64,000 nucleotides of DNA from Mytilus edulis (taxonomy: Eukaryota), in contig NC_092348.1 of the NCBI RefSeq assembly GCF_963676685.1, positions 9,982,001 through 10,046,000 on the forward strand, written 5' to 3'. Positions 1 through 64,000 of this stretch are shown here, piece by piece (positions within the stretch are counted from its first letter, which is position 1; the number at the start of each line of letters is the position of its first letter). Position numbers and translations under genes: made by a program. Under the pieces are notes generated by a model. That model searched no databases, was not told where the DNA came from, and worked only from the letters and a program-made list of their open reading frames with translations.

Positions 1-971
1 GTTTCTCTGTGTGTTGCATCAACGATTGTTTTTGTTGCACTTCAGTGTTTCTGTTGTTTCATTGTTTTCCTATTGTGATTGAAGTGTTTCCCTCAGTTTT
101 AGTTTGTGGCCCGAAATTGTTTTCTCTCAATCGATTTATCACTTTTAAACAGCGGTATACTACTGTTGCCTTTATTTATAAAGCACCGTCATTGGTCTTA
201 GTTATATTTTTAGCAGAATATCTTCAATCGTTCTTTTAGTTAACATTATTAAAGCTTTAGACTTTTACAGAAAGGAAAACAATATAGAAAAAATAACAAA
301 TCCCTTAGTATTTGATTGTCTTTTATGCCTGTACAATATTTTTACAAACGAATGACGTCAGTTCATACAAAATAAAAATAAGAAAACTTACCTCTGGTAG
401 TTAAATACACCTGCTAAAACACACCTTGATTGTTTCATAACAATTCTATCTAATACGGATGTTGAATACCTAACCTTAACCTGAAGGACAACGAAGTTGA
501 CTTCATTAATTTTCTTCCATATTTGCAATGAACATATTAGTTTTACAACTACGTTGTGTACTTAAAATCGTCAAGGATACCTACATCATTTTTCATTTAT
601 ATTTAAACAAAAAACAACAATAAATTCCCCTTTATAATCCCTGGATTGTTTGTTGTTAGAAATTATGTTAATAAAATAAACATCATATGTTACATAAATT
701 GCACAATAAGTGCAGTAGTGAAAAGATGTTTTCTTGAATTACTCAGAATTAAAGCGAAGTGAACGGCAATAGCATGTTAATGGACGAATATCTTCTGAAT
801 ACATCAATCATACTTAGGCATGGAGGGCATGTAGTTTTTTTTTATTGAGACGAACAATCTTTTGTTTCATTTTAATTCTTCAATTACATACAGGAACAAT
901 TTTCTACACCCGAATAGGTTGTCTAAGCTGTATATGCTAAAAAGTCCTAAAAATACGGATGTCAAGTTGGT

Positions 972-1300
972 TCAATATTCAACATTCAACATTGAAAATT
1001 CATTTTTTTTTCTTGTATCCATTTTCAATGTTGAATGTTGAATATTGAAATCGAATGTTGAATGTTGAATGGTGAAATCGATTGTTGAATGTTGAATGTT
1101 GAAAATGGATACAAGAAAAAAAAGGAAAAAAATGAATGTTGAATGTTGAATATTGAAATCGAATGTTGAATATTGAAATCGAATGTTGAATGGTGAAATC
1201 GAATGTTGAATGTTGAAAATGGATACAAGAAAAAAAAAATTGAATGTTGAATGTTGAATATTGAAATCGAATGTTGAATGTTGAAAATGGATACAAGAAA
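972..1300. repeat. Minisatellite built from AATGTTG 7-mers and AATATTGAAATCG / AAAATGGATACAAG modules
   Basis: Visible tandem iteration; accounts for the three overlapping low-complexity ORFs at 972-1391. Confidence 0.85.
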
Positions 1301-1794
1301 AAAAGAATAAAGAACCACCAAACAAAATGTTCATACCCAGATTAAAAAGATATCCTGTATCTAAGATTAACTTACAAAATTCTGCTAACACGTGTTACTT
1401 TCTGTTCTGGTAAATATTACATCAGACAATGACATTAGTCAACCTGCAAATGGTCACGATCCCATCCAATAATACGTGAAGAAAAGGTATACCAAAAGTA
1501 AACGTATGCATTTCCTCATTTCACAATTGTATTCAAACTCCGTTTAATGTGTGTATTGTTACGATTTAGTGATCGTATTATTAAATTAATAGTACTCGTG
1601 TTCTCCATATTCTATAGTAGTAATTTTACGAGTCAGCTGTTTTTGTTTACGTTTTCGCTACGCTATTTTTTACGATGGAATGTCACCTCGTACAGAATAT
1701 TCACGGTTGGTTGGCATGTATTTCAATGATACATGATGCGATAATGTGTTTACCTTATTTGCTTATTTATTTTCTTAATGTAATAACTTGTGTT

Positions 1795-2247
1795 TTAGCC
1801 GTAATCATCTAAATCCCAGCAGTGCCATAGTTTATTTACTAGAGAAGTCATATTTATTTGTGTATTGGCGGTCTGCAACACGAGATTGCCTGTGAACATA
1901 ACAAACGTTTTGATTGGTCGATGCATTGACCGGAAAATTATAAATAGAAGGTTGACGAAACGAACTTCAGATTTAATCTCACCGCCTGCAAGAGCAGTCG
2001 GAATTTATGCTGTCTTGATGTCCTTATAATTAAGTTTGAAGGTTTTGAATGTTTTAAGAAAACTAAACCTTCTAACACATGGCAATTGTTTGTTTTGAAG
2101 AAGAAGAAGACGACCTTCGACCTACGGGAAAGTCCCGTCAGCTGTCGTTCCACTTAGTCAACTTTCTATAAATACGACGAGAGAGGTTTTCTGGAAATCT
2201 ACTTTCACTTTAGCAGAGAGAAACCTTTATGAGGTGATTACGGCAAA
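1795..2247. mobile_element. Possible non-autonomous element with nested inverted repeats
   Basis: Outer IR ttagccgtaatcatct (1795) / aggtgattacggcaaa (2232-2247), 2 mismatches; inner IR tagaaggttgac / gtcaactttcta. Confidence 0.35.
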
Positions 2248-3330
2248 TTGTATATAAATATAAATGTATGTTTTTATGATCAATTGTAAATATTTGATTA
2301 TATAGATGTTATATAAAATGCATCTGAACTTTATACCTGACTTAGTTATTATTTCAACCATATACCAACTCAAAGGATCCATGCAAATTATGTTCGATCG
2401 AGCCTCCTTATTCATTTAAAATTACCACTCGGTTTAAGGGCATCCGATACAGTTTCTCGACATAATGTCATTTTTATAATTTTGAAATATGTTGTAGGCC
2501 TTGGCGAGTTATAAAAAAAAACACAAAAAAAAACATACGTTACCGTGCTTGTTTTCGAGATAATTGAGGCTGAAAATTGGGGATTTGTGCAATTTTGTTA
2601 AAAAGTTTGGCAATGTTATAAAATTTTTGGAGTAGATATTCTTCATCGTAAATTAATAAGAATGGGTTCATTCTGAAGCTGTGGTAAGTGACAATAAGGG
2701 GAAAATAAATAACCTACAGGAATTACTATATATTTATTCAAGCATTGCTTGACTTTGCGGACAAGATGCTCAAAGTGGCACATTTTTTAATCGAAAAATA
2801 CGGAAATAAACTGGTCCTGAAAATGTCATTTTTCTCATTTTTCTACATTAACTGCATTTTGTTACACTTTTTCAAAATCTCAAATAAAAAATATATGTCA
2901 CCGTGCTGGATTCGAAGATAAACGCAGTTGATACTCAAAATTGCGTCCCCCTTTGGTAACCTCGTTATTAGCGCGAAAATGCACGACGTCACTGGCTGAA
3001 AATTTCGACATCTCCCGCCAATTATCCATGCAAGGTCAATCCGGATCGCCTTCGTCGTTTTTAAGGTGTATAATGATTATTTCTCTCTCATTCGAGGGGT
3101 GAAAGGGTCATATTCAGAAATTTGGAATTGCTACGTCTAATTGACAGGGTTCAAGAATAGAAAGTAATTCATATCGTGATGCGGAAACTTATTATTTTCA
3201 TTAGAAATAGGATTTGTTAATTTATTATCGGGAATTACAATTCATGACTTTCTATTGTGCCTCTCTTAAAAATCCTCTATCCGCATGCACCCGAGTACTC
3301 CTTTAACAATTTTGGCATTCAGGAGAATTA

Positions 3331-3506
3331 TTAAGGAGGGGGATAGGACCTTTATCGGGACTCCGGGATCGGGTGTCTTTAAGCTTGGGATTTCGGGATA
3401 GACCATTTCGGGATCCGGGAATTCCTTTTTCGAATATCTGGATGTCGAGATTTAAATTTATTCAAATTCGGGACCACGGGATTTCGTGTTTTTAAGAACC
3501 CTCCTA

Positions 3507-3538
<32 letters not shown>

Positions 3539-3550
3539 CCCCATCATTAA
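3331..3550. mobile_element. Small MITE-like insertion with TCGGGA repeats and a poly-C tract, inside the Kolobok
   Basis: TTAA at both ends, loosely inverted G/C-rich termini, repeated (T)CGGGA motifs. Confidence 0.4.
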
Positions 3551-5331
3551 ATGATAACAAAAAAAATAATTTTTTTTCATTATATTGTAATAAAGTAAGT
3601 TTATAGTCAATGGGAACATTGAAATTCGACATAGGAGAATTACGAACCTCAGTCAAGCATATGGTTCTGAAGAAAATTATTTGAAACTTTTCATACTAGA
3701 ATTGATGTTTTACGCCCAGTTATTCAGAAGCAGAAAAAAATGTAAAAAGAGAAATGGACGGAAGGACGGACAGATGCACATTCAAGTTTTGAAAAGCTAC
3801 AAAAGTGACTATACACTTCATCAGTTGATTAGTGATACATACCTGGTATTAAAAATGATGTTGATGTACGGCTGTTTTATGTCCAGTGGCAAATCAAATG
3901 CATTTGTAGAAGGTCGTACGGTGACATACATGTATGGTTGTTAATGTGTGTGTCATTTGGTCATCTTGTGTAGAGTAATTGTTGTCTCATTGGTAATCAT
4001 ACCATGTTTTATTTTTTTTCAATTAGAGCCAGGCAATCTTATTGCAATATATGAGGGTTAACCATGTTTTGTAGAATTTTACTATATATACAGACATGCG
4101 CTATGGGCCGTTCTAATTAACAAAGTAACTGTACACAAGAAGACATGTCACCATAGCCTGACACTTTAACCAAAATCAAATTTTACCAGTCTTTTAAAAT
4201 CTTATTCCTTGTCACGTGCTTAGCAATGATGTAGCAAATACCAATATTAAAGTATAGTTTAATCCGGCCAGGAGTCTGTAATCAATATGAGCTAAATGTG
4301 TTTGTACATGTATTATTATTCTATTTTTTCTTTCACGAACAAATACAAAACTAATATAATTATTTTGTCACAAACACAAGACAAAACCATCCAAGAGAAA
4401 ATATAAGCACCAACACAAGATTAATCATTTGTTTTGTCATCTAAGGATAGCTGTACACGATGTGCATATTAGTTAACTCGTCTTCAGTCACTGTATTTTC
4501 AAAGGTACACCTATTGATTTTGTATGAATATTTACTGTGTATATATATGTATAAAGCAGCACAATGAATTATATTTGATAACTAATTAATTTTACACTCC
4601 TGCATTTTGATCTACTTACGAACCTTGTGCTATTAAGCATTTCTGTACACACTTGTACTTTTCCGAAACATCTTCCCGTGATTAGTATAAAAAGCAAACT
4701 GCAACTTTGAGATGAAGAACATCAATAAAAGTGCTGTTCTTTTGCCCTAAGTGTGTTTTTACTGCGCATGTGCTGATTTTTTTTATGGATCTTTGATACC
4801 CCATATCCTTTGGTTTTTTATATTTATCATTCTAGAATTATTTTGGTTCTTTTTTTTTAGGAATAAAAGTAAAACAAACACCAGAAATAAATGTGTTGAT
4901 ACATTTATCAGTACAAAATATTGTATGCATCGTAATCGAACAAAGATAATTAAAACAAGATTTTTAAGTTATCAGTCCTTTATACACATTTATAAAAGCA
5001 CAATATTTTTACATTTTCCCTAAGAAACAAATCAAAATAGCATTATTTTTTCTTAAAATGTATATTAACTAGCGTGCCTTTTAAAAAAAAGGCCATAAAA
5101 CCATTCATTGGAGAATTACGAACTGCAAATGCATTTTGTTTACATGATTAATTAAGATTATATGATATAATTTAGATTATATGATAAAAATGTTCAACAA
5201 ATTTCATTGACTATGTGATTACAAAGCTAATTTTGTAAAAATATATGATAATTGTACTATAAATACAGAACATTTCTAAAAATATGTTATTTGAATGAAT
5301 AACGAAGAACTCCAAACGATGTTTTTTTTAA

Positions 5332-7324
5332 TTACTTATTTTCGTAATATCCGGTTATTTTTTTTATGACGGCCGCTGTTTTCGTAACACGAGGTGAACC
5401 GTCCTGTCTCCTTTGAGACAATAAATCAAGTAAACCCTGAAAGCCTTTTCTATTAAATGCAAGATCCAGATGACATTTCTTCAGACCGGATTGGGCACAC
5501 TTTACAGCCATCTGAGCAGACATATATTTTCCCTTAACAAGATCTCCAAAACTCTCAGCATCAACCTTTACCATTTTATCATATTTCATGTTTTCAGCTA
5601 TCGCTTCAACTGTAAAAGAAAATTCAAGTACATCTTGCTTTTCTACTTTGGAAACAGCCATTAACTTGTGTAAGGATTCCACATCATCAACGGCATTATG
5701 CGCATTGTACTGCTCATTACAAAAATGTTCAAATAATTTTTGCTGACTGTAGCTGTTTAGCCCTGGGAATTTTTGCCGGAAAAGCGGAAGCGTGTCGGCG
5801 AATCCAGATACGCATTTCCTAAAAGCTGCATAGCAGGTTAAATTGGACATGTTATTTAGCAAACGCCTAGCATCAAATAATTTGCAATTATGTGCAACAA
5901 GCATAACCTGACCGTATTGTTCTAACCAAAGGACAAAACTCTGGAACGCTGATTCCGAAGTAACTGCATGAACAGGTTTTCCATTGTAAAAAAGGATATT
6001 TCCATTTGCAGTTAAACCAGTAACGGCACTGGAACTCGGCGCTATTGATTTATTCGGCTGAATATAAGTATCAAACTTATCACCAGAGACAGTGTTTAAT
6101 GCAGCTATTTGCAGAATTTCAGAATCTAATTTCAGCGAAGATGTTTCCAGGTCAAAAATTATGCAACTACCTTCAAATGATGAAAAGGGCAATGATGCAG
6201 GTTTCTGTTTGATTCCCGGAATCTCTTTATCCTCAGTAACCAAGGAAAGAGACAGTCCCGATTTATATGTTACACCTTCTTTTTTTTCTGTCTGTTTTAT
6301 TTTATTTCTAAATTTCTTCTTTTCTAATCGCCGTTTTTTTACAACTGGTTGCTGGGAGTACTTCTGTTTCCGTTTTCTTTCTTTTAACAACTTTCCGGAA
6401 TGATTATCAGTGATTTCATCCGTTAAAAGGTTAGCTTGTGTATTTATGCAGAAAATGTAAGAATACCCTATGTTTTTTTGCAAGACTGCAGCGCTCACCC
6501 GTGTTTTAAGATTTTCGCTTTTACTAAAACAGAACCGTTTAGGAGCTTTAGATGCATAAATATTGTTGGTAGACTCCACATCTTTTGTTGATCCAGCCGG
6601 TGCTAGACGTTCAGCATTGTTAGCTACCGTTTCAAATATGACTTGGACGTCTTTTCGTAAAGCATCATCTGTAAGTGGTTTTCCATGAGGGAGATATTTA
6701 TGAAAATTATTTTCATTGCTTTTATTACACCAATCGCCACATTTGTCATGACTACCGAATGAATGAGGAACAATAGCTGTTAGTGTTTCTTTAAGTTTAG
6801 TTTCATTGTTTTTATTCTGTTGAATAGCATATGAAAAACACATTTTGTAATATTCTATGATATCTGTACTTAGTGCTTTGTGCTTAGATTTCAAATTATA
6901 AAAAGCATTTCCGAGTGATTTTGTTGAGTGGTTAATATCGCTCCATTTTTTTACATCGTGGTCCAAAGCTTCTTTTACCCTAGACAAAGTGGCTGCATCA
7001 TCATCCATGATAAGCACATCGACAGGAACCCCAGACACTTCTTCTATATTTTCCATCAGGGATGCCCCTGTTGACGATTCCATGGCTTTTGCGCTTTTTG
7101 ACCAATTCTTTTGACAGTTGTGTGGTTTTGCGTTTCTTTTGGCTTTCTCAGCACTATGACATATGGCGCAATGTGTAACACGCAGGTCGTAATCTAATAT
7201 TTTTCCAGTAAGCTGGCCAATTGCTGTCCCAACGCCAGACGAACTACTATACGAGCGACCTGATCCTCGCTTCTGCCAACACATGTCGTATTTTACTACC
7301 AATCCTTTCCCTGGTGTTGTAATT
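5332..7324 (-). CDS. Kolobok transposase coding exon 3: DDE catalytic domain + DEDDh 3'-5' exonuclease + PML-like C-terminal domain
   Basis: Acceptor TTTTTAG| at 7325. Transposase motifs YDMCWQKRG (D), CAIC/HNC, SAKAME, MDDDAA (D), DINH, H..C..WC, TKDVESTNN (E). Exonuclease motifs FDLETS (ExoI), VAHN..FDA (ExoII), HNAVDDV (ExoIII). Spliced product is ~796 aa from the Met at 10468. Confidence 0.9.
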
Positions 7325-7865
7325 CTAAAAAAATATTAATTTTACATATTATTTTTTATTATTATATTGGTTTTATAATTCTAATTATAAATTCTACGTA
7401 GTATTTAAAAAGACTAATATTGCCAGCAACACAGAATATAGCTATAGCAACAGCATCGTTAAATTCCAATTATGAGCTACGTGGAGTTTTTGGGATTGAT
7501 TGTTGATTGGTTGATGTCCAGTGGCAATCATTTCATGCATATTCAGGACGAGGTACTTTTACGATCTAGACTGTGAGCAGAAAAAGCGTTTTCAATTTTT
7601 ATGCGCCAAATATGTTTACAGATTTTGCAAAAAGTTGTCTCATTCCTAATTGACAATATGAATTAAGTTCACAGTTTTTTTCTCAATCCGTATTAACAAT
7701 TTGTATTTAGTTTACAGTACTTTCAATTATTATTTTTTCTTTTGTGTGTTTTTTTTTTGTTTTGTTTTTTTATTCAAATTTGTATATATTGCGTTTTCAT
7801 TAATATTGTATTGGTATCACCATCTCTCCTTAGGGAGGCTAATAAAGATATATATATATCAAAAT

Positions 7866-8101
7866 AGCGGGACGGCTACAGTGCAGGCGATTTGCCGTGT
7901 CACGATATCTCAGTAGCATGGGTTCGAATCCCGGCGAGGGAAGAAAAAAAAATTTGCGAAAGCAAATTTACAGATCTTACATTGTTGGGTTGATGTTTAG
8001 ACGAGTTGTATATACATAATGTACACAGCCATGTATCACCCTCATTGCTGGTGATCCGATGGATAAATCTGTTGTAGAGTTGTCACTGACTCAGACGTAC
8101 T
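7866..8101 (+). mobile_element. 5'-truncated tRNA-derived SINE in intron 2 of the transposase gene
   Basis: B-box GGTTCGAATCCC at 7921-7932; 17-bp direct repeat TATATATATATCAAAAT at 7849-7865 and 8102-8118. Confidence 0.75.
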
Positions 8102-9045
8102 TATATATATATCAAAATGTATATACTCTGTTTTTGCAAAAAGGATTGTCTATACACATCTCATTATAACTCTGGAAATTTAATAAATAATTACACAGAT
8201 GAAGCACTACCTTTTTATACGACCAAAAAGTTTTCGCGTTCGTATAATGTTATAACGTTGTCAGTCTCGTTCTCGTCCGACAAAAGTTACCAGACAAAAA
8301 TTGTACCACCTCTTAAAAATTGTAAAACACATTTCTATACCAATAAAAAGAAAGTTGTGAATAATTTTGGAGGTTGTGGTCCTAATTAATTAGATAAAGA
8401 GATAAAACAGAACTTTTATTACAGTTGGTATAAACCATTATTTCTTGACCAATACCAATGTGCTTAAATTCAAAGTCTTGATTTCTTACGGTTATTTAAT
8501 GGGCTGAATCTGAAGTGATTTTTCATTTCCCGCGAAGGCTAAAATAAATTGATATTTTCCCCATCTTTAAAAGTTTTACCGCATTTCTCGGGGGAAATAT
8601 TTTCCAAGATATTTTACTATAAAATTTGAAGAAAATCAATCAAGGTTCTCGACCAATGTATGTTGTCGATAACTACGACGTTAAAAGAAAGTCAATTGCC
8701 AAACAGGTGCTTGATTTTTCACGTGTTTTTTTTTAGTTGTCATTGTAACGCAATTTCCAGTAAATTACGTAACCCCTCATTTGGGCACAAAATGTCATGA
8801 CCGTCTTTTAATTGGTCCACTTTTAATTCGAAAATTAAATTTTTGGGGTTTCTTCAAAAACCGAATTCTTGGCGTTATTTGATATGCTGATTTTAACTTT
8901 GAATTTAAATTTCATGCCTGGTTTTCAAATTGGATCCAAGATAAACTAAAGTTCGATTTTAATGATAAAAAAAGATGAATGCAATGGTTCTTTTGATATG
9001 CTGAATCTAAACTCTTAAAAATAATTCCGGTATCTGCATAATTAC

Positions 9046-9223
9046 CTTGTTTCTGAACATTCCTTTGTAATTGCTTCATGACATGAATCTCGTGCTACAT
9101 CTACCATTGGTTGGAACAGTTCGCGTTCTCTCTTCTTCATCGTTCTCTCAGAACTACTAGGAACACCCATTATTGTCATAAGTCTGGAAAGCTGACGAAC
9201 ACCTATGCCAACGTCTATCATTG
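9046..9223 (-). CDS. Kolobok transposase coding exon 2 (not in the ORF track)
   Basis: Acceptor TTTTAG| at 9224; 178 nt, (A)MIDVGIGVRQLSRLMTIMGVPSSSERTMKKRERELFQPMVDVARDSCHEAITKECSET(R); donor AG|GTAATT. Phases join exons 1 and 3 in frame. Confidence 0.85.
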
Positions 9224-10248
9224 CTAAAATTTAAATAGCAATGTGTAGAGGTATTTAAATTAGATCTCAATAAAGTTAGCTGACATTGGAATACATTTTT
9301 ACAGAAACATGTTCATCACTTGAGTTCACAATACTAGACATAGTATTCTTGGTTTTGGAAACGGAGAAGCACGGACTGACGATATTATGAAAATAATACA
9401 TATGATTCTGTTATTTTCCTTCTTCTGGAAGCATAACATCGTCTAATTAATTTCCGGAAAGAATACATTGGCATTAAAATGAAAGATCTGTTGGTATATA
9501 CAAAAACCTTTATTTGATAGAAGTTGTTTATGTGTTTGTTATAGAAAATCTATTTTCATGTATAGTCGCCGATATTACAATGTATGGGCAGTATGATTTT
9601 ATACGGTTTCGTTAGGTGTTTCACGGATTCATGAACTATAGTTTTGTAGCTATGGAGTGAGAAATATCGCAGGTACTTAAGCTTGTTGTGGATTTTTTAT
9701 TTATTTCTTAGATTAAATGCAAATTAGAGCTAGACATACTGCATGGCACTGTTGAAGTAAAAGTAACACACGCAACTCAGATTGTTGAAGACATTAGGAT
9801 GATATCTCGGTGTTTTTTTTAAAAGTTATTTAGTTTTTTCCCTGTAAATTGTTTTAGTTGGTCGGATGCTGTCTCTTTCACAAACAGCAAAAACTCATTG
9901 AAAGAGGGGTGCAGCATTCCAAGGAAGCAGTTAATCACTTGGAATTTTTGTTATCGACACTATCACGATATCGTTGACCGTTATGGAATATATGGAGAAA
10001 GCTCAAAGTAAAGCCGTTATAATATGAGCTTTGTATATAGATTGACTACATATCATTGTGACCGCTTCCTCTCATTTTAAAGAATAAAATGTACTATTAT
10101 AAAGACGTAGAAGTTGATATGTCTGAAAAACATTAATTCAGGAATCGTTTAAACTGTGTTGTTTTAAAAAAATAAAAATTAAGGAATGTAATCGCAAGAG
10201 ACTGAGCAACAATGATATATCAATTCAAGAGATGTATTATCTAAATAC

Positions 10249-10468
10249 CTAATGCTGCTTTTGTGTTGACATCATACACCTGTGGACCACGTTTTCCATG
10301 TACGTGCGTTTCACTGGTCTCGATCTGATTAACTTGTCCGCATTCACATCGTATAAACAAATGGCTTGCATACCCCATATTTTTTTCAGATGTAATGTTT
10401 ATCAGAGCAAGTGCCTCCTTGCATTTTCGACAAAAGAGCTGTTTGGCTACATAAAATAGATCTATCAT
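10249..10468 (-). CDS. Kolobok transposase coding exon 1 (Cys-rich Zn-binding region)
   Basis: MIDLFYVAKQLFCRKC...GYASHLFIRCECG...YDVNTKAAL; phase-1 donor G|GTATTT at 10249/10248. The frame stays open upstream to a TAA at ~10530. Confidence 0.85.
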
Positions 10469-10722
10469 TCTTCTTCCTTTTTTCCATGACTCCTCATCAA
10501 CTGTGACCGTTTCTGTGTTCGCTAAGTCTTATAACATGCTCTGACGTTTTTTGCTTTGACTGTTTCACTTTTTCTCGTCTCTCTTTCTCTCTATGGCTAA
10601 GAAAGTGCCCGGAGTTTACCATTTTTAATGGCAGTTCCTGCAACCGGTTCCCGTCACAGTGACGTCATGGCATTCAAATGGGAAGGAGAAGTTTATTAAG
10701 GAAAATTACACGCATGACGTCC

Positions 10723-10810
10723 CGCCGAAAGTAACGTTTTTGGGAATTTGAACGTTGAACGTCGCGCCGAAAGTAACGTTTTTGGGAATTTGAACGTTGA
10801 ACGTCGCGCC
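10723..10810. repeat. 42-bp tandem duplication in the Kolobok subterminal region
   Basis: CGCCGAAAGTAACGTTTTTGGGAATTTGAACGTTGAACGTCG at 10723 and 10765. Confidence 0.9.
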
Positions 10811-10905
10811 TAGAGTTACCTCCCTTGAAACTGTATCGGATGCCCTTAAGGGGCGAAATCGTTACAGTATGATAGTTATCAAAGGTACCAGGTTTATAAT
10901 TTGCT

Positions 10906-10949
10906 ACGCCAGACGCCCGTTTTGTCTACATAAGACTCACCAGTGACGC
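10906..10949 (-). ncRNA. Type I hammerhead ribozyme, degenerate copy 1
   Basis: GCGUCA-CUGGUGA-GUCU(UAUGU)AGAC-AAAA-CGGGCGUC-UGGCGU; stems I and II intact, core differs from CUGAUGA/GAAA. Confidence 0.7.
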
Positions 10950-11266
10950 TCAGATCAAAATAGTTAGAGAGCAAAAACAAGTACAAGGTTGAAGTGCATT
11001 GATGGACCCAAATTCCAAAGCAGTTGTGCCAAATACGGCTAAGGTAATCTATGCCTGGGATAAGAAAATCCTTAGTATTTAGAATAATTCATATTTTTGC
11101 AAACAGTAAATTTATATAAAAAAAGGACCATATAATTGATATTCACGTCAACACCGAAGTGCTGACTACTGGGCTGGTGATACCCTCGGGGACGTAAAGT
11201 CGGCTAGAAGTGGCATCGACCCAGTGGAGTAAATAGTTATCAAAGGTACCAGGCTTATTATTTGGT

Positions 11267-11310
11267 ACCCCAGACGCGCGTTTCGTCTATATAAGACTTA
11301 TGAGTGACGC
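11267..11310 (-). ncRNA. Type I hammerhead ribozyme, degenerate copy 2
   Basis: GCGUCA-CUCAUAA-GUCU(UAUAU)AGAC-GAAA-CGCGCGUC-UGGGGU; GAAA, palindromic stem III and the GUC site intact, CUGAUGA box mutated. Confidence 0.7.
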
Positions 11311-12704
11311 TCAGAACAAAATAGTTAGAAAGCCAAAACAAGTACAAGATTGAAGAGCATTGATGACCCAAAATTCCCAAAAAGTATGACAGACAGGAAT
11401 ACGAAACTGTCATTTCATGATATTGGCACGGTTCAAGTCCACATTTCAGCTCGCAAACGTAGCATTTATATCATTTGTAAAGTTAGATTTACTCAGAAAC
11501 TCGTTACAACAACAAAATGAAGCCGAATAAAAGAATTGTCCATGTTCAACTTTGAACTCGAGTGACTGGCAAACTTATGTGGCTTAATAACAATTACATA
11601 ACTTCTTAAGAAATAAAAAACATCAGAACAATATCATCAAAAATACTGAAAAATTAGCTGACAAAATGTCTATTTCTTAAAATTGTCCCAAGTTCAGTGA
11701 CCGGTTTTATGTCAAAATAGGTAAAAAAAAAAAAAAAAAAAAAAAATGTATTCAACTTTTCAAAATAAAACAATATAAAAAATGAACTCAATAAATAAAA
11801 CGGGTAATGGACAAAGGAGGGAAACATAAATTGAAAAGCAATATGTAAAGTTTTACTCAATTTAACTTAATGTTCACATAAATACAGAGCTAAAAAAAGT
11901 ACTTTGTATTTGCATATTTTTTGTCAATACCAACTTTTTGTGTAACTCGAAAACTTTAAATGCAAAACTGTTGTACATCAAGTTTTGAAGTGAAGTGATT
12001 TTTGTGTGGAGAACAGATTAATAATATTAAATGTAAGACAAACGGAGATTGGTGCAAAACTCAGATTTTAGCAAAAGAGACATATAAAATTAAGAACAAT
12101 TGAATTCATTTAAATATAATTACGTCTTCTACCGTTTCACCAACACTTTATGAAAACGATTTAAAAAAATAAAACAAATGGAGAATAATCTGAATTAAAT
12201 CAAAAGATTTGTGCGAGGGTTATAAAGCTATAAAACAAAAGAAAAGAATATAAAAATATAAAACATCATAATGTTTTTTTTTATCTATTTTACCACTGTC
12301 ATATTAGTGGGAGGTTTTGCTAGCTAAAAAAGGTTTTATCACAATTTTCGACATTAAGAAATATCTGTACTTATTAAGGAATATAACAGTTGTTTTTCAT
12401 TTGTTTGGTGTGTTTGAGCTTTTGTTTTTGCCAATTGAGAAAGGACATGCTGTTTAAATGTATTATATAAATGTGGCTCCATGTCTAATGCCATTTCAGT
12501 GGTCGAGTTGTTTGTAGAAGATCTTTTCATTTTAATTAAGGTATCTTTATTGCCGCCTCATGTTTGACAAATTCACTCACACACCACTGATAACAACTAA
12601 TAGTATATTTGATTGAATCATTCGTCAGCTCTTTGGGTTGCCTTTTTCCTACTGCAAGCACTTATTAACTGAAACTATTATATGTTAAACGTGAAATCAA
12701 GTAT

Positions 12705-14090
12705 AAAGTAAAATCACAAAAGTTCTGAACTTAGAGGAAAATCAATTCGGAAAGTCCATAATCACATGGCAAAATCAAATAACAAAACGCAGCCAAAATG
12801 AATGGACAAGAACTGTCATATTCCTGACTTGGTACAGGCATTTTCAAATGTAGAAAATGGTGGATTAAACCTGGTTTTATAGCGCTAACCCTCTCACTTT
12901 GATGACAGTCTCATTAAATAACAGTACATAGTGATTGATATTTTTTTATTTGTAAATGTACCCATAATTGCATTATTATTTGCATTCTCAATAACTTATA
13001 TTATTGACGCAGTGTATTCAATAATAAACTAGTAATAAGTAAGTATACGAACAATTTGGCGCGGAAGATCAATCTCAAAGATGTAAAAAAATCATCACGG
13101 CATATTTTATATTTTTCAAGCCAAAACAAAATAAGAATAAGCAAATGTTTTACTTGTATGTATTTTTTTGTATTCTGTTCATGCATTAAGTTACGACCAT
13201 AAACGTTGCTTTCTTATTGAAAAAGTAAAATCACAAAAATACTGAACTCCGAGGAAAATTCAAAATGGAAAGTCCCTAAACAAATGGCAAAATCAAATGA
13301 TAGAACACATCAAACGAATGGACAACAACTGTCAACCTGACTTGGTACAGATATTTTCAAATGTAGAAAATGGTGTATTGAACCTGGTTTTATAGCGCTA
13401 AACCTTTCACTTGTACGACAGTCGCATAAAAAAATCTATTATATTGACAATGGAAAATGAAGCGTGAACAAAATGTCACAAATATGGGTACAACAACAAC
13501 ATGAACCCCATCATAAACTGAGGGTGATAACAGATGCTCCGGAAGGGTACGCCGATCCTACTCTACGTGTGGCACTTGTCGTGTTGCTCATGTTAATACA
13601 AGGCCGATAAATAGTTTAATTCGGTAGGTCACATTCTTGAAAAGGGAACGGGATTGTAGTTACGACATAAAGAACATATCCGATATCATATGTATAATGG
13701 ATATTTAACCAACGCATGATGGCGTCCGTAAAATTTAAGAAGTTATGATTTCAACTAGGATCTCTTGGTTTAAAAATGAAAAGGTCACAATAAGGAAGCT
13801 GAAATCATCACTTTTGTCGTAAAAATATTTGTTTTCAACCGACCCTCAAAATCAATTTCTAGATATAAGTCATGACCAAATGGCAAAATCAAAAGCTCAA
13901 ACAAATCAAACGAATGGATAACAACTGTCAAATCCCTGACTTGTTAAAGGCATTTTCTTACGTAGAAAATGGTGGATTGAACCTGGTTTTATAGCGCTAA
14001 ACCTCTCACTTGTATGACAGTCGCATCAAATTTAATTATATTTACAACGATGCGTGAACAAAACAGACATAATAGGTAAAATAGTCAAGA
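12705..14090 (-). mobile_element. Cluster of three SINE-like copies of one family (~12705-12920, ~13220-13480, ~13878-14090)
   Basis: Shared CAAATGGCAAAATCAAA...CCTGACTTGGTACAG...AGAAAATGGTGGATT.AACCTGGTTTTATAGCGCTAA block. Further fragments at ~12305-12450 (+) and ~43050-43105 (+). Confidence 0.7.
13500..13875 (-). pseudogene. Decayed 3' fragment of a Penelope-like RT element
   Basis: Minus strand reads EGRLKT../YDKSDDFSFLIVTFSF across a frameshift, homologous to YDKRDDFSFPIVNYPF in the 14816 ORF. Confidence 0.6.
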
Positions 14091-14815
14091 AGGTGAAATA
14101 AAGCATTATATCAAAGCAGTTCATAGAATGTGCTCCAGGACGTCATTTGTTTTAATTTACAATTGCATCTCGTTTTGGATTACAGGTAGGTCTTCAAGGC
14201 TCTCCTTTTTGGAAACAGTTAAGTCTACATACCTCTGAATTTGAATAAAAATGTGGTCTTCATGCCACGAGCTTTAGAAAAAAAGTTTGGTCTTCAGGTG
14301 AAACAAATCCGCAATAATGCTGGAACATATTCAATAACAGTATAATACATAAAACGGGGTATAAAAGGAATAATTAGAATAATTAACAATACAACAGACC
14401 ATACTTACCAACAAGACGGCACTCTCGCAGAAAAATGATTAATGTATGGTTCAGATTGCTTGATTTCATGCAGGTATAAAATGTGGTGGCAGTACGTAGT
14501 TGTTAACCAGTTTTGCATGCACACAACCTTCTACTTTGTTTATCTAGGCTATGTGTGTACGTAAAAGTAAAAACAAAACATTCAAAGTTACAGCTGATCA
14601 AAACTTAACATTTTCTTAACTCTGACCATGCATGGTAAAAACTATTCATGTTTGCAAATTATTAGCCATCAGTGTCGGGAATAAGTGAATTAAGTAAGAA
14701 AACCGCTGAGCATGATCACACATAAAAACTCTCACAACTGACTTCATTTTCAGAAAACGACATCTGTAACAAACATAAACTTTTAGCTACTTCTTTACAA
14801 GCAGAACCAAACACA

Positions 14816-16123
14816 ATGAAAGTCCCAACTATGTACTGGCTTCCGAAGCTGCACAAAAAACCTTACAAATATAGATTTATTTCATCTTCCAGCCATTGTT
14901 CAACTACTAAATTGTCTGTTTTACTTACTAGTACACTTGGTACAATAAAAAACCTGATAATAAATTGTTCAAATAAGGCCTTTGAAAATAGTGGAATTAA
15001 TTACTTTTGGAGTGTCAAAAACTCGTTGGAAGTACTTGATAAATTGCATGCATATATTGGTGATTTTGAATCTGTTCAAAGTTTTGATTTTTCTACCCTA
15101 TATACCACTTTGCCTCATATTCTTATTAAGAAAAAATTCACATCCCTAATTAACTGGGCATTTAAAAAGTCGGAATGCGAGTACATATGTTCAAACTCTT
15201 TTAGATCATTTTTTAGTAGCAATAAACAAAAGAACTATGTCAATTGGACATGCTTTGATACTATTTATGCACTTGAATTTTTACTTGATAACATTTTTGT
15301 TCGCTTTGGAGATTCCGTATATCGTCAAGTTATTGGAATTCCAATGGGGACTAACTGTGCACCACTTATTGCGGACCTGTTTTTGTATTGTTATGAGTTA
15401 CAATTTATGACTAAAATTAGCAAAGACCCATCAAAACAACATTTGATACAAAAATTTAACAATACTTTTAGATATTTGGATGATATATTGGCTCTAAATA
15501 ATGACGACTTCAGTATGTATACTAAAGAAATTTATCCTGTAGAACTTACTTTAAATAAAGCTAATGATAACAATGACCACTGCCCTTTCCTCGATCTTGA
15601 TATCTATATCATAAACGGGAAGCTTAATACAAAAATTTATGATAAAAGAGATGATTTTTCATTTCCTATTGTTAATTATCCATTTTTAGATGGTGACGTT
15701 CCCTTGTCACCATCTTATGGTGTTTATATATCTCAACTTGTACGATTCGCTCGTGTATGTAACAATGTATTAGATTTTAGCGAGAGAAATTTATGTATTA
15801 CTGAAAAATTATTACACCAGGGTTTTCGATATCACAAACTGGTCAAAACATTTACTAAATTTTATCACCGGTATAAGGAAATAATTCGTAAATATAACTC
15901 AACATGCAGACATCTTATACGTTCAGGTATTTCACATCCAAAATTTTATGGAAATATTCTTTATAAAGCACAAAAATGTCAGTATTCTCCTCAGAAACTA
16001 ACAAAACCTTTAAATAGACTTATTAAAAGGGGATATAGTTACGATACTGTTGTCAGGTCATTAAAGATTGCATATTTTGGCTTTAACATTGATTCACTGA
16101 TAGGGTCTTTGCATCGGAACTAA
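14816..16123 (+). CDS. Penelope-like reverse transcriptase (N-terminally truncated)
   Basis: YWLPKLHK..RFI, DFSTLYT, GIPMGTNCAPLIADLFL, FRYLDD, PFLD, YDKRDDF, YISQLVRFARVC. Confidence 0.9.
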   Translation: MKVPTMYWLPKLHKKPYKYRFISSSSHCSTTKLSVLLTSTLGTIKNLIINCSNKAFENSGINYFWSVKNSLEVLDKLHAYIGDFESVQSFDFSTLYTTLPHILIKKKFTSLINWAFKKSECEYICSNSFRSFFSSNKQKNYVNWTCFDTIYALEFLLDNIFVRFGDSVYRQVIGIPMGTNCAPLIADLFLYCYELQFMTKISKDPSKQHLIQKFNNTFRYLDDILALNNDDFSMYTKEIYPVELTLNKANDNNDHCPFLDLDIYIINGKLNTKIYDKRDDFSFPIVNYPFLDGDVPLSPSYGVYISQLVRFARVCNNVLDFSERNLCITEKLLHQGFRYHKLVKTFTKFYHRYKEIIRKYNSTCRHLIRSGISHPKFYGNILYKAQKCQYSPQKLTKPLNRLIKRGYSYDTVVRSLKIAYFGFNIDSLIGSLHRN

Positions 16124-16178
16124 ACACATTTATTTCTAAAAAAAACAGTTGTTGGCATGACACGGGTTATGTTCTTCT

Positions 16179-16243
16179 CATATATTTTATGATAGTATGA
16201 TACTAAACCCCTAACGGGAGGGATTGTACCTGATATTCATATG
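16179..16243 (+). promoter_or_regulatory. SECIS-like element (type II) in the retroelement 3' UTR
   Basis: CAUAU..AUGA(16189)-UAGUAUGAUACU-AAA(16205)-CCC..GGG ministem-GGGAUUGUACC-UGAU(16231)..AUAUG; helix II GUAUGAU/AUUGUAC; 12 nt between AUGA and AAA. Confidence 0.65.
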
Positions 16244-17749
16244 ATGAAGACATAATCTTTCAATCAGTTTAATTGAGGTCTGGAGCTGGCATGTCAGTTA
16301 ACTGCTAGTAGTCTGTTGTTATTTATGTATTATTGTCATTTTATTTATTTTCTTTTGTTACATCTTTTGACATCAGACTCGGACTTCTCTTGAACTGAAT
16401 TTTAATGTGCGTATTGTTATTCTTTTACTTTTCTACATTGGCTAGAGGTATAGGGGGAGGGTTGAGATCTCATAAACATGTTTAACCCCGCCGCAATTTT
16501 GCGCCTGTCCCAAGTCAGGAGCCTCTGGCCTTTGTTAGTCTTGTATGATTTTAAATTTTAGTTTCTTGTGTATAATTCGGAGTTCAGTATGACGTCCATT
16601 ATCACTGTACTATTATGCATATTTTAGGGGCCAGCTGAAGGACACCTACGGGTGCGGGAATTCTCGCTTCATTGAAGACCCATTGGTTGCCTTCGGCTGT
16701 TGTTTGCTCTATGGTCGGGTGGTTGTCGCTTTGACATATTCACCATTTCCTTTCTCAATTTTATTGATGCTGATTACTGCTGAATTGCTCTAAGAATGTA
16801 ACATTGTCTTGTCATTTTCGTTCATTGGGTTTTATGTTTATATTAAAGTTAGATTAACTATTAAAGCTTCTATCTTACACTGTTCGAACATGTACCAAGT
16901 CTCCAATACCACCGTTACATTTCCGATGTTAGATCGGCTAATATAAAGTGTTTCCCGTTTAACATTTCAAATAATTTTGTTACTCTGTTCGAGGGTATTA
17001 CTCAATGTAGCTTTTCTTTTAGAATAACAGGGATCAACCTTTGTGGCACTTATTAATTTGAATCTGTTTATTTCCATTTTTCTAATTTCATGTGGATCTT
17101 TGGGCTAAAATGTCCGTGTTTTCACCTCAAATTTTACTCTGAGTACAGATTACCCTATGGATCTGGAAAGTTTCTAGACAAAGTTTGCCCTAGATGAAAA
17201 GAATTCTCGTGCATTTAATTTTTTAGAAAATTTAAAACGTATTTGGATTTCAAAAGTGCATTTTTTTCGTTCCTGCAGAATTAGATAATTATTGAATTGT
17301 TCTTATATTTATGTAAAATATTTTGACAACTTATCGATGGACATTTGAAATAAAATGAAAGATAAGAAAACTTACCTAACCTATTCTTAATCACCTGTTA
17401 AAACAAACCTTAATCACCTGTTAAAACACACCTTGCTTGTATAATAACAATTACAATGTGTTACATAACCTGATAACTTTATTAAATAATTTATTATGTC
17501 ACTATGAAGGAATGTTCATTATTCGAGATGGCTTCTAAAACTAAGATATGTTGGCAGTATTAGTCACAGCTTTTTTTATTATTATTATCAAGGACGTATA
17601 ACTAACATACGTCCTTGTTATTATTGATTTAAATATTTACACACAGATGGATTCAAAGATATATTCAAAGATATGTATTGTTCAACTAGATAGATTCATA
17701 GATAACTCAGTTTTTGCATGGATCATTTTTTGGCTACCTCTGGCAACCT

Positions 17750-17750
17750 G

Positions 17751-17789
<39 letters not shown>
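17750..17789. repeat. (TA)n(GA)n microsatellite
   Basis: Directly visible. Confidence 0.9.
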
Positions 17790-17791
<2 letters not shown>

Positions 17792-18726
17792 ATAAGAAAG
17801 ATGTAAGATCCTGGAATACAGCGATCAACTATATCTGGCCCGGTATACAGCGATCCACAAAATGTGCTTTTGATCACTAAAATATAGACCAACTTTAACT
17901 GTAGAACTTTTATCACACGTAGCGAAGGTGCCAAACAAAACACGAACAAATGTTTTCATAAATCTAACTGACTTCTGCATGTTCTGCAATTATTGGCAAC
18001 AAATGGTTAATCATCAATGGAGAAGAATTTTAAAAACTGGAACTTCCTCACGAGTATAAACATGTATCGTCGTGTCATAGGTTGTCATATATGTTTTCGT
18101 ATCATCCACATTTCCTCGGTTTCGATTCCACACGCGTTACATACGTTATGACGTGTTTTTCGGTTTCTATATTTGGAACACCAAAAACACTACATTTTGA
18201 CAAATTCAAAACATATTCAAATTCGCGTTAAAAGACGTTAGAACAAATTTTAAAAAACTGACCTCACGGTTTAGCCATTTTTATTTAATGTCAAAAATAT
18301 CATACTAGAATAGTTGTTGAGAAAAACTCTCAAGGTATACATGAAGTACAGCTATGTCGTTTGCCTGTTAGACACAGGATCTTTACTGAGACATGCGACT
18401 GTCCAACTTCCAAAGCAAGGTTGTCGGCTCTTCGGACATTCCCGAAGTCCTGCGTTTAACGTTTTGATTGCCGAGTTTATGAGCTTCGGTCCTTGTTTGG
18501 AAGTTGGCGACTGTCATGTTTTTTTTTGTCGTTTTCATTACAAACCAGCGAGTTAAAATTAACAGGGTTCTTATATATCCTATGAGTCACAAAGCTCGAC
18601 AATACATGGTAATAAAAAATCAAAGCTAAGTCTACAGAAAAAATAAGAAAAAATGTCCTTAGGTGAACGACTTATCAACATAGCAGGATATAAAATGGTT
18701 GTTCAAAAAGGCTCCATTCATTCAAT

Positions 18727-19117
18727 ATTCTAATGCAACAACGTTTGTAACGTTCATTTTGATTGGATAACGTCACTTTCTTACATGGCATCAATTGACA
18801 TTTGATGCTATGGGCGTACGCGCATGCGCAGACGACATATGACAGATTTTAATTACGTGTTTTAACGTTGTTTTCTGTCAGTTTCATTAGAATGGAGATA
18901 ACAATATTGTATTTTAAGCTCCGACGGCATCAATTGGGGATTTGATGGTCGCAAATACCCGTTTACTGTCTCCGCTAACGCGTCGCCAGTAAACTAATTT
19001 GCGACCATCAAATCCCCGTTTACTGTCTCCGCTAACGCGTCGCCAGTAAACTTATTTTGCGACCATCAAATCCCCAATTGATGCCGTCGGAGCTTAAAAT
19101 ACAATACAGTTATCTCC
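18727..19117. mobile_element. Non-autonomous hairpin element (Crypton-N-like architecture, inferred)
   Basis: Short IR ATTCTAATG (18727) / CATTAGAAT (18885-18893), then a long foldback 18894-19117 containing a 57-bp internal tandem duplication. Confidence 0.65.
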
Positions 19118-19421
19118 TAATTCTATTGATAATTCTTTTTATACATCCTTTAAACATAAAGATGAAAACAGTCTTTTAAATAGCTTTTTGCATTTAATCA
19201 CAAAGTTTGAAAACTGCATTTTAAATTAAACAAAAATGTCTTTTGTAGAAACCAAGTGCCGGCAATCTGAAAAAAAAATCACAATGTTATAATTTCAACA
19301 TATGAATCATCAACCAAAAACTATTTACTAGTTAGTTTTAGAATTGAAAAGAATTCAATATTTTTTGTTTATGATTCAAGCAATAACCAGAACAACGACT
19401 TTAGAAAATACAATTTCAATC

Positions 19422-19495
19422 ATGGCATCTGGGGTTCAGCTCGGAACTTATAGTCTGGTTATAGCTAGACTTAAATCTGTTTTGGAACAGGGGAG
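19422..19495 (+). CDS. Candidate upstream coding exon of the POMGNT2-like gene
   Basis: MASGVQLGTYSLVIARLKSVLEQG + AG|GTAATC donor (phase 2) joins in frame to the acceptor at 22570/22571. Confidence 0.35.
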
Positions 19496-19832
19496 GTAAT
19501 CAAATAAAACTAAGCAGACAGCTGACAAACCTTTTTAAAGTATCTGGCATTATATGTGGTATAGTTTATCTTTTTCAAATACATGGACCCTATTTTCTTC
19601 CGATTGCCCATATTTATTACGTTTGTCAGAACGTCTAGTGCCTGTGGATTTTCACTAACAAGATGAAAATCACAAAGATGTTGAAAATGCAAAATTGTCT
19701 GAGAAAAAAACTGTGTACATGTATCTGACAATGTCAATTTATTTGGTGACAGTGAGGAACTGCTTATATGATTATGGAATACATTTTGATATATTATCTG
19801 TACTATAATTTAATAGCATATATATATTATTA

Positions 19833-20060
19833 GGCAGCAACCATTTGATTTTCTGGAGGGGGGGCTATGGATTTTTTTTCTGGACAAACTTTTATTTTCG
19901 TCTTTGACGAAAGACAATCTAATTTTTTTTGGCGACAAGTCGAAAACAATTTTTTTCTGTCAATTTTTACAATACATATAGTGGCAGTTGAGGGTGAAAC
20001 AAACATTTTTTTTTCTCGGTGTCAAAAACAAAAAAAAAAGAAAATCAAATGGTTGCTGCC
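19833..20060. mobile_element. PIF/Harbinger-type MITE
   Basis: TIR GGCAGCAACCATTTGATTTTCT / AGAAAATCAAATGGTTGCTGCC; TTA on both sides. Confidence 0.8.
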
Positions 20061-20083
20061 TTATTAAATGATATGAGCAAATA

Positions 20084-20250
20084 CACCTTATCACTAATCC
20101 CGGCTGACCCGGCTGCTAACGGCGCTTGAACTTTTGACGCATACAACAATCACTTTTTCATTGTGGCGTCAGCTATTTTGTTTTATGACGTCATAATTTT
20201 ACGGGAACCTGTGTGATATCCAGTAATGACGGACAAATAGCAATAAGGTG
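20084..20250. mobile_element. Small MITE with TA flanks
   Basis: CACCTTAT... / ...ATAAGGTG termini flanked by TA. Confidence 0.5.
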
Positions 20251-20666
20251 TATAAGCCCTAATACGGATAAATCAGCATGTGCAATACTGAAAACTTTCC
20301 ACTGTCGATATAAATCAAGATTTATTAATTAACCAACTAAGTACCCTATTGCCAAAAATTACTGTTTATTATAAACCCTAACTGGGCTTAATACAGACAA
20401 ACTGGGCATTAATACAGGGCCATTACAGAAAAACAGCTAGGGCCATTAAAGAAAAACAGCTAGGTCCATTACAAAAAAAACAGGGCCATTACAGAGAAAC
20501 TGTGTTAATATCAAATATAATAAATATATTACTAGTAACTACTAATATTTAATCATATGAAAGATTTTTATAGTTACAAATAATTGCTCATATCAATCTT
20601 ATGCATTTATGTGTAATGTACATGCATGACATATCTTGCAAATATCCAGAAAATGTTATTTCTTAA

Positions 20667-21247
20667 AGGAGTAGGTCCGGTAAGGACAGATTTTGGCCTC
20701 AAATTTCAGATTCATCTGACGAAAGATTTTGACCACTTTATAAACACTTAGGTGTCTATTTCATTTGATTCAATTAATTTATGTGAAAGATTTTAACTAA
20801 TTAAGTCATTAAAAACGTTCCAATTCAAGCTTAAATATGAAAAATCTACCAAACATGCTGAAAAATGTCACTTTTCAGATGTTTTTTGTCAAAAATGAAA
20901 GTGGCCAATCCGTGTTCATTCTCAACCTTTATATATGTTATGTATTATCATCAAATACAACTTACATTCCAATATTTAGGATGAATGCGAATGCGGCCAC
21001 TTTTGTTTTACACGGAAACCGTCTAAAATTTAACTAAAATGCTAGAATTATGAAGATTTCAGTAATTTAGCATGACTTATTGGAGCTATTACCATATATA
21101 TATGTGCATTGTATTGTCAAAAACAGCCCATATTTATGAAGCAGAAGCATTCTACTGTCCATTAAATAACTAAAAGTTTACATTTTAACAATTTCGTAAA
21201 AGTGCTATATTTTGGGGCCAAAAAGGTGTCTTACTGGACCTACTCCT
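20667..21247. mobile_element. Non-autonomous Kolobok-type element (581 bp)
   Basis: TIR AGGAGTAGGTCCGGTAAG / CTTACTGGACCTACTCCT (1 mismatch); flanks TTAA / TTAT. Confidence 0.8.
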
Positions 21248-21690
21248 TTATAATTCCATGTGATATGAGAAATCAGTGGTTAAGATCTGAAGAAATGTTA
21301 CCGTATCATACCTTCTTTTTTAAGATACAACTTCCATGCATATGCTGACTAGATAATTACACATAGACGCCATTGTCTGTACATGCATATCCATCAATTC
21401 AGAAAAGTAGTACAGTAAACCAACATATTTTTTACAAGTGATTTATTTTCATGAATTATATATTAATGTGAGAAGAAAACTAATGCGAATTATATTATTG
21501 CAAATTTTCAAACTGTGATCTTCTTTTATATGGGGGTCTTGAACATGCTTGAAATATCTGCCACTGGATGTAAAGCAGCCAAAAATCAATCAATGTCATG
21601 TATGAAAGCATCAACAAATAAATTGTTACATAGAAAAGGTTTAACACAAAGAAAAATTATCTGGAAAAAATAAATTGTTTTACAGTATTT

Positions 21691-22485
21691 TTAGCTCACC
21701 TGGACTAAAAGGCCAAGTGAGCTTTTCTCATCACTTGGCGACTGTCGTGCGTCATCGTCGTGCGTCGTCGTTAACTTTTACAAATATCTTCTCCTCTGAA
21801 ACTACTGGGCCAAATTTAACCAAACTTGGCCACAACTATCATTGGGGTACCTAGTTTAAAATATGTTCCCGGTGACCCAGCCAACCAACCAAGATGGCCA
21901 CCATGGCTAAAAATAGAACATAGGGGTAAAATGTAGATTTTGGCTTATAAGTCTGGAACCAAAGCATTTAGAGCAATTGGATAAGGGGTTAAATTGTTTA
22001 TCAAATCAAGACCTATCTGCCCTGAAATTGTCAGATGAATTGGGCAACCGATTGTTGGGTTGCTGCCCCTGAATTTTTAAGGAAACTTTGCCATTTTTGG
22101 TTATTATCTTGAATATTATTATAGATAGAGATAAACTGTAAACAGCAATTATGTTCAGCAAATTAAGATCTACAAATAAGTCAACATGACCAAATGGTCA
22201 GTTGACTCCTTAAGGAGTTATTGCTCTTTACAGTCAATTTTTAACAATTTTCATAAAATATGATGTAATTTTGTAAATTTTAACAAAATGTTTTCCTCTG
22301 TAACTAATGGGCCAAGTTCATTATAGATAGAGATAATTGTAAGTAGCAAGAATGTTCAGTAAAGTAAGATTTACAAACACATCACCATCACCAAAACACA
22401 ATTTTGTCATGAATCCATCTGTGTCTTTTGTTTAATATGCACATAGACCAAGGTGAGCGACACAGGCTCTTACGAGACTCTAGTT
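21691..22485 (+). mobile_element. Helentron-associated non-autonomous element (HINE/DINE-1-like)
   Basis: 5' subTIR GCTCACCT with a nearby inverted copy, (CGT)n microsatellite, 3' subTIR AGGTGAGC, short terminal hairpin, T-rich insertion site. Confidence 0.8.
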
Positions 22486-22580
22486 TCAAATATAGCATGG
22501 TTTGACGGAAGATTGTTGTCAAGTATGCAAATCCAAACTCTACTTAATTGCTTGATATTTCTGTTTGCAGGATACACAAA

Positions 22581-24350
22581 ATGAGTCTTCACATGATAAC
22601 ACATGCTGTAATGTTTGCTGTCATAGCAACATTAGTAAAGAAATATCTCCAAATTCTTTATCAGCTGGATGATTTACAGGATAGATGTCTGTATGCAGAA
22701 TGGGAGCATTCAAACAAAGCAGATTTAAATACACACAAAACTCAAGATGAATCTCAAAAAAGCAACATGAAATTCAATTCTTTTGAAACATGTCAGTCAA
22801 ATTTGAAAACTCATGTTTGCCATTTTAAAAATCTATGCTATCAGCCAAAAGAAAATTTGTTTGTTTATTTCTATAACAAGGATGAAATCAAATATAGTTC
22901 TATAAACAGAAATAACATTCCATCACTTTCTACTCCAGCTGATTTCACAGGACACAAACTACCACTTACGTTTCTCAGTGAAAACTTTTCATCACAATTC
23001 AGTGTCAGATGGATAAATAAAACAAGTTACATTTTCAATCGCTTCAAGTCCGACAATCTCATGCATGTTATTCATGATGACTTACTACCTTTACATTTCA
23101 CAATGAAACATTTTGAAAACTTGAAATTAAAGATGGCTGCCTTGGATAAATTTGATGCACAGATTGTATTTATGGATGACTGGCCTCCAGGAGATTACAG
23201 AGCATTGTATGAACTTTTTACAAATTATCAACCTCAGTATAAAATAGATTTACAAGGAATTGAACAACAGCATGGTAAAGAAGTACAAGATGGGAGAGAA
23301 CTTGTATGTTTCTCAAGTGCAATAGTCGGTCTTTTAACAGATACTTTATGGTATAATTACGGGTTTATTGGGCCACAGGGCCCTATATTAGACTCCACAG
23401 TTAATGCTCATCAAATTAAATCTACTAGTAACTTTATTTTACATCATCTGGATTCAAATGCTCAACATTCAATAGACTTCATAGTTTTGATATCAAGGAA
23501 AGAAAATCGTAAAATTATGAATGAAGATGATCTAGTCAAAGCAATTTTGCAAGAATTTTCAATGAAAGTTGTAACAATAAGTAGTGAAACACATTCATTA
23601 ACAGATATGATAACACTTGTTTCTAATGCTAAGGGTGTAATAGGAATGCATGGATCCTTGTTAATTCTGGCAATGTTTTTAAAACCAGGGTCTTTCTTAA
23701 TAGAACTCTTTCCATATGCTGTGTCGCCTGTTCAATATACCCCATACAAGACATTAGCCAACATCAAAGGTTTGGAGATAAATTATGCCTCTTGGGAAAA
23801 TACCGATCAGAAATCTACAGTCAGCCATATTGATTATCCATCAGAGCATGGGGGTCTGATGCATTTACAGTCAGAAGTTCAGAAGGAAATTATAAACCAG
23901 GAGAAAGTACCCAAACATTTATGTTGTGATGATCCTTCTTGGCTTTATCATATTTATCAGGACACTTTTGTAGATATCAGTGCAATCTTGAATTTAATCA
24001 AAATAGTCATGAAAAGTGGAAAGATTGCCAATACTAGACATTTTGCATATCTTGAAACACCATCTGAAGTTAGAAATCTCAACTGTAAACTTATAAAGGA
24101 GCAAACATGTTCACTTAATATATCATGGGAAATACCATGGAACATGCAGTTTTTAACTTTTGACAAACTCAACTATGAAATTATTCTTGAGGAGAGTCGT
24201 GCAGAAGCTTCAGTTAAATATGTAACAGACAAATTAAAATTAGAAATACATGACAGAATAGACTGTGAAAAAGATTACATTGTTTGGGGAAAAGCTGTAG
24301 TAGATGGTATGTCTCATGACAATTATATAAGTAAAGATTGTCATAATTAA
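22581..24350 (+). CDS. POMGNT2: Protein O-linked mannose beta-1,4-N-acetylglucosaminyltransferase 2 (GT61 family, C-terminal FN3-like domain)
   Basis: N-terminal hydrophobic anchor; RFKSDNLMHVIHDDLLP, WYNYGF.GPQGP, GMHGSLLILAMFL.PG...IELFPYAV, YTPYKTLA, HLCCDDPSWLYHIYQDT. One large exon after acceptor TTTGCAG| (22570); first ATG at 22581 gives 589 aa. Confidence 0.9.
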   Translation: MSLHMITHAVMFAVIATLVKKYLQILYQLDDLQDRCLYAEWEHSNKADLNTHKTQDESQKSNMKFNSFETCQSNLKTHVCHFKNLCYQPKENLFVYFYNKDEIKYSSINRNNIPSLSTPADFTGHKLPLTFLSENFSSQFSVRWINKTSYIFNRFKSDNLMHVIHDDLLPLHFTMKHFENLKLKMAALDKFDAQIVFMDDWPPGDYRALYELFTNYQPQYKIDLQGIEQQHGKEVQDGRELVCFSSAIVGLLTDTLWYNYGFIGPQGPILDSTVNAHQIKSTSNFILHHLDSNAQHSIDFIVLISRKENRKIMNEDDLVKAILQEFSMKVVTISSETHSLTDMITLVSNAKGVIGMHGSLLILAMFLKPGSFLIELFPYAVSPVQYTPYKTLANIKGLEINYASWENTDQKSTVSHIDYPSEHGGLMHLQSEVQKEIINQEKVPKHLCCDDPSWLYHIYQDTFVDISAILNLIKIVMKSGKIANTRHFAYLETPSEVRNLNCKLIKEQTCSLNISWEIPWNMQFLTFDKLNYEIILEESRAEASVKYVTDKLKLEIHDRIDCEKDYIVWGKAVVDGMSHDNYISKDCHN

Positions 24351-26980
24351 TGTGAAATGTAAATTTCATGGATACACTTGTTTTTCTTTCCTAGTCTTGT
24401 CATTGCTTGTTTTATATGTTCTGTTTATTTATTTTTTTGTGAATATTGTCACAACAATGTTTTGGAAGATTTATACAATGTGTTAATTATTTATTTTTAT
24501 TATTTATTAAATCTTTGAATGTAATTGTTTTCAAGAATGATTAAAAGAACAGTGCAATACAAACAACATATGCTTACAATGACATGTTACAATTTGATAT
24601 TTAAAATCCAAGGGGCTTAATTATGCTGAAAAATTCTGAAATAGATGATTTGTCTCCCTTTTAGAATTAAATCTGATGACTAACTATATCTGTGATGAAC
24701 TGCTGATAGCTGTAATGAGAACTATGTCTGTAATATATTTATTAAATAGAAGAAGCTTTTGCTTAAATTGGTATAATTCATTTGTATATATCAAAAATTC
24801 TAAAAATTCAGAATTTTTTTTGGGTGTTTTTACTTTTAATCCATACAAGTAGTTCAAGATGCAATAAATCCGATTTTTATGATTGATTGCATTTTGTTTG
24901 ATTAACCTCTGATGGTGAATATTTCATACATACTCAGGACAAGAGTTAAATCTATAACAAGGTTCTGCAAAGTGTGTAGAATTGGATGAAGTACAGGTAA
25001 ATAAGACTTTCAGGGGCTGAAATTTTGACTGGCAAAATTTTACCTTTGCGCAAAAGTTGCTTTACGTGCACAGAGCGTGGCATTTTGAATCCAGTATTTG
25101 CCAAATATAATAACTGATAAAATACAATTATGTTTAAAAATGGATATTCTACTTTTTGTGAGGTAGTGTCTGTGGTAGTAGTAAATGGGGATGGGAGGAA
25201 TTTTGCCTGCCCCTTACACTCGCACACTCACATTTCTTGCATATTTTTTTTTACTTAAGATAAAAACATTAAAAATGAAAAGTCCACTCCTTGGCCTGTG
25301 CAGGTTATATTTCTTGCTTCACTTTTAAGACCAAAGAATATTTTATAAAGCAAAGGAGAGGGTTTCTAATTATAGACATTGCAAGGTGTGTGTGTTATAC
25401 TAACTGGGAAAGAGATTTTTTTAAGTGTGGATGAAAAGCCATGTGATGCTATTAGATTTAGCACTTTCCAATCTGTTTCTAAGTAAGGGGATAAACATTG
25501 ACTTTAAGTGGTGGGCTTGGAGGTAAATTAAATGTTTCTGGGCATCTTTTGAGACTTGACAATTTTTCCTCTTTCAAATCTGGAGCATTCATGACACTAG
25601 TAGTTTATTGCTATCAAAGATAAAGGATAGTCAATACTGTCAGAATAAAAAGTTTCAAGCTGTTCTTGAAAAAGAAGTGTTTTGCTAACTGATCAAATTA
25701 GTTTAAACTCGTAAATGGGGAAAATGGAAATGCTATGGTTATACCCCCGAGGAAATGGAAGTTTGGACACTTGAATGGTTCTTGTGGTTGTTTGATGCGA
25801 TCAAAACCAGTGGTGTTTTTCTTTACCATAGCAATGTTATGATGGAAGGAGGGATGTAGTGTTGTGTGCAATATCCAAAGAGCTTATAATATGTACAGTG
25901 TTGGCAACATGTTAATACAAGAGAATATCATGAATATATAAGATATGAGCTATACACAGAAAATAAGACATCTTGAGGGTAACATACAGCTTTCATATGT
26001 CAAGCTATAAATCGTCGTTAGTCCAAAAGGAACAAAGTCCAAATTAACACATTGGATACCTATTGGTGACGCTGTTGTCTGTTCTATGGTCAGGTTGTTG
26101 TCTCTTTGGCACATTCCCCATTTCTATTCTTAATTTTACAACGAGTTACTTGCTCAGTGTACAATGACAAATGTTTCATGCATTGTTAGGACGAGAACAA
26201 ATTAAAATAATTGATATGATGGGCAGGTTTGCACAGGAGGTGGACAGGAATGAAGGGCGCAAAAATTTGACTGGCACCAGCTAATGAGAATATGTTGGAT
26301 GAGGGTGGGGGGGAGGGGGGGCTAGACATTCGGCCTCCTTACAATATTTTCTACATCCCCTTTCCCCAAAGATCTTTTTCGCAAAATTCAAAACTCCATA
26401 TATCAAAAGAACAGAGCTGCGTAAATTATGTATATACATTCCACATACATTCACAGAGCCAAGCAAACGACTGATATACCAAGTCGGTTTTACTGCTGGA
26501 AGGACGTTGTTGGTAATTTTTCTATTTCTAAATTAAGGCAAATGTAGTATGCCTTTGTTCAATAGTCATCAATCGATTTAGTTGAATTGAATTTAGCTGA
26601 AACATCTCCGGGTGACGGTCACACACCAAAACTGAGTCTTATTCAACGCTTAGCGGGTCTTACACTTTCACGCTCACTTTTAGTGTATATATATGATAGT
26701 CCTTGTTGGATCTCAAAAATCTATACCTCCTCACAAAATTTCCAACGTTACCTTTCTTCAAAAAGTTTTTGCAAAATTGTAAACTTCATATACCAACCGA
26801 ACGTAGCTGCGTATTTACAGATCCTGTAGAGCCAAACACATGCCCGATTTAGCTAGTGTTTTCTGCTGGAAGGACGTTCAAGGTGATAATTTTTCTATTT
26901 CTACAAGTCAACAATTTGGGTCTTAGACTATTACACTTATTATTAGTTTGATAGTCATAGTTGGGGTCTTAAAAGCTAAA

Positions 26981-27434
26981 CACAGGCAAAATTTACTCAC
27001 ATGAAATTCACATGAAAAATTTCACGCGAGATTCACCTCAACCGAGCTTATACATGAAACTCACGTGAAAATTTTCATGTGAATTTCACGTGAATTGAGA
27101 TTCACATGAATCTGATGTGAAATTTTTCACATGAATTTCACGTGAAATTTACAACAAAATGTTTTAATATTTTTCATGATTTTGATTAAATTTAAAAATT
27201 TAGATGTTATTTGAAATACTCTATTTTAAAAATTCATGTGAATTTCACATGAAAAAATATACGTGATTTTCATGTGAAATTCACATGAGTTTCACATGAG
27301 ATTCACATGAAACTCACAAAAACTGATTTCACGTGAGTTTCACGTATAAGCTCGTTTGAGGTGAAATTCATTTCACGTGAGATTCACATGAATTAAATTT
27401 AACGTGAAATTGATGTGAGTGCAATTTGCCTGTG
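26981..27434. mobile_element. Foldback MITE with CAC...GTG termini and many TTCAC(A/G)TGA repeats
   Basis: TIR CACAGGCAAAATTTACTCACAT / ATGTGAGTGCAATTTGCCTGTG; internal IR around CACCTCAACCGAGCTTATAC. Confidence 0.8.
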
Positions 27435-29491
27435 TACATCATGGAAATCACGGAAAGTAATCAGAAAATTATATATTCATAGAGCAGTATTGTGTTTAAC
27501 TATGGCAAAGCAAACGATCCCAACACGTCTGCCTGTCATTCGTTCGTCATATCTGTATTCATAACTTGAACATTTTAATTCCTTGGTTATGCAAACCACA
27601 ATAACACGACATTCTCATCCTGATGTAGTACATGTAATATTTTCCACTGCACGAATTGATTATAAGTGGACCGTGCATGCACACTATAAGTCAATCGATC
27701 AAATAAACAATTCCTATTGTTTTGGTATGCTGTGTTTAAATTTAAAACTTTCGTACATACGTATTATATATCAGATTGCAGTATTCTAGGAAATATGAAA
27801 ATTTGCACTCTCCAATATAAAAGACTTTCTGCTATCATTTCCAAAGGGCTGCTCCTATACCCTTACTATTGATATTGTTACGATACCTCAAAGTCCGGAG
27901 CGACACTTTCTTTCCAACAGAACTATTTAAACAAGACCCATTTAAATTAAAGCGACTGTTGAAAGTTAATCACGTTTGGCTGCATGTTCGTGACTGGATA
28001 TTATACAGGTTAACGTCATAGACGTTACCATTCGCCACGACCCCACAACTTTTAAAGTAATGAAGCAGAGCGTACACAATCTTTTGTAGGGGTATGTATT
28101 ATTCTCTCTATTCTAATGCTCGCATGTGTTAGATGAAATTCTACTGGCGATGTATGCGATATTTGCCCCTGGACGTTACGTAGAAAAATAAATCGAACTG
28201 TTGAGGTAATATATTGAAGGAAATATCGACCCGAGCCATCTATTTCTTATGTCCAAAAAATATGAAAACTGCAAACAGGAACTGCAAGAATCATTCTCAA
28301 TGCGTAACACGAGATTTCGTCAATTAAACAGTTTAGATAATTTGTTTGGCTCACCGTCGGCTTATTAGAAATGAATAATATATAGAGCGGTATATAATTA
28401 ACAATTATGATCCAAATGAGGTATGTGATATTTTTTTCAAATCGTTTTGTCAACATTATTTTAATTTTAAATCATATATGCAAATAGAAATATGGTGTAA
28501 ATCGACCAAAATTAAACTTTATGACGAAAATGTGTCCTTATCCAGACATATTAAATCTTAATGCACCATCTTCCCATATAGCTTGCTCGTCAGCATACTA
28601 AGTAACCAACATTGCCCAAGGAGGTGTTACCCTTGAAAAATTATGTGTATACATGTATTAGATTATACGCTTCAGTTCGGGTGTTTTTTTTGTCATAAAG
28701 AATGACTAAACAAAATCAGATTGATTAAACTTGAGCTGATTACAAAAAAAATGCCAAAATAAAAATATCTTGTACCTTTACTCCCCATGAGGGTTTTGCA
28801 TGGTCGGATATCATTCATAGCAAAAGAGATCAGTGTAGACAGTTAAACCCTTGATCGTCCGTCCGTCCATCCATCCAATCCATTTTTAAAACTTATATAC
28901 ACAATGCTCAGAACTACAACTCACATGTCCAACAAAGAAAATTTAATATTCAATATCAAAGTAGAAAAAAAGTACATCAGATGAAGTTTCATCGTTTTAT
29001 TTCATAACCAATACCGGTAATTGATTGTTGTAGTCTGGCCTAGGGAAGTCGACGAAGACGAGACGTTGGTGTATTGTATGCAGTTGGTGTATTGTATGCA
29101 GTTGTGTTATCATTGGAATAACATATGATTTCACGACAATTACCTAGCCCGAAACTTGTAGTCAAGGGACATTGACTGAATACTTTGCATACATTCCATG
29201 TTCAGGTATATATTACCATTTAAACATGTGTATTATACAACAAATATTGCATACAAGCGAGACATAACTCTGTGTCAACAGTTTATCAATGATTAGTGGC
29301 AATTATTAATTCATATGTAAATCTAATACGAATAAACCTTTTTTTTTTGTTTTAGAACCACCGGGCTGAGTCATATTTGAACGTGCTAGTTCACGTAGTA
29401 TACAACTCGCAGGAAGACTTGTTGTCCTGTTTGTCGGGTTACTTAAGTCGAACTCAGAGCTGGACAGTCTTCGCTCTTATACATGTATCCC

Positions 29492-29724
29492 TAGTCCAGC
29501 CCTGGCCTCAGTGACTCATTTTTTGTTTTGATTTTGTTTTTGTCACGGAGTCCAGCTTTACCATTTGTGATACATTTTTCGTACTTGAGCGCTCTGGCAT
29601 TGTCTCTATCGTCCCCGGGTAATCTACCCGGGAGCTTGCACCATTGAAGGTAACGGAGTGCGAGCTGGACTCAGTGACAACAAATTTTTTTTTTAAATGA
29701 GTCACTGAGGCCAGGGCTGGACTA
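29492..29724. mobile_element. MITE with TAG...CTA termini (Academ-like, inferred)
   Basis: Perfect TIR of about 30 bp, TAGTCCAGCCCTGGCCTCAGTGACTCATTT; flanking direct repeat TACATGTATCCC (29480-29491, 29725-29736). Confidence 0.85.
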
Positions 29725-29913
29725 TACATGTATCCCTAAAAGATGTGTTTGAGTCGAAACAAAAAATATCAAATTTTAACATATGCAAATGCCAGAGGTA
29801 AAGAACCAACACCTCCTGCAGTCCAGCAGGTTGCTCCTTTTCCCCTTAGAAAGCATTACCAAAACAAAACTCCACAGGTGGTCATTTATGACAAAAAAAC
29901 AGTATGTAAACTG

Positions 29914-30075
29914 ATGCTGTGTTCACACGTAAATCGAATTCGATTCACATTAACTAATTCGAATTAGTTTAACGTCAATTCTAATTCGAATTACAATGCG
30001 CGTCGATTCGCTTTACTGTCCTAACGACGTTTATAACTTTTCGATTCGAATTTAATGTTCGTGTGAACGAGGCAT
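29914..30075. mobile_element. Small MITE with TCGAAT repeats
   Basis: ATGCTGTGTTCACACG / CGTGTGAACGAGGCAT imperfect TIR. Confidence 0.55.
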
Positions 30076-30311
30076 TCGAAAGTCCTTCCGATTTAAAGTT
30101 ACTGTCCCTTGCTTGACATAGGCCAGCACATAACAAGGTTGAGATGACAGTCTGAGTGGATTTTTTTTATATTGATGTACTAGTATTATTTGACCACTAA
30201 CCAGACGATTGATATAGTAATGAATCAAAAGCTAGTGTGCAAAGTATAATTTCACTATTTATTGTTTTATTTTAGATTTACGACCTTTATAGCCAGATTT
30301 AATCAATAGAA

Positions 30312-30433
30312 ATGGGAGTGCTTGAGATTCCTACCGACGAAACAGCTTTAAGGCAAGAGGTTGAAACTTTCATTGATGAAAACGGAAGAATTGATATGCA
30401 AGCCATGAAAGACAAAGGTTACATGGAAGATCA
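30312..30433 (+). CDS. Uncharacterized protein, coding exon 1
   Basis: Acceptor TTTAG| at ~30275, ATG 30312, MGVLEIPTDETALRQEVETFIDENGRIDMQAMKDKGYMED, donor CA|GTAAGT (phase 2), in frame with the exon at 32065. Confidence 0.7.
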
Positions 30434-30599
30434 GTAAGTAAACAACATTTTCATTTATTTTTTTTCTCTCCAACAGCGTTAATCATTATCCAGGAAAACT
30501 CTCAAGATTGTGATTATCTATACATTATATGACTTACTTTCAAATAGAATAGAAAAACAAAGGATATGGGATATTCATCCATGACACAAAAGCAGTTTG

Positions 30600-31270
30600 A
30601 AGATATAAGAAGATGTGGTATGAGTGCCAATGAGACAACTCTCCATCCAAGTCACAATCAGTTATAAAAGTAAACCATTATAGGTCATAGTACGGTCTTC
30701 AACACGGAGCCTTGGCTCACACCGAACTGCAAGCTATAAAAGGTGCCCCAAAAAATTACTAGTGTAAAACCGTTCAAACGGGTAAACCAACTAACTAATC
30801 TATATAAAAAACGTGAAACGAGAAAACTTATGAACCACATCAACAAACGACAACTACTGAACATCAGATTCCTAACTTAACTCTCAACTTGAGACCAAAT
30901 TACACAGACATTAACAAGTTCTATAGGTCACCGTACGGCATATAATGAGCAAATCCCATACCGGATAGTCAGCTAAAAAAGGCACAGAAATAACAAATGT
31001 AAAACAACTTAAACGAGAAAACTAACGGCCTAATTCATGTCCAACAATATGAACGAAAAACAAATATGCATGTAACACATCAACAAACGACAACCACTGA
31101 AATACAATATCCTGACTCGGGACAGGCACATGCATACAGAATGTTACGGGGTTAAACATGTTAGCAGTATCCCAACCCTCCCCCTAACATGGGCCATTGG
31201 TGTAACAGTACAACATAAGTACGAACTATAAAAATCAGTTGAAAAGGCTTAACTCATCAGATGGATACAA
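30600..31270 (-). mobile_element. Two adjacent non-autonomous retroposon copies (family ending GAGAGTTGTCTCATTGGC..TCATACCACATCTTCT)
   Basis: The same 3' tail recurs at ~3910-4020, ~34290-34375, ~50190-50275, ~53360-53392, ~56350-56430 and ~60790-60870. Confidence 0.7.
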
Positions 31271-32064
31271 ATAGAATGCATGTCCAAAGTTTGGAACCTC
31301 GCCAATGGTGACTCTATTCGTATCCTAATATTCATCAGTCTTTTGAAAGGCACTTTGTTAATGAAAGTTATTTGATAGATATACTACATGTTGAGATTCG
31401 GACGATTCAGAAATCGATATTTTAAAATAACTTGTTTGATATTCACACTGATCTATTGTTGAGAACTTATGGTTGCCATATAGAAAATGCTTCTGATTTC
31501 ATGGTGAAGAGTTAAGTACTATCTTATCAGTATAGTTCCGGTTCAATTGTTAGGGTAACACACATTAGCATGCAACTTTCATGGAATACCGCTTTCAAAA
31601 TGGAGATTTTTTTTCTGAAAAATGAACACTTTATAAATTTCGTGCCCCCGATCAGCTTTTCTGGATTTATCTTCATCAGGAAAGCCAGGGATGTGTAATT
31701 ACTTTAGGTGCTATGTGACAAAACAGGACTTTTAGATTAGACAAACAACCATATTTCTTTAGGTTAACTTGAACTCACCTTAAGCAGCACGTAGTTCTGA
31801 GTGGTTGTCGTTGCAAATGGTTCATGACTGTTATATTTGTTATCATAAATTGTTTTATTATAATTTAAGCCGCAAGTTTTCTATTTGAATTGTTTCACTT
31901 TTTCATGTTATAGCCTTTGATAGCCGACAATACAGTTTTGATGTACGTATTCAAGGTCGTACAGTTGTTAATAAGTTCGTCCTCTTCATCTGAACCCAGG
32001 TGCATACTTGTCACATTGGAAATCATACAACATCTCATAACTTTTATATTTTCATCTTTTTCAG

Positions 32065-33682
32065 GATATATGACATAATGAATGCATATTTTATTGCAAC
32101 GGCCAGGGTTTTAGCAGCTTACAGGAGAGATAGAAAGGCACAGGACACTATGCTGAAGATGTTACAAGATAAAATCCAACTTCATGAAGAAAAAATCATT
32201 TGTGCTGATAAATACATGTCATATTTATGTGACGTAAAATCTACCCAAAAAATCAATAATAATCTATACACTAAAGTAGAAGAAAATATGTCAAGATGCA
32301 GCGATAAAAAAGATGTTCATGACGGAAATATAACTGATGAGGAGAAAAATATTCGTCACTCGCCAAGTGCTCCGGATTTATCACCTTCAAAGTATTTTAA
32401 CAGTTTCTCAGTCGAACCAACTGTAAGGGAGACTAAATCGTCCCACAACATATTCCCAGAAACTATAGCAAACACCATTCCAAATGAAAAGGAGGAAAGC
32501 ATTGAAATTGACCGGCGAATACCAACTCCTTACCCCAGTGCACGCAATTATGACCGCTTCCCTCAACCAAATAGAAACTCTTCTTATACAACTGAGCTGG
32601 TTACCAAACAAGACACAACACGACGAAGGAAACAAATACAACAGTGTAGAAAAACGAATACACCCTGCAGTCATAATACTGGACAATTGAAAAAAGTCAT
32701 TAATCAGTATGAAGACATTTTAGGGTTATCAACTAATTTGAAAACCGATGGCGTTTCTGATGAGATCGATTTTGTGGAAGATAGGTCAGAAGATACGCTT
32801 TCAAACGGTGATGTTACTCTAGAAAGTGTTTGTGTAGATGATAGGTCAGAAGACATTGTGACCATCGATGCTGATACTCTGGAGAGAGGTCATTTAGATG
32901 ACAGATCGAAAGACACTTTGCCCAACAATAATATAACTCTTGAAAGCGCCGGTCTTGCCACGCCAGGGATTACTATATCCATTACAAGTGATGCGTCATC
33001 ATCAGTGAGTAGTTGTTGTCAGGATTATGTCCAAGTTAATGTAGACGAGATCATAAAACTGTCCACACATACATCAAGAAACGAGGCTGATTCTCGCACC
33101 AGTTTTCAAACTGTGTCGCAATCACATGTCGACCGTCAAAGTAACCAGTCACAAACAACCATTGTGTCGAAATCGTCTTGTTTGTCTAGCGCTGTGGCCA
33201 GTTTAAAATCATCGTCCGTGTCTGTTCAGGTAACAAGTAACAGTTCCAAGACTCACTCACAATCAACTGTCAACTTTCAGAGTAGCCAATCACAAACAAC
33301 CACTGTGACAAAATCAACAGTCGACAGTCAAAGTAACCAATCACAAACAGCTACTCAGTCGGGATCGCCTTGTTTTTCTAACATGGTAACCAGATTAAAG
33401 TCTTCTTCAATGTGTTATACATCAGCACCCTCTATGTTTACAGCTGATAAATCGTTACAGAGGTCGTTTTCATCAGAGAGCCATAAGATGAGTCATTTTT
33501 CGATAGAATGTGTCCGGATACACCAATCTATGCCAGGTGACAAGAGCAGCCAATCAGATGTATCCATATACTGCGCGAATAATGAACTGCCAACCAATAG
33601 CCAGGGTGACATTTCTCAAACTTCGAACGTAGAATCAAGTGCTTCAGAGAACAGTGACGAGTTTTCAGATTCAATGGTATAG
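32065..33682 (+). CDS. Uncharacterized Ser/Thr-rich protein, coding exon 2 (spliced product 579 aa)
   Basis: Acceptor TTTTCAG| at 32064; 1.6-kb open frame in AT-rich DNA; internal repeats (E/D)DRS(E/K)D x3 and QS(N/S)QSQT x3. No recognised domain. Confidence 0.75.
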
Positions 33683-34629
33683 ATACAGATGAGCCGGTCC
33701 ATATTTGATAAACTGATAATTTTATTGTTATTATGTAATATGTTAATTTATGTCTAAATATATATCCTGATACTAGAATGTTATAGTCGCCATAATGATA
33801 TTCATAACCGTACAGTTTGAAGTGCTTAACATCGCCAGTAAGAAACGACACTTTTGTTGGTTTTTTTTATTTCACGATGTCCAGGTTTGTTAAGTTGTTT
33901 CCTTGTTGGCATTTACTAAACTTCCTCGTTATCATCTAGATAACTTTGATGCATTAGGATTCATTAGATTTAGATGTCTTCGAATTGAGGATCTAATTTG
34001 TAATCTAAAGATCATCAATTAGTTGTAATCGTAGTCGTAGTACTGTTTAATGCTTAAATTATTAATTTAAAGGTTCTGGGGCTTTGCATTTATTAAAATA
34101 AGTACTCTGTAACTGTGCATAATGAACCAACATATCATGGTGTGTTTGTTAGTGAGTTTTTGATATGCCATTGACCTTATTTGTATGCTTCAATTGAGGC
34201 AAAAACCTTCTATGGGATAGTACATTAAATCCATTGAATGTTGGATGTGTGCTTGTTGATATTTTCGTCGTAGATACATGATTTTTTTTAAGTTGTTAAC
34301 TTCTGTGTCATTTGGTATCTGGTTGAGAGTTGTTCTGTAATTGGGAATCATACCGTGCACGTCTTTTTTTTTTATATTGAATTTTCTTTTATCAAACGTT
34401 GTTTGCCGTTTATTATTAGTAATTTTCCTTTTAGCATTGGTAGCAAGGTTAATCAAATCTTGTTCTCTATTTCATATTCCAATTGTCATCATTTTTAGTA
34501 ATGTCCAATTCTAAGGTACTAGTAATATAAGTTTATATGATGCCGAGAGTAATGATTTTGCCTTAAAGACTTCAGCCTAAATTTCAATCATTATAGGCAT
34601 TTAAAAAGCATTTCGGTGTGTGTCCACAC

Positions 34630-35930
34630 AACACCATACTAAGAAAAATAGACTAAGCAAGACGAACCCCACAAAACACTATACAAAGAAAAATAGACTA
34701 AGCAAGACGAACCCCACAAAACACCATACAAAGAAAAATAGACTAAGCAAGACGAACCCCACAAAACACCATACAAAGAAAAATAGACTAAGCAAGACGA
34801 ACCCCACAAAACACCATACAAAGAAAAATGGACTAAGCAAGACGAACCCCACAAAACACCTTCCAAAGAAAAATGGACTAAGCAAGACGAACCCCACAAA
34901 ACACCATACAAAGAAAAATAGACTAAGCAAGACGAACCCCACAAAACACCATACAAAGAAAAATAGACTAAGCAAGACGAACCCAACAAAACACCATACA
35001 AAGAAAAATAGACTAAGCAAGACGAACCCCACAAAACACCATACAAAGAAAAATAGACTAAGCAAGACGAACCCCACAAAACATCATACAAAGAAAAATA
35101 GACTAAGCAAGACGAACCCCACAAAACACCATACAAAGAAAAATAGACTAAGCAAGACTAACCCCACAAAACACCATACAAAGAAAAATAGACTAAGCAA
35201 GACGAACCCCACAAAACACCATACAAAGAAAAATGGACTAAGCAAGACGAACCCCACAAAACACCTTCCAAAGAAAAATGGACTAAGCAAGACGAACCCC
35301 ACAAAACACCATACAAAGAAAAATAGACTAAGCAAGACGAACCCCACAAAACACCATACAAAGAAAAATAGACTAAGCAAGACGAACCCCACAAAACATC
35401 ATACAAAGAAAAATAGACTAAGCAAGACGAACCCCACAAAACACCATACAAAGAAAAATAGACTAAGCAAGACTAACCCCACAAAACACCATACAAAGAA
35501 AAATAGACTAAGCAAGACGAACCCCACAAAACACCATACAAAGAAAAATGGACTAAGCAAGACGAACCCCACAAAACACCTTCCAAAGAAAAATGGACTA
35601 AGCAAGACGAACCCCACAAAACACCATACAAAGAAAAATAGACTAAGCAAGACGAACCCCACAAAACACCATACAAAGAAAAATAGACTAAGCAAGACGA
35701 ACCCAACAAAACATCATACAAAGAAAAATAGACTAAGCAAGACAAACCCCACAAAACACCAGACAAAGAAAAATAGACTAAGCAAGACGAACCCCACAAA
35801 ACACCAGACAAAGAAAAATAGACTAAGCAAGACGAACCCCACAAACACCATACAAAGAAAAATAGACTAAGCAAGACGAACCCTACAAAACACCATACAC
35901 AAAGTAGACTGAGCAAAACGAATCCCACAA
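34630..35930. repeat. 45-bp tandem repeat, ~29 copies
   Basis: Unit ACAAAACACCATACAAAGAAAAATAGACTAAGCAAGACGAACCCC. Confidence 0.95.
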
Positions 35931-36865
35931 AAAAAAAACCAATGAACTTTTGTTGGTGTCAATCAAAAATATATAGTGAGCACAAATTTTAAAATATTAT
36001 AAAACCATGTTTTACTGGTCACAATCATATAAAGTTGAAAACATTGTTTTAGCGACGGCCACGCGTATCTTTATTTGATTATTAGATCGGTTACAAACTC
36101 GTATAATAATTGATTCAGATCATGGGTTCCTCTTTACACAAGACAGACTCTATGATGAATTGTCAACTCATTGGCATTCCCCTTCATAATGACGTCACCG
36201 TTTAAACAGGTAAATCGAATCTGCCAGTGACTTATAAAGTCAAACTAATGAAAACTTGATAGTTCTTCTGACTATTTAGAAATTCGTTCTTAGGGTTTAT
36301 ACATATTTATTGTACCAGTTAAAGTGCTTGAGGTTATAACAGCCCATTTTATGAAGATAACAGGCTATTTAGGAGTACTGATGAAGATAAGTGTGACGAA
36401 GTCTTGCCTTTACTATGACGAGACAAAAATATATCTAAAATATATGATACAGAAAAGTAGAAAGCATTTATTTGAAATATTGACCACATTAGTTTTCATT
36501 TTTGTTCATAAAAAATACATTTTAAGAGAAATGCGTAATTTTGTAACTTTCCACCGTGTATCTTTTTTGAAAATAAGCGCTGCAAACGAGCAAAAAATGC
36601 TTAACATTATGTCGAATGGCTATTATCTTTTTCAATAATACAAATCGACTGAGCTTTTACCAACTGTCTAACTCTTTGACTGCATATCTGAAGGCCAATC
36701 ATCGGGGAAAAGCCACAAAAAGTTTATTATTGTGATCATATCATCTCATGATCTCTCTATACTTAAACCAAGAACATGTGTATCCAAATCCACGAAGAAG
36801 GTAACCAAAACCTGAAGAAAGACCGACGAACGAACAAAGAAAAACAGGCAATATAGTGTATAAAG

Positions 36866-38131
36866 CAGTGGCGTAGCTTGCATGTATGCTCAGATGCTCA
36901 AGCATCCACATCATTTGACAGGGAAAAAATATAAATAAAGATATGTTCGCAGCAGTTAAACTCGGAGGTATCCGTATGTAACAAGGGTTAGGATATGAGG
37001 ATAACATCCAATTATTTCCGATGAAGTATGCGTAGTCTTTTATTAAGGATAATTTAGTGCATGTAATAAAACAAGATGGATAAATCGCAGAAAAGTGTTC
37101 TCTATTTTTTTTCGTAAAAAGACTACGACGTCGGCTACGGCCAGTGCAGAGGATGATGCACAGATCCTCGGACATGTCTCATCTGAAATCGAGCCTAGCG
37201 GAGCGATGGCTTCTACAACTAACTAACAACATAACTGACAACTAAACCACCATATCCTGATATCGTTTCCCGTGACATGAAAGACGACGTGAAAAAAAAA
37301 CTAATCTGTAATAGAGTGTGATCATTCTTAGGCTTATCAGTAAATTCAAGTTTCTATCTAGGTCCACATATTAATTTTATTTTCAATAAAAGAACAAAGT
37401 TCCTATGTCCCCTGCATTGCACATATTTTATGTAACCAAGGAACAAGGGCAATATTAACTAATAAAAAATAATGTTTTTCCTTTTCCTTTTATTTTTAAT
37501 GGAGAAATAAAAGCTTCAGAGAAAATGCAATGGGAGTTCCGTATAATTTATATTTCAAAAGTTAAAAGCTTATGACTTATTTTCGAAATTGTCATTGCTG
37601 ATGATATAAAAATCTGGCAAGAATTGTACACATGAGAGTGCAAACAAGACCGGATGGACGGACACCAGGTATTTCGATGATGTCCCCTACGACGTGTTAA
37701 TGGGGTCACTTCAGTTATTATATTCTGAAGTGCCGCTGTGATAAGGCCGTTTTTTAGAAATGCTAGGAAAGGGGATCACTTCAATTCCTTTATACAGAAG
37801 TGCCACTGTGATGGGGTCGTCAATGAGAGATGTCAAATATAAGATTGGTGGGAAACTTTTACATCAAATAAATAAATTATGAATTACATTCAATTTCGAG
37901 AATTTCGAGAAAACATTAAAATTGTGTTTGAAATATAATTATATGAATTGGTGGGTATTTTGAAATTAAACAAAAATCTAACCAGTGTTGGATTCTAGGG
38001 GAGAACATGTGCTTACAGGAACAATGTCTGAAAAAAATATAATTTTCTGCATAAAATAGTTCAAAAATTTTTTTCGCCTCGCTCCGCTCGCCGAAGGCAT
38101 CCACATCATTTCAACCCTGGCTACGCCACTG
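36866..38131. mobile_element. Non-autonomous hAT-like element with a 5-bp TSD
   Basis: TIR CAGTGGCGTAGC / GCTACGCCACTG; TAAAG on both sides (36861-36865, 38132-38136). Confidence 0.75.
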
Positions 38132-39224
38132 TAAAGCACAACACACACATATATATATATAAGACAGTATATTCTGGACTACAATCCGGTTCATAGATTT
38201 TCAGATAAACAATTATCTATTCATGTAGTGAGAAATATGTAGGTGACATTTACTGATATTAAAGTATCAGGCTTTTTGAAACTTGACGAGACTCATACAT
38301 GTCCTAAGAGTTTTTTTTCTGAGAAATTATATTTATCAAAGAAATACTTAAACGTTAGCGTCTCTATGCGGAAATCTTTGTCAAAATCCTATACAAGAAA
38401 AAAAGGTGCTGTGATTTCAACAGTCATAATTTATCATAACTCGTGCGTCTGTACACTTCTTATTTTCTATTATAGTTTGAGTTTTAGATGATGCACCTGA
38501 TGTTTCATTTGTTAGCTTCATATATAGACTTCAGTCCCGGTCCTGTCCTCTTTCCTTCTCCCCTCTTTATCACACCAACGAATGCAACGTATTAAGTTAT
38601 ATGTCATGAACATCATCATGAACGGGGTACTTTTATATTGGAACCGTTTAATATCAACAAAATGTCATTCGTCCAAATAATTATGACGTCTTGAAAGACT
38701 ATTTTATTTGTTGCTTTGGAGCCTTATCGCTAACATCATGAACATACAAAATACATAAGATCAATCATATATAATAATTGCCGGACAACTTTGAATTTGT
38801 ATTTGCACAGACACATAAACATGGTTAATACAATAATATGTGAAAGTCTCTTGTACATGTTGTAAGCTATGTCTTATTAAAGAAAGCGGTGCTATCCTTT
38901 CCTTTATCTTAAATTTCTCTATTTTTCTAATCAAATTTTTTTTTTTAATATCATGCAAATATATATGACCATATTATATTCTACTTCAACATGTTCAATT
39001 TCCAAATTTATACAAAATTTGAGGAAAAAAAATTATAGGCGAAAACATTTTTTATTCTTGTGATTTCGGGTTGATTCTGATCCTTTCCTTTTTTTAGTTT
39101 CAGATCTAAATTTTTTTCATCAAAAGCATAATTTTCAAAATCCACACTGCAAGCGGGCACCTGCAAAATCAGTAATCGCTGTCACTTGTGCTCTTGTTTG
39201 TAAAGGGCGCCCTCAAGGTACACA

Positions 39225-39250
39225 TGGTTACCTGTAAACAAGATGGCGTC
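39225..39250 (+). promoter_or_regulatory. Candidate promoter motifs upstream of the 39397 exon
   Basis: GGTTACCTGTAAACA (X-box-like half site plus forkhead GTAAACA) abutting AAGATGGCG (YY1-like), in a locally CpG-richer patch. Confidence 0.35.
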
Positions 39251-39396
39251 CAGTGAAGCGATTCGACACGATTCGATTGAGAACTAATGTTTATATTGGT
39301 CTCATGTGTTAACATATTTCCATGAAAGTGACCAGTTATTGAAACGACTGAATAAATATAGGACATTTTCATTTGATGGACAAAAAGTGAAAAAAA

Positions 39397-39519
39397 ATGT
39401 CGGATAAACCAAAATCTCCGGTTGTAGGAGGTGGAAGAACGATGGAACCTGTCACCGGTCAGAAGAGTAAATCACGGTTAGCCCAGCTTGCACCAGTTGA
39501 AAACCTGAAAGAAAAACAA
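39397..39519 (+). CDS. First coding exon of an unidentified gene extending beyond the window
   Basis: AAAATG start, MSDKPKSPVVGGGRTMEPVTGQKSKSRLAQLAPVENLKEKQ, phase-0 donor CAA|GTAAGA; GC-richer than the flanks. Confidence 0.65.
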
Positions 39520-42500
39520 GTAAGATATGCATCGAAATAAACAAATTCACGTTCATGAATATGGACAAGTAAAACACTGTTAGTTTCTGTTGCACATTAT
39601 TAAAAATGACTGTTCAAAGTAAAGAAAATTAAATGGTCCTCTTTCTTAAAGTGGTTTCATAGGATGTTACTGTAAAAAGAAATACAAGCAACATTTTTGA
39701 ATAATTCTAAAGTTTCTTTTAAAGGAACAAATACACAGTAGTACTTGTATATATACAATATAGATACATCTACATCACACTTGGCTACAATGTTTCTACC
39801 CAATTTCTTTGATAATCTTTTTTGTCCTGTCAATAAAAAACAATATTTACCAGCTTTCATACTGTAAACCCAACCCGAGCATACCAATTGAAGTGAGTTC
39901 TTTCCTTTTCTCTGGATAGTTAACATGTTAAAATTTGGTGAAGCTTAAACTGTTAAATAAAATGAGTCAAAAAGTTAAAAATTGTAACTTCTTGCAATTG
40001 ATATAGAACATTTTAGATTTTCAAATTTGACAATGTAGATATTATTTATATATATATTTAACAGGTTATCAGGATTTTAGGTGTTATAAAGGAAAAGATT
40101 TACTTGACTTCGCAATGTTTACAAAATGAATATAAAAAATCTACATGTAAAATTAAATTTGAATGTTATAGTGAACACCATAGTAGATTTCAAAAGAAGT
40201 TTTCATGTGAGCATGTTGGTGTACGTTTTCCCATTTGATATATTGCAGTTTTCTTGAATTTTAAATTCATTCAGATCACTTGAATCTGACTTGAATTGAT
40301 ACACAATTCAATGCACCACATGTATGACATGTATATAATTAATATAAAGGAAATAGTTTATTATTATACTGTTACAGTTTTTAAAGGGATCACACAGTGT
40401 ATTTTGTGAGGTTAAATTATCTTAGTTCCTTTTTAGTTTTACAGTTTTAATATAACAGTGTTATTGAGTGTACAAATTTATAGGTTTGTTCTGTATATAA
40501 TTTTGTTTGTTTTGTACATGTATACAATTTTGGTTCTAGTTTGCCTTTTTATGAATTCATGAACTTGTGTCTCATTTTAAATGGCAGAACATGATGAAAA
40601 GTTTGGCAAATTGCACCTTATTAGCTTTGATCTGATAAGAAATGACAATTCTCTTTCATGGTTTTAAATTCCATAATCCTTTATTTAAAGGTGAGATTTA
40701 TAACACCAATAAAAGTATAACATATACACTGATTGAAAGTTGATCATGTTCACTGCGTATAAACTGAGTTCTTAGATAGGGCCATATTGATCTCAAGATA
40801 GAAAAATAAGTATCTTTCCAAATAGCTATCTATCTTTCCAAATAATGTTTTTGCTGAGTCCAGAGACTCAATCAAAATTGATCATGAAGATTCCATAGAA
40901 CTAAATAAACATTGTATATCAACATAATCAAGGCCTTAGACTTATTCTTCAAGATATTTTCCCCTTACATGAATAACTGTCAACTGAAAAATTTTAAGGA
41001 GATATACATATCTTTCTTTATTCCATGCTTTTTTTGTTTATGAGTTTGGTTACAAAAAAATGTATATATAATGTTACAATCTCACAAAACATATAAAAAT
41101 ACTGTTGTTGAACTTATTTTCTTTATAATCATAAACATACATATTTTAGGAGGTTACCAGACCATTTTGTGTTCCTAAACCATAAATTGTTATGTTTGAA
41201 TTGTGAATTTAAGAACCTTCATATTAATATTCCTTCAGTTTGAAGTGAACAAATATAAAAAAAAAAACATCCATTTTATACTTTTCTTTCAAATTTTGTA
41301 TGGCTTTTAAAGGTGCAAGTAAATTTACTTTAGTTTAATTTGATACCCAACAGTCACTATTCATAAAAATACTTTCATTACTATCCAATTTAAATGCAAA
41401 TAAATATCCATCAATTTTTGTAATGAGGAATTTGAGAAGACACATAAATTATTCAAATTATGTTAAATTGAGAGAATGAATAATAGCAATTAACATGATT
41501 AACACACAAATGTAATCTGCATTCTTTGATACATGTATATTTACATATATGAAATATGAGTTTTTGTGCAAATGATACAAGGTGATTACCTACACTTTGT
41601 CAGACCAAAGATTTTAATTTGGTTTTAACTCTGTTAAAGCAGGATTATGATGAATATATCTGATCCATCTTACGTTTGATCTTTATAGCTAAGGCTGTCC
41701 TACATGTTGTATAATATTGAAATAAGCAGAACATTTGTATTTATATATTGCTTTATATACCTGTATGGTTATGCACTTAAAACACTCTTTTTGATCTTTG
41801 TCTTATATACCTGAAGTTTGCCTATGTCTGGTTGGGTTTAAGTTAAAAATTTTGTACATGAAGCATTAGGATTTTGCTTTGATGTGTTATTGTCAATGAA
41901 CATGATGAAGCCAGAAGGATATAAGAAAATATATCCTTAGCCCATGTCACTATTATCTGGATTAACCCAAGTCAAATGGTTATAAATTACTGCTTTTGGA
42001 CAACAATGTTGATATATACATGCTGTGATTAAGGGGTCAGCTATAATATTAAAGATGCTTCAAGTCTAAAAAAAAATGAATTGTCACATGATTTAGGATT
42101 CAAATGTCTTAAAAGAAAATATTGGCTAAAAATGTTAGAAAATTTGTCAGTCTATATGTATATTTTTATAAGTCCTATTTCTGATTTTACTGTAAAATCC
42201 ACTCACTTGTGACAGATAGGTAAACAGTAAAGGAAAACACAGACCTTACATATTTTGAGACATTTTAAAGACTAATTGGTCAGATGATGCTTAAACATAC
42301 ACTTGCTTAGAAATCTGAGAAATTTTTCACTCAGTAACAGAAATATAAGTGTGCCAGCTAGGATTTCAAAAGGACAGAGAGCCTGAATCATGATACAGTC
42401 ACTTTAGCATGATGATTGATATTTAAAAAAAAAGCATGTCAAACATTGTCTGATGTAAACTGCAGGGGTTTCTGCTAGAAGTTTTGAGGGGGTTTAGTCA

Positions 42501-45500
42501 CTTTTATGCTAGATGAAAATCAACCTTATTCAATAGAATAAAAGATTCCACAAGCAAATTTGCATGGGCCTATTGCCATACTTTGAAGAGACAAAACTAA
42601 AGTAATAATCTTTAAACATTACATTTTTACGATAAAATAATCACTATTCATCCCCTCTTTCCCTAATGTACTTGAATTTATTTGTGGATTTTTTAATAAT
42701 CTAATGATAATAAGAGTAACTTGTGTTATGACATCCTTCATTTGAGAAATAGTGTTGGACAAAGACAGAACAAATAAAGGGTCCATGAAATTGAAGAAAA
42801 TGTGATGTTTATTATAAACCAAGAAAGTGGAAGTATTTTTAGTTTGTTTAGCTTTGAAAATATGTTTGATCAGCTCATTTTCATTCTTAACACAATTCTA
42901 TGACATTTAAACAAATTAAAGTGTTTGATATAGCTTGTTTCTTCAGAAAATAAAGGATAAACAAAACAGTCAGATATTTCTAGTTTTCTCATTAATTATC
43001 AATGGGTTACCGTTGACTTTATAATAAAATAATGGTTTCCATGTGATTATGGACTTTCCGAATTGATTTTCCTCTGAGTTCAGTATTTTTGTGATTTTAC
43101 TTTTTATTTGAAATATTCATGAGTTGCAACAGAAATAAGCTACTTATTATAAAGAGAAAGTGTATACATGAGATATACATTTGTTGTATACATGTACATC
43201 TATTATTCAAATGTTTTCCCCTTTCAGTGAAAGATCGATTATGGTAATGTTTTCAAATAATTCATTCAGCACATACCAAAAAAAATTAGGGCAGGGAAAC
43301 AATAGCACAGTATTCACAAACACTTTGGGTCGGGCAATACAATGTCAAAGCATTCACAATTACTTTGAGTCAGTTGAACAATAGCATATACATGTAGCAT
43401 TCACAAACATATTGGGTCAGCTGAATAATATCATATAGCATATAACCATTCACAAACACATTTAGTCAGATCACTAAAATGTATACCATATCACACATTC
43501 ACAATTTCAACTTCAACTTCAAAGAAAAACGTAAACATTTTTGTTCAATATCAGTGTAAAATTTTGTCTTTAGAACCATAAAGATGATCCCCCCTTTAAT
43601 GCCAGTAGAACTTTGACAGAGAACTCATTTAATTTGTAACATGACGTAAAAGGTGTTAGTTTGAAATCACAGTATACACGTAACTACCTAACCTTGGAGA
43701 AAACAAGATGTCTTTTCTTAGTGTAACATGTCTTAAATTGAGTAGGTAATCAGAATGGTTTGATAATGTCTATAATGGTATTTACTTAAGTCAATATTTT
43801 ATATTGTATACTTTGAAGATATACATAATAGTGTTGTGAAAACAAACTTTTGGGATTTAAAGTCCTATAAACAGTTACTGGTGTACTTTATTAAGGTAGA
43901 AGTACAATTATTTGGTTTATAAGCTTGTAATTAGTAGATACTTATTCTTCATAGAGATTTAAAACTGTCCTACTGTGATTGTGACTTACTACTTTCAAGT
44001 TTATTGTATAAAGGAGAGGGTCATTAAAGTCAATGTTAGAGACAGCAATTAAAACATAAAACAAACTCAATTAAGACTCAGTTATTAAGAGAAGAAAAAT
44101 GTTAGAAAACAAAGAAGGCAGATTTGTTATGATTGCCAACAAGACTTTTATTCATAACAAATATGTAAACAATTACAGGTCACTGTATTATGCCTTCAAC
44201 AATGAGCAAACCCATACCAGACTTAATTACCAGACCTACAGAAAACTTAAGGATGCTTGGAAGATAAAAAAGTTAGGTACAGGTGATTCAGAAAGAGAAA
44301 ACGACTGCCTGATTTGTATTTTTACAGTAAACCTAAACAAATTTTGCGGACAGCAACCCATCAATAGATTACAGACTCCTTGATCTTGTGAAAGTACTTA
44401 AGAATGGGGCAGGGTTTAAAATGTTTATAAGTGCTCAACCGTCCCCAAAGTGTACATAAGATGTTACATTAAACCTTACAACAAGATAAAGTGTGGGAGA
44501 TCAGAGCACATTGATTCCTTCACTTATTGGTCCTCTTTCACTGGAAACTTTTATTACAGACAGACAGGATTTCTCAGAAGGGAACACTTGAAATATTGTA
44601 GATTTGAAAAAGGATATACTGTAAATTTTATTTTCTAAGATTTGAAAGTTCTTGGTAAGCAAACAGTTTTGCATAAATTTTCCGTTTACTTTGAGTGTTT
44701 TTATTCATTACACAACACAGTTCAAAATGTACATAAGTTTAAAAACTATATATTTTTAGTGAAATATATGTTTTTGAATTTCAAAATCAATCTTTTCTGT
44801 TAGTAACCAATCTTTTTCTAAGTGTATCTGATTACTGCGAAGTTTTAAAGATTTTCTCAAATGTTAGAACATGTTTTAAGGTAAAATAACGGAAATTTAT
44901 AAATGTCATTAAGATAATAAAGTTGGCAGTAAAGTTGATCTCATTACCTACAATACACAGGTTAATGTAGAGGTTTTAAATTCTATATCAAGGTATATAT
45001 GTAAATGGATTATTTATACATACAAAACTTTTATGCAGAAAGAACTTTGTTTAAGCAACTAGAATATTCTTGTAAAAGAAAAGGGTCAAATATTTGTTTG
45101 TTTACTTTAAACAGATATTATTCAGAATTTATATATTCTCACGATAAGGGGCAGAATTAATTTTCAGGGTTTACGTGTTGGCTTTTGTTGTAATAAAAGA
45201 CGAGTTAACCACTCAGGAATATCTATACCATTAAACAGTTGTTTTGTCAACAAACGTAGGCTGGTCTAGTTTTTAAAAGGATTTTAGTTCAAAATTTATT
45301 GAACAATTTGTATTTTGTAATTTTAGTATTTGACTGTTATTTGGTAACCAAAACAATCTCCTTGTGTTGATAGTTTTATTATAACTATATATATTGCTCT
45401 TAAGATTTTATACGCTACAGCTCAGTAGCACGAGGAACAAATAGGAATCCTCTTCTCTATGTCCACTCATTCATTGGAATTAAAGTATAGCTTGTCCAAA

Positions 45501-47858
45501 TATTTTAGATTTTAATACAATGAATGGTACAATAATCATTAATGAACCACACATTAAGTCAAATTTAGTGAAATAGACCTAATCTATTTCAAACATTTTA
45601 AAAAAGGCAAACAAAAAAAAGGGGGAAGGGGTGTAAGAGATTAAATTAATCTTGGGAGTAATCAAATCTTTTCCTTGTTTAGTTATTTTAATAAGTGGGA
45701 GAAAATAAGCACATACATTTACAAGAAAATTTAAACTGAACAAATATTTCTTCATTCAATTTTTTATCAGTAATACATGGACTAGCTATTATTTCAATAA
45801 ACGCTTTCCAAAAAATGATTACAAGATGAATCAAAACATGATTTTTTATATTACATCATCACATAACATATATTCACAGAAAAAAAGTTAATGTTTTACA
45901 TTGGAATAATTTCATTAGCTTTTATTTTGACCTAAATGATCACCTGTTAAAGCCTGAATTTTGTTTTTCTCTCACTTAATATGTTTATTTAAGCATTTTT
46001 AATATTTTTTCAAATTGATAGCAGTATAAATGAAACATTTAAAAATCAAAGAAGAAAAATAAACTGTATTATATGAACAGTCAATGTTTAAAAACCATTA
46101 TAACAAAAGTATTGCAATTCATTTATTTGATGTCATATCTCCATAACTGTTACAGATTTCAGTCAGACTTATTGTGGGTTTCCCTTTACATTTAACTTTG
46201 TAGTACCAAGTTATTTTCTTACAGCATTAAAATGAAATGCAATTACTACAGTTTAAATTCATCTCTATAATTTCATTTTTGTAGTAAATAAACCATATTG
46301 CAAAACTATAATTATACATTGTATGTTTATATAAAGTCTATAATTTCATTTAAGTTACAGAAAAAAATATTAAGAAAAATGCTCCATTATGTATTTAAAT
46401 AGTAATTTCAAAATAAAATAGATCAAACTATATATTTTTCAAATGATTCAATTGCATCATGTTATAGATAAAAAAATATTGTACAAATCATTTATTCACA
46501 TTGAGATAAGACTATTCGGCTTATAAAAATGAGTTATTCCCCTTTGTATATAAAATACAAAGTAAAACATTTTTCTGTCTACCACAAGTTTGACTTTTTT
46601 ATACCAGTTTTGTCTGACATGCTGCTAGGACCCTGAGACAATTGAAAATGACAAACATTATTTGATTGTTTAAATTCTATACTTGTGACTTATTTAACAA
46701 AACTGAAACAGTGGCCCATTAAACTTTTAGCATCCCTATCATTATCTCCCTTGAATCTGTATGGCTTTCAAAAAATATTTTCACATCTATTTTTTTTCTT
46801 CAGGTAGGATTCTTAGGTTAAATAACTTGATAAATTTTTTTAATTGATAACCTAGGATTCAGCTGAATATACCAGTATAAGAAAGATGAGAGCATTAGCT
46901 AAGACAGCAATGCTTCAACAAAAGGATGTACAGGTATCATATGTTGTTTGGATGAACATGCTTTGGTCAATAGTAATAAGTCATAATGCTCGTAATTAAT
47001 AATGTATATAACCTTAACTATTACTTTTAATATGTAAGTGTTTGGTGTAATAATGATATAAAGATAATGATATGTTGATTGTAATGAATAATTAATTATA
47101 ACATATGTTGTGCACAGAGTTTGAAATTATATTTCTCGTCAACTTGGTCACAGAAGTTCTAAAAGCTTTAAAATAAGTTGTACATTGAATGTACTTTGTC
47201 TTTATATATATATATGTCAAAATTTATATTTATAACCTAACTGTTAATTGCAAGCTGTTGAGAACGTTTATTTCAAACCCTGATACAGATAACTGAAAGG
47301 TAATAGAGTGATTTGAAAAATGATGAAATTACATAGAATAGAAGCATGATGTTTGACAACTAATGGTATGTCTGGTGTTGTATTGCAAGTAATACTTAAA
47401 TATGATAAATTATAGCATGTAAAAAAACTGAGCATGTCATGATATAATAACAATAATTTATAGATTTTATGCTGTTGGAAATGATGATTGGAGCACTGTG
47501 TTGTTAAGGTAGAAAGTAATCATCAAGTGTAAAAAAACTCAATTTAGGCAAAGGGGGGGGGGGGGGGGGGCAGTAGGTTACCCTTGTCTATTCTATCTGT
47601 CTTTCCCCATCAGTGTTTCATTGCATACGTCCCCAAAATTGGTTTCTGTTGTCTAACTTTGCCTCAACAAAATCATGGGCAAATGCTATTTAACTTATAC
47701 ACAATGGCTTTTCCCACAAAACACAGATCAAGTTTGAAATTGGGTGGCATCACTTTTACCGTTCATTAAGTTATGCCCCTTTACAAACATAAAAAATTCT
47801 TTATTTTTTTTCCCCGTTTTCTAACTTTTAGTATGCCTCAATCAAATGTTATAAAACT

Positions 47859-48651
47859 TACATCCCAGCTCCTTTGTTCTAACAGGGGTGATCTGAGCCG
47901 GATCATACCTACCAGATCACCCCAGTTTGAGTTTCTTTGTTATGCATGCTTTCCTTTGTTCTGTAACATTTTGGCGGGAATGTCAAATCCACTATAAAAC
48001 TTATAATTAATTATACGGAAAAGACTATCAAAATTCACGTAGAAAAAATCCAGTGTATATGCTAGGATACGAACTCAAGACCTTTCGCATATCAAGCCAC
48101 GATACATACCACTACACCAGGACGACTAGATACGAATTAATAGTAATTTGACATACTTAAAGAAAGCAATTAAGATCTTTTTATAAGTGGGGCGAGTTGT
48201 CAAACCTTTATTCAGTGGGGTTTAAACCTTTTTCGTTAATAACATGAATAAGTGAGTTTTCAGACTGATTGTTCAATTTGATTTTACCTTTTTCAAAAGT
48301 GGGGCGAGTCGGTAAACAAGAATGGGGCGATTTTTTTATAAAGTGGCGATATAGTGTGGGCCAATTGGCAAGTGGGGCGAGTTTACATTATTTGATATCT
48401 ACTCATCGTGTTTGAGGGTCATTAAGGGTATACATCATATAGTAATACATAAAGTATATTATAATGGTTGTGTGGCATTTTTAACTAGATTTTATGAATT
48501 GTAAATGGTTTTCCGTCTAATCTAAAACAGCTGGGATGTAAAATAGTTATCCCATTCGGACTTGGTGTGTCAGTGTTAGATCACCCTCTGGCCTCCGGCC
48601 ATCGGGGTGATCTTACACTGACACACTGCGTCCTTGTGGGATAACTATTAA
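47859..48651. mobile_element. Second hairpin element nested in a decayed HINE-like repeat, itself carrying an insertion
   Basis: IR ACATCCCAGCT (47859) / AGCTGGGATGT (48529-48539), then foldback 48542-48649. The host repeat resumes afterwards (..AAACTT|ATAC.CAATG, compare 47691-47735). Confidence 0.55.
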
Positions 48652-51589
48652 TTATACGCAATGCTAATTACAACAAAACACAGATCAAGTTCCAAATAAT
48701 ATGTAAAGCTGAGACTACATCTCTCGGTCTCTGATAAAGGTGTGAATACATAAGAGATTAATATACTTCTGGGCAGATCAAAACCTCTATAGACAAAAAA
48801 GAGCAATTCAAAGAATTAATATATATAGTTTCTGTAGATACTGAGTAAAACTTGGATAAATCAAGAAGAACTCAGACGCTTCAGGCACCAAAAATGACCA
48901 TTGTTAATATTGAGGCAGATGTGCCATGTAAGACACTGGCTCCTGTGTCTAAGCCACTAATTTGATTGTAACTGAATTGAAGTGTGTATAATATGACAGT
49001 TAACATTTTTAAAATTGTGCAATTGTATATATGGATTTATGACTAGTCATATGTTATGGTTTAAAATTTGTCCTTTACTAGCCTGAAATGATTTAAGATA
49101 AATATTTTATTGTTATGTAATAGTGTCATAATCAAGTAGAATTATAGATTTATAATTTATCACATTTAAAGCACTAAACTTTATAACTTACTTATGGATT
49201 TAAGACTTGTTTCCATTTTCTGACACTTCTAAAAGACCATATACAATGTACATAAATCACGGATACAAGCTGTTATAATTATCAGTTATTATATTGTCTG
49301 CCAGAATTAATGAGCTTTTCACTGTTATTAGGTAGATTTTTAATATACTTTTTGATATTTCAATCATATCTTCTCCTTTGACCATTGTCCTCTGTAAGAA
49401 TATAACAATTTTTCTTTGGTTTTATGGTACAGTTCAAATGATGAATAATTTTAGATTATTTTGATACAGATTTGGTAAAATTTTTACAGTATAATGAATG
49501 AAATATTGTTGTGATAGCATTGACTATGTTAAAAAAAAAGTTACCAAGTCTCAGGTTTGTGCATTGTGTCATTAAAGAAAAATGTTCACTTTTGGCAAAA
49601 TAATTGGCCTTAAGTGCCAACTTTTCCAGAACATATCTCAAAAGGCCACATATTTGTTCAAAATGTATCTGTTTTAAGCTCTTCTAGTTCCTAAAAACCC
49701 TTAATGTTACTATTTTTGAGAAATCCTTGCTAAACGCATCATTATTCTACATTAGGAAGTGTTGTCATAATGCATGACATTTCCTTAACAGCAGTTTTAA
49801 TAAAAAGGAAAAAATGTAAATAATGAAATAAATCTGAATGTCTAATTATTTGTGTGTGTCTTTAAACTTTGATTTTGTAACATTGTGTGGAAAATATAAA
49901 TTAACCATAATGCATCAGTGGGACAATGTCTGTATAAAAGCAGTAAACAGGGCGGGATCCAGGAATCTTGAAAGGGGGGGAGTAGGTTTTAACTTTCGCC
50001 GAGCGGAGCGATGCAAAAAAAAATTTGGGACCTTTTTTGGGCTAAAAACATAACATATAAAGTGTAAATTAATATGCACTTTTTATTAAAAAAGTTTTTA
50101 AATGGTTCCTGGCGTGGGGCATGTATATTTGGTATTTGCTGTAAAGTGTAAGGGTTGGTTATTTTCGATGCTGTGTTAGAAGACTGTAACTTGACCTATA
50201 ATGGTTTACTTATATAATTGTAAATTGGATGGAGAGTTGTCTCATTGGCACTCATACCACTTCTTCCTATATCTATAAAGAGTTGGATACAAAAATCAAA
50301 TGGAGTTAACTCCCATTGACTGTATAATCCAAATTGAAAATATCTTTTTCAAGCATAAGAGTTTCAAGGGAGGAAAAAAGGTTTGCTGTGTATTGAAAGT
50401 ATATTGGGCAGAGGGGAATGCTTGAAATTAGTTTCGAAAAAAAGGGAATAACAGATGTGATAAACATCAGGATTTTTTTTTTTAAAGTTGTATCCCTATT
50501 CTGACTATTTTTTTTTTTAATTTCTTCTGAAAAACTGGAAAACCTGTCTAGTGACTTTCAAAGTCCTTATATGACAATGATACAAGTAGTTCTGGTAGTC
50601 CTGATTTAAAAGAGAACAGCAACTTTTTTGTGTGTTAGGACTACACAAATTCTAAACTATTGAACATTATTTAAACAACTTCAACAATGTTTAAGGTGAA
50701 ATTTTACTGTGCAGTATAATTTTATAATAAACTGTTAATGGAGTTAATGTTTTAGAAATAATTTATAAGCAAACTTCAAAAAATTGCTGTACTGAACCTC
50801 TTATATATTGTCTTTAATATTTGAAAATGCCTTTCATGAATATAAAAATATATATCCAGTCCATTTCTGATTTGATTCTGTCAGTTGGTAAATTTTGCAG
50901 AATATATCCAACCTTTCATTCAAGACAGTGATTTAAAGACTCTGACCTGTTTTGTTTTTTTGTGCATTTATATTATAAGTTGTGGAGTGATTATAGAAAT
51001 ATACGTATACAGGGCTCATGAAATTATTGTTATATGCAAGGAATCCATAGCATATTAAAAACCTTTACTCAACAAACTTTTCCCACATTTTACAAAGTTC
51101 ATATTTTCTATAAGAGATATTTACAGTACTTTGGTCCACATTAAGTCATTGAATGTTATTTATGATATAATCAAATATGGGGTTGCTCTTATCCAAAGAC
51201 AATTTCTGTCTCAATTGTAATGAGTATTGTATACTTGAATTTGACAATAAAAAAATCACAGAAGTTTTTTAACATTGATTTTGACTTAAACCTGTCAAAA
51301 CAAAATTAAAAAATAGTAGTAAGTCTTCACACAAATCAGCCTGACAATAGCTAAGTCTTCTTGACACAAACAAGCAATTACACTGCTTTATCTATTAGTC
51401 TCAAACAAACAAGGCAACAATATATATATTCATTTAAACCAGCCCAAAGATATCTCATCCTGACAAAAATCTGCTTTAAAATAACTAACTCTGACATATA
51501 TTGAGATCATATACCAAATTAATCATAGCTAAATCTGAAACAAACTCACTGTTAGGGCAGCTTAATGTAAACAATCAGTTGAGAGATAT

Positions 51590-53215
51590 CTTACCCTGAC
51601 AAAAACTAGCTGAGCAAGTAAACCTCACACAAATCAGCTGAGCGATTAAACCTGACACAAACCAGCTGAGCTATTAAACCTGACACAAACCAACTGAACA
51701 ATTAAACCAGATGCAAACTAGCTGAGCAATTAAACCTGACACAAACTAGCTTAGCAATTAAACCTGACACAAACCAGCTGAGCAATTAAACCTGACACAA
51801 ACCAGCCAAAAGATAGCCTTACCTGACACAAACCAGCTGAGCGATTAAACCTGACACAAACCAGCTGAGCAATTAAACCTGACACAAACCAGCTGAGCTA
51901 TTTGAACCTGACACAAACCAGCTGAGCTATTTAAACCTGACACAAACCAGCTGAGCAATTAAACCTGACACAAACCAGCTGAGCAATTAAACCTGACACA
52001 AACCAGCTGAGCAATTAAACCTGATACAAACCAGCTGAGCAATTAAACCTGACACAAACCAGCTGAGCTATTTGAACCTGACACAAACTAGCTGAGCAAT
52101 TAAACCTGACACAAACCAGCTGAGCAATTAAACCTGACACAAACCAGCTGAGCTATTTGAACCTGACACAAACTAGCTGAGCAATTAAACCTGACACAAA
52201 CCAGCTGAGCAATTAAACCTGACACAAACCAGCCAAAGGATAGCCTTACCTGACACAAACCAGCTGAACTATAGTTTAACTTGACACAAACCAGCTGAGC
52301 AATTAAACATGATACAAACCAGCTGAGCAATTAAACCTGACACAAACCAGCTGAGCAATTAAACCTGACACAAACCAGCTGAACAATTAAACCTGATACA
52401 AACCAGCTGAGCAATTAAACCTGACACAAACCAGCTGAGCAATTAAACCTGACACAAACCAGCTAAGTAAATAAACCTGACAAACCAGCCAAAAGATAGC
52501 CTGACCTGACACAAACCAGCTGAACTATAGTTTAACTTGAGACAAACTAGCTAATTGATAACCAAATATGACATTGTTTGCCGCAGACAAACCAACTCAA
52601 AGGATTCTCTAATTTGACACTGACCAGCTCAGAGATAACTAATCTGACACAATTCAGCTGAACGATAACTAGAGCTGCTTAAAGACAAATGAACCTGACA
52701 CTAACCAGACCAAAGACAACTAAATCTGACACATACCACCCTAAAGAAAACAAGATACATGTATGACATTTTTTATCTGACACAAATCAGCTCGTTAATA
52801 ACTAAGTATGACACAAATCAGTGAAACGATAATTGAATTTGACACAAACCAGCTCAAAGATAACTAAATCTGACACAAACCAGCTCATAGATAAATAAAT
52901 CTGACAATACCCAGCTCAAATATAACTAAATCTGACACATACCAGCTCAAAGATAACTAAATATGACAAACCATCTGAAGGATAACTAAATATAACACAA
53001 ATCGTCTGAAGGATACATGAATATGACACAAATCAGTGAAAAGATAATTGAATTTGACACAAATCAGCTGAAAGATAACTAAAACTGACACAAACCTCAA
53101 AGATAACTAAATCTGACACAAATCAGCTCAAAGATAACTAAATCTGACACACACCAACTGAAAGATAACAAAATACATGTATGACAATGTTATTCTGACA
53201 CAAACCAGTACAAAA
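51590..53215. repeat. Minisatellite: 28-bp unit grading into a 31-bp unit
   Basis: AAACCTGACACAAACCAGCTGAGCAATT (28 bp) at ~51620-52480; AAAGATAACTAAATCTGACACAAACCAGCTC (31 bp) to the right. Confidence 0.92.
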
Positions 53216-53854
53216 ATAGATAAAAATCTGATAATGATAGTCTCACAAGACAATGTAGTTACATTTGACACTGTTATATATAAAAAAGAATATCTTTGTT
53301 CTTTTAATATAATGTTTCTAACATTTTTATAGTTCTTTGGACTGATTTTTAAGTCAGACTAAGAGTTGTGTCATTGGCAATCACACCACATCATAGGGAA
53401 TCTGCAAATGTTAGACTGACACAAACATGAGTCCATAAATAATTCAATGATATTTAAAACATAAAGCTCTATTTCTCATGAAATAATTTATATAACAATA
53501 GACAGCAATTAATGGCATGATGGAAATAGCAGAACAATTTATTCCTCATTCAAATACCTTACTTGTCAAGTTAATGACATTTCATTGTAATTTCTATCTA
53601 CAACATACATGATTAGTTTTCAATGTTTGTCTCTCCCTAGCAACAGAGGTTGTCCTAAACAACAGTGTACACCCATCCTTGTAGGGATTAACGTATCAAT
53701 CAGTTATTTATCACCTTTACAAGTTACTGCTGGGACAACACAAAAGAAAATTGTATCACATTTGAAAAAGATTAGTGATAAAAACAAGACTGGTTACTAC
53801 CTGACTTACTTCTGGTGATGTAAACTTCAAGTAATTTCAAACGTTATTGCTTTT

Positions 53855-53997
53855 TGACATGGACAAGGATTTATAGCAGTCAAGAGTTACTCACTGCTGT
53901 ATGACATGGACAAGGATTTATAGCAGTCAAGAGTTACTCACTGCTGTATGACATGGACAAGGATTTATAGCAGTCAAGAGTTACTTATTGCTGTATG
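53855..53997. repeat. 47-bp tandem repeat x3
   Basis: TGACATGGACAAGGATTTATAGCAGTCAAGAGTTACTCACTGCTGTA at 53855, 53902, 53949. Confidence 0.92.
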
Positions 53998-55014
53998 CAG
54001 TATGACTACTAATAACCTTTTTTAGATAGAAAATTTTTGAAGTTTTTTATGCTTGTTTGTTGTTCCTCAAGAGGCAGAAAACAAATAATAGATAAATTAA
54101 AATGAAGTACATGTATACCATAAAAAGTCAGACATTAATTCCATTTCACTTGTAACATACACATATGCTTTATTGCCAACACAGCCCCAATCATTATATT
54201 AAGTACAAACTTGCTAACTTGGATTATTTCTTTGCTTGGTTTCATGTTCTTGTCCAATTATACACTGTATTCAATGTTTTTTTAGACATTAAAAAAAGAA
54301 AATTTACAAACTTCAACACCTATATTTTTATCGTCTAGATTAAAATTCTAGTATTGATATAACTTTTATTACAATAATCAATTTTGAGTTAGAGATAGAC
54401 ATTGGGGATACATTAGAACAATATAGATATGCATTGGGAGAACATTCTTTGGTTATTTTGTCTCCTTGAAATTAAAAATCAAAAAGTATATTAGTTAGAT
54501 GTTCTCAAGACATAAGTCTGTCAGACGTCCCTATTTATTTGTTACTCCCTGCTTCTAAGAAGGGTGGATATAGTAACCCACACATGCCTGTCCAACGTAC
54601 TGTACTGCCCATCCATGACACACTCGGTTTACAGATTATAATGTAAGATTAAGGTACATTGCACAACTTGACCAAATATTTAACATATGGAACATAAAAT
54701 ACAGGTTAATTGCAATTATAAAGGGTTTGACATTAACTTTCCAAAAGTTATTCCCTCAGTAACACTGTTACTTTAATTTCCAATTCAAATTGATAATACA
54801 GTATAGATTTTAATACAGTTTTATTCTACCATGAATCAAAAGGTCAAAGTTGATTTTGATGGTTTTGACATTTACTGTTCAAGAGTTATGCCCCTTAATT
54901 GGTTTCTGGTTAGAAATGGATAACTTTTACTTTCATTTATATTGTTTGGACCTACACAGATATGTGCTTTAATGTAATCTAGCATAATTATATAACCTTT
55001 ATTGACATTGCATG

Positions 55015-55183
55015 CAGTGGCGGATTCAGCCATTTAAAAAAGGTGGGGTTCCCAACCCAGGACAAAGGGGGGGTTCCAACTATATGTTCCCATTCAAATG
55101 CATTGATCGACCAAAAAAAAGGGGGTTCCAACCCCCAGAAAAAAACCCAGAAACCCCCCCCCCCCCCCCTCGATCCGCCAATG
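55015..55183. mobile_element. hAT-like MITE with a 5-bp TSD
   Basis: CAGTGGCGGAT / ATCCGCCAATG termini; GCATG on both sides. Confidence 0.75.
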
Positions 55184-58097
55184 GCATGCATAAATGTAAA
55201 TGCTGCAGGATTTATGCACTAGACCATTGTATAACTGTAATAATAAAAACAATAATTTACCTGATTTTGCTTTCTTTTGGTTAGCTGTTTTCAACAGTCA
55301 GTTGTCATCTATTATTGAGAAAATACTTGGTCATAGTTTCATCATCTATTATTGAGTAAATCCTTGGTCATAATTTCAGCTAATACCCATTTATATATAC
55401 AACTATAGCACATTATCATAGTGTTATTCCTTTCAACATTAGCCACAGCATCCAAAAAGCTAGAAAAAAAACATTGACAAAATTTACCTACTACACTTTC
55501 CACACATTTATCAGTATAAATAAAGGTAACTTTTGGACATTCGTAGCTTAATTTTAACCCTTTCAATAGAATATCTTGTCACTAGGGTTTAGGTATTCCC
55601 AAAACATGTTCAACTATGCATGGTGCATAATAATGTGTTAGTCTAAAGGCATTAAGGCCTGAATTAAGCCCAAGAAAATAAAATGTTTGACAACTATTTC
55701 AAATTTGCACATAATGTTTAGAGATGCATAGGGTCTGAAAGAAATATAAATGAAAAACAAAGATTTTTATCTTCTGTCATCACAGTTATGTCGTAGTATG
55801 GACCATTTTCACAAAAACGATGACAAATACAGAATTTATGCAGTTTTACTCGTCATTTCCATTGTGAAAACATTGTTCGCAGCTAAGAAATAAAAAAATA
55901 ATTTAAGAGAATCTTTATTATAACTATAGAAATAATCTCCCCAAATATAAAGTTGTTTCTTGGGTGCACACATACTTATCCAATCTACATCTACATCATT
56001 CTTATAACTAATAATAAACCAGGAAAATCAAGAAACTTTACAAAACATGCAAATTTTGTCATGGTTTGTTGTCATGGTTACTGGATTAATGTGAAATGTG
56101 TTTTAATTTCCTGAATACCTTTTACCTCAGTCTAGTTTGGACAAATTTAAGAATTTGTATTATAACTTTTCAATTTTCAAATTTTTAATATTTGGGCCAA
56201 ATAAGGGCCTTATTGCCCTACTTTATTTGTAACCAAGCTATGCAGTTTTCTCATTTGAATTGTTTTACCAATTTTTCATTTGGGAGCCTTTTATATCTTA
56301 ATTACTATCCAATATGCATAATCATTGTTGAAACTGTAATCTTAAGGTTACCTATAGTTTCTAACTTTTTTGTCATTTGGTATCTTGTGGAGAGATGTCT
56401 CATTGGCTATCATACCATGTCTTCATATTTTTAAATTGTATCAATGGCAATCTTTCCAACATACACTAATGATATATATATCTCTGTGTCAATGGGTTAA
56501 CTTTGGTATTAAGAAGACATTAAATTATAAGTTTTTTTTGGATAAATTTAAGCTGTTGAAAGCTCTGTTTTCTCTGTAGATGTGCTTAAGATTTTTTTAA
56601 CTAGAGAAGTCTAAATCTTATAGATTGAACCAGATTTAACAAATATCTGAAGTGAAATTGCTCTCTTAACAAAGACAAAATTTCCACTATTTTCATTTAA
56701 ATTAAATTTTATATAAAGTGTCTTTAACTTACCTAATCATTTCAAGAATGTCCATAATTTCCATCATTGATTGGTAACAACATCAAATAATAATTCCTAC
56801 AGACGGCTGGTTATTAATTTAATTATATGCATCAACACAATCAATTAAAATAATTAATACAATTAACATTTAAATCCTAGAGTTTCCTGTATATAATTTG
56901 CTAGACCAAGAGTCAAGGTTAAATGTTTGAGTAATTGTAGATCCTCGACTGATAGCTGTAATTGATCAAGGACCAGTTGTCCAGAATATTTCAGTTATTA
57001 CTATTACATGATTAGGACCTGCTTAGTTCTTTAAATTTAGTGATCCTCTTTCACAGGCCAGTTGCTTTATTTGTAAAGATTATTTCGCTCCATAAGACAT
57101 CCAATATATTAGACAATATAAATTTTTATCCAACATTTGTTTATTCTCATAAATACGGTTTAAAATTGTCTCAGACATTGCAAAACATATAATTTAAAAA
57201 TCATTCATGTTAAGTATAGGTGGAAATGTCGTGTTATAAAGGAATTTACGCAATGGTTTTCAATTTTTAACACTAATTGAATTCACAGTGACAAATTATT
57301 GGATAAAAACATGTCGTAAAAAGGTGAAAAGAAGCAATAATACTTTTAAAAATTACGGCTATTTATGACTATCGAACTGTTATTGGACTTTCTTCTTTAG
57401 AAGACCAACTAGTGTGAAAGACGAAAAACTCATTTGATTTGGATTCAATTGAATTCATGTATTGGCGCTTCATTTGTTGTTACTATAGCAATACAGGATT
57501 AAAATCGTACATGTACACAATGAAGAAAAGATAATGTTGATGTTAAAAAATCTTGTTTATCCTGCATCTATTGGATACAGTTTAAACTTAGTTTAAACGG
57601 ACAGATTATAAAATCATTAAATTAACGACTTAAAGATGACAGTTTGATGAATCTGTTAACACGAAATTTAGAAAGATAAAACAGTTAATTATTGTTGTGG
57701 ATGGAGGCAGAAAATTAAATAACATTGTGTCTGCATTTTATCTACACCAATTTAAATGTTACATTTTGACAGTTTTTGATGGATAATAGCTGACCTTTGA
57801 CATTGTCATCAGCAATTGATTTTTACCTATGATATATACTCCGATTTTGTCTAAAAGGACATACCCAGTTTGTTAGGAATCAGAAGAGATAAATGATCTC
57901 CAAAATTTAAGTGTATTTCAGAGGATTAATCGGAACAAAAATCCGATAAATTGTATCGAACATTAACTTCCAATTTACATTCCAGTGATTTGGAGTTATG
58001 ATTTTGAATAATCAATCATAAATGTATGATAATTTCTAACAATTTGCTTACATTTAAATGTTGAAATTTGAAACGATTTAGAAAGATTGATATTGAA

Positions 58098-58175
58098 ATG
58101 GAGGATAAGTCGAAGAGGAAAGTGAGTGTTACTGGTAGACGACAGAGTATTTTGATTGTTGACAAGAACTTCAAG
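58098..58175 (+). CDS. Candidate alternative first coding exon
   Basis: GAAATGG start, MEDKSKRKVSVTGRRQSILIVDKNFK, phase-0 donor AAG|GTAAAA. Confidence 0.45.
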
Positions 58176-58309
58176 GTAAAATTTTATATAAGGAAGTGTT
58201 GTCTTTAGCATGATGCCTTTTTACCTGAATATTAAAACATTATAATTTTTTTTTTATACAAAATCTTATTCAGAGAAGCAAGATCTTTAAATTCACTTTT
58301 GACATACTG

Positions 58310-60530
58310 AGTCTGTGTAATACAACATTTCTGGAGCCACATGTGGTCTTTAACACAACATTTCTTGAGCCAGTCATGTAGTCTGTAACACAATATTTCT
58401 GGAGCCCCATGTGGTCTGTGTAATGTTACATTTCTGGAGCCCTATGTGGTCTGTGTAATGCTACATTTCTGGAGTCCCATGTGGTCTGCAACACAACATT
58501 TCTGGAGCCACGTGTGGTCTGTAACACAACATTTCTGGAGCCCCATGTGGTCTGTGTAATGTTACATTTCTGGAGCCCCATGTGGTCTGTGTAATGCTAC
58601 ATTTCTGGAGTCCCATGTGGTCTGTGTAATGCTACATTTCTGGAGCCCTATGTGGTCTGTAATGCTACATTTCTGGAGCCCCATTAGGTCTGTTTAATGC
58701 TACATTTCTGTACCACATTTAGTTGGGAAAAGACTAAATTTTTTGCATTAAATGAAGTTTGTTTAATGCTACATTTCCTTTGCCACTTGTGATCTGTGTA
58801 AAGCTACAATTCCTGTGCCTCATGTGGTCTGTGTAATGCAACACTCTTCCCGTGCCACATGTGGTTTGTGTAATGTGACATTCTTGTGCCACATGTGGTC
58901 TGTGTAGTGCTCTATTTCCTGTGGCACATGTGGTCTGTGTAATGCTTTCATTTCCTGTACCACATGTAGTCTGTGTAGTGCTTTATTTCCAGTTCCACAC
59001 ATGATATTTGTAATGCAACAATTTTCCTGTGCCACATGTGGTTTGTGTAATGCTACATTTCTTGTGCCACATATGGCCTGGGTAGTGCTTTATTTCCTGT
59101 GGCAAATGTACGATGTCTTATGCCACATTTCCTGTACCACATGTGGTCTGTGTAATGTTGCATTTCCTGTGTCACTTGTGGTCTGTATAGTTCATATTTC
59201 CTGTGGCAAATGAACTGTGTGTAATTAAACTGTGTGTAATGCTACATTTCCTGTATCTCATGTACTTTGTGTAATGCTACATTTCTGACCTCTACTACAT
59301 GTGGTCTGTGTAATGCTAAATTTCCAGTACCTCATGTTCTTTGTGTAATGCTACATTTCTTGTACCACATGTGGTCAGTGTAATGCTGCACTTCCTGTGA
59401 CACCTGTGGTTTGTGTAGTGCTTTATTTCCTGTGGCAAATGTATAGTGTGTAATGGTACAATTCATGTACCTTATGTAGTATGTGTAATGATTTATTTCT
59501 TGTTCCCCATATGATCTGTGTAATGCAACATTTTTGCTATGCCACATGTGGTAGACCCATTGGTGGCCTTCAGCTGTTGCCTTCTCCTTGGTCGGGTTGT
59601 TGTCTCTTTGGCATTTTCACCATTTCGTTTAACAATTTTATGTGTAATGCTACATTTTTATAGCACATGTGGTCTGTAATGCTACATTTCCTGTTCCACA
59701 TGTGTTCTCTATTGCTACATTTCCTGTGCTACATGTGTTCTCTGTATTGCTACATTTTCTGTACCACATGATGTCTCTATTTCAATATTTCCTGTGGCAT
59801 ATGTGGCCTGTGTAATGCTACATTTTCTATGCCACATGCTTTCTCTGTATTGCTACATATCATATTTTTTTCATTGTATTGCTACATTTCCTATGGCACA
59901 TGTGTTGTCTGTGTTGCTACATTTCCTGTACCACATGTGTTCTCTATTGCTACATTTTTTATACCACATGTGTTCTCTGTATTGCTACATTTACTGTACC
60001 ACATGTGTTCTCAATTGCTACATTTCCTGTGGCATGTGTGTTCTCTGTAATGATATGCTCCCTGTGCCACATGTGATCTCTGTATTGCTACATTTCCTGT
60101 GCGATATATGTTCTCTGTATTGCTACATTTCCTATACCACATGTATTCTCTGTATTGCTACATTTCCTGTGCCACATGTGTTCTCTGTATTGCTTCATTT
60201 CCTGTACCACATGTGTTCTTTATTGCTACATTTCCTGTGGCACGTGTGTTCTCTGTAATGATATGCTCCCTGTGCCACATGTGTTCTCTGTATTGCTATA
60301 TTTCCTATGACATATATCTGACATGTGTAATGCTACATTTCCTGTGCCACATGTGATCTCTGTATTGCTACATTTCATGTGCAACATATGTTCTGTGTAT
60401 TGTTAATTTCCATACCACATGTATTCTCTGTATTGCTACATTTCCTGTGCCACATGTGTTCTCTCTATTGCTACATTTTCTGTTCCACATGTGGTCTGTG
60501 TCATGCTATATTTCAGCTCCACATGTGGTA
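58310..60530. repeat. 35-bp minisatellite with regional subfamilies
   Basis: Unit CCACATGTGGTCTGTGTAATGCTACATTTCCTGTG and variants; interrupted at ~59552-59640. Confidence 0.92.
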
Positions 60531-62340
60531 CATAGGGTTTGAAATTTTTGCTCAATACACAAATCAAGTATTATGATTTGTTAATATTGAGTCTAAGTAT
60601 GAAAACCATGCTAAAAACAGAGAAGCCAGTACTCACATGTTTGTTCTTGCACCTCATGTAGTCTTTGCTATATTATCATTTCTGCACCTGATGTGGTGTG
60701 TGAAATAAATGTACCATAGTTCCTGCTACACATAAATTCTGTAAAATTACAATTCCTGTACCATATTTGGTCTATGTAATCAGCGACTCCTATAATGGTT
60801 TACTTTTATTAATTGTTATTTGGATTGAGAGTTGCCTCTTTGGATTTCATACCACATTTCCTACATCTATTTGATTCTTGTACCATATTTGGTCTATGTT
60901 AACTGCAATTCCTATTTTCTTCAATGCACAAATGAAGCAATGTTGATTTTTTCAAAACTAGTGCACCATGGGTCCCTATTGGACTTGATGTGATTTGAAA
61001 CTTTTGATCGCTGTAATAAATGAAGGCCTAACTGTTACTTTATGATACGAACAGCAATTAAAGAACTATCTTTTGTTTTATCATGTGTTTGTAGGGATTA
61101 TATATCTATTTTGAATTATTTTGGGGAATATTTTTTTTTTTTAATTTTACAAAAACTTAAAATTGCTAAACTTTATAAATGTTGGGAGAAATTTCTTGAT
61201 TAGGTAGGTTCTTGGTGGATGAGTGGTCTCTGTAGTCATCACTAGTATAAACTTTTCTCAGGTCACACAAGATAGAAACATGAAATGGTATATATTATTG
61301 TTCAGGGGCCAGCTACAAGATTTTGTTGTTGTGTTGAAGACCCATGGGCGCCCTTGTTTTGTTTTTGCTTTTTAGTTGAGTTGTTGTCTCTTTGACACAT
61401 TCCTCTTTTCCATTCTCTATTCTAACAATAGTCTGTCAGCAATGGGATCGGGATTGGGATTCTGAACACTACTCAATGCATGTGGGTTCTGCTTCTTTCT
61501 TAAGTGACATGCTGAAGGTAAGTGGTTTTATTCTGGTACTCTAGGTTCCTCAGCCAATAAAAAGTGGCTTCTAAAGATCTAGCAACAGGAGTGCTGAAAG
61601 TGGTGTGGAACACCTGATAATCATCTAATTAATCCTGTAAATCCTTACAGTTTTTGTGTAGAACCTTTATTTATATTGTACAACAGTTGTGCATATACCT
61701 AACATGGAGAAAGGATACATATATATATATATTTAATATCCAATTGTTGAACTTTGTCTTATTATGGGAGGTGAGTGGAGTTTAATGTCTAAATTTTTAG
61801 CAAACAGTGTTCCAGACCAATATATTTGCAGCACTCAATCAGTAAAATTAAAACAAAAGGGGAAATTAAAATAGTATACCAACAATCAAGCAATCAACCT
61901 TCACCTCCATTACATGTAGATTTGTGTTTTATGGAAGTTTAGATAAACTTCAGCATCCCTTATTATGTAACACTCCTCTACCTATTGGGTACACATAATC
62001 CTCTGTGAGGTTGTGCACATTGTTCATTGTTAAAAAAATAATGTGTTGGATATAATCTCCCCTTGCCAATCCAGCATACAATCTTTTATAATATTGATAC
62101 TAAAATACAATGACTTGGTTGTTTTCTTATAAAACATCTATTGTACACAATGTTTTTAAATTAAAAAATTGGAGTGAAAATTAAATAATGTGTTCTTATA
62201 TTTCTCTTTCAATCATATGAAATGAAATTTTTCACTTAAAGAAACATGCTTGATTCATTTCTTTGTGAATGAGTTTTAAATATTTCAATTTCACTGTTGT
62301 TTTCGAGATCTCAGTTGTAAAAAAAGAAAAAAAGTAAAAA

Positions 62341-62382
62341 ATGGATACTTGGGAATCATCGTATCATTCACATAAATCTCAA
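62341..62382 (+). CDS. Candidate alternative first coding exon
   Basis: AAAATGG start, MDTWESSYHSHKSQ, perfect phase-0 donor CAA|GTAAGT. Confidence 0.4.
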
Positions 62383-63016
62383 GTAAGTCGATGTTGATTT
62401 AAATTTTATTCAAAGTCATAAAGAGTTTTTGATTTAAATTTCGAACTTGTCTAACATGAACTTTATTTTATTTATTAGATGATAAATCTTATTTTGATAT
62501 GAGAAAGTATTGAGAAATGTGAGGAGTCAAAGTAATAAATTCATAGCCATGAAACACTGTAACATAAGTACATGTCCACTGAATAATTTGTTCCAACATG
62601 TTTGTCCATTTCATTTGCTTCCTGAAAAAAACAGAAATTGAAAACTTTTTTAAGGGTTATTATTCTTATATTTCATGCAAGGAGGTATTTGGGTCATAGA
62701 AACACATAATTTATGTTTTGTTCATCATTAAAATCTATTTAAATTGTTTTCAAATGTGTGCATAGCCTTCTATGAGTTACAATTAAGTGAAAAAAGGGAG
62801 ACAATCATTATAACTTGCATAAGGAAAAATGACACAAATGTCCTTCCTTCAATTCAGCAGTCAAAAGAGTCGTGCATCTCCTGATTCAACCTCCCATCCA
62901 TTTGTCCCAATATCCAATAACCAATAAATATTTGGCCATATACAAATCAACTAGCTATATGTTTGTATCATGCCAAAACAGTCATGGGATAATAAGACAT
63001 CCTTAGTGGTTATAAA

Positions 63017-63272
63017 GGCCTTGGTGGCCGCTTGGTCTAGTAGTTACCACTGTAATCACTAGCCAGTCTGCACTGAGGTTGTGAGTTCAAACCCTACTTA
63101 TGCGGATGCACTGGACTCCAACCTTAATTGAATCTGGTTGTCAGTTTTCCTATGACAGGTTGTGGTATTCTCCAGGAACTCCAGCTTACTCCAACAATAA
63201 AAACCGTATGCCACAAAATAGCCCAAAAGCTGTGCTTATAAGTGGCGTTAAAACATAGAAAATCAAATCAAA
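63017..63272 (+). mobile_element. tRNA-derived SINE with a V-domain-like core
   Basis: A box TGGCCGCTTGG (63025), B box GAGTTCAAACC (63083), GGTATTCTCCAGGAACTCCAGCTTACTCC core, AAGTGGCGTTAAAAC..(AAATC)n tail. More decayed copy at ~61425-61630. Confidence 0.75.
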
Positions 63273-64000
63273 CCCTTGTGGTTTAAGTAAAACAGATGGC
63301 AGATCTACTGAGTTTTATTTTAGTTATAGAGGTGTTGTGGTGAAGAATTTCCTAGAAATAACATGACAGGAATATTTAAAGTTTTGTATTCTGAAGTATC
63401 TATGTGGTATAGGTTCAATTGTTAATTTAACTATCATTGAAATATGGTGTCTTTCTTATTTTCTTTCTTTCTATTTTTTGGGCATACTTTATATATTTAT
63501 GAAATATTTGCAGCTGGATGCCAAGCAACCATTATGACTAATCAGTCATTCGCCATTTGTTTAAATAGAACAAGTTATAATTCAATAATACCGACGGTCC
63601 AAATTTAGTTTCACTGCATGTTAAGAGTTATATAAAATAATACACAAAAACGTTTGTTTGAATGATAATAAGAGTTTGTTTCAGAGGTTTTTTTTCAGAT
63701 ATTAAATTTCATTGAGTACATATTTTTTGCATTAACAAACAAATATATTCATGCGCTAGGCCTATTCAGTGACACAAATATACATTTCATGTGTGAGAGG
63801 TAACGAGTGTGGAAAAATTTATTATCTTTCTCCAATTTTTAAGAATTATAAGGATTAAACACCTTTTTAAAGGAATTCATTGGTGTATAAACTGGACCAA
63901 GTCACTCACAAACATATCATAAAAGCCCTTCTGACTTTTATTTGTTTGTAAGTGAATTGATTGAGTTTATACACCAATACATTCCTTTAAAAAGGGGTTT

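What the first reader, a model, noticed from the sequence alone, without database searches (positions are those of the whole stretch)
2438..10845. Structurally complete Kolobok transposon whose spliced transposase is fused to a DEDDh exonuclease with a PML-like tail
Seen: perfect 19-bp TIRs, a TTAA TSD, and three exons (10468-10249, 9223-9046, 7324-5332) whose phases join into ~796 aa. The product has a Zn-binding Cys region, a DDE domain (D.CWQKRG / DDD / ESTN), a basic NLS-like linker, a complete DEDDh nuclease (DLETS, HN..FD, HNAVDD), and a helical tail (MAVKCAQSGL...PRVTK). Established: Kolobok elements have RR..YY ends with TTAA TSDs, and some carry accessory nucleases; PML and PML-like proteins contain a C-terminal DEDDh-fold region. 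Inference: a cut-and-paste transposase with its own 3'-5' exonuclease, which could trim ends, clear excised DNA or suppress competing retroelement cDNA. It would also be a mobile relative of domesticated PML-like exonucleases. The ORF track misses the middle exon, so automated annotation would call only an exonuclease.
Basis: partly seen in the sequence, partly recalled or inferred. Interest (0 to 1): 0.82.

Follow-up and report, generated by a model that had tools for sequence, protein, structure and literature searches.

The report
Intact KolobokD transposon with Plex9-like exonuclease
This is a complete, recently inserted and transcribed cut-and-paste DNA transposon of a mussel, from the KolobokD lineage described in 2022. 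Its transposase is fused to an apparently active 3'-5' exonuclease whose closest solved relatives are the fish Plex9 exonucleases, the family that includes PML exon 9.

Summary
Window 2438-10845 is bounded by perfect 19-bp inverted repeats (5'-GG...CC-3') and a duplicated TTAA. Six uninserted copies of the host LTR show the empty site with a single TTAA.

The three minus-strand exons have GT/AG borders and matching phases. Contig joints in transcriptome-like runs support both introns, and gene models in two other Mytilus species carry the same exon chain.

The product has three parts:
- a Kolobok-type DDE transposase (D6, D100-102, E243, DxxH, two zinc fingers, RNase H-like fold);
- a DEDDh exonuclease with all five catalytic residues invariant from sponge to insects;
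- a helical tail that matches Pfam PML_C.

At least 270 candidate non-autonomous copies carry the same ends, and every copy inspected has TTAA next to its terminal repeats.

The kind is already described: KolobokD (Kojima and Bao 2022, molluscs, arthropods, cnidarians). What no paper in the held library mentions is how close the exonuclease is to fish Plex9. It scores 158-200 bits against Plex9-type structures, 61 against Exuperantia and 21-31 against TREX, and Foldseek gives TM 0.91. The direction of descent and the exonuclease's role remain untested.

The scan has already reported two sister elements elsewhere in this genome, with the same reading.

The parts
2434..2437 (.). Left copy of the TTAA target-site duplication
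   Evidence: Uninserted copies of the host LTR have a single TTAA here.
2438..2456 (+). Left terminal inverted repeat (the 3' end of the element relative to its gene), 5'-GGGCATCCGATACAGTTTC
   Evidence: It is 100% complementary to 10827-10845. The identical 19-mer ends every non-autonomous copy examined.
2438..3009 (+). Subterminal region shared with the non-autonomous family (about 3-kb elements, a 5.6-kb element and a 414-bp MITE)
   Evidence: About 82-87% identity over roughly 575 bp in L023-L029, and 92% over 352 bp in MITE L031. The first look gave at least 271 candidates in the genome; the 40 that were scored are 92-95% identical over the first 267 bp.
3010..5331 (-). 3' non-coding part of the element. 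It contains a C28 run (3507-3534) and a nested repeat of about 160 bp (about 3338-3496).
   Evidence: No ORF in it was noticed with a family assignment. Only one other related copy exists, at C3:12791600-12795705 (88-89% identity). The 160-bp piece accounts for nearly all the scored matches of a query with 4,578 first-look candidates. RNA contigs cover at least 5250-5331.
5332..7324 (-). Exon 3: the rest of the transposase, the basic linker, the exonuclease, the tail and the stop codon
   Evidence: One open frame of 663 codons plus the stop. The AG acceptor lies at 7326-7325. The joint 7324->9046 appears in contigs of X1 and X4, and a variant of it in X2.
6433..7324 (-). DDE catalytic core of the transposase. 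It carries D6, D100-102 and E243, the DxxH signature D122-H125, a CCHC finger (C45, C48, H61, C63) and a second finger (H180, H185, C188, C192).
   Evidence: PF20700 at 182 bits. The residues are conserved in alignments A1 and A3. The AF2 model has D6 on strand 1, D100-102 after strand 4 and E243 on a helix. VIA-align gives Z 9-10 to integrase cores, ISCth4, Hermes, TnsB and MuA.
6280..6384 (-). Basic, NLS-like linker (KERKRK...KKRRLEKKK)
   Evidence: Sequence. The KERKR / KKRRL blocks recur in homologues. A nuclear-import role is inferred only.
5659..6168 (-). DEDDh 3'-5' exonuclease domain (D384, E386, D477, H535, D540)
   Evidence: RNase_T E 1.4e-12. All five residues are invariant in 17 sequences from mussels, insects and a sponge. 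PDB phmmer gives 1e-30 to 2e-25 against Plex9-type chains. Foldseek's top hit is Plex9.1, 9mrc, with TM 0.91.
5335..5658 (-). Helical tail, SAM-like, matching Pfam PML_C (PML_C hit at aa 583-655 = 5338-5556)
   Evidence: PML_C E 2e-13, 50.8 bits against a cut-off of 27.1. The model shows five helices after the last strand, with pLDDT above 90. Foldseek aligns both domains to Exuperantia EXO+SAM, 5l80.
7325..9045 (-). Intron 2 (GT..AG), carrying nested SINE-like repeats at about 7494-8112
   Evidence: Contigs of three runs skip it. Away from the repeats, depth is zero in X1 and X4.
9046..9223 (-). Exon 2 (transposase N-terminal region)
   Evidence: PF20700 profile positions 80-133. Splice sites. 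Present in the gene models P0003 and P0001.
9224..10248 (-). Intron 1 (GT..AG)
   Evidence: The joint 9223->10249 appears in one contig of X4 with a 26-nt anchor. The intron is retained in contigs of X1 and X2. The junction is confirmed by P0003 and P0001.
10249..10468 (-). Exon 1: the start codon and a CxxC...CxC zinc-ribbon-like region
   Evidence: PF20700 profile positions 8-79. Translation.
10469..10826 (-). 5' leader / presumed promoter, with a 42-bp subterminal tandem repeat (10717-10810, 2.2 copies, 98% matches)
   Evidence: Region 10694-10849 is shared at 83-87% identity with the non-autonomous copies. RNA contigs reach 10752 and break at the repeat. The promoter role is inferred.
10827..10845 (-). 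Right terminal inverted repeat
10846..10849 (.). Right copy of the TTAA target-site duplication

Best explanation
Window 2438-10845 is an autonomous, apparently intact KolobokD DNA transposon of a Mytilus mussel. It inserted recently into a TTAA 17 bp from the end of a young LTR.

Its three-exon gene encodes one polypeptide with these parts:
- an N-terminal zinc-ribbon/DNA-binding region;
- a Kolobok-type DDE (RNase H-like) catalytic core that cuts the element out and pastes it into TTAA sites;
- a basic NLS-like linker;
- a catalytically intact DEDDh 3'-5' exonuclease of the Plex9 type;
- a SAM-like/PML_C helical tail that probably binds nucleic acid.

The same 19-bp ends bound hundreds of non-coding derivatives, which this kind of transposase would mobilise in trans.

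Shown here: the structure, the insertion event, splicing and transcription, the domain identities, and the conservation of both active sites.

Inferred, about one chance in three: the exonuclease acts in cis on DNA 3' ends made during excision or integration, for example by trimming flaps or overhangs at the donor or target. The alternative is that it acts on other cellular DNA.
For: Ends and insertion:
- TIR and TSD.
- Every end examined, in nine loci plus nine fetched elements, has the same TIR next to TTAA.
- The empty site, left flank + one TTAA + right flank, is present in 6 of 6 sampled copies of the host LTR. Those copies are 98-100% identical to the window flank.

Gene structure and transcription:
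- Splice sites and phases.
- Joints 7324->9046 in three runs and 9223->10249 in one run.
- The same exon chain in the models P0003 and P0001.

Transposase:
- Pfam PF20700 across all three exons.
- The Kolobok signatures listed in PMC9587614 are present: DxxH, a zinc finger between D2 and E, and a CCHC finger after D1.
- RNase H-like fold, Z 9-10.

Exonuclease and tail:
- DEDDh residues invariant from sponge to insects to mussels.
- Plex9-type PDB hits at 1e-30 to 2e-25, or 158-200 bits with a profile.
- AF2 pLDDT 93.9, and TM 0.91 to Plex9.1.

Fusion as a unit:
- Divergence of the transposase and of the exonuclease runs in parallel across 16 homologues.
- Two paralogues in this genome also have TTAA plus RR-starting TIRs.
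- The fusion clusters in arthropods, molluscs and cnidarians.
Against: - Only one intact copy exists in this assembly. Its subterminal regions differ by 5-18% from the abundant non-autonomous copies, so it may not be their actual driver.
- No excision or new insertion has been observed.
- The raw RNA run X21 showed no reads on the exons.
- The runs with joints are only guessed to be RNA.
- One transcribed copy (X1) carries a premature stop at 6137.
- Of the 16 variants listed, 8 are synonymous and 8 are not. That shows only mild constraint, in a small sample.
- Nothing here shows what the exonuclease does.
Confidence: 0.88

Rival explanations
1. It is a domesticated host gene derived from a KolobokD element. 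On this reading it is a single-copy, expressed, conserved mussel gene that no longer moves, and its exonuclease serves the host, for example as a Plex9/TREX1-like restrictor of retroelement DNA.
For: There is one intact copy per assembly. Homologues 94-95% identical in protein exist in M. californianus and M. coruscus. Spliced contigs more than 99% identical occur under three species labels.
Against: - The TIRs are perfect and the TSD is intact.
- The insertion sits inside an LTR family whose copies are 98-100% identical, so it is recent.
- Hundreds of non-autonomous elements have identical TIRs.
- At least one allele or copy carries a premature stop.
Confidence: 0.06
2. It is the same KolobokD element, but the exonuclease does not process the element's own transposition intermediates. 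Instead it degrades other DNA or RNA. Candidates are excised or unintegrated transposon DNA (to avoid cytosolic DNA sensing) or cDNA of competing retroelements, as Plex9 and TREX1 do for LINEs.
For: - Its closest characterised relatives, Plex9.1 and gar PML, are 3'-5' exonucleases that suppress L1/L2 retrotransposition (PMC10123124).
- The SAM-like tail is shared with the RNA-binding proteins Exu and PML PXL (PMC13659232).
- A 3'-5' exonuclease acting on transposon 3'-OH ends would destroy the strands needed for strand transfer (established transposase chemistry; my inference).
Against: The covalent fusion to the transposase is conserved across four phyla. That suggests a role in the transpososome itself. 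No experiment bears on either view.
Confidence: 0.3
3. It is a Mutator-like (MULE) element, as the Pfam family name PF20700 'Mutator-like transposase' suggests, or else a piggyBac element, given the TTAA target.
For: PF20700 scores 182 bits. The TSD is TTAA.
Against: - MULEs make TSDs of roughly 8-11 bp (my knowledge). Here every copy examined has the 4-bp TTAA.
- piggyBac ends are not 5'-RR...YY-3' (PMC9587614), and no piggyBac transposase family appears in the Pfam scan.
- The DxxH motif, both zinc fingers and the RR/YY termini fit the published Kolobok definition.
Confidence: 0.02

Closest known systems
KolobokD lineage of the Kolobok superfamily (Kojima and Bao, Mob DNA 2022, PMC9587614)
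   Same: TTAA TSD, 5'-RR...YY-3' termini and a DDE transposase with C/DxxH. It has a zinc finger between D2 and E, a CCHC finger after D1, and a DEDDh (DnaQ-type) exonuclease downstream of the transposase. Hosts include molluscs.
   Different: This specific Mytilus family was not compared with the published reference sequences, because no Repbase or Dfam copy is on hand. The paper notes similarity to Exuperantia, TREX and ERI1. It does not mention Plex9/PML or the PML_C/SAM-like tail. A sponge homologue (P0014, Sycon) would extend the reported host range.
Fish Plex9 exonucleases and the PML-I C-terminal exonuclease-like module (PML-CDE / PXL; PMC10123124, PMC13659232; PDB 9MRC/9MRD)
   Same: The exonuclease domain is about 37-40% identical (hand count). 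Profile scores are 158-200 bits. Foldseek gives TM 0.91 to Plex9.1. The DEDDh site is intact, as in Plex9. Exonuclease followed by a helical tail is the arrangement of PML PXL, and the tail hits Pfam PML_C.
   Different: Plex9 and PML are vertebrate host genes at the PML locus, without a transposase, TIRs or TSD. The solved Plex9 chains lack the tail. Human PXL has lost the catalytic residues. Which of the two gave rise to the other is not resolved.
Drosophila Exuperantia (EXO-like + SAM-like domains, PDB 5L80)
   Same: The same two-domain arrangement. It is Foldseek rank 3-5, scores 61 bits with the profile and hits Pfam Exu_RNase_H_like at 2.4e-6.
   Different: Exu is a catalytically dead RNA-localisation factor. 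The element's domain keeps all DEDDh residues and is far closer to Plex9.
TREX1/TREX2
   Same: DEDDh fold and 3'-5' DNA exonuclease chemistry. They are Foldseek hits at 1e-9.
   Different: Sequence similarity is only marginal, 21-31 bits with the profile. They have no SAM-like tail.
piggyBac transposons
   Same: TTAA target-site duplication and a cut-and-paste life style.
   Different: An unrelated transposase family, and different termini.

Membership tests
Kolobok superfamily | 4-bp TTAA target-site duplication | tested here: met
   TTAA lies on both sides of the window element and of the 8 fetched elements with both ends. It also lies next to all single ends seen. The empty sites have a single TTAA.
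Kolobok superfamily | Termini 5'-RR ... YY-3' | tested here: met
   5'-GGGCATCC...GGATGCCC-3'. The paralogues start with AG. The definition is taken from PMC9587614.
Kolobok superfamily | DDD/E transposase with an RNase H-like core and a C/DxxH signature between the second D and E | tested here: met
   D6, D100-102 and E243, with D122-I-N-H125. Fold Z 9-10 to DDE enzymes.
Kolobok superfamily | Zinc finger between the second D and E, downstream of C/DxxH | tested here: met
   H180, H185, C188 and C192 are invariant in A3.
Kolobok superfamily | Clusters with Kolobok reference transposases (Repbase) on a tree | not testable with these tools
   No Repbase or Dfam sequences are available by reference. 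The term 'KolobokD' does not occur in the supplement files of PMC9587614 that are held as text.
KolobokD lineage | DEDDh (DnaQ) exonuclease encoded downstream of the transposase | tested here: met
   It lies in the same ORF, at aa 379-548, with all five catalytic residues.
KolobokD lineage | Second, CCHC zinc finger downstream of the first catalytic D | tested here: met
   C45, C48, H61 and C63. C48, H61 and C63 are nearly invariant.
Mutator/MULE (name of Pfam PF20700) | Long TSD (about 8-11 bp), usually with long TIRs | tested here: not met
   The TSD is the 4-bp TTAA and the TIR is 19 bp.
piggyBac | piggyBac-type DDD transposase | tested here: not met
   The Pfam scan of all three exons returns PF20700 and no piggyBac family.
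Plex9 / PML-CDE exonuclease family | DEDDh exonuclease domain with significant sequence similarity to Plex9.1 | tested here: met
   E 2e-25 to 9MRC and 1e-30 to 9L8B. Profile scores 158-200 bits. Foldseek TM 0.91.
Plex9 / PML-CDE exonuclease family | PML C-terminal (SAM-like) helical domain after the exonuclease, as in PML-I PXL | tested here: met
   PF25244 at 50.8 bits against a cut-off of 27.1. The model has a five-helix tail. The PXL structure itself is not in the libraries, so no direct superposition was done.
Plex9 / PML-CDE exonuclease family | Vertebrate host gene syntenic with the PML locus | tested here: not met
   It lies inside a TIR-bounded mobile element of a mollusc. It is therefore a relative, not an orthologue.
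Plex9 / PML-CDE exonuclease family | Measured 3'-5' exonuclease activity | not testable with these tools
   Only the conservation of the catalytic residues is shown.

The most novel reading that the evidence does not exclude
The exonuclease-plus-SAM-like module of vertebrate Plex9 genes and of PML exon 9 was domesticated from a KolobokD-type transposon. Elements like this mussel copy would then be living representatives of the source of part of PML.

The evidence does not exclude this. The mussel exonuclease is about as similar to fish Plex9-type proteins (about 37-40%) as it is to KolobokD exonucleases of insects and a sponge (38-40%). The PML_C tail is found in KolobokD across four phyla. 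PML/Plex9 is reported only from jawed vertebrates. The opposite direction (capture of a host exonuclease by an ancestral Kolobok) and simple sister-group descent remain open.
Probability: 0.3. Interest if true: 0.7.

Novelty: new member of a known kind. Interest (0 to 1): 0.42.

Why it matters
As a transposon it is a clean, probably active reference copy of KolobokD. It comes with natural non-autonomous partners (a 414-bp MITE and 3-kb elements), which makes it usable for the first excision and integration assays of any Kolobok element. It could also show what a transposase-fused 3'-5' exonuclease does.

Its wider interest is the close kinship with Plex9 and PML exon 9. If a proper tree places the vertebrate genes inside KolobokD diversity, part of the tumour suppressor PML, and the fish anti-LINE exonucleases, would be transposon-derived. 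The papers on PML, Plex9 and KolobokD in the held library do not raise this point.

Tried and rejected
- Spliced protein. Each exon was searched by reference, and the junction codons were read from the sequence.
I therefore could not test whether the M. californianus and M. coruscus homologues sit at the same locus or have TIRs.
- Tree with Plex9/PML. Three word searches never reached fish Plex9 or PML, so no tree including them could be built. I did not use the large representative search. The protein was not left open, and its best 150 hits would probably be transposon copies.
- Transposase fold. Foldseek on the transposase model gave only weak hits, E 0.01-0.06. The fold was settled with VIA-align.
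- RNA families. Rfam at gathering score found nothing in 1-13000. ARAGORN found no tRNA in the element.
- Expression. Raw RNA run X21 gave no exon reads.
- Non-autonomous elements. A 3-kb element (L023) has no meaningful ORF.
- Rejected readings. MULE and piggyBac were rejected on TSD, termini and family grounds. A chimeric gene model was rejected because transposase and exonuclease share one uninterrupted exon, here and in four phyla.


Full report
**Observation**

The inverted-repeat search returned arms 2434-2456 and 10827-10849, 23 nt and 100% complementary. That is TTAA followed by the 19-bp terminal repeat GGGCATCCGATACAGTTTC.

I read the minus strand directly and checked it by script. 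The three proposed exons, 10468-10249, 9223-9046 and 7324-5332, are bordered by GT donors and AG acceptors. They are 220, 178 and 1993 nt long, 2391 nt or 797 codons in all. Each translates without an internal stop in the frame set by the previous exon. The junction codons are g|ca (Ala) and ag|a (Arg).

Each exon was analysed by reference.

**Domains**

Pfam places the three exons on consecutive parts of one transposase profile, PF20700: profile positions 8-79, 80-133 and 153-357. In exon 3 it also finds RNase_T (aa 381-546, E 1.4e-12), Exu_RNase_H_like (2.4e-6) and PML_C (aa 583-655, E 2e-13, 50.8 bits against a cut-off of 27.1).

**It is an insertion**

The 200 bp to the left of the element belong to a repeat with at least 57 candidate copies. 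Many of them lie in direct pairs about 6.8 kb apart and are 98-100% identical to the window. This is the pattern of LTRs of a young LTR retrotransposon.

Six of six sampled copies read ...CCACTCGGT-TTAA-GGGGCGAAATCGTTACA without interruption. That is the window's left flank, one TTAA and the window's right flank. Two of them are followed by a primer-binding-site-like TGG... sequence and the others by unrelated DNA. The element therefore entered a TTAA 17 bp from the LTR end and duplicated it, after the LTR element itself had spread.

**Family in this genome**

The genome is 1.37 Gb. Its best protein matches are Mytilus species.

- The left 267 bp of the element have at least 271 candidate matches; the 40 scored are 92-95% identical. 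The right 92 bp have at least 210, scored at 86-97%.
- All nine fetched copies have the 19-mer next to TTAA, perfect or with one mismatch. Both ends lie within the fetched stretch in eight of them: six of about 3 kb, one of 5.6 kb and a 414-bp MITE. The ninth is about 13 kb and was fetched only in part.
- They share only about 575 bp of the left end and about 150 bp of the right end with the window element. A 3-kb copy has no real ORF.
- The coding element itself is unique. The next best relative is a decayed copy at C3:12789-12796 kb, 88-89% identical in DNA, with five stops in the exonuclease.
- The genome also holds many more distant paralogues with the same transposase-exonuclease-tail order, at 29-56% identity. 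Two intact ones that I examined are bounded by TTAA and by 16-17-nt inverted repeats beginning with AG.

**Transcription and splicing**

I laid contigs of three transcriptome-like runs from three studies under three species labels.

- They cover the exons at more than 99% identity. Two of the three (X1, X4) have no depth in intron 2 outside its nested repeats.
- A joint 7324->9046, with CT..AC ends that read GT..AG on the gene strand, is present in X1 and X4. A one-base variant of it is present in X2.
- The joint 9223->10249 is present in X4, with a short 26-nt anchor.
- X1 and X2 also hold contigs that retain intron 1.
- These runs are only guessed to be RNA. A raw RNA run (X21, about 6% read) had no exon reads.
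- Among the 16 listed differences in coding sequence, 8 are synonymous and 8 are not. One is a stop at 6137 in X1.

Independent support for both junctions comes from gene models in other species. P0003 (M. californianus, RefSeq) and P0001 (M. coruscus) align without gaps across ...TKAALA|MIDVGIGV... and ...KECSETR|I.TPGKGL.VKYDMCW.

**Transposase**

An alignment with 16 homologues from mussels, sawflies, a beetle, a wasp and a sponge (positions) shows:

- the catalytic candidates D6, D100-102 and E243;
- a DxxH motif, D122-H125;
- a CCHC finger, C45/C48/H61/C63, after the first D;
- an invariant H180/H185/C188/C192 finger between the second D and E.

These are the signatures that Kojima and Bao give for Kolobok. 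The CCHC finger occurs only in a few lineages, including KolobokD (PMC9587614).

The AlphaFold model of aa 1-370 has mean pLDDT 70, and 80-92 over most of the core. It puts D6 on strand 1, D100-102 after strand 4 and E243 on a helix behind an all-helical insertion. Foldseek hits were weak. VIA-align gave Z 9-10 to retroviral integrase cores, to the IS256-family transposase ISCth4 (196 residues aligned), to Hermes (214 aligned), and to TnsB and MuA.

**Exonuclease and tail**

D384, E386, D477, H535 and D540 are invariant in all 17 sequences. The model of aa 370-656 is confident (pLDDT 93.9). It shows an exonuclease fold followed by five helices.

Sequence search of the PDB:

| Match | Single sequence | Profile of six KolobokD sequences, bits |
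|---|---|---|
| 9L8B | E 1e-30 | 200 |
| 9L85 / 9L87 | E 1.5e-27 | 163 |
| 9MRD | E 6e-26 | 163 |
| 9MRC | E 2e-25 | 158 |
| Exuperantia | E 0.029 | 61 |
| PolC exonuclease | E 1e-4 | 46 |
| TREX2 | no hit at E <= 1 | 31 |
| TREX1 | no hit at E <= 1 | 21 |

9MRC is zebrafish Plex9.1 according to PMC13659232 and to the entry title.

Foldseek ranks Plex9.1 first (TM 0.91 on the target, 31% identity). The two-domain EXO+SAM structure of Exuperantia comes next, then TREX1/2. The crystal structure of the human PML PXL domain is not in the libraries.

Over the exonuclease domain, the window protein is 38-40% identical to the KolobokD proteins of insects and the sponge. It is about 37-40% identical to the fish chains (my hand count on the alignments). 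The fish proteins are thus no further from it than transposon copies of other phyla. Divergence of the transposase and of the exonuclease runs in parallel over the 16 homologues, as expected for a fusion inherited as a unit.

**Comparison with the literature**

Kojima and Bao (2022) defined KolobokD as Kolobok families that encode a DEDDh exonuclease. They found them in molluscs, arthropods and cnidarians. They noted similarity to Exuperantia, TREX and ERI1, and proposed that the nuclease degrades DNA intermediates from the 3' end during transposition. The ESM Atlas clusters carrying PF20700 + RNase_T + PML_C have the same three-phylum distribution. A sponge protein, P0014, adds Porifera.

The element here is therefore a new member of a known kind.

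In the held library, KolobokD is named in that one paper only. Plex9 as an exonuclease appears only in the two PML studies. Neither of those mentions transposases, Kolobok or invertebrates. So the Plex9/PML kinship appears not to have been discussed. Absence from this library is not proof.

Two earlier follow-ups of this scan, on other loci of the same genome, reached the same reading. I reached mine from my own searches before seeing them.

**Mechanism**

- Shown: a mobile-element structure, a recent TTAA insertion, a spliced transcript, and two intact and conserved active sites in one polypeptide.
- Follows from established knowledge of DDE transposases: cut-and-paste by the RNase H-like core at the TIRs, and mobilisation of non-autonomous copies that share the TIRs.
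- Inferred: nuclear import through the basic linker, nucleic-acid binding by the SAM-like tail (by analogy with Exu and PXL), and the role of the exonuclease.

I favour action of the exonuclease on 3' ends at the donor or target during transposition, because the fusion is kept across four phyla. I give this only about one chance in three. A Plex9/TREX1-like role against other DNA is nearly as likely.

**Limits**

No tree including Plex9/PML could be built, because the word searches did not reach them. No Repbase comparison was possible.

Noticed in passing
window 2238-2437 and 10850-10866: The element sits 17 bp from the end of an LTR of a very young LTR retrotransposon family. There are at least 57 candidate copies, many in direct pairs about 6.8 kb apart and 98-100% identical. 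Two sampled copies are followed by a PBS-like TGGTGTCAG...
   Followed up: partly
window about 7494-8112 (intron 2): Nested SINE-like repeats with very high summed depth in the RNA-like runs (up to 88,102) and strand-biased raw RNA reads. ARAGORN finds no tRNA gene there.
   Followed up: no
window about 3338-3496: A repeat of about 160 bp inside the element's 3' non-coding region. Nearly all scored matches of a query with 4,578 first-look candidates fall on it, at mostly 87-92% identity. It is probably a nested MITE or SINE.
   Followed up: no
window 10872 onward: The right flank beyond the LTR end is a highly repeated unit (4,699 candidates), tandem with a period of about 355 bp elsewhere (for example C7:45905394-45908404). 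Rfam at gathering score found no family in 1-13000.
   Followed up: partly
window 10717-10810 and 10660-10667: A 42-bp subterminal tandem repeat (2.2 copies, 98% matches) lies just inside the right TIR, with a TGACGTCA (CRE-like) palindrome upstream of the start codon. These are candidates for transposase binding sites and a promoter element.
   Followed up: no
window 6137: The contig of run X1 (another species label) carries G>T here, turning Ser389 (TCG) of the FDLETSS motif region into a stop. At least one transcribed copy elsewhere is therefore defective.
   Followed up: partly
G000:C13:38275215-38284550 and G000:C2:99590712-99600018 (loci L039/L042, L040/L043): Two further intact-looking KolobokD paralogues (39-40% protein identity, open frames of 693 and 564 aa). 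Each is about 9.3 kb and bounded by TTAA and 16-17-nt inverted repeats that begin with AG. A third (C7:13903360-13905318, 50% identity) showed no TIR pair under my thresholds.
   Followed up: partly
protein P0014 (Sycon ciliatum): A calcareous sponge protein has the same transposase + exonuclease + PML_C order. This would extend KolobokD beyond the three phyla reported in 2022.
   Followed up: no

Follow-up and report, generated by a model that had tools for sequence, protein, structure and literature searches.

Probable selenocysteine codons, a SECIS hairpin and a probable twister-like ribozyme in Naiad retroelements of a likely Mytilus host

Introduction

Why would a selenocysteine-insertion (SECIS) hairpin follow a reverse transcriptase (RT) frame in which no UGA codon occurs? 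This question is raised by positions 16179-16243 of the window, that is, the whole 64-kb stretch of DNA analyzed here. A preliminary description of the window had assigned the hairpin to a Naiad Penelope-like element (PLE) that had lost its UGA codons by 5' truncation.

Selenoprotein Naiads were described from clams (Naiad_Scon, Naiad_Mmer) and spiders (Naiad_Sdum, Naiad_Smim) by Craig 2021 (PMC8557442), the only treatment found in the literature consulted, most subscription papers apart. In the sections of that paper used here, the mussel Naiads Mcor, Mgal, Bpla and Mphi are given without selenoprotein comment and Naiads are stated to have no canonical hammerhead.

Materials and methods

SECIS candidates were screened with a crude pattern requiring no fewer than 8 paired positions among the 10 of helix II and with the Rfam SECIS_1 model, whose gathering score of 35 bits is a library threshold and not a biological feature. 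The SECIS alignment comprised 11 rows and omitted L109, which is identical to the window copy, the family C duplicates L127, L128 and L137, and three loci in which no motif was present (L116, L136 and L142). For the twister-like motif, 12 of 37 distinct segments were aligned, near-duplicates and decayed or shortened segments being dropped. The L050 neighbour (70% identical, decayed, with a broken SECIS) was excluded from alignments.

RNA reads came from three raw runs (X22, X23 and X24), possibly from a sister species and of unstated library orientation. Pile-ups of read ends were listed only if they reached at least a fifth of the local depth. Published Naiad sequences were compared by eye only.

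Results

A truncated Naiad copy and its hairpin

The hairpin belongs to the 3' UTR of a retroelement copy with the following features:

14735..16764, + strand: 5'-truncated copy of Naiad family A1 (identity to 29 copies, common 3' end)
14735..16123, + strand: retained RT portion of the ORF, residues 541-1002 of protein P0001, without TGA and ending in TAA
16179..16243, + strand: SECIS element, type II-like (Rfam SECIS_1, fold, covariation)

The A1 unit measures ~4.03 kb, of which the window copy retains the last 2030 nt. It is 99.3-99.9% identical to 29 other genomic copies; A1 copies share one common 3' end and have many different 5' starts, the longer ones extending 5' of 14735. A 401-nt DNA query was 100% identical to all 40 scored places, window included (best 40 of 223 candidates). 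No target-site duplication was seen at the window copy. An upstream pseudo-LTR is found at 19 of 30 loci, and tandem copies occur alongside 5' truncation. Two perfect head-to-tail arrays were observed, one of three family A units spaced by 4031 nt (G000:C2:6415555-6424990) and one of three units of family D, introduced below, spaced by 3370 nt (G000:C1:408353-415383). No hammerhead family was among the Rfam matches on the Naiad copies scanned.

Two copies with an upstream pseudo-LTR have an unbroken frame of 1002 codons once TGA is read as a residue. The product, P0001, contains Cx4CxxC and CCHH fingers, a GIY-YIG-type motif, CxC, DKA and RT. Pfam gave no GIY-YIG match on this protein, and neither Pfam nor PDB sequence searches returned an RT or GIY-YIG match; the assignment to Naiad therefore rests on motifs, homologs and a fold search. 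The fingers and GIY-YIG motif were aligned to homologs, two of which bear PF01541. The predicted fold (mean pLDDT 76.5) is closest to telomerase RTs, telomerase structures occupying 18 of the top 19 Foldseek rows (best E 8.8e-11). With an N-terminal GIY-YIG, CxC, DKA and a telomerase-like RT fold, the Naiad identity first proposed for the element is borne out. Gene callers give 430-435-aa RT-only proteins for family A, and Naiad elements of this kind are in practice mis-annotated as broken RT fragments.

When P0004 (80% identical) was used as query, family A alone was returned (74 scored); P0054 returned families A and B alone. Family B is present in this genome at up to 100% identity, and its protein cluster contains named M. 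edulis and M. californianus proteins, which makes a Mytilus host likely.

A TAA at 16121-16123 closes the RT frame, and the SECIS starts 55 nt further on. It consists of ATGA (16189-92), 12 nt, AAA (16205-07), a CCC/GGG mini-stem and TGAT (16231-34). Helix I pairs CATAT (16179-83) with ATATG (16239-43), with a predicted extension to ~16165/16257, and helix II spans 16194-16203/16221-16230. The arrangement ATGA-N12-AAA...TGAT agrees with the eukaryotic SECIS core (RUGA/NGAN, with AA(A) 11-13 nt away). SECIS_1 matches exactly 16179-16243 (30.9 bits, E 0.00099), as the best of 5 matches in a 1.5-kb scan. The position and geometry originally claimed hold; as the score check that had been asked for, this is a match, yet one below the gathering score of 35 bits. 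The region folds with z = -2.84, and 0 of 200 shuffles were equally stable. An A.C mismatch in helix II had been described as the only one. It is present (A16194.C16230) but is accompanied by A16202.G16222, leaving 8 of 10 positions paired; the former reads G-C in sister subfamily A2.

The crude pattern finds 4 sites in the 64-kb window on both strands, the element at 16179 among them. A match at 27054 was rejected, as it falls in an unrelated palindrome-rich repeat; the stretch 27000-27250 is rich in short palindromes and matches the SECIS pattern by chance.

In-frame UGA codons at cysteine positions

The retained frame was said to be free of UGA, and there is indeed no TGA in 14735-16123; the missing codons were expected in the lost 5' part of the full-length family. 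Full-length A1 has four in-frame UGAs there, at positions 55, 86, 97 and 522, each aligned with Cys. UGA55 is the second Cys of the Cx4CxxC finger, UGA86 the Cys before the GIY-YIG motif, UGA97 the first Cys of the CCHH finger and UGA522 the Cys eight residues after DKA (DKA+8). In non-Sec homologs, sites 55, 97 and 522 are Cys in 7/7 and site 86 in 5/7. UGA522 lies ~19 codons 5' of the point of truncation of the window copy, whose SECIS is an orphan because the truncation removed all four UGAs. The AlphaFold model of P0001 has pLDDT <50 over residues 1-57 and is therefore uninformative on a shared metal site of U55 and U86.

DKA+8 is TGA in 13/13 matches (12 of 20 loci reach the site). All three N-terminal TGAs are present in 147 of 150 scored copies (best 150 of 3553 candidates); two of the remaining three have two TGAs and one has a single TGA and a TAA. 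As N-terminal copies are young, this retention reflects descent more than selection. Five segments were compared between A1 and A2 (~93% identical), with dN/dS values of 0.05, 0.07, 0.11, 0.18 and 0.13; one of these segments consists of the Met-free codons 56-96. Purifying selection thus acts in every tested segment between the UGAs.

The codon shared across families is TGA only, never TAA or TAG. Family B (63% identity) keeps all four TGAs and adds a fifth at the first CxC Cys, in 8/8 loci reaching the N-terminus. In family C, TGA occupies 55, 86, 97 and CxC, as judged from the one decayed locus reaching these sites, and DKA+8 is TGC in 7/7. Several SECIS-bearing relatives likewise have Cys at DKA+8, and on a 26-row RT tree this site differs in Sec or Cys between sisters three times (A vs L112/P0003-5, B vs C, and L116 vs P0188). 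In the distant Naiads P0220 and P0115 a Trp is found at DKA+8, being either the caller's other-code TGA or a real TGG.

Five tRNA-Sec genes score above cut-off in the genome, with anticodon TCA in the 3/3 checked. A tandem array of a tRNA-like unit with a period of 895 nt (G000:C10:14401393-14442259) reaches 45.9 bits with the tRNA-Sec model, just below cut-off.

The SECIS covaries and is absent from a Cys-only family

At 13 of 17 loci the crude pattern finds at least 8/10 pairs in helix II. The four others are two decayed B copies, L116, which has TGA at DKA+8 and no SECIS pattern within the 211 nt of UTR present, and L117, which has TTGA instead of ATGA. SECIS_1 was found in 4/13 relatives, all below gathering, and family B was not detected by it; scores were 30.9 bits for the window, 32.3 for A2, and 28.0, 24.9 and 24.3 for others.

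In the 11-row alignment, TGA, GA and AA of the SECIS core are invariant. RNAalifold, unprompted, returned helix II exactly, with compensatory changes in 8 of its 10 pairs, which supplies the covariation across copies on which the original claim had been made to depend. Helix II cells are paired in 92.7% of cases and helix I cells in 54.5% in ungapped register. The covariation score of the named structure is 0.573, against 0.247 for shuffled alignments and at most 0.263 for slid ones, the slid control being biased toward a structure derived from the same sequences.

Family D has ~1000-aa ORFs with Cys at all sites and TGA in 0/5 intact ORFs. No SECIS was found in it by pattern in 6/6 loci or by Rfam in 3/3. 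The genome thus contains two further families (B and C) with UGAs and SECIS, and a family D without either. The hairpin at 16179-16243 is a real SECIS: a known kind of element, in a new host group and serving new Sec sites. The 300-nt UTR of family D (L164:870-1190, - strand; L163-L168) contains palindromes and a G+C-rich hairpin, for which Rfam returned nothing; it may hide another ribozyme.

Orphan SECIS copies and their genomic surroundings

Exact copies in the genome number 5,493 for a 21-mer of the SECIS and 492 for a 19-mer at UGA97 (controls 0); ~91% of SECIS copies (~5,000 cores) are without the N-terminal UGA97 region. The scattering of orphan SECIS elements by 5'-truncated copies, suggested earlier, is confirmed by these counts. 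The further suggestion that such orphans recode host UGA stops or titrate SBP2 found no support: neither a host gene linked to any SECIS copy nor a copy in a host 3' UTR was found here, and the + strand between 6403 and 14726 contains no ORF of at least 110 aa.

Other features of the window were also observed. A single 600-aa ORF of the GT61 type (PF04577), likely a host gene, lies at 22548-24350 (+), 5.8 kb past the Naiad copy. On the - strand, 5332-7335 and 10241-10528 encode a Mutator-like transposase (PF20700) with a 3'-5' exonuclease and a PML_C-like domain, the N-terminal piece of the transposase being 3 kb off. Diverged remnants of Naiad 3' UTRs occur at 31110-31246 (-, 71% identity) and 59553-59641 (+, 84% identity), and a tandem repeat at 34605-35958 keeps long open frames on both strands.

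A twister-like motif in the same 3' UTR

A second structured RNA lies 240 nt downstream of the SECIS. A weak twister match in a distant relative pointed to 16440-16530, where the Twister-P5 model (RF02684) matches 16453-16519 in a 201-nt scan with 23.4 bits (E 0.0042), below its gathering score of 37.6 bits; in the 1.5-kb Rfam scan of the window region no twister match appeared. The preliminary description made no mention of a ribozyme. The features, with element names following the rice twister, are:

16440..16530, + strand: type-P5 twister-like ribozyme, putative (Rfam Twister-P5, covariation, RNA ends in run X24)
16440-49/16521-30, + strand: stem P5
16453-56/16486-89, + strand: stem P2
16459-61 with 16509-11, + strand: pseudoknot T1
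16490-91 with 16514-15, + strand: pseudoknot T2
16504-19, + strand: P4/L4
16464-71 and 16474-83 (16464..16483), + strand: two loopless palindromes at the place of P1 (compensatory changes)
12295..14088, three - strand and one + strand: four decayed 3'-terminal fragments from a different Naiad family (repeats D1 and I1; Naiad_Mgal consensus by eye)

G16457 is the putative catalytic G and, by the rice twister numbering, the cut is predicted to fall between U16483 and A16484 (L032 766/765).

In the 12 aligned rows, 93% of the cells are paired. Compensatory changes affect 2/3 pairs of T1, 1/2 of T2, 1/4 of P2 and 5/5 of the P3 helix; P4 is invariant and therefore contributes no covariation. U/C-A-A at the presumed cut, G-A and the AAG of L4 are conserved, with four Mgal-like rows one column off at the cut and P2 one pair shorter and bulged in Mgal-like rows. 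The same core was seen by eye, with further compensatory changes, in the published UTRs of Naiad_Mgal, Naiad_Bpla, Naiad_Scon and Naiad_Mmer. The fragments at 12295-14088 match the 3' end of Naiad_Mgal and each still contain remains of a twister-like core, in which T1 is U-A as against G-C in family A.

Stem P1 is not present. Since P1 has been reported dispensable in twisters (PMC11662667), the motif is filed as a twister variant. The two palindromes at the place of P1 show compensatory changes in 4/4 and 2/4 pairs, respectively; they have no monomer fold and form self-duplexes of -10.8 and -8.2 kcal/mol. They are candidate dimerisation strands that would pair only between two molecules. The pairing of lowest predicted energy in this region is a different one, and inactive.

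In the genome, the P4 hairpin pattern has 58,454 occurrences, as against 109 for its control, many of them presumably being fragments without the 5' half. The twister core was not found in the Cys-only family D, which transposes without it. The possibility that insertions start at the ribozyme cut was rejected, as 0/7 defined starts of upstream pseudo-LTRs fall there and 13/19 upstream pseudo-LTRs reach more than 500 nt past it. As insertions do not start at the cut, their template would be an uncut multimer or a circle, and not a linear RNA beginning there.

RNA reads over the unit

Reads of the three runs span the whole unit. In X24, 67 molecules end at L032:765 at a depth of 307, which is the largest of 15 listed pile-ups and falls on the base directly 3' of the predicted cut. 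At the listing threshold of a fifth of local depth, neither X22 nor X23 has a listed pile-up there. Ends at 765 would mark where the 3' product begins, provided that first mates are antisense, which is usual for stranded libraries. RNA ends also cluster in the RT region at L032:1538-1556 (20 of depth 81 in X23, smaller in X24); this second cluster coincides with a depth bump rich in other letters and possibly consists of related-family reads.

Over the last 540 nt, depth is 54-356 on both strands, far above that of the 5' ORF, and depth at the SECIS (bins 887-1156) is below that of the last 400 nt. Run X23 is strand-biased over the 5' ORF. Between 42 and 45% of the mapped reads continue into dissimilar sequence, and twelve X24 reads cross the junction from unit end to unit start, which fits an uncut multimer or a circle.

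Discussion

The explanation that we consider highly probable is that the window holds a truncated copy of a young Naiad family that encodes selenocysteine by means of four UGAs and a SECIS, that the SECIS is an orphan at this locus, and that the same UTR carries a twister-P5-like ribozyme cutting between U16483 and A16484. In full-length copies, the SECIS would bind SBP2 and likely recruits the host selenocysteine machinery, yielding a single selenoprotein of 1002 aa that combines endonuclease and RT. The 3' UTR, which doubles as the pseudo-LTR of tandem copies, would hold the ribozyme. Cleavage between U16483 and A16484 would likely take the role of the hammerhead in other PLEs, converting tandem transcripts into units. 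Less expected than the SECIS is the twister-like ribozyme, with RNA ends falling where it is predicted to cut.

The UGAs could instead be true or leaky stops, the RT being translated from M568 or the element mobilised in trans by a Cys-type Naiad, with the hairpin as a relic. The RT-only proteins of gene callers, the intact Cys-type family D in the same genome and the Cys found at DKA+8 in several SECIS-bearing relatives would suit such a view. It leaves unexplained, however, why each segment between UGAs is under purifying selection, why TGA alone is shared across families and only in Cys columns, and why the SECIS shows covariation and goes with the UGA families, and we hold it to be very improbable. 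A different proposal grants the SECIS its function and extends it to the host, orphan copies in host 3' UTRs recoding UGA stops or the copies jointly titrating SBP2. In its favour are the ~5,000 cores without an N-terminal UGA region and the transcription of the last 540 nt from both strands, with 42-45% of mapped reads running into unlike sequence. Against this, no copy is tied to a host gene, no + strand ORF of at least 110 aa lies within 8 kb upstream of the window copy, and read depth at the SECIS falls short of that in the last 400 nt. Moreover, any sense copy retaining the SECIS retains the twister-like ribozyme downstream of it as well, and this would sever the host poly(A) tail from read-through RNAs. 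That 5'-truncated Naiads might donate a SECIS has been put forward before, as an untested idea (PMC8557442, section 16). An effect on the host therefore appears quite unlikely.

Doubt of another kind concerns the twister-like motif, which might be a protein-binding or RT-initiation signal or a set of promoter palindromes, the X24 ends then marking an RT stop or a transcription start. A Twister-P5 score below gathering, the missing P1, a different lowest-energy fold and ends listed in one run only are compatible with a non-catalytic role, as is the lizard element PAc, whose hammerhead cleavage is not needed in vitro and at whose site no RNA-seq ends were seen (PMC11167929). Both pseudoknots covary, however, the read ends fall on the exact predicted base, the same core is discernible by eye in four published bivalve Naiads, and P1 is reportedly dispensable (PMC11662667). 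These points render a non-catalytic motif unlikely, if less remote than inert UGAs. The positions presumed catalytic are kept as well, and a ribozyme acting on Naiad transcripts remains our preferred reading.

We tentatively advance a further idea, which we would sooner expect to fail than to hold: the P1-less twister would act solely as a dimer through its palindromes, cut tandem transcripts alone, and form with the SECIS a 3' cassette tying transposition to selenium. If so, a dimeric twister would free unit-length, possibly circular templates and account for the tandem arrays; bivalve Naiads, thought to be ribozyme-free, would carry a ribozyme whose P4 hairpin is present at ~58,000 places in the genome; and transposition would be linked to selenium through four or five selenocysteines, at sites toggling between Sec and Cys by family.

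Selenoprotein transposons previously amounted to four consensus sequences, whereas here at least three families and a Cys-only control coexist in one genome. Thousands of near-identical young copies make the benefit of Sec to the endonuclease fingers directly testable, and the relation of dietary selenium to transposition rate and SECIS donation by truncated copies can be tested here too. A twister would fill the hammerhead gap of Naiads and imply that PLEs could swap ribozyme class, and it would provide the RNA ends at a PLE ribozyme site that were sought but not found in PAc.

Comparison with known systems

Like the clam and spider Naiads, the present families combine an N-terminal GIY-YIG, CxC, DKA and a C-terminal RT in units of ~4 kb with pseudo-LTR tandems, and have UGA at the pre-GIY Cys, the first CCHH Cys and DKA+8 together with a SECIS in the 3' UTR (PMC8557442). 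The host here is likely a mussel, which would extend selenoprotein Naiads to this group from clams and spiders. Family A joins the UGA sites of clams with the second finger Cys, reported in that source only for the spider element Sdum, and in families B and C a further UGA stands in for the first Cys of CxC, which is not among the positions given in section 8 of the same paper. At DKA+8, Sec and Cys alternate among sister families. The SECIS differs as well, being type II-like and 55-145 nt past the stop here, whereas those of the published Naiads are type I, at 1-21 nt (PMC8557442).

No report of a twister in Penelope-like elements was found in the literature compared (most subscription papers and the bivalve-containing tables of PMC11662667 apart); the word has 0 occurrences in the main texts of PMC8557442 and of a 2026 retrozyme preprint, and the parts used of PMC6765202 and PMC10085705 discuss hammerheads alone for PLEs. 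The motif resembles Twister-P5 (RF02684) in P2, P4, both pseudoknots, UAA at the cut, the GAGGG strand and the P5 permutation. It departs from type P5 in that two loopless palindromes replace P1, P4 is CCUG/CAGG and insertions do not start from the cut. With the twister variants of Schistosoma Perere-3 it shares the tie to a retrotransposon, those being located 5'-terminally in an RTE element (PMC8501958) and not, as here, in the 3' UTR and pseudo-LTR of a PLE. In this last respect it recalls the minimal PLE hammerheads of Cervera and de la Pena 2014 (PMC4209133), which are self-cleaving motifs in a pseudo-LTR. Their palindromes hint that they act as dimers, and a template of unit length or circular form has been proposed for the tandem insertions; the class of ribozyme is different here.
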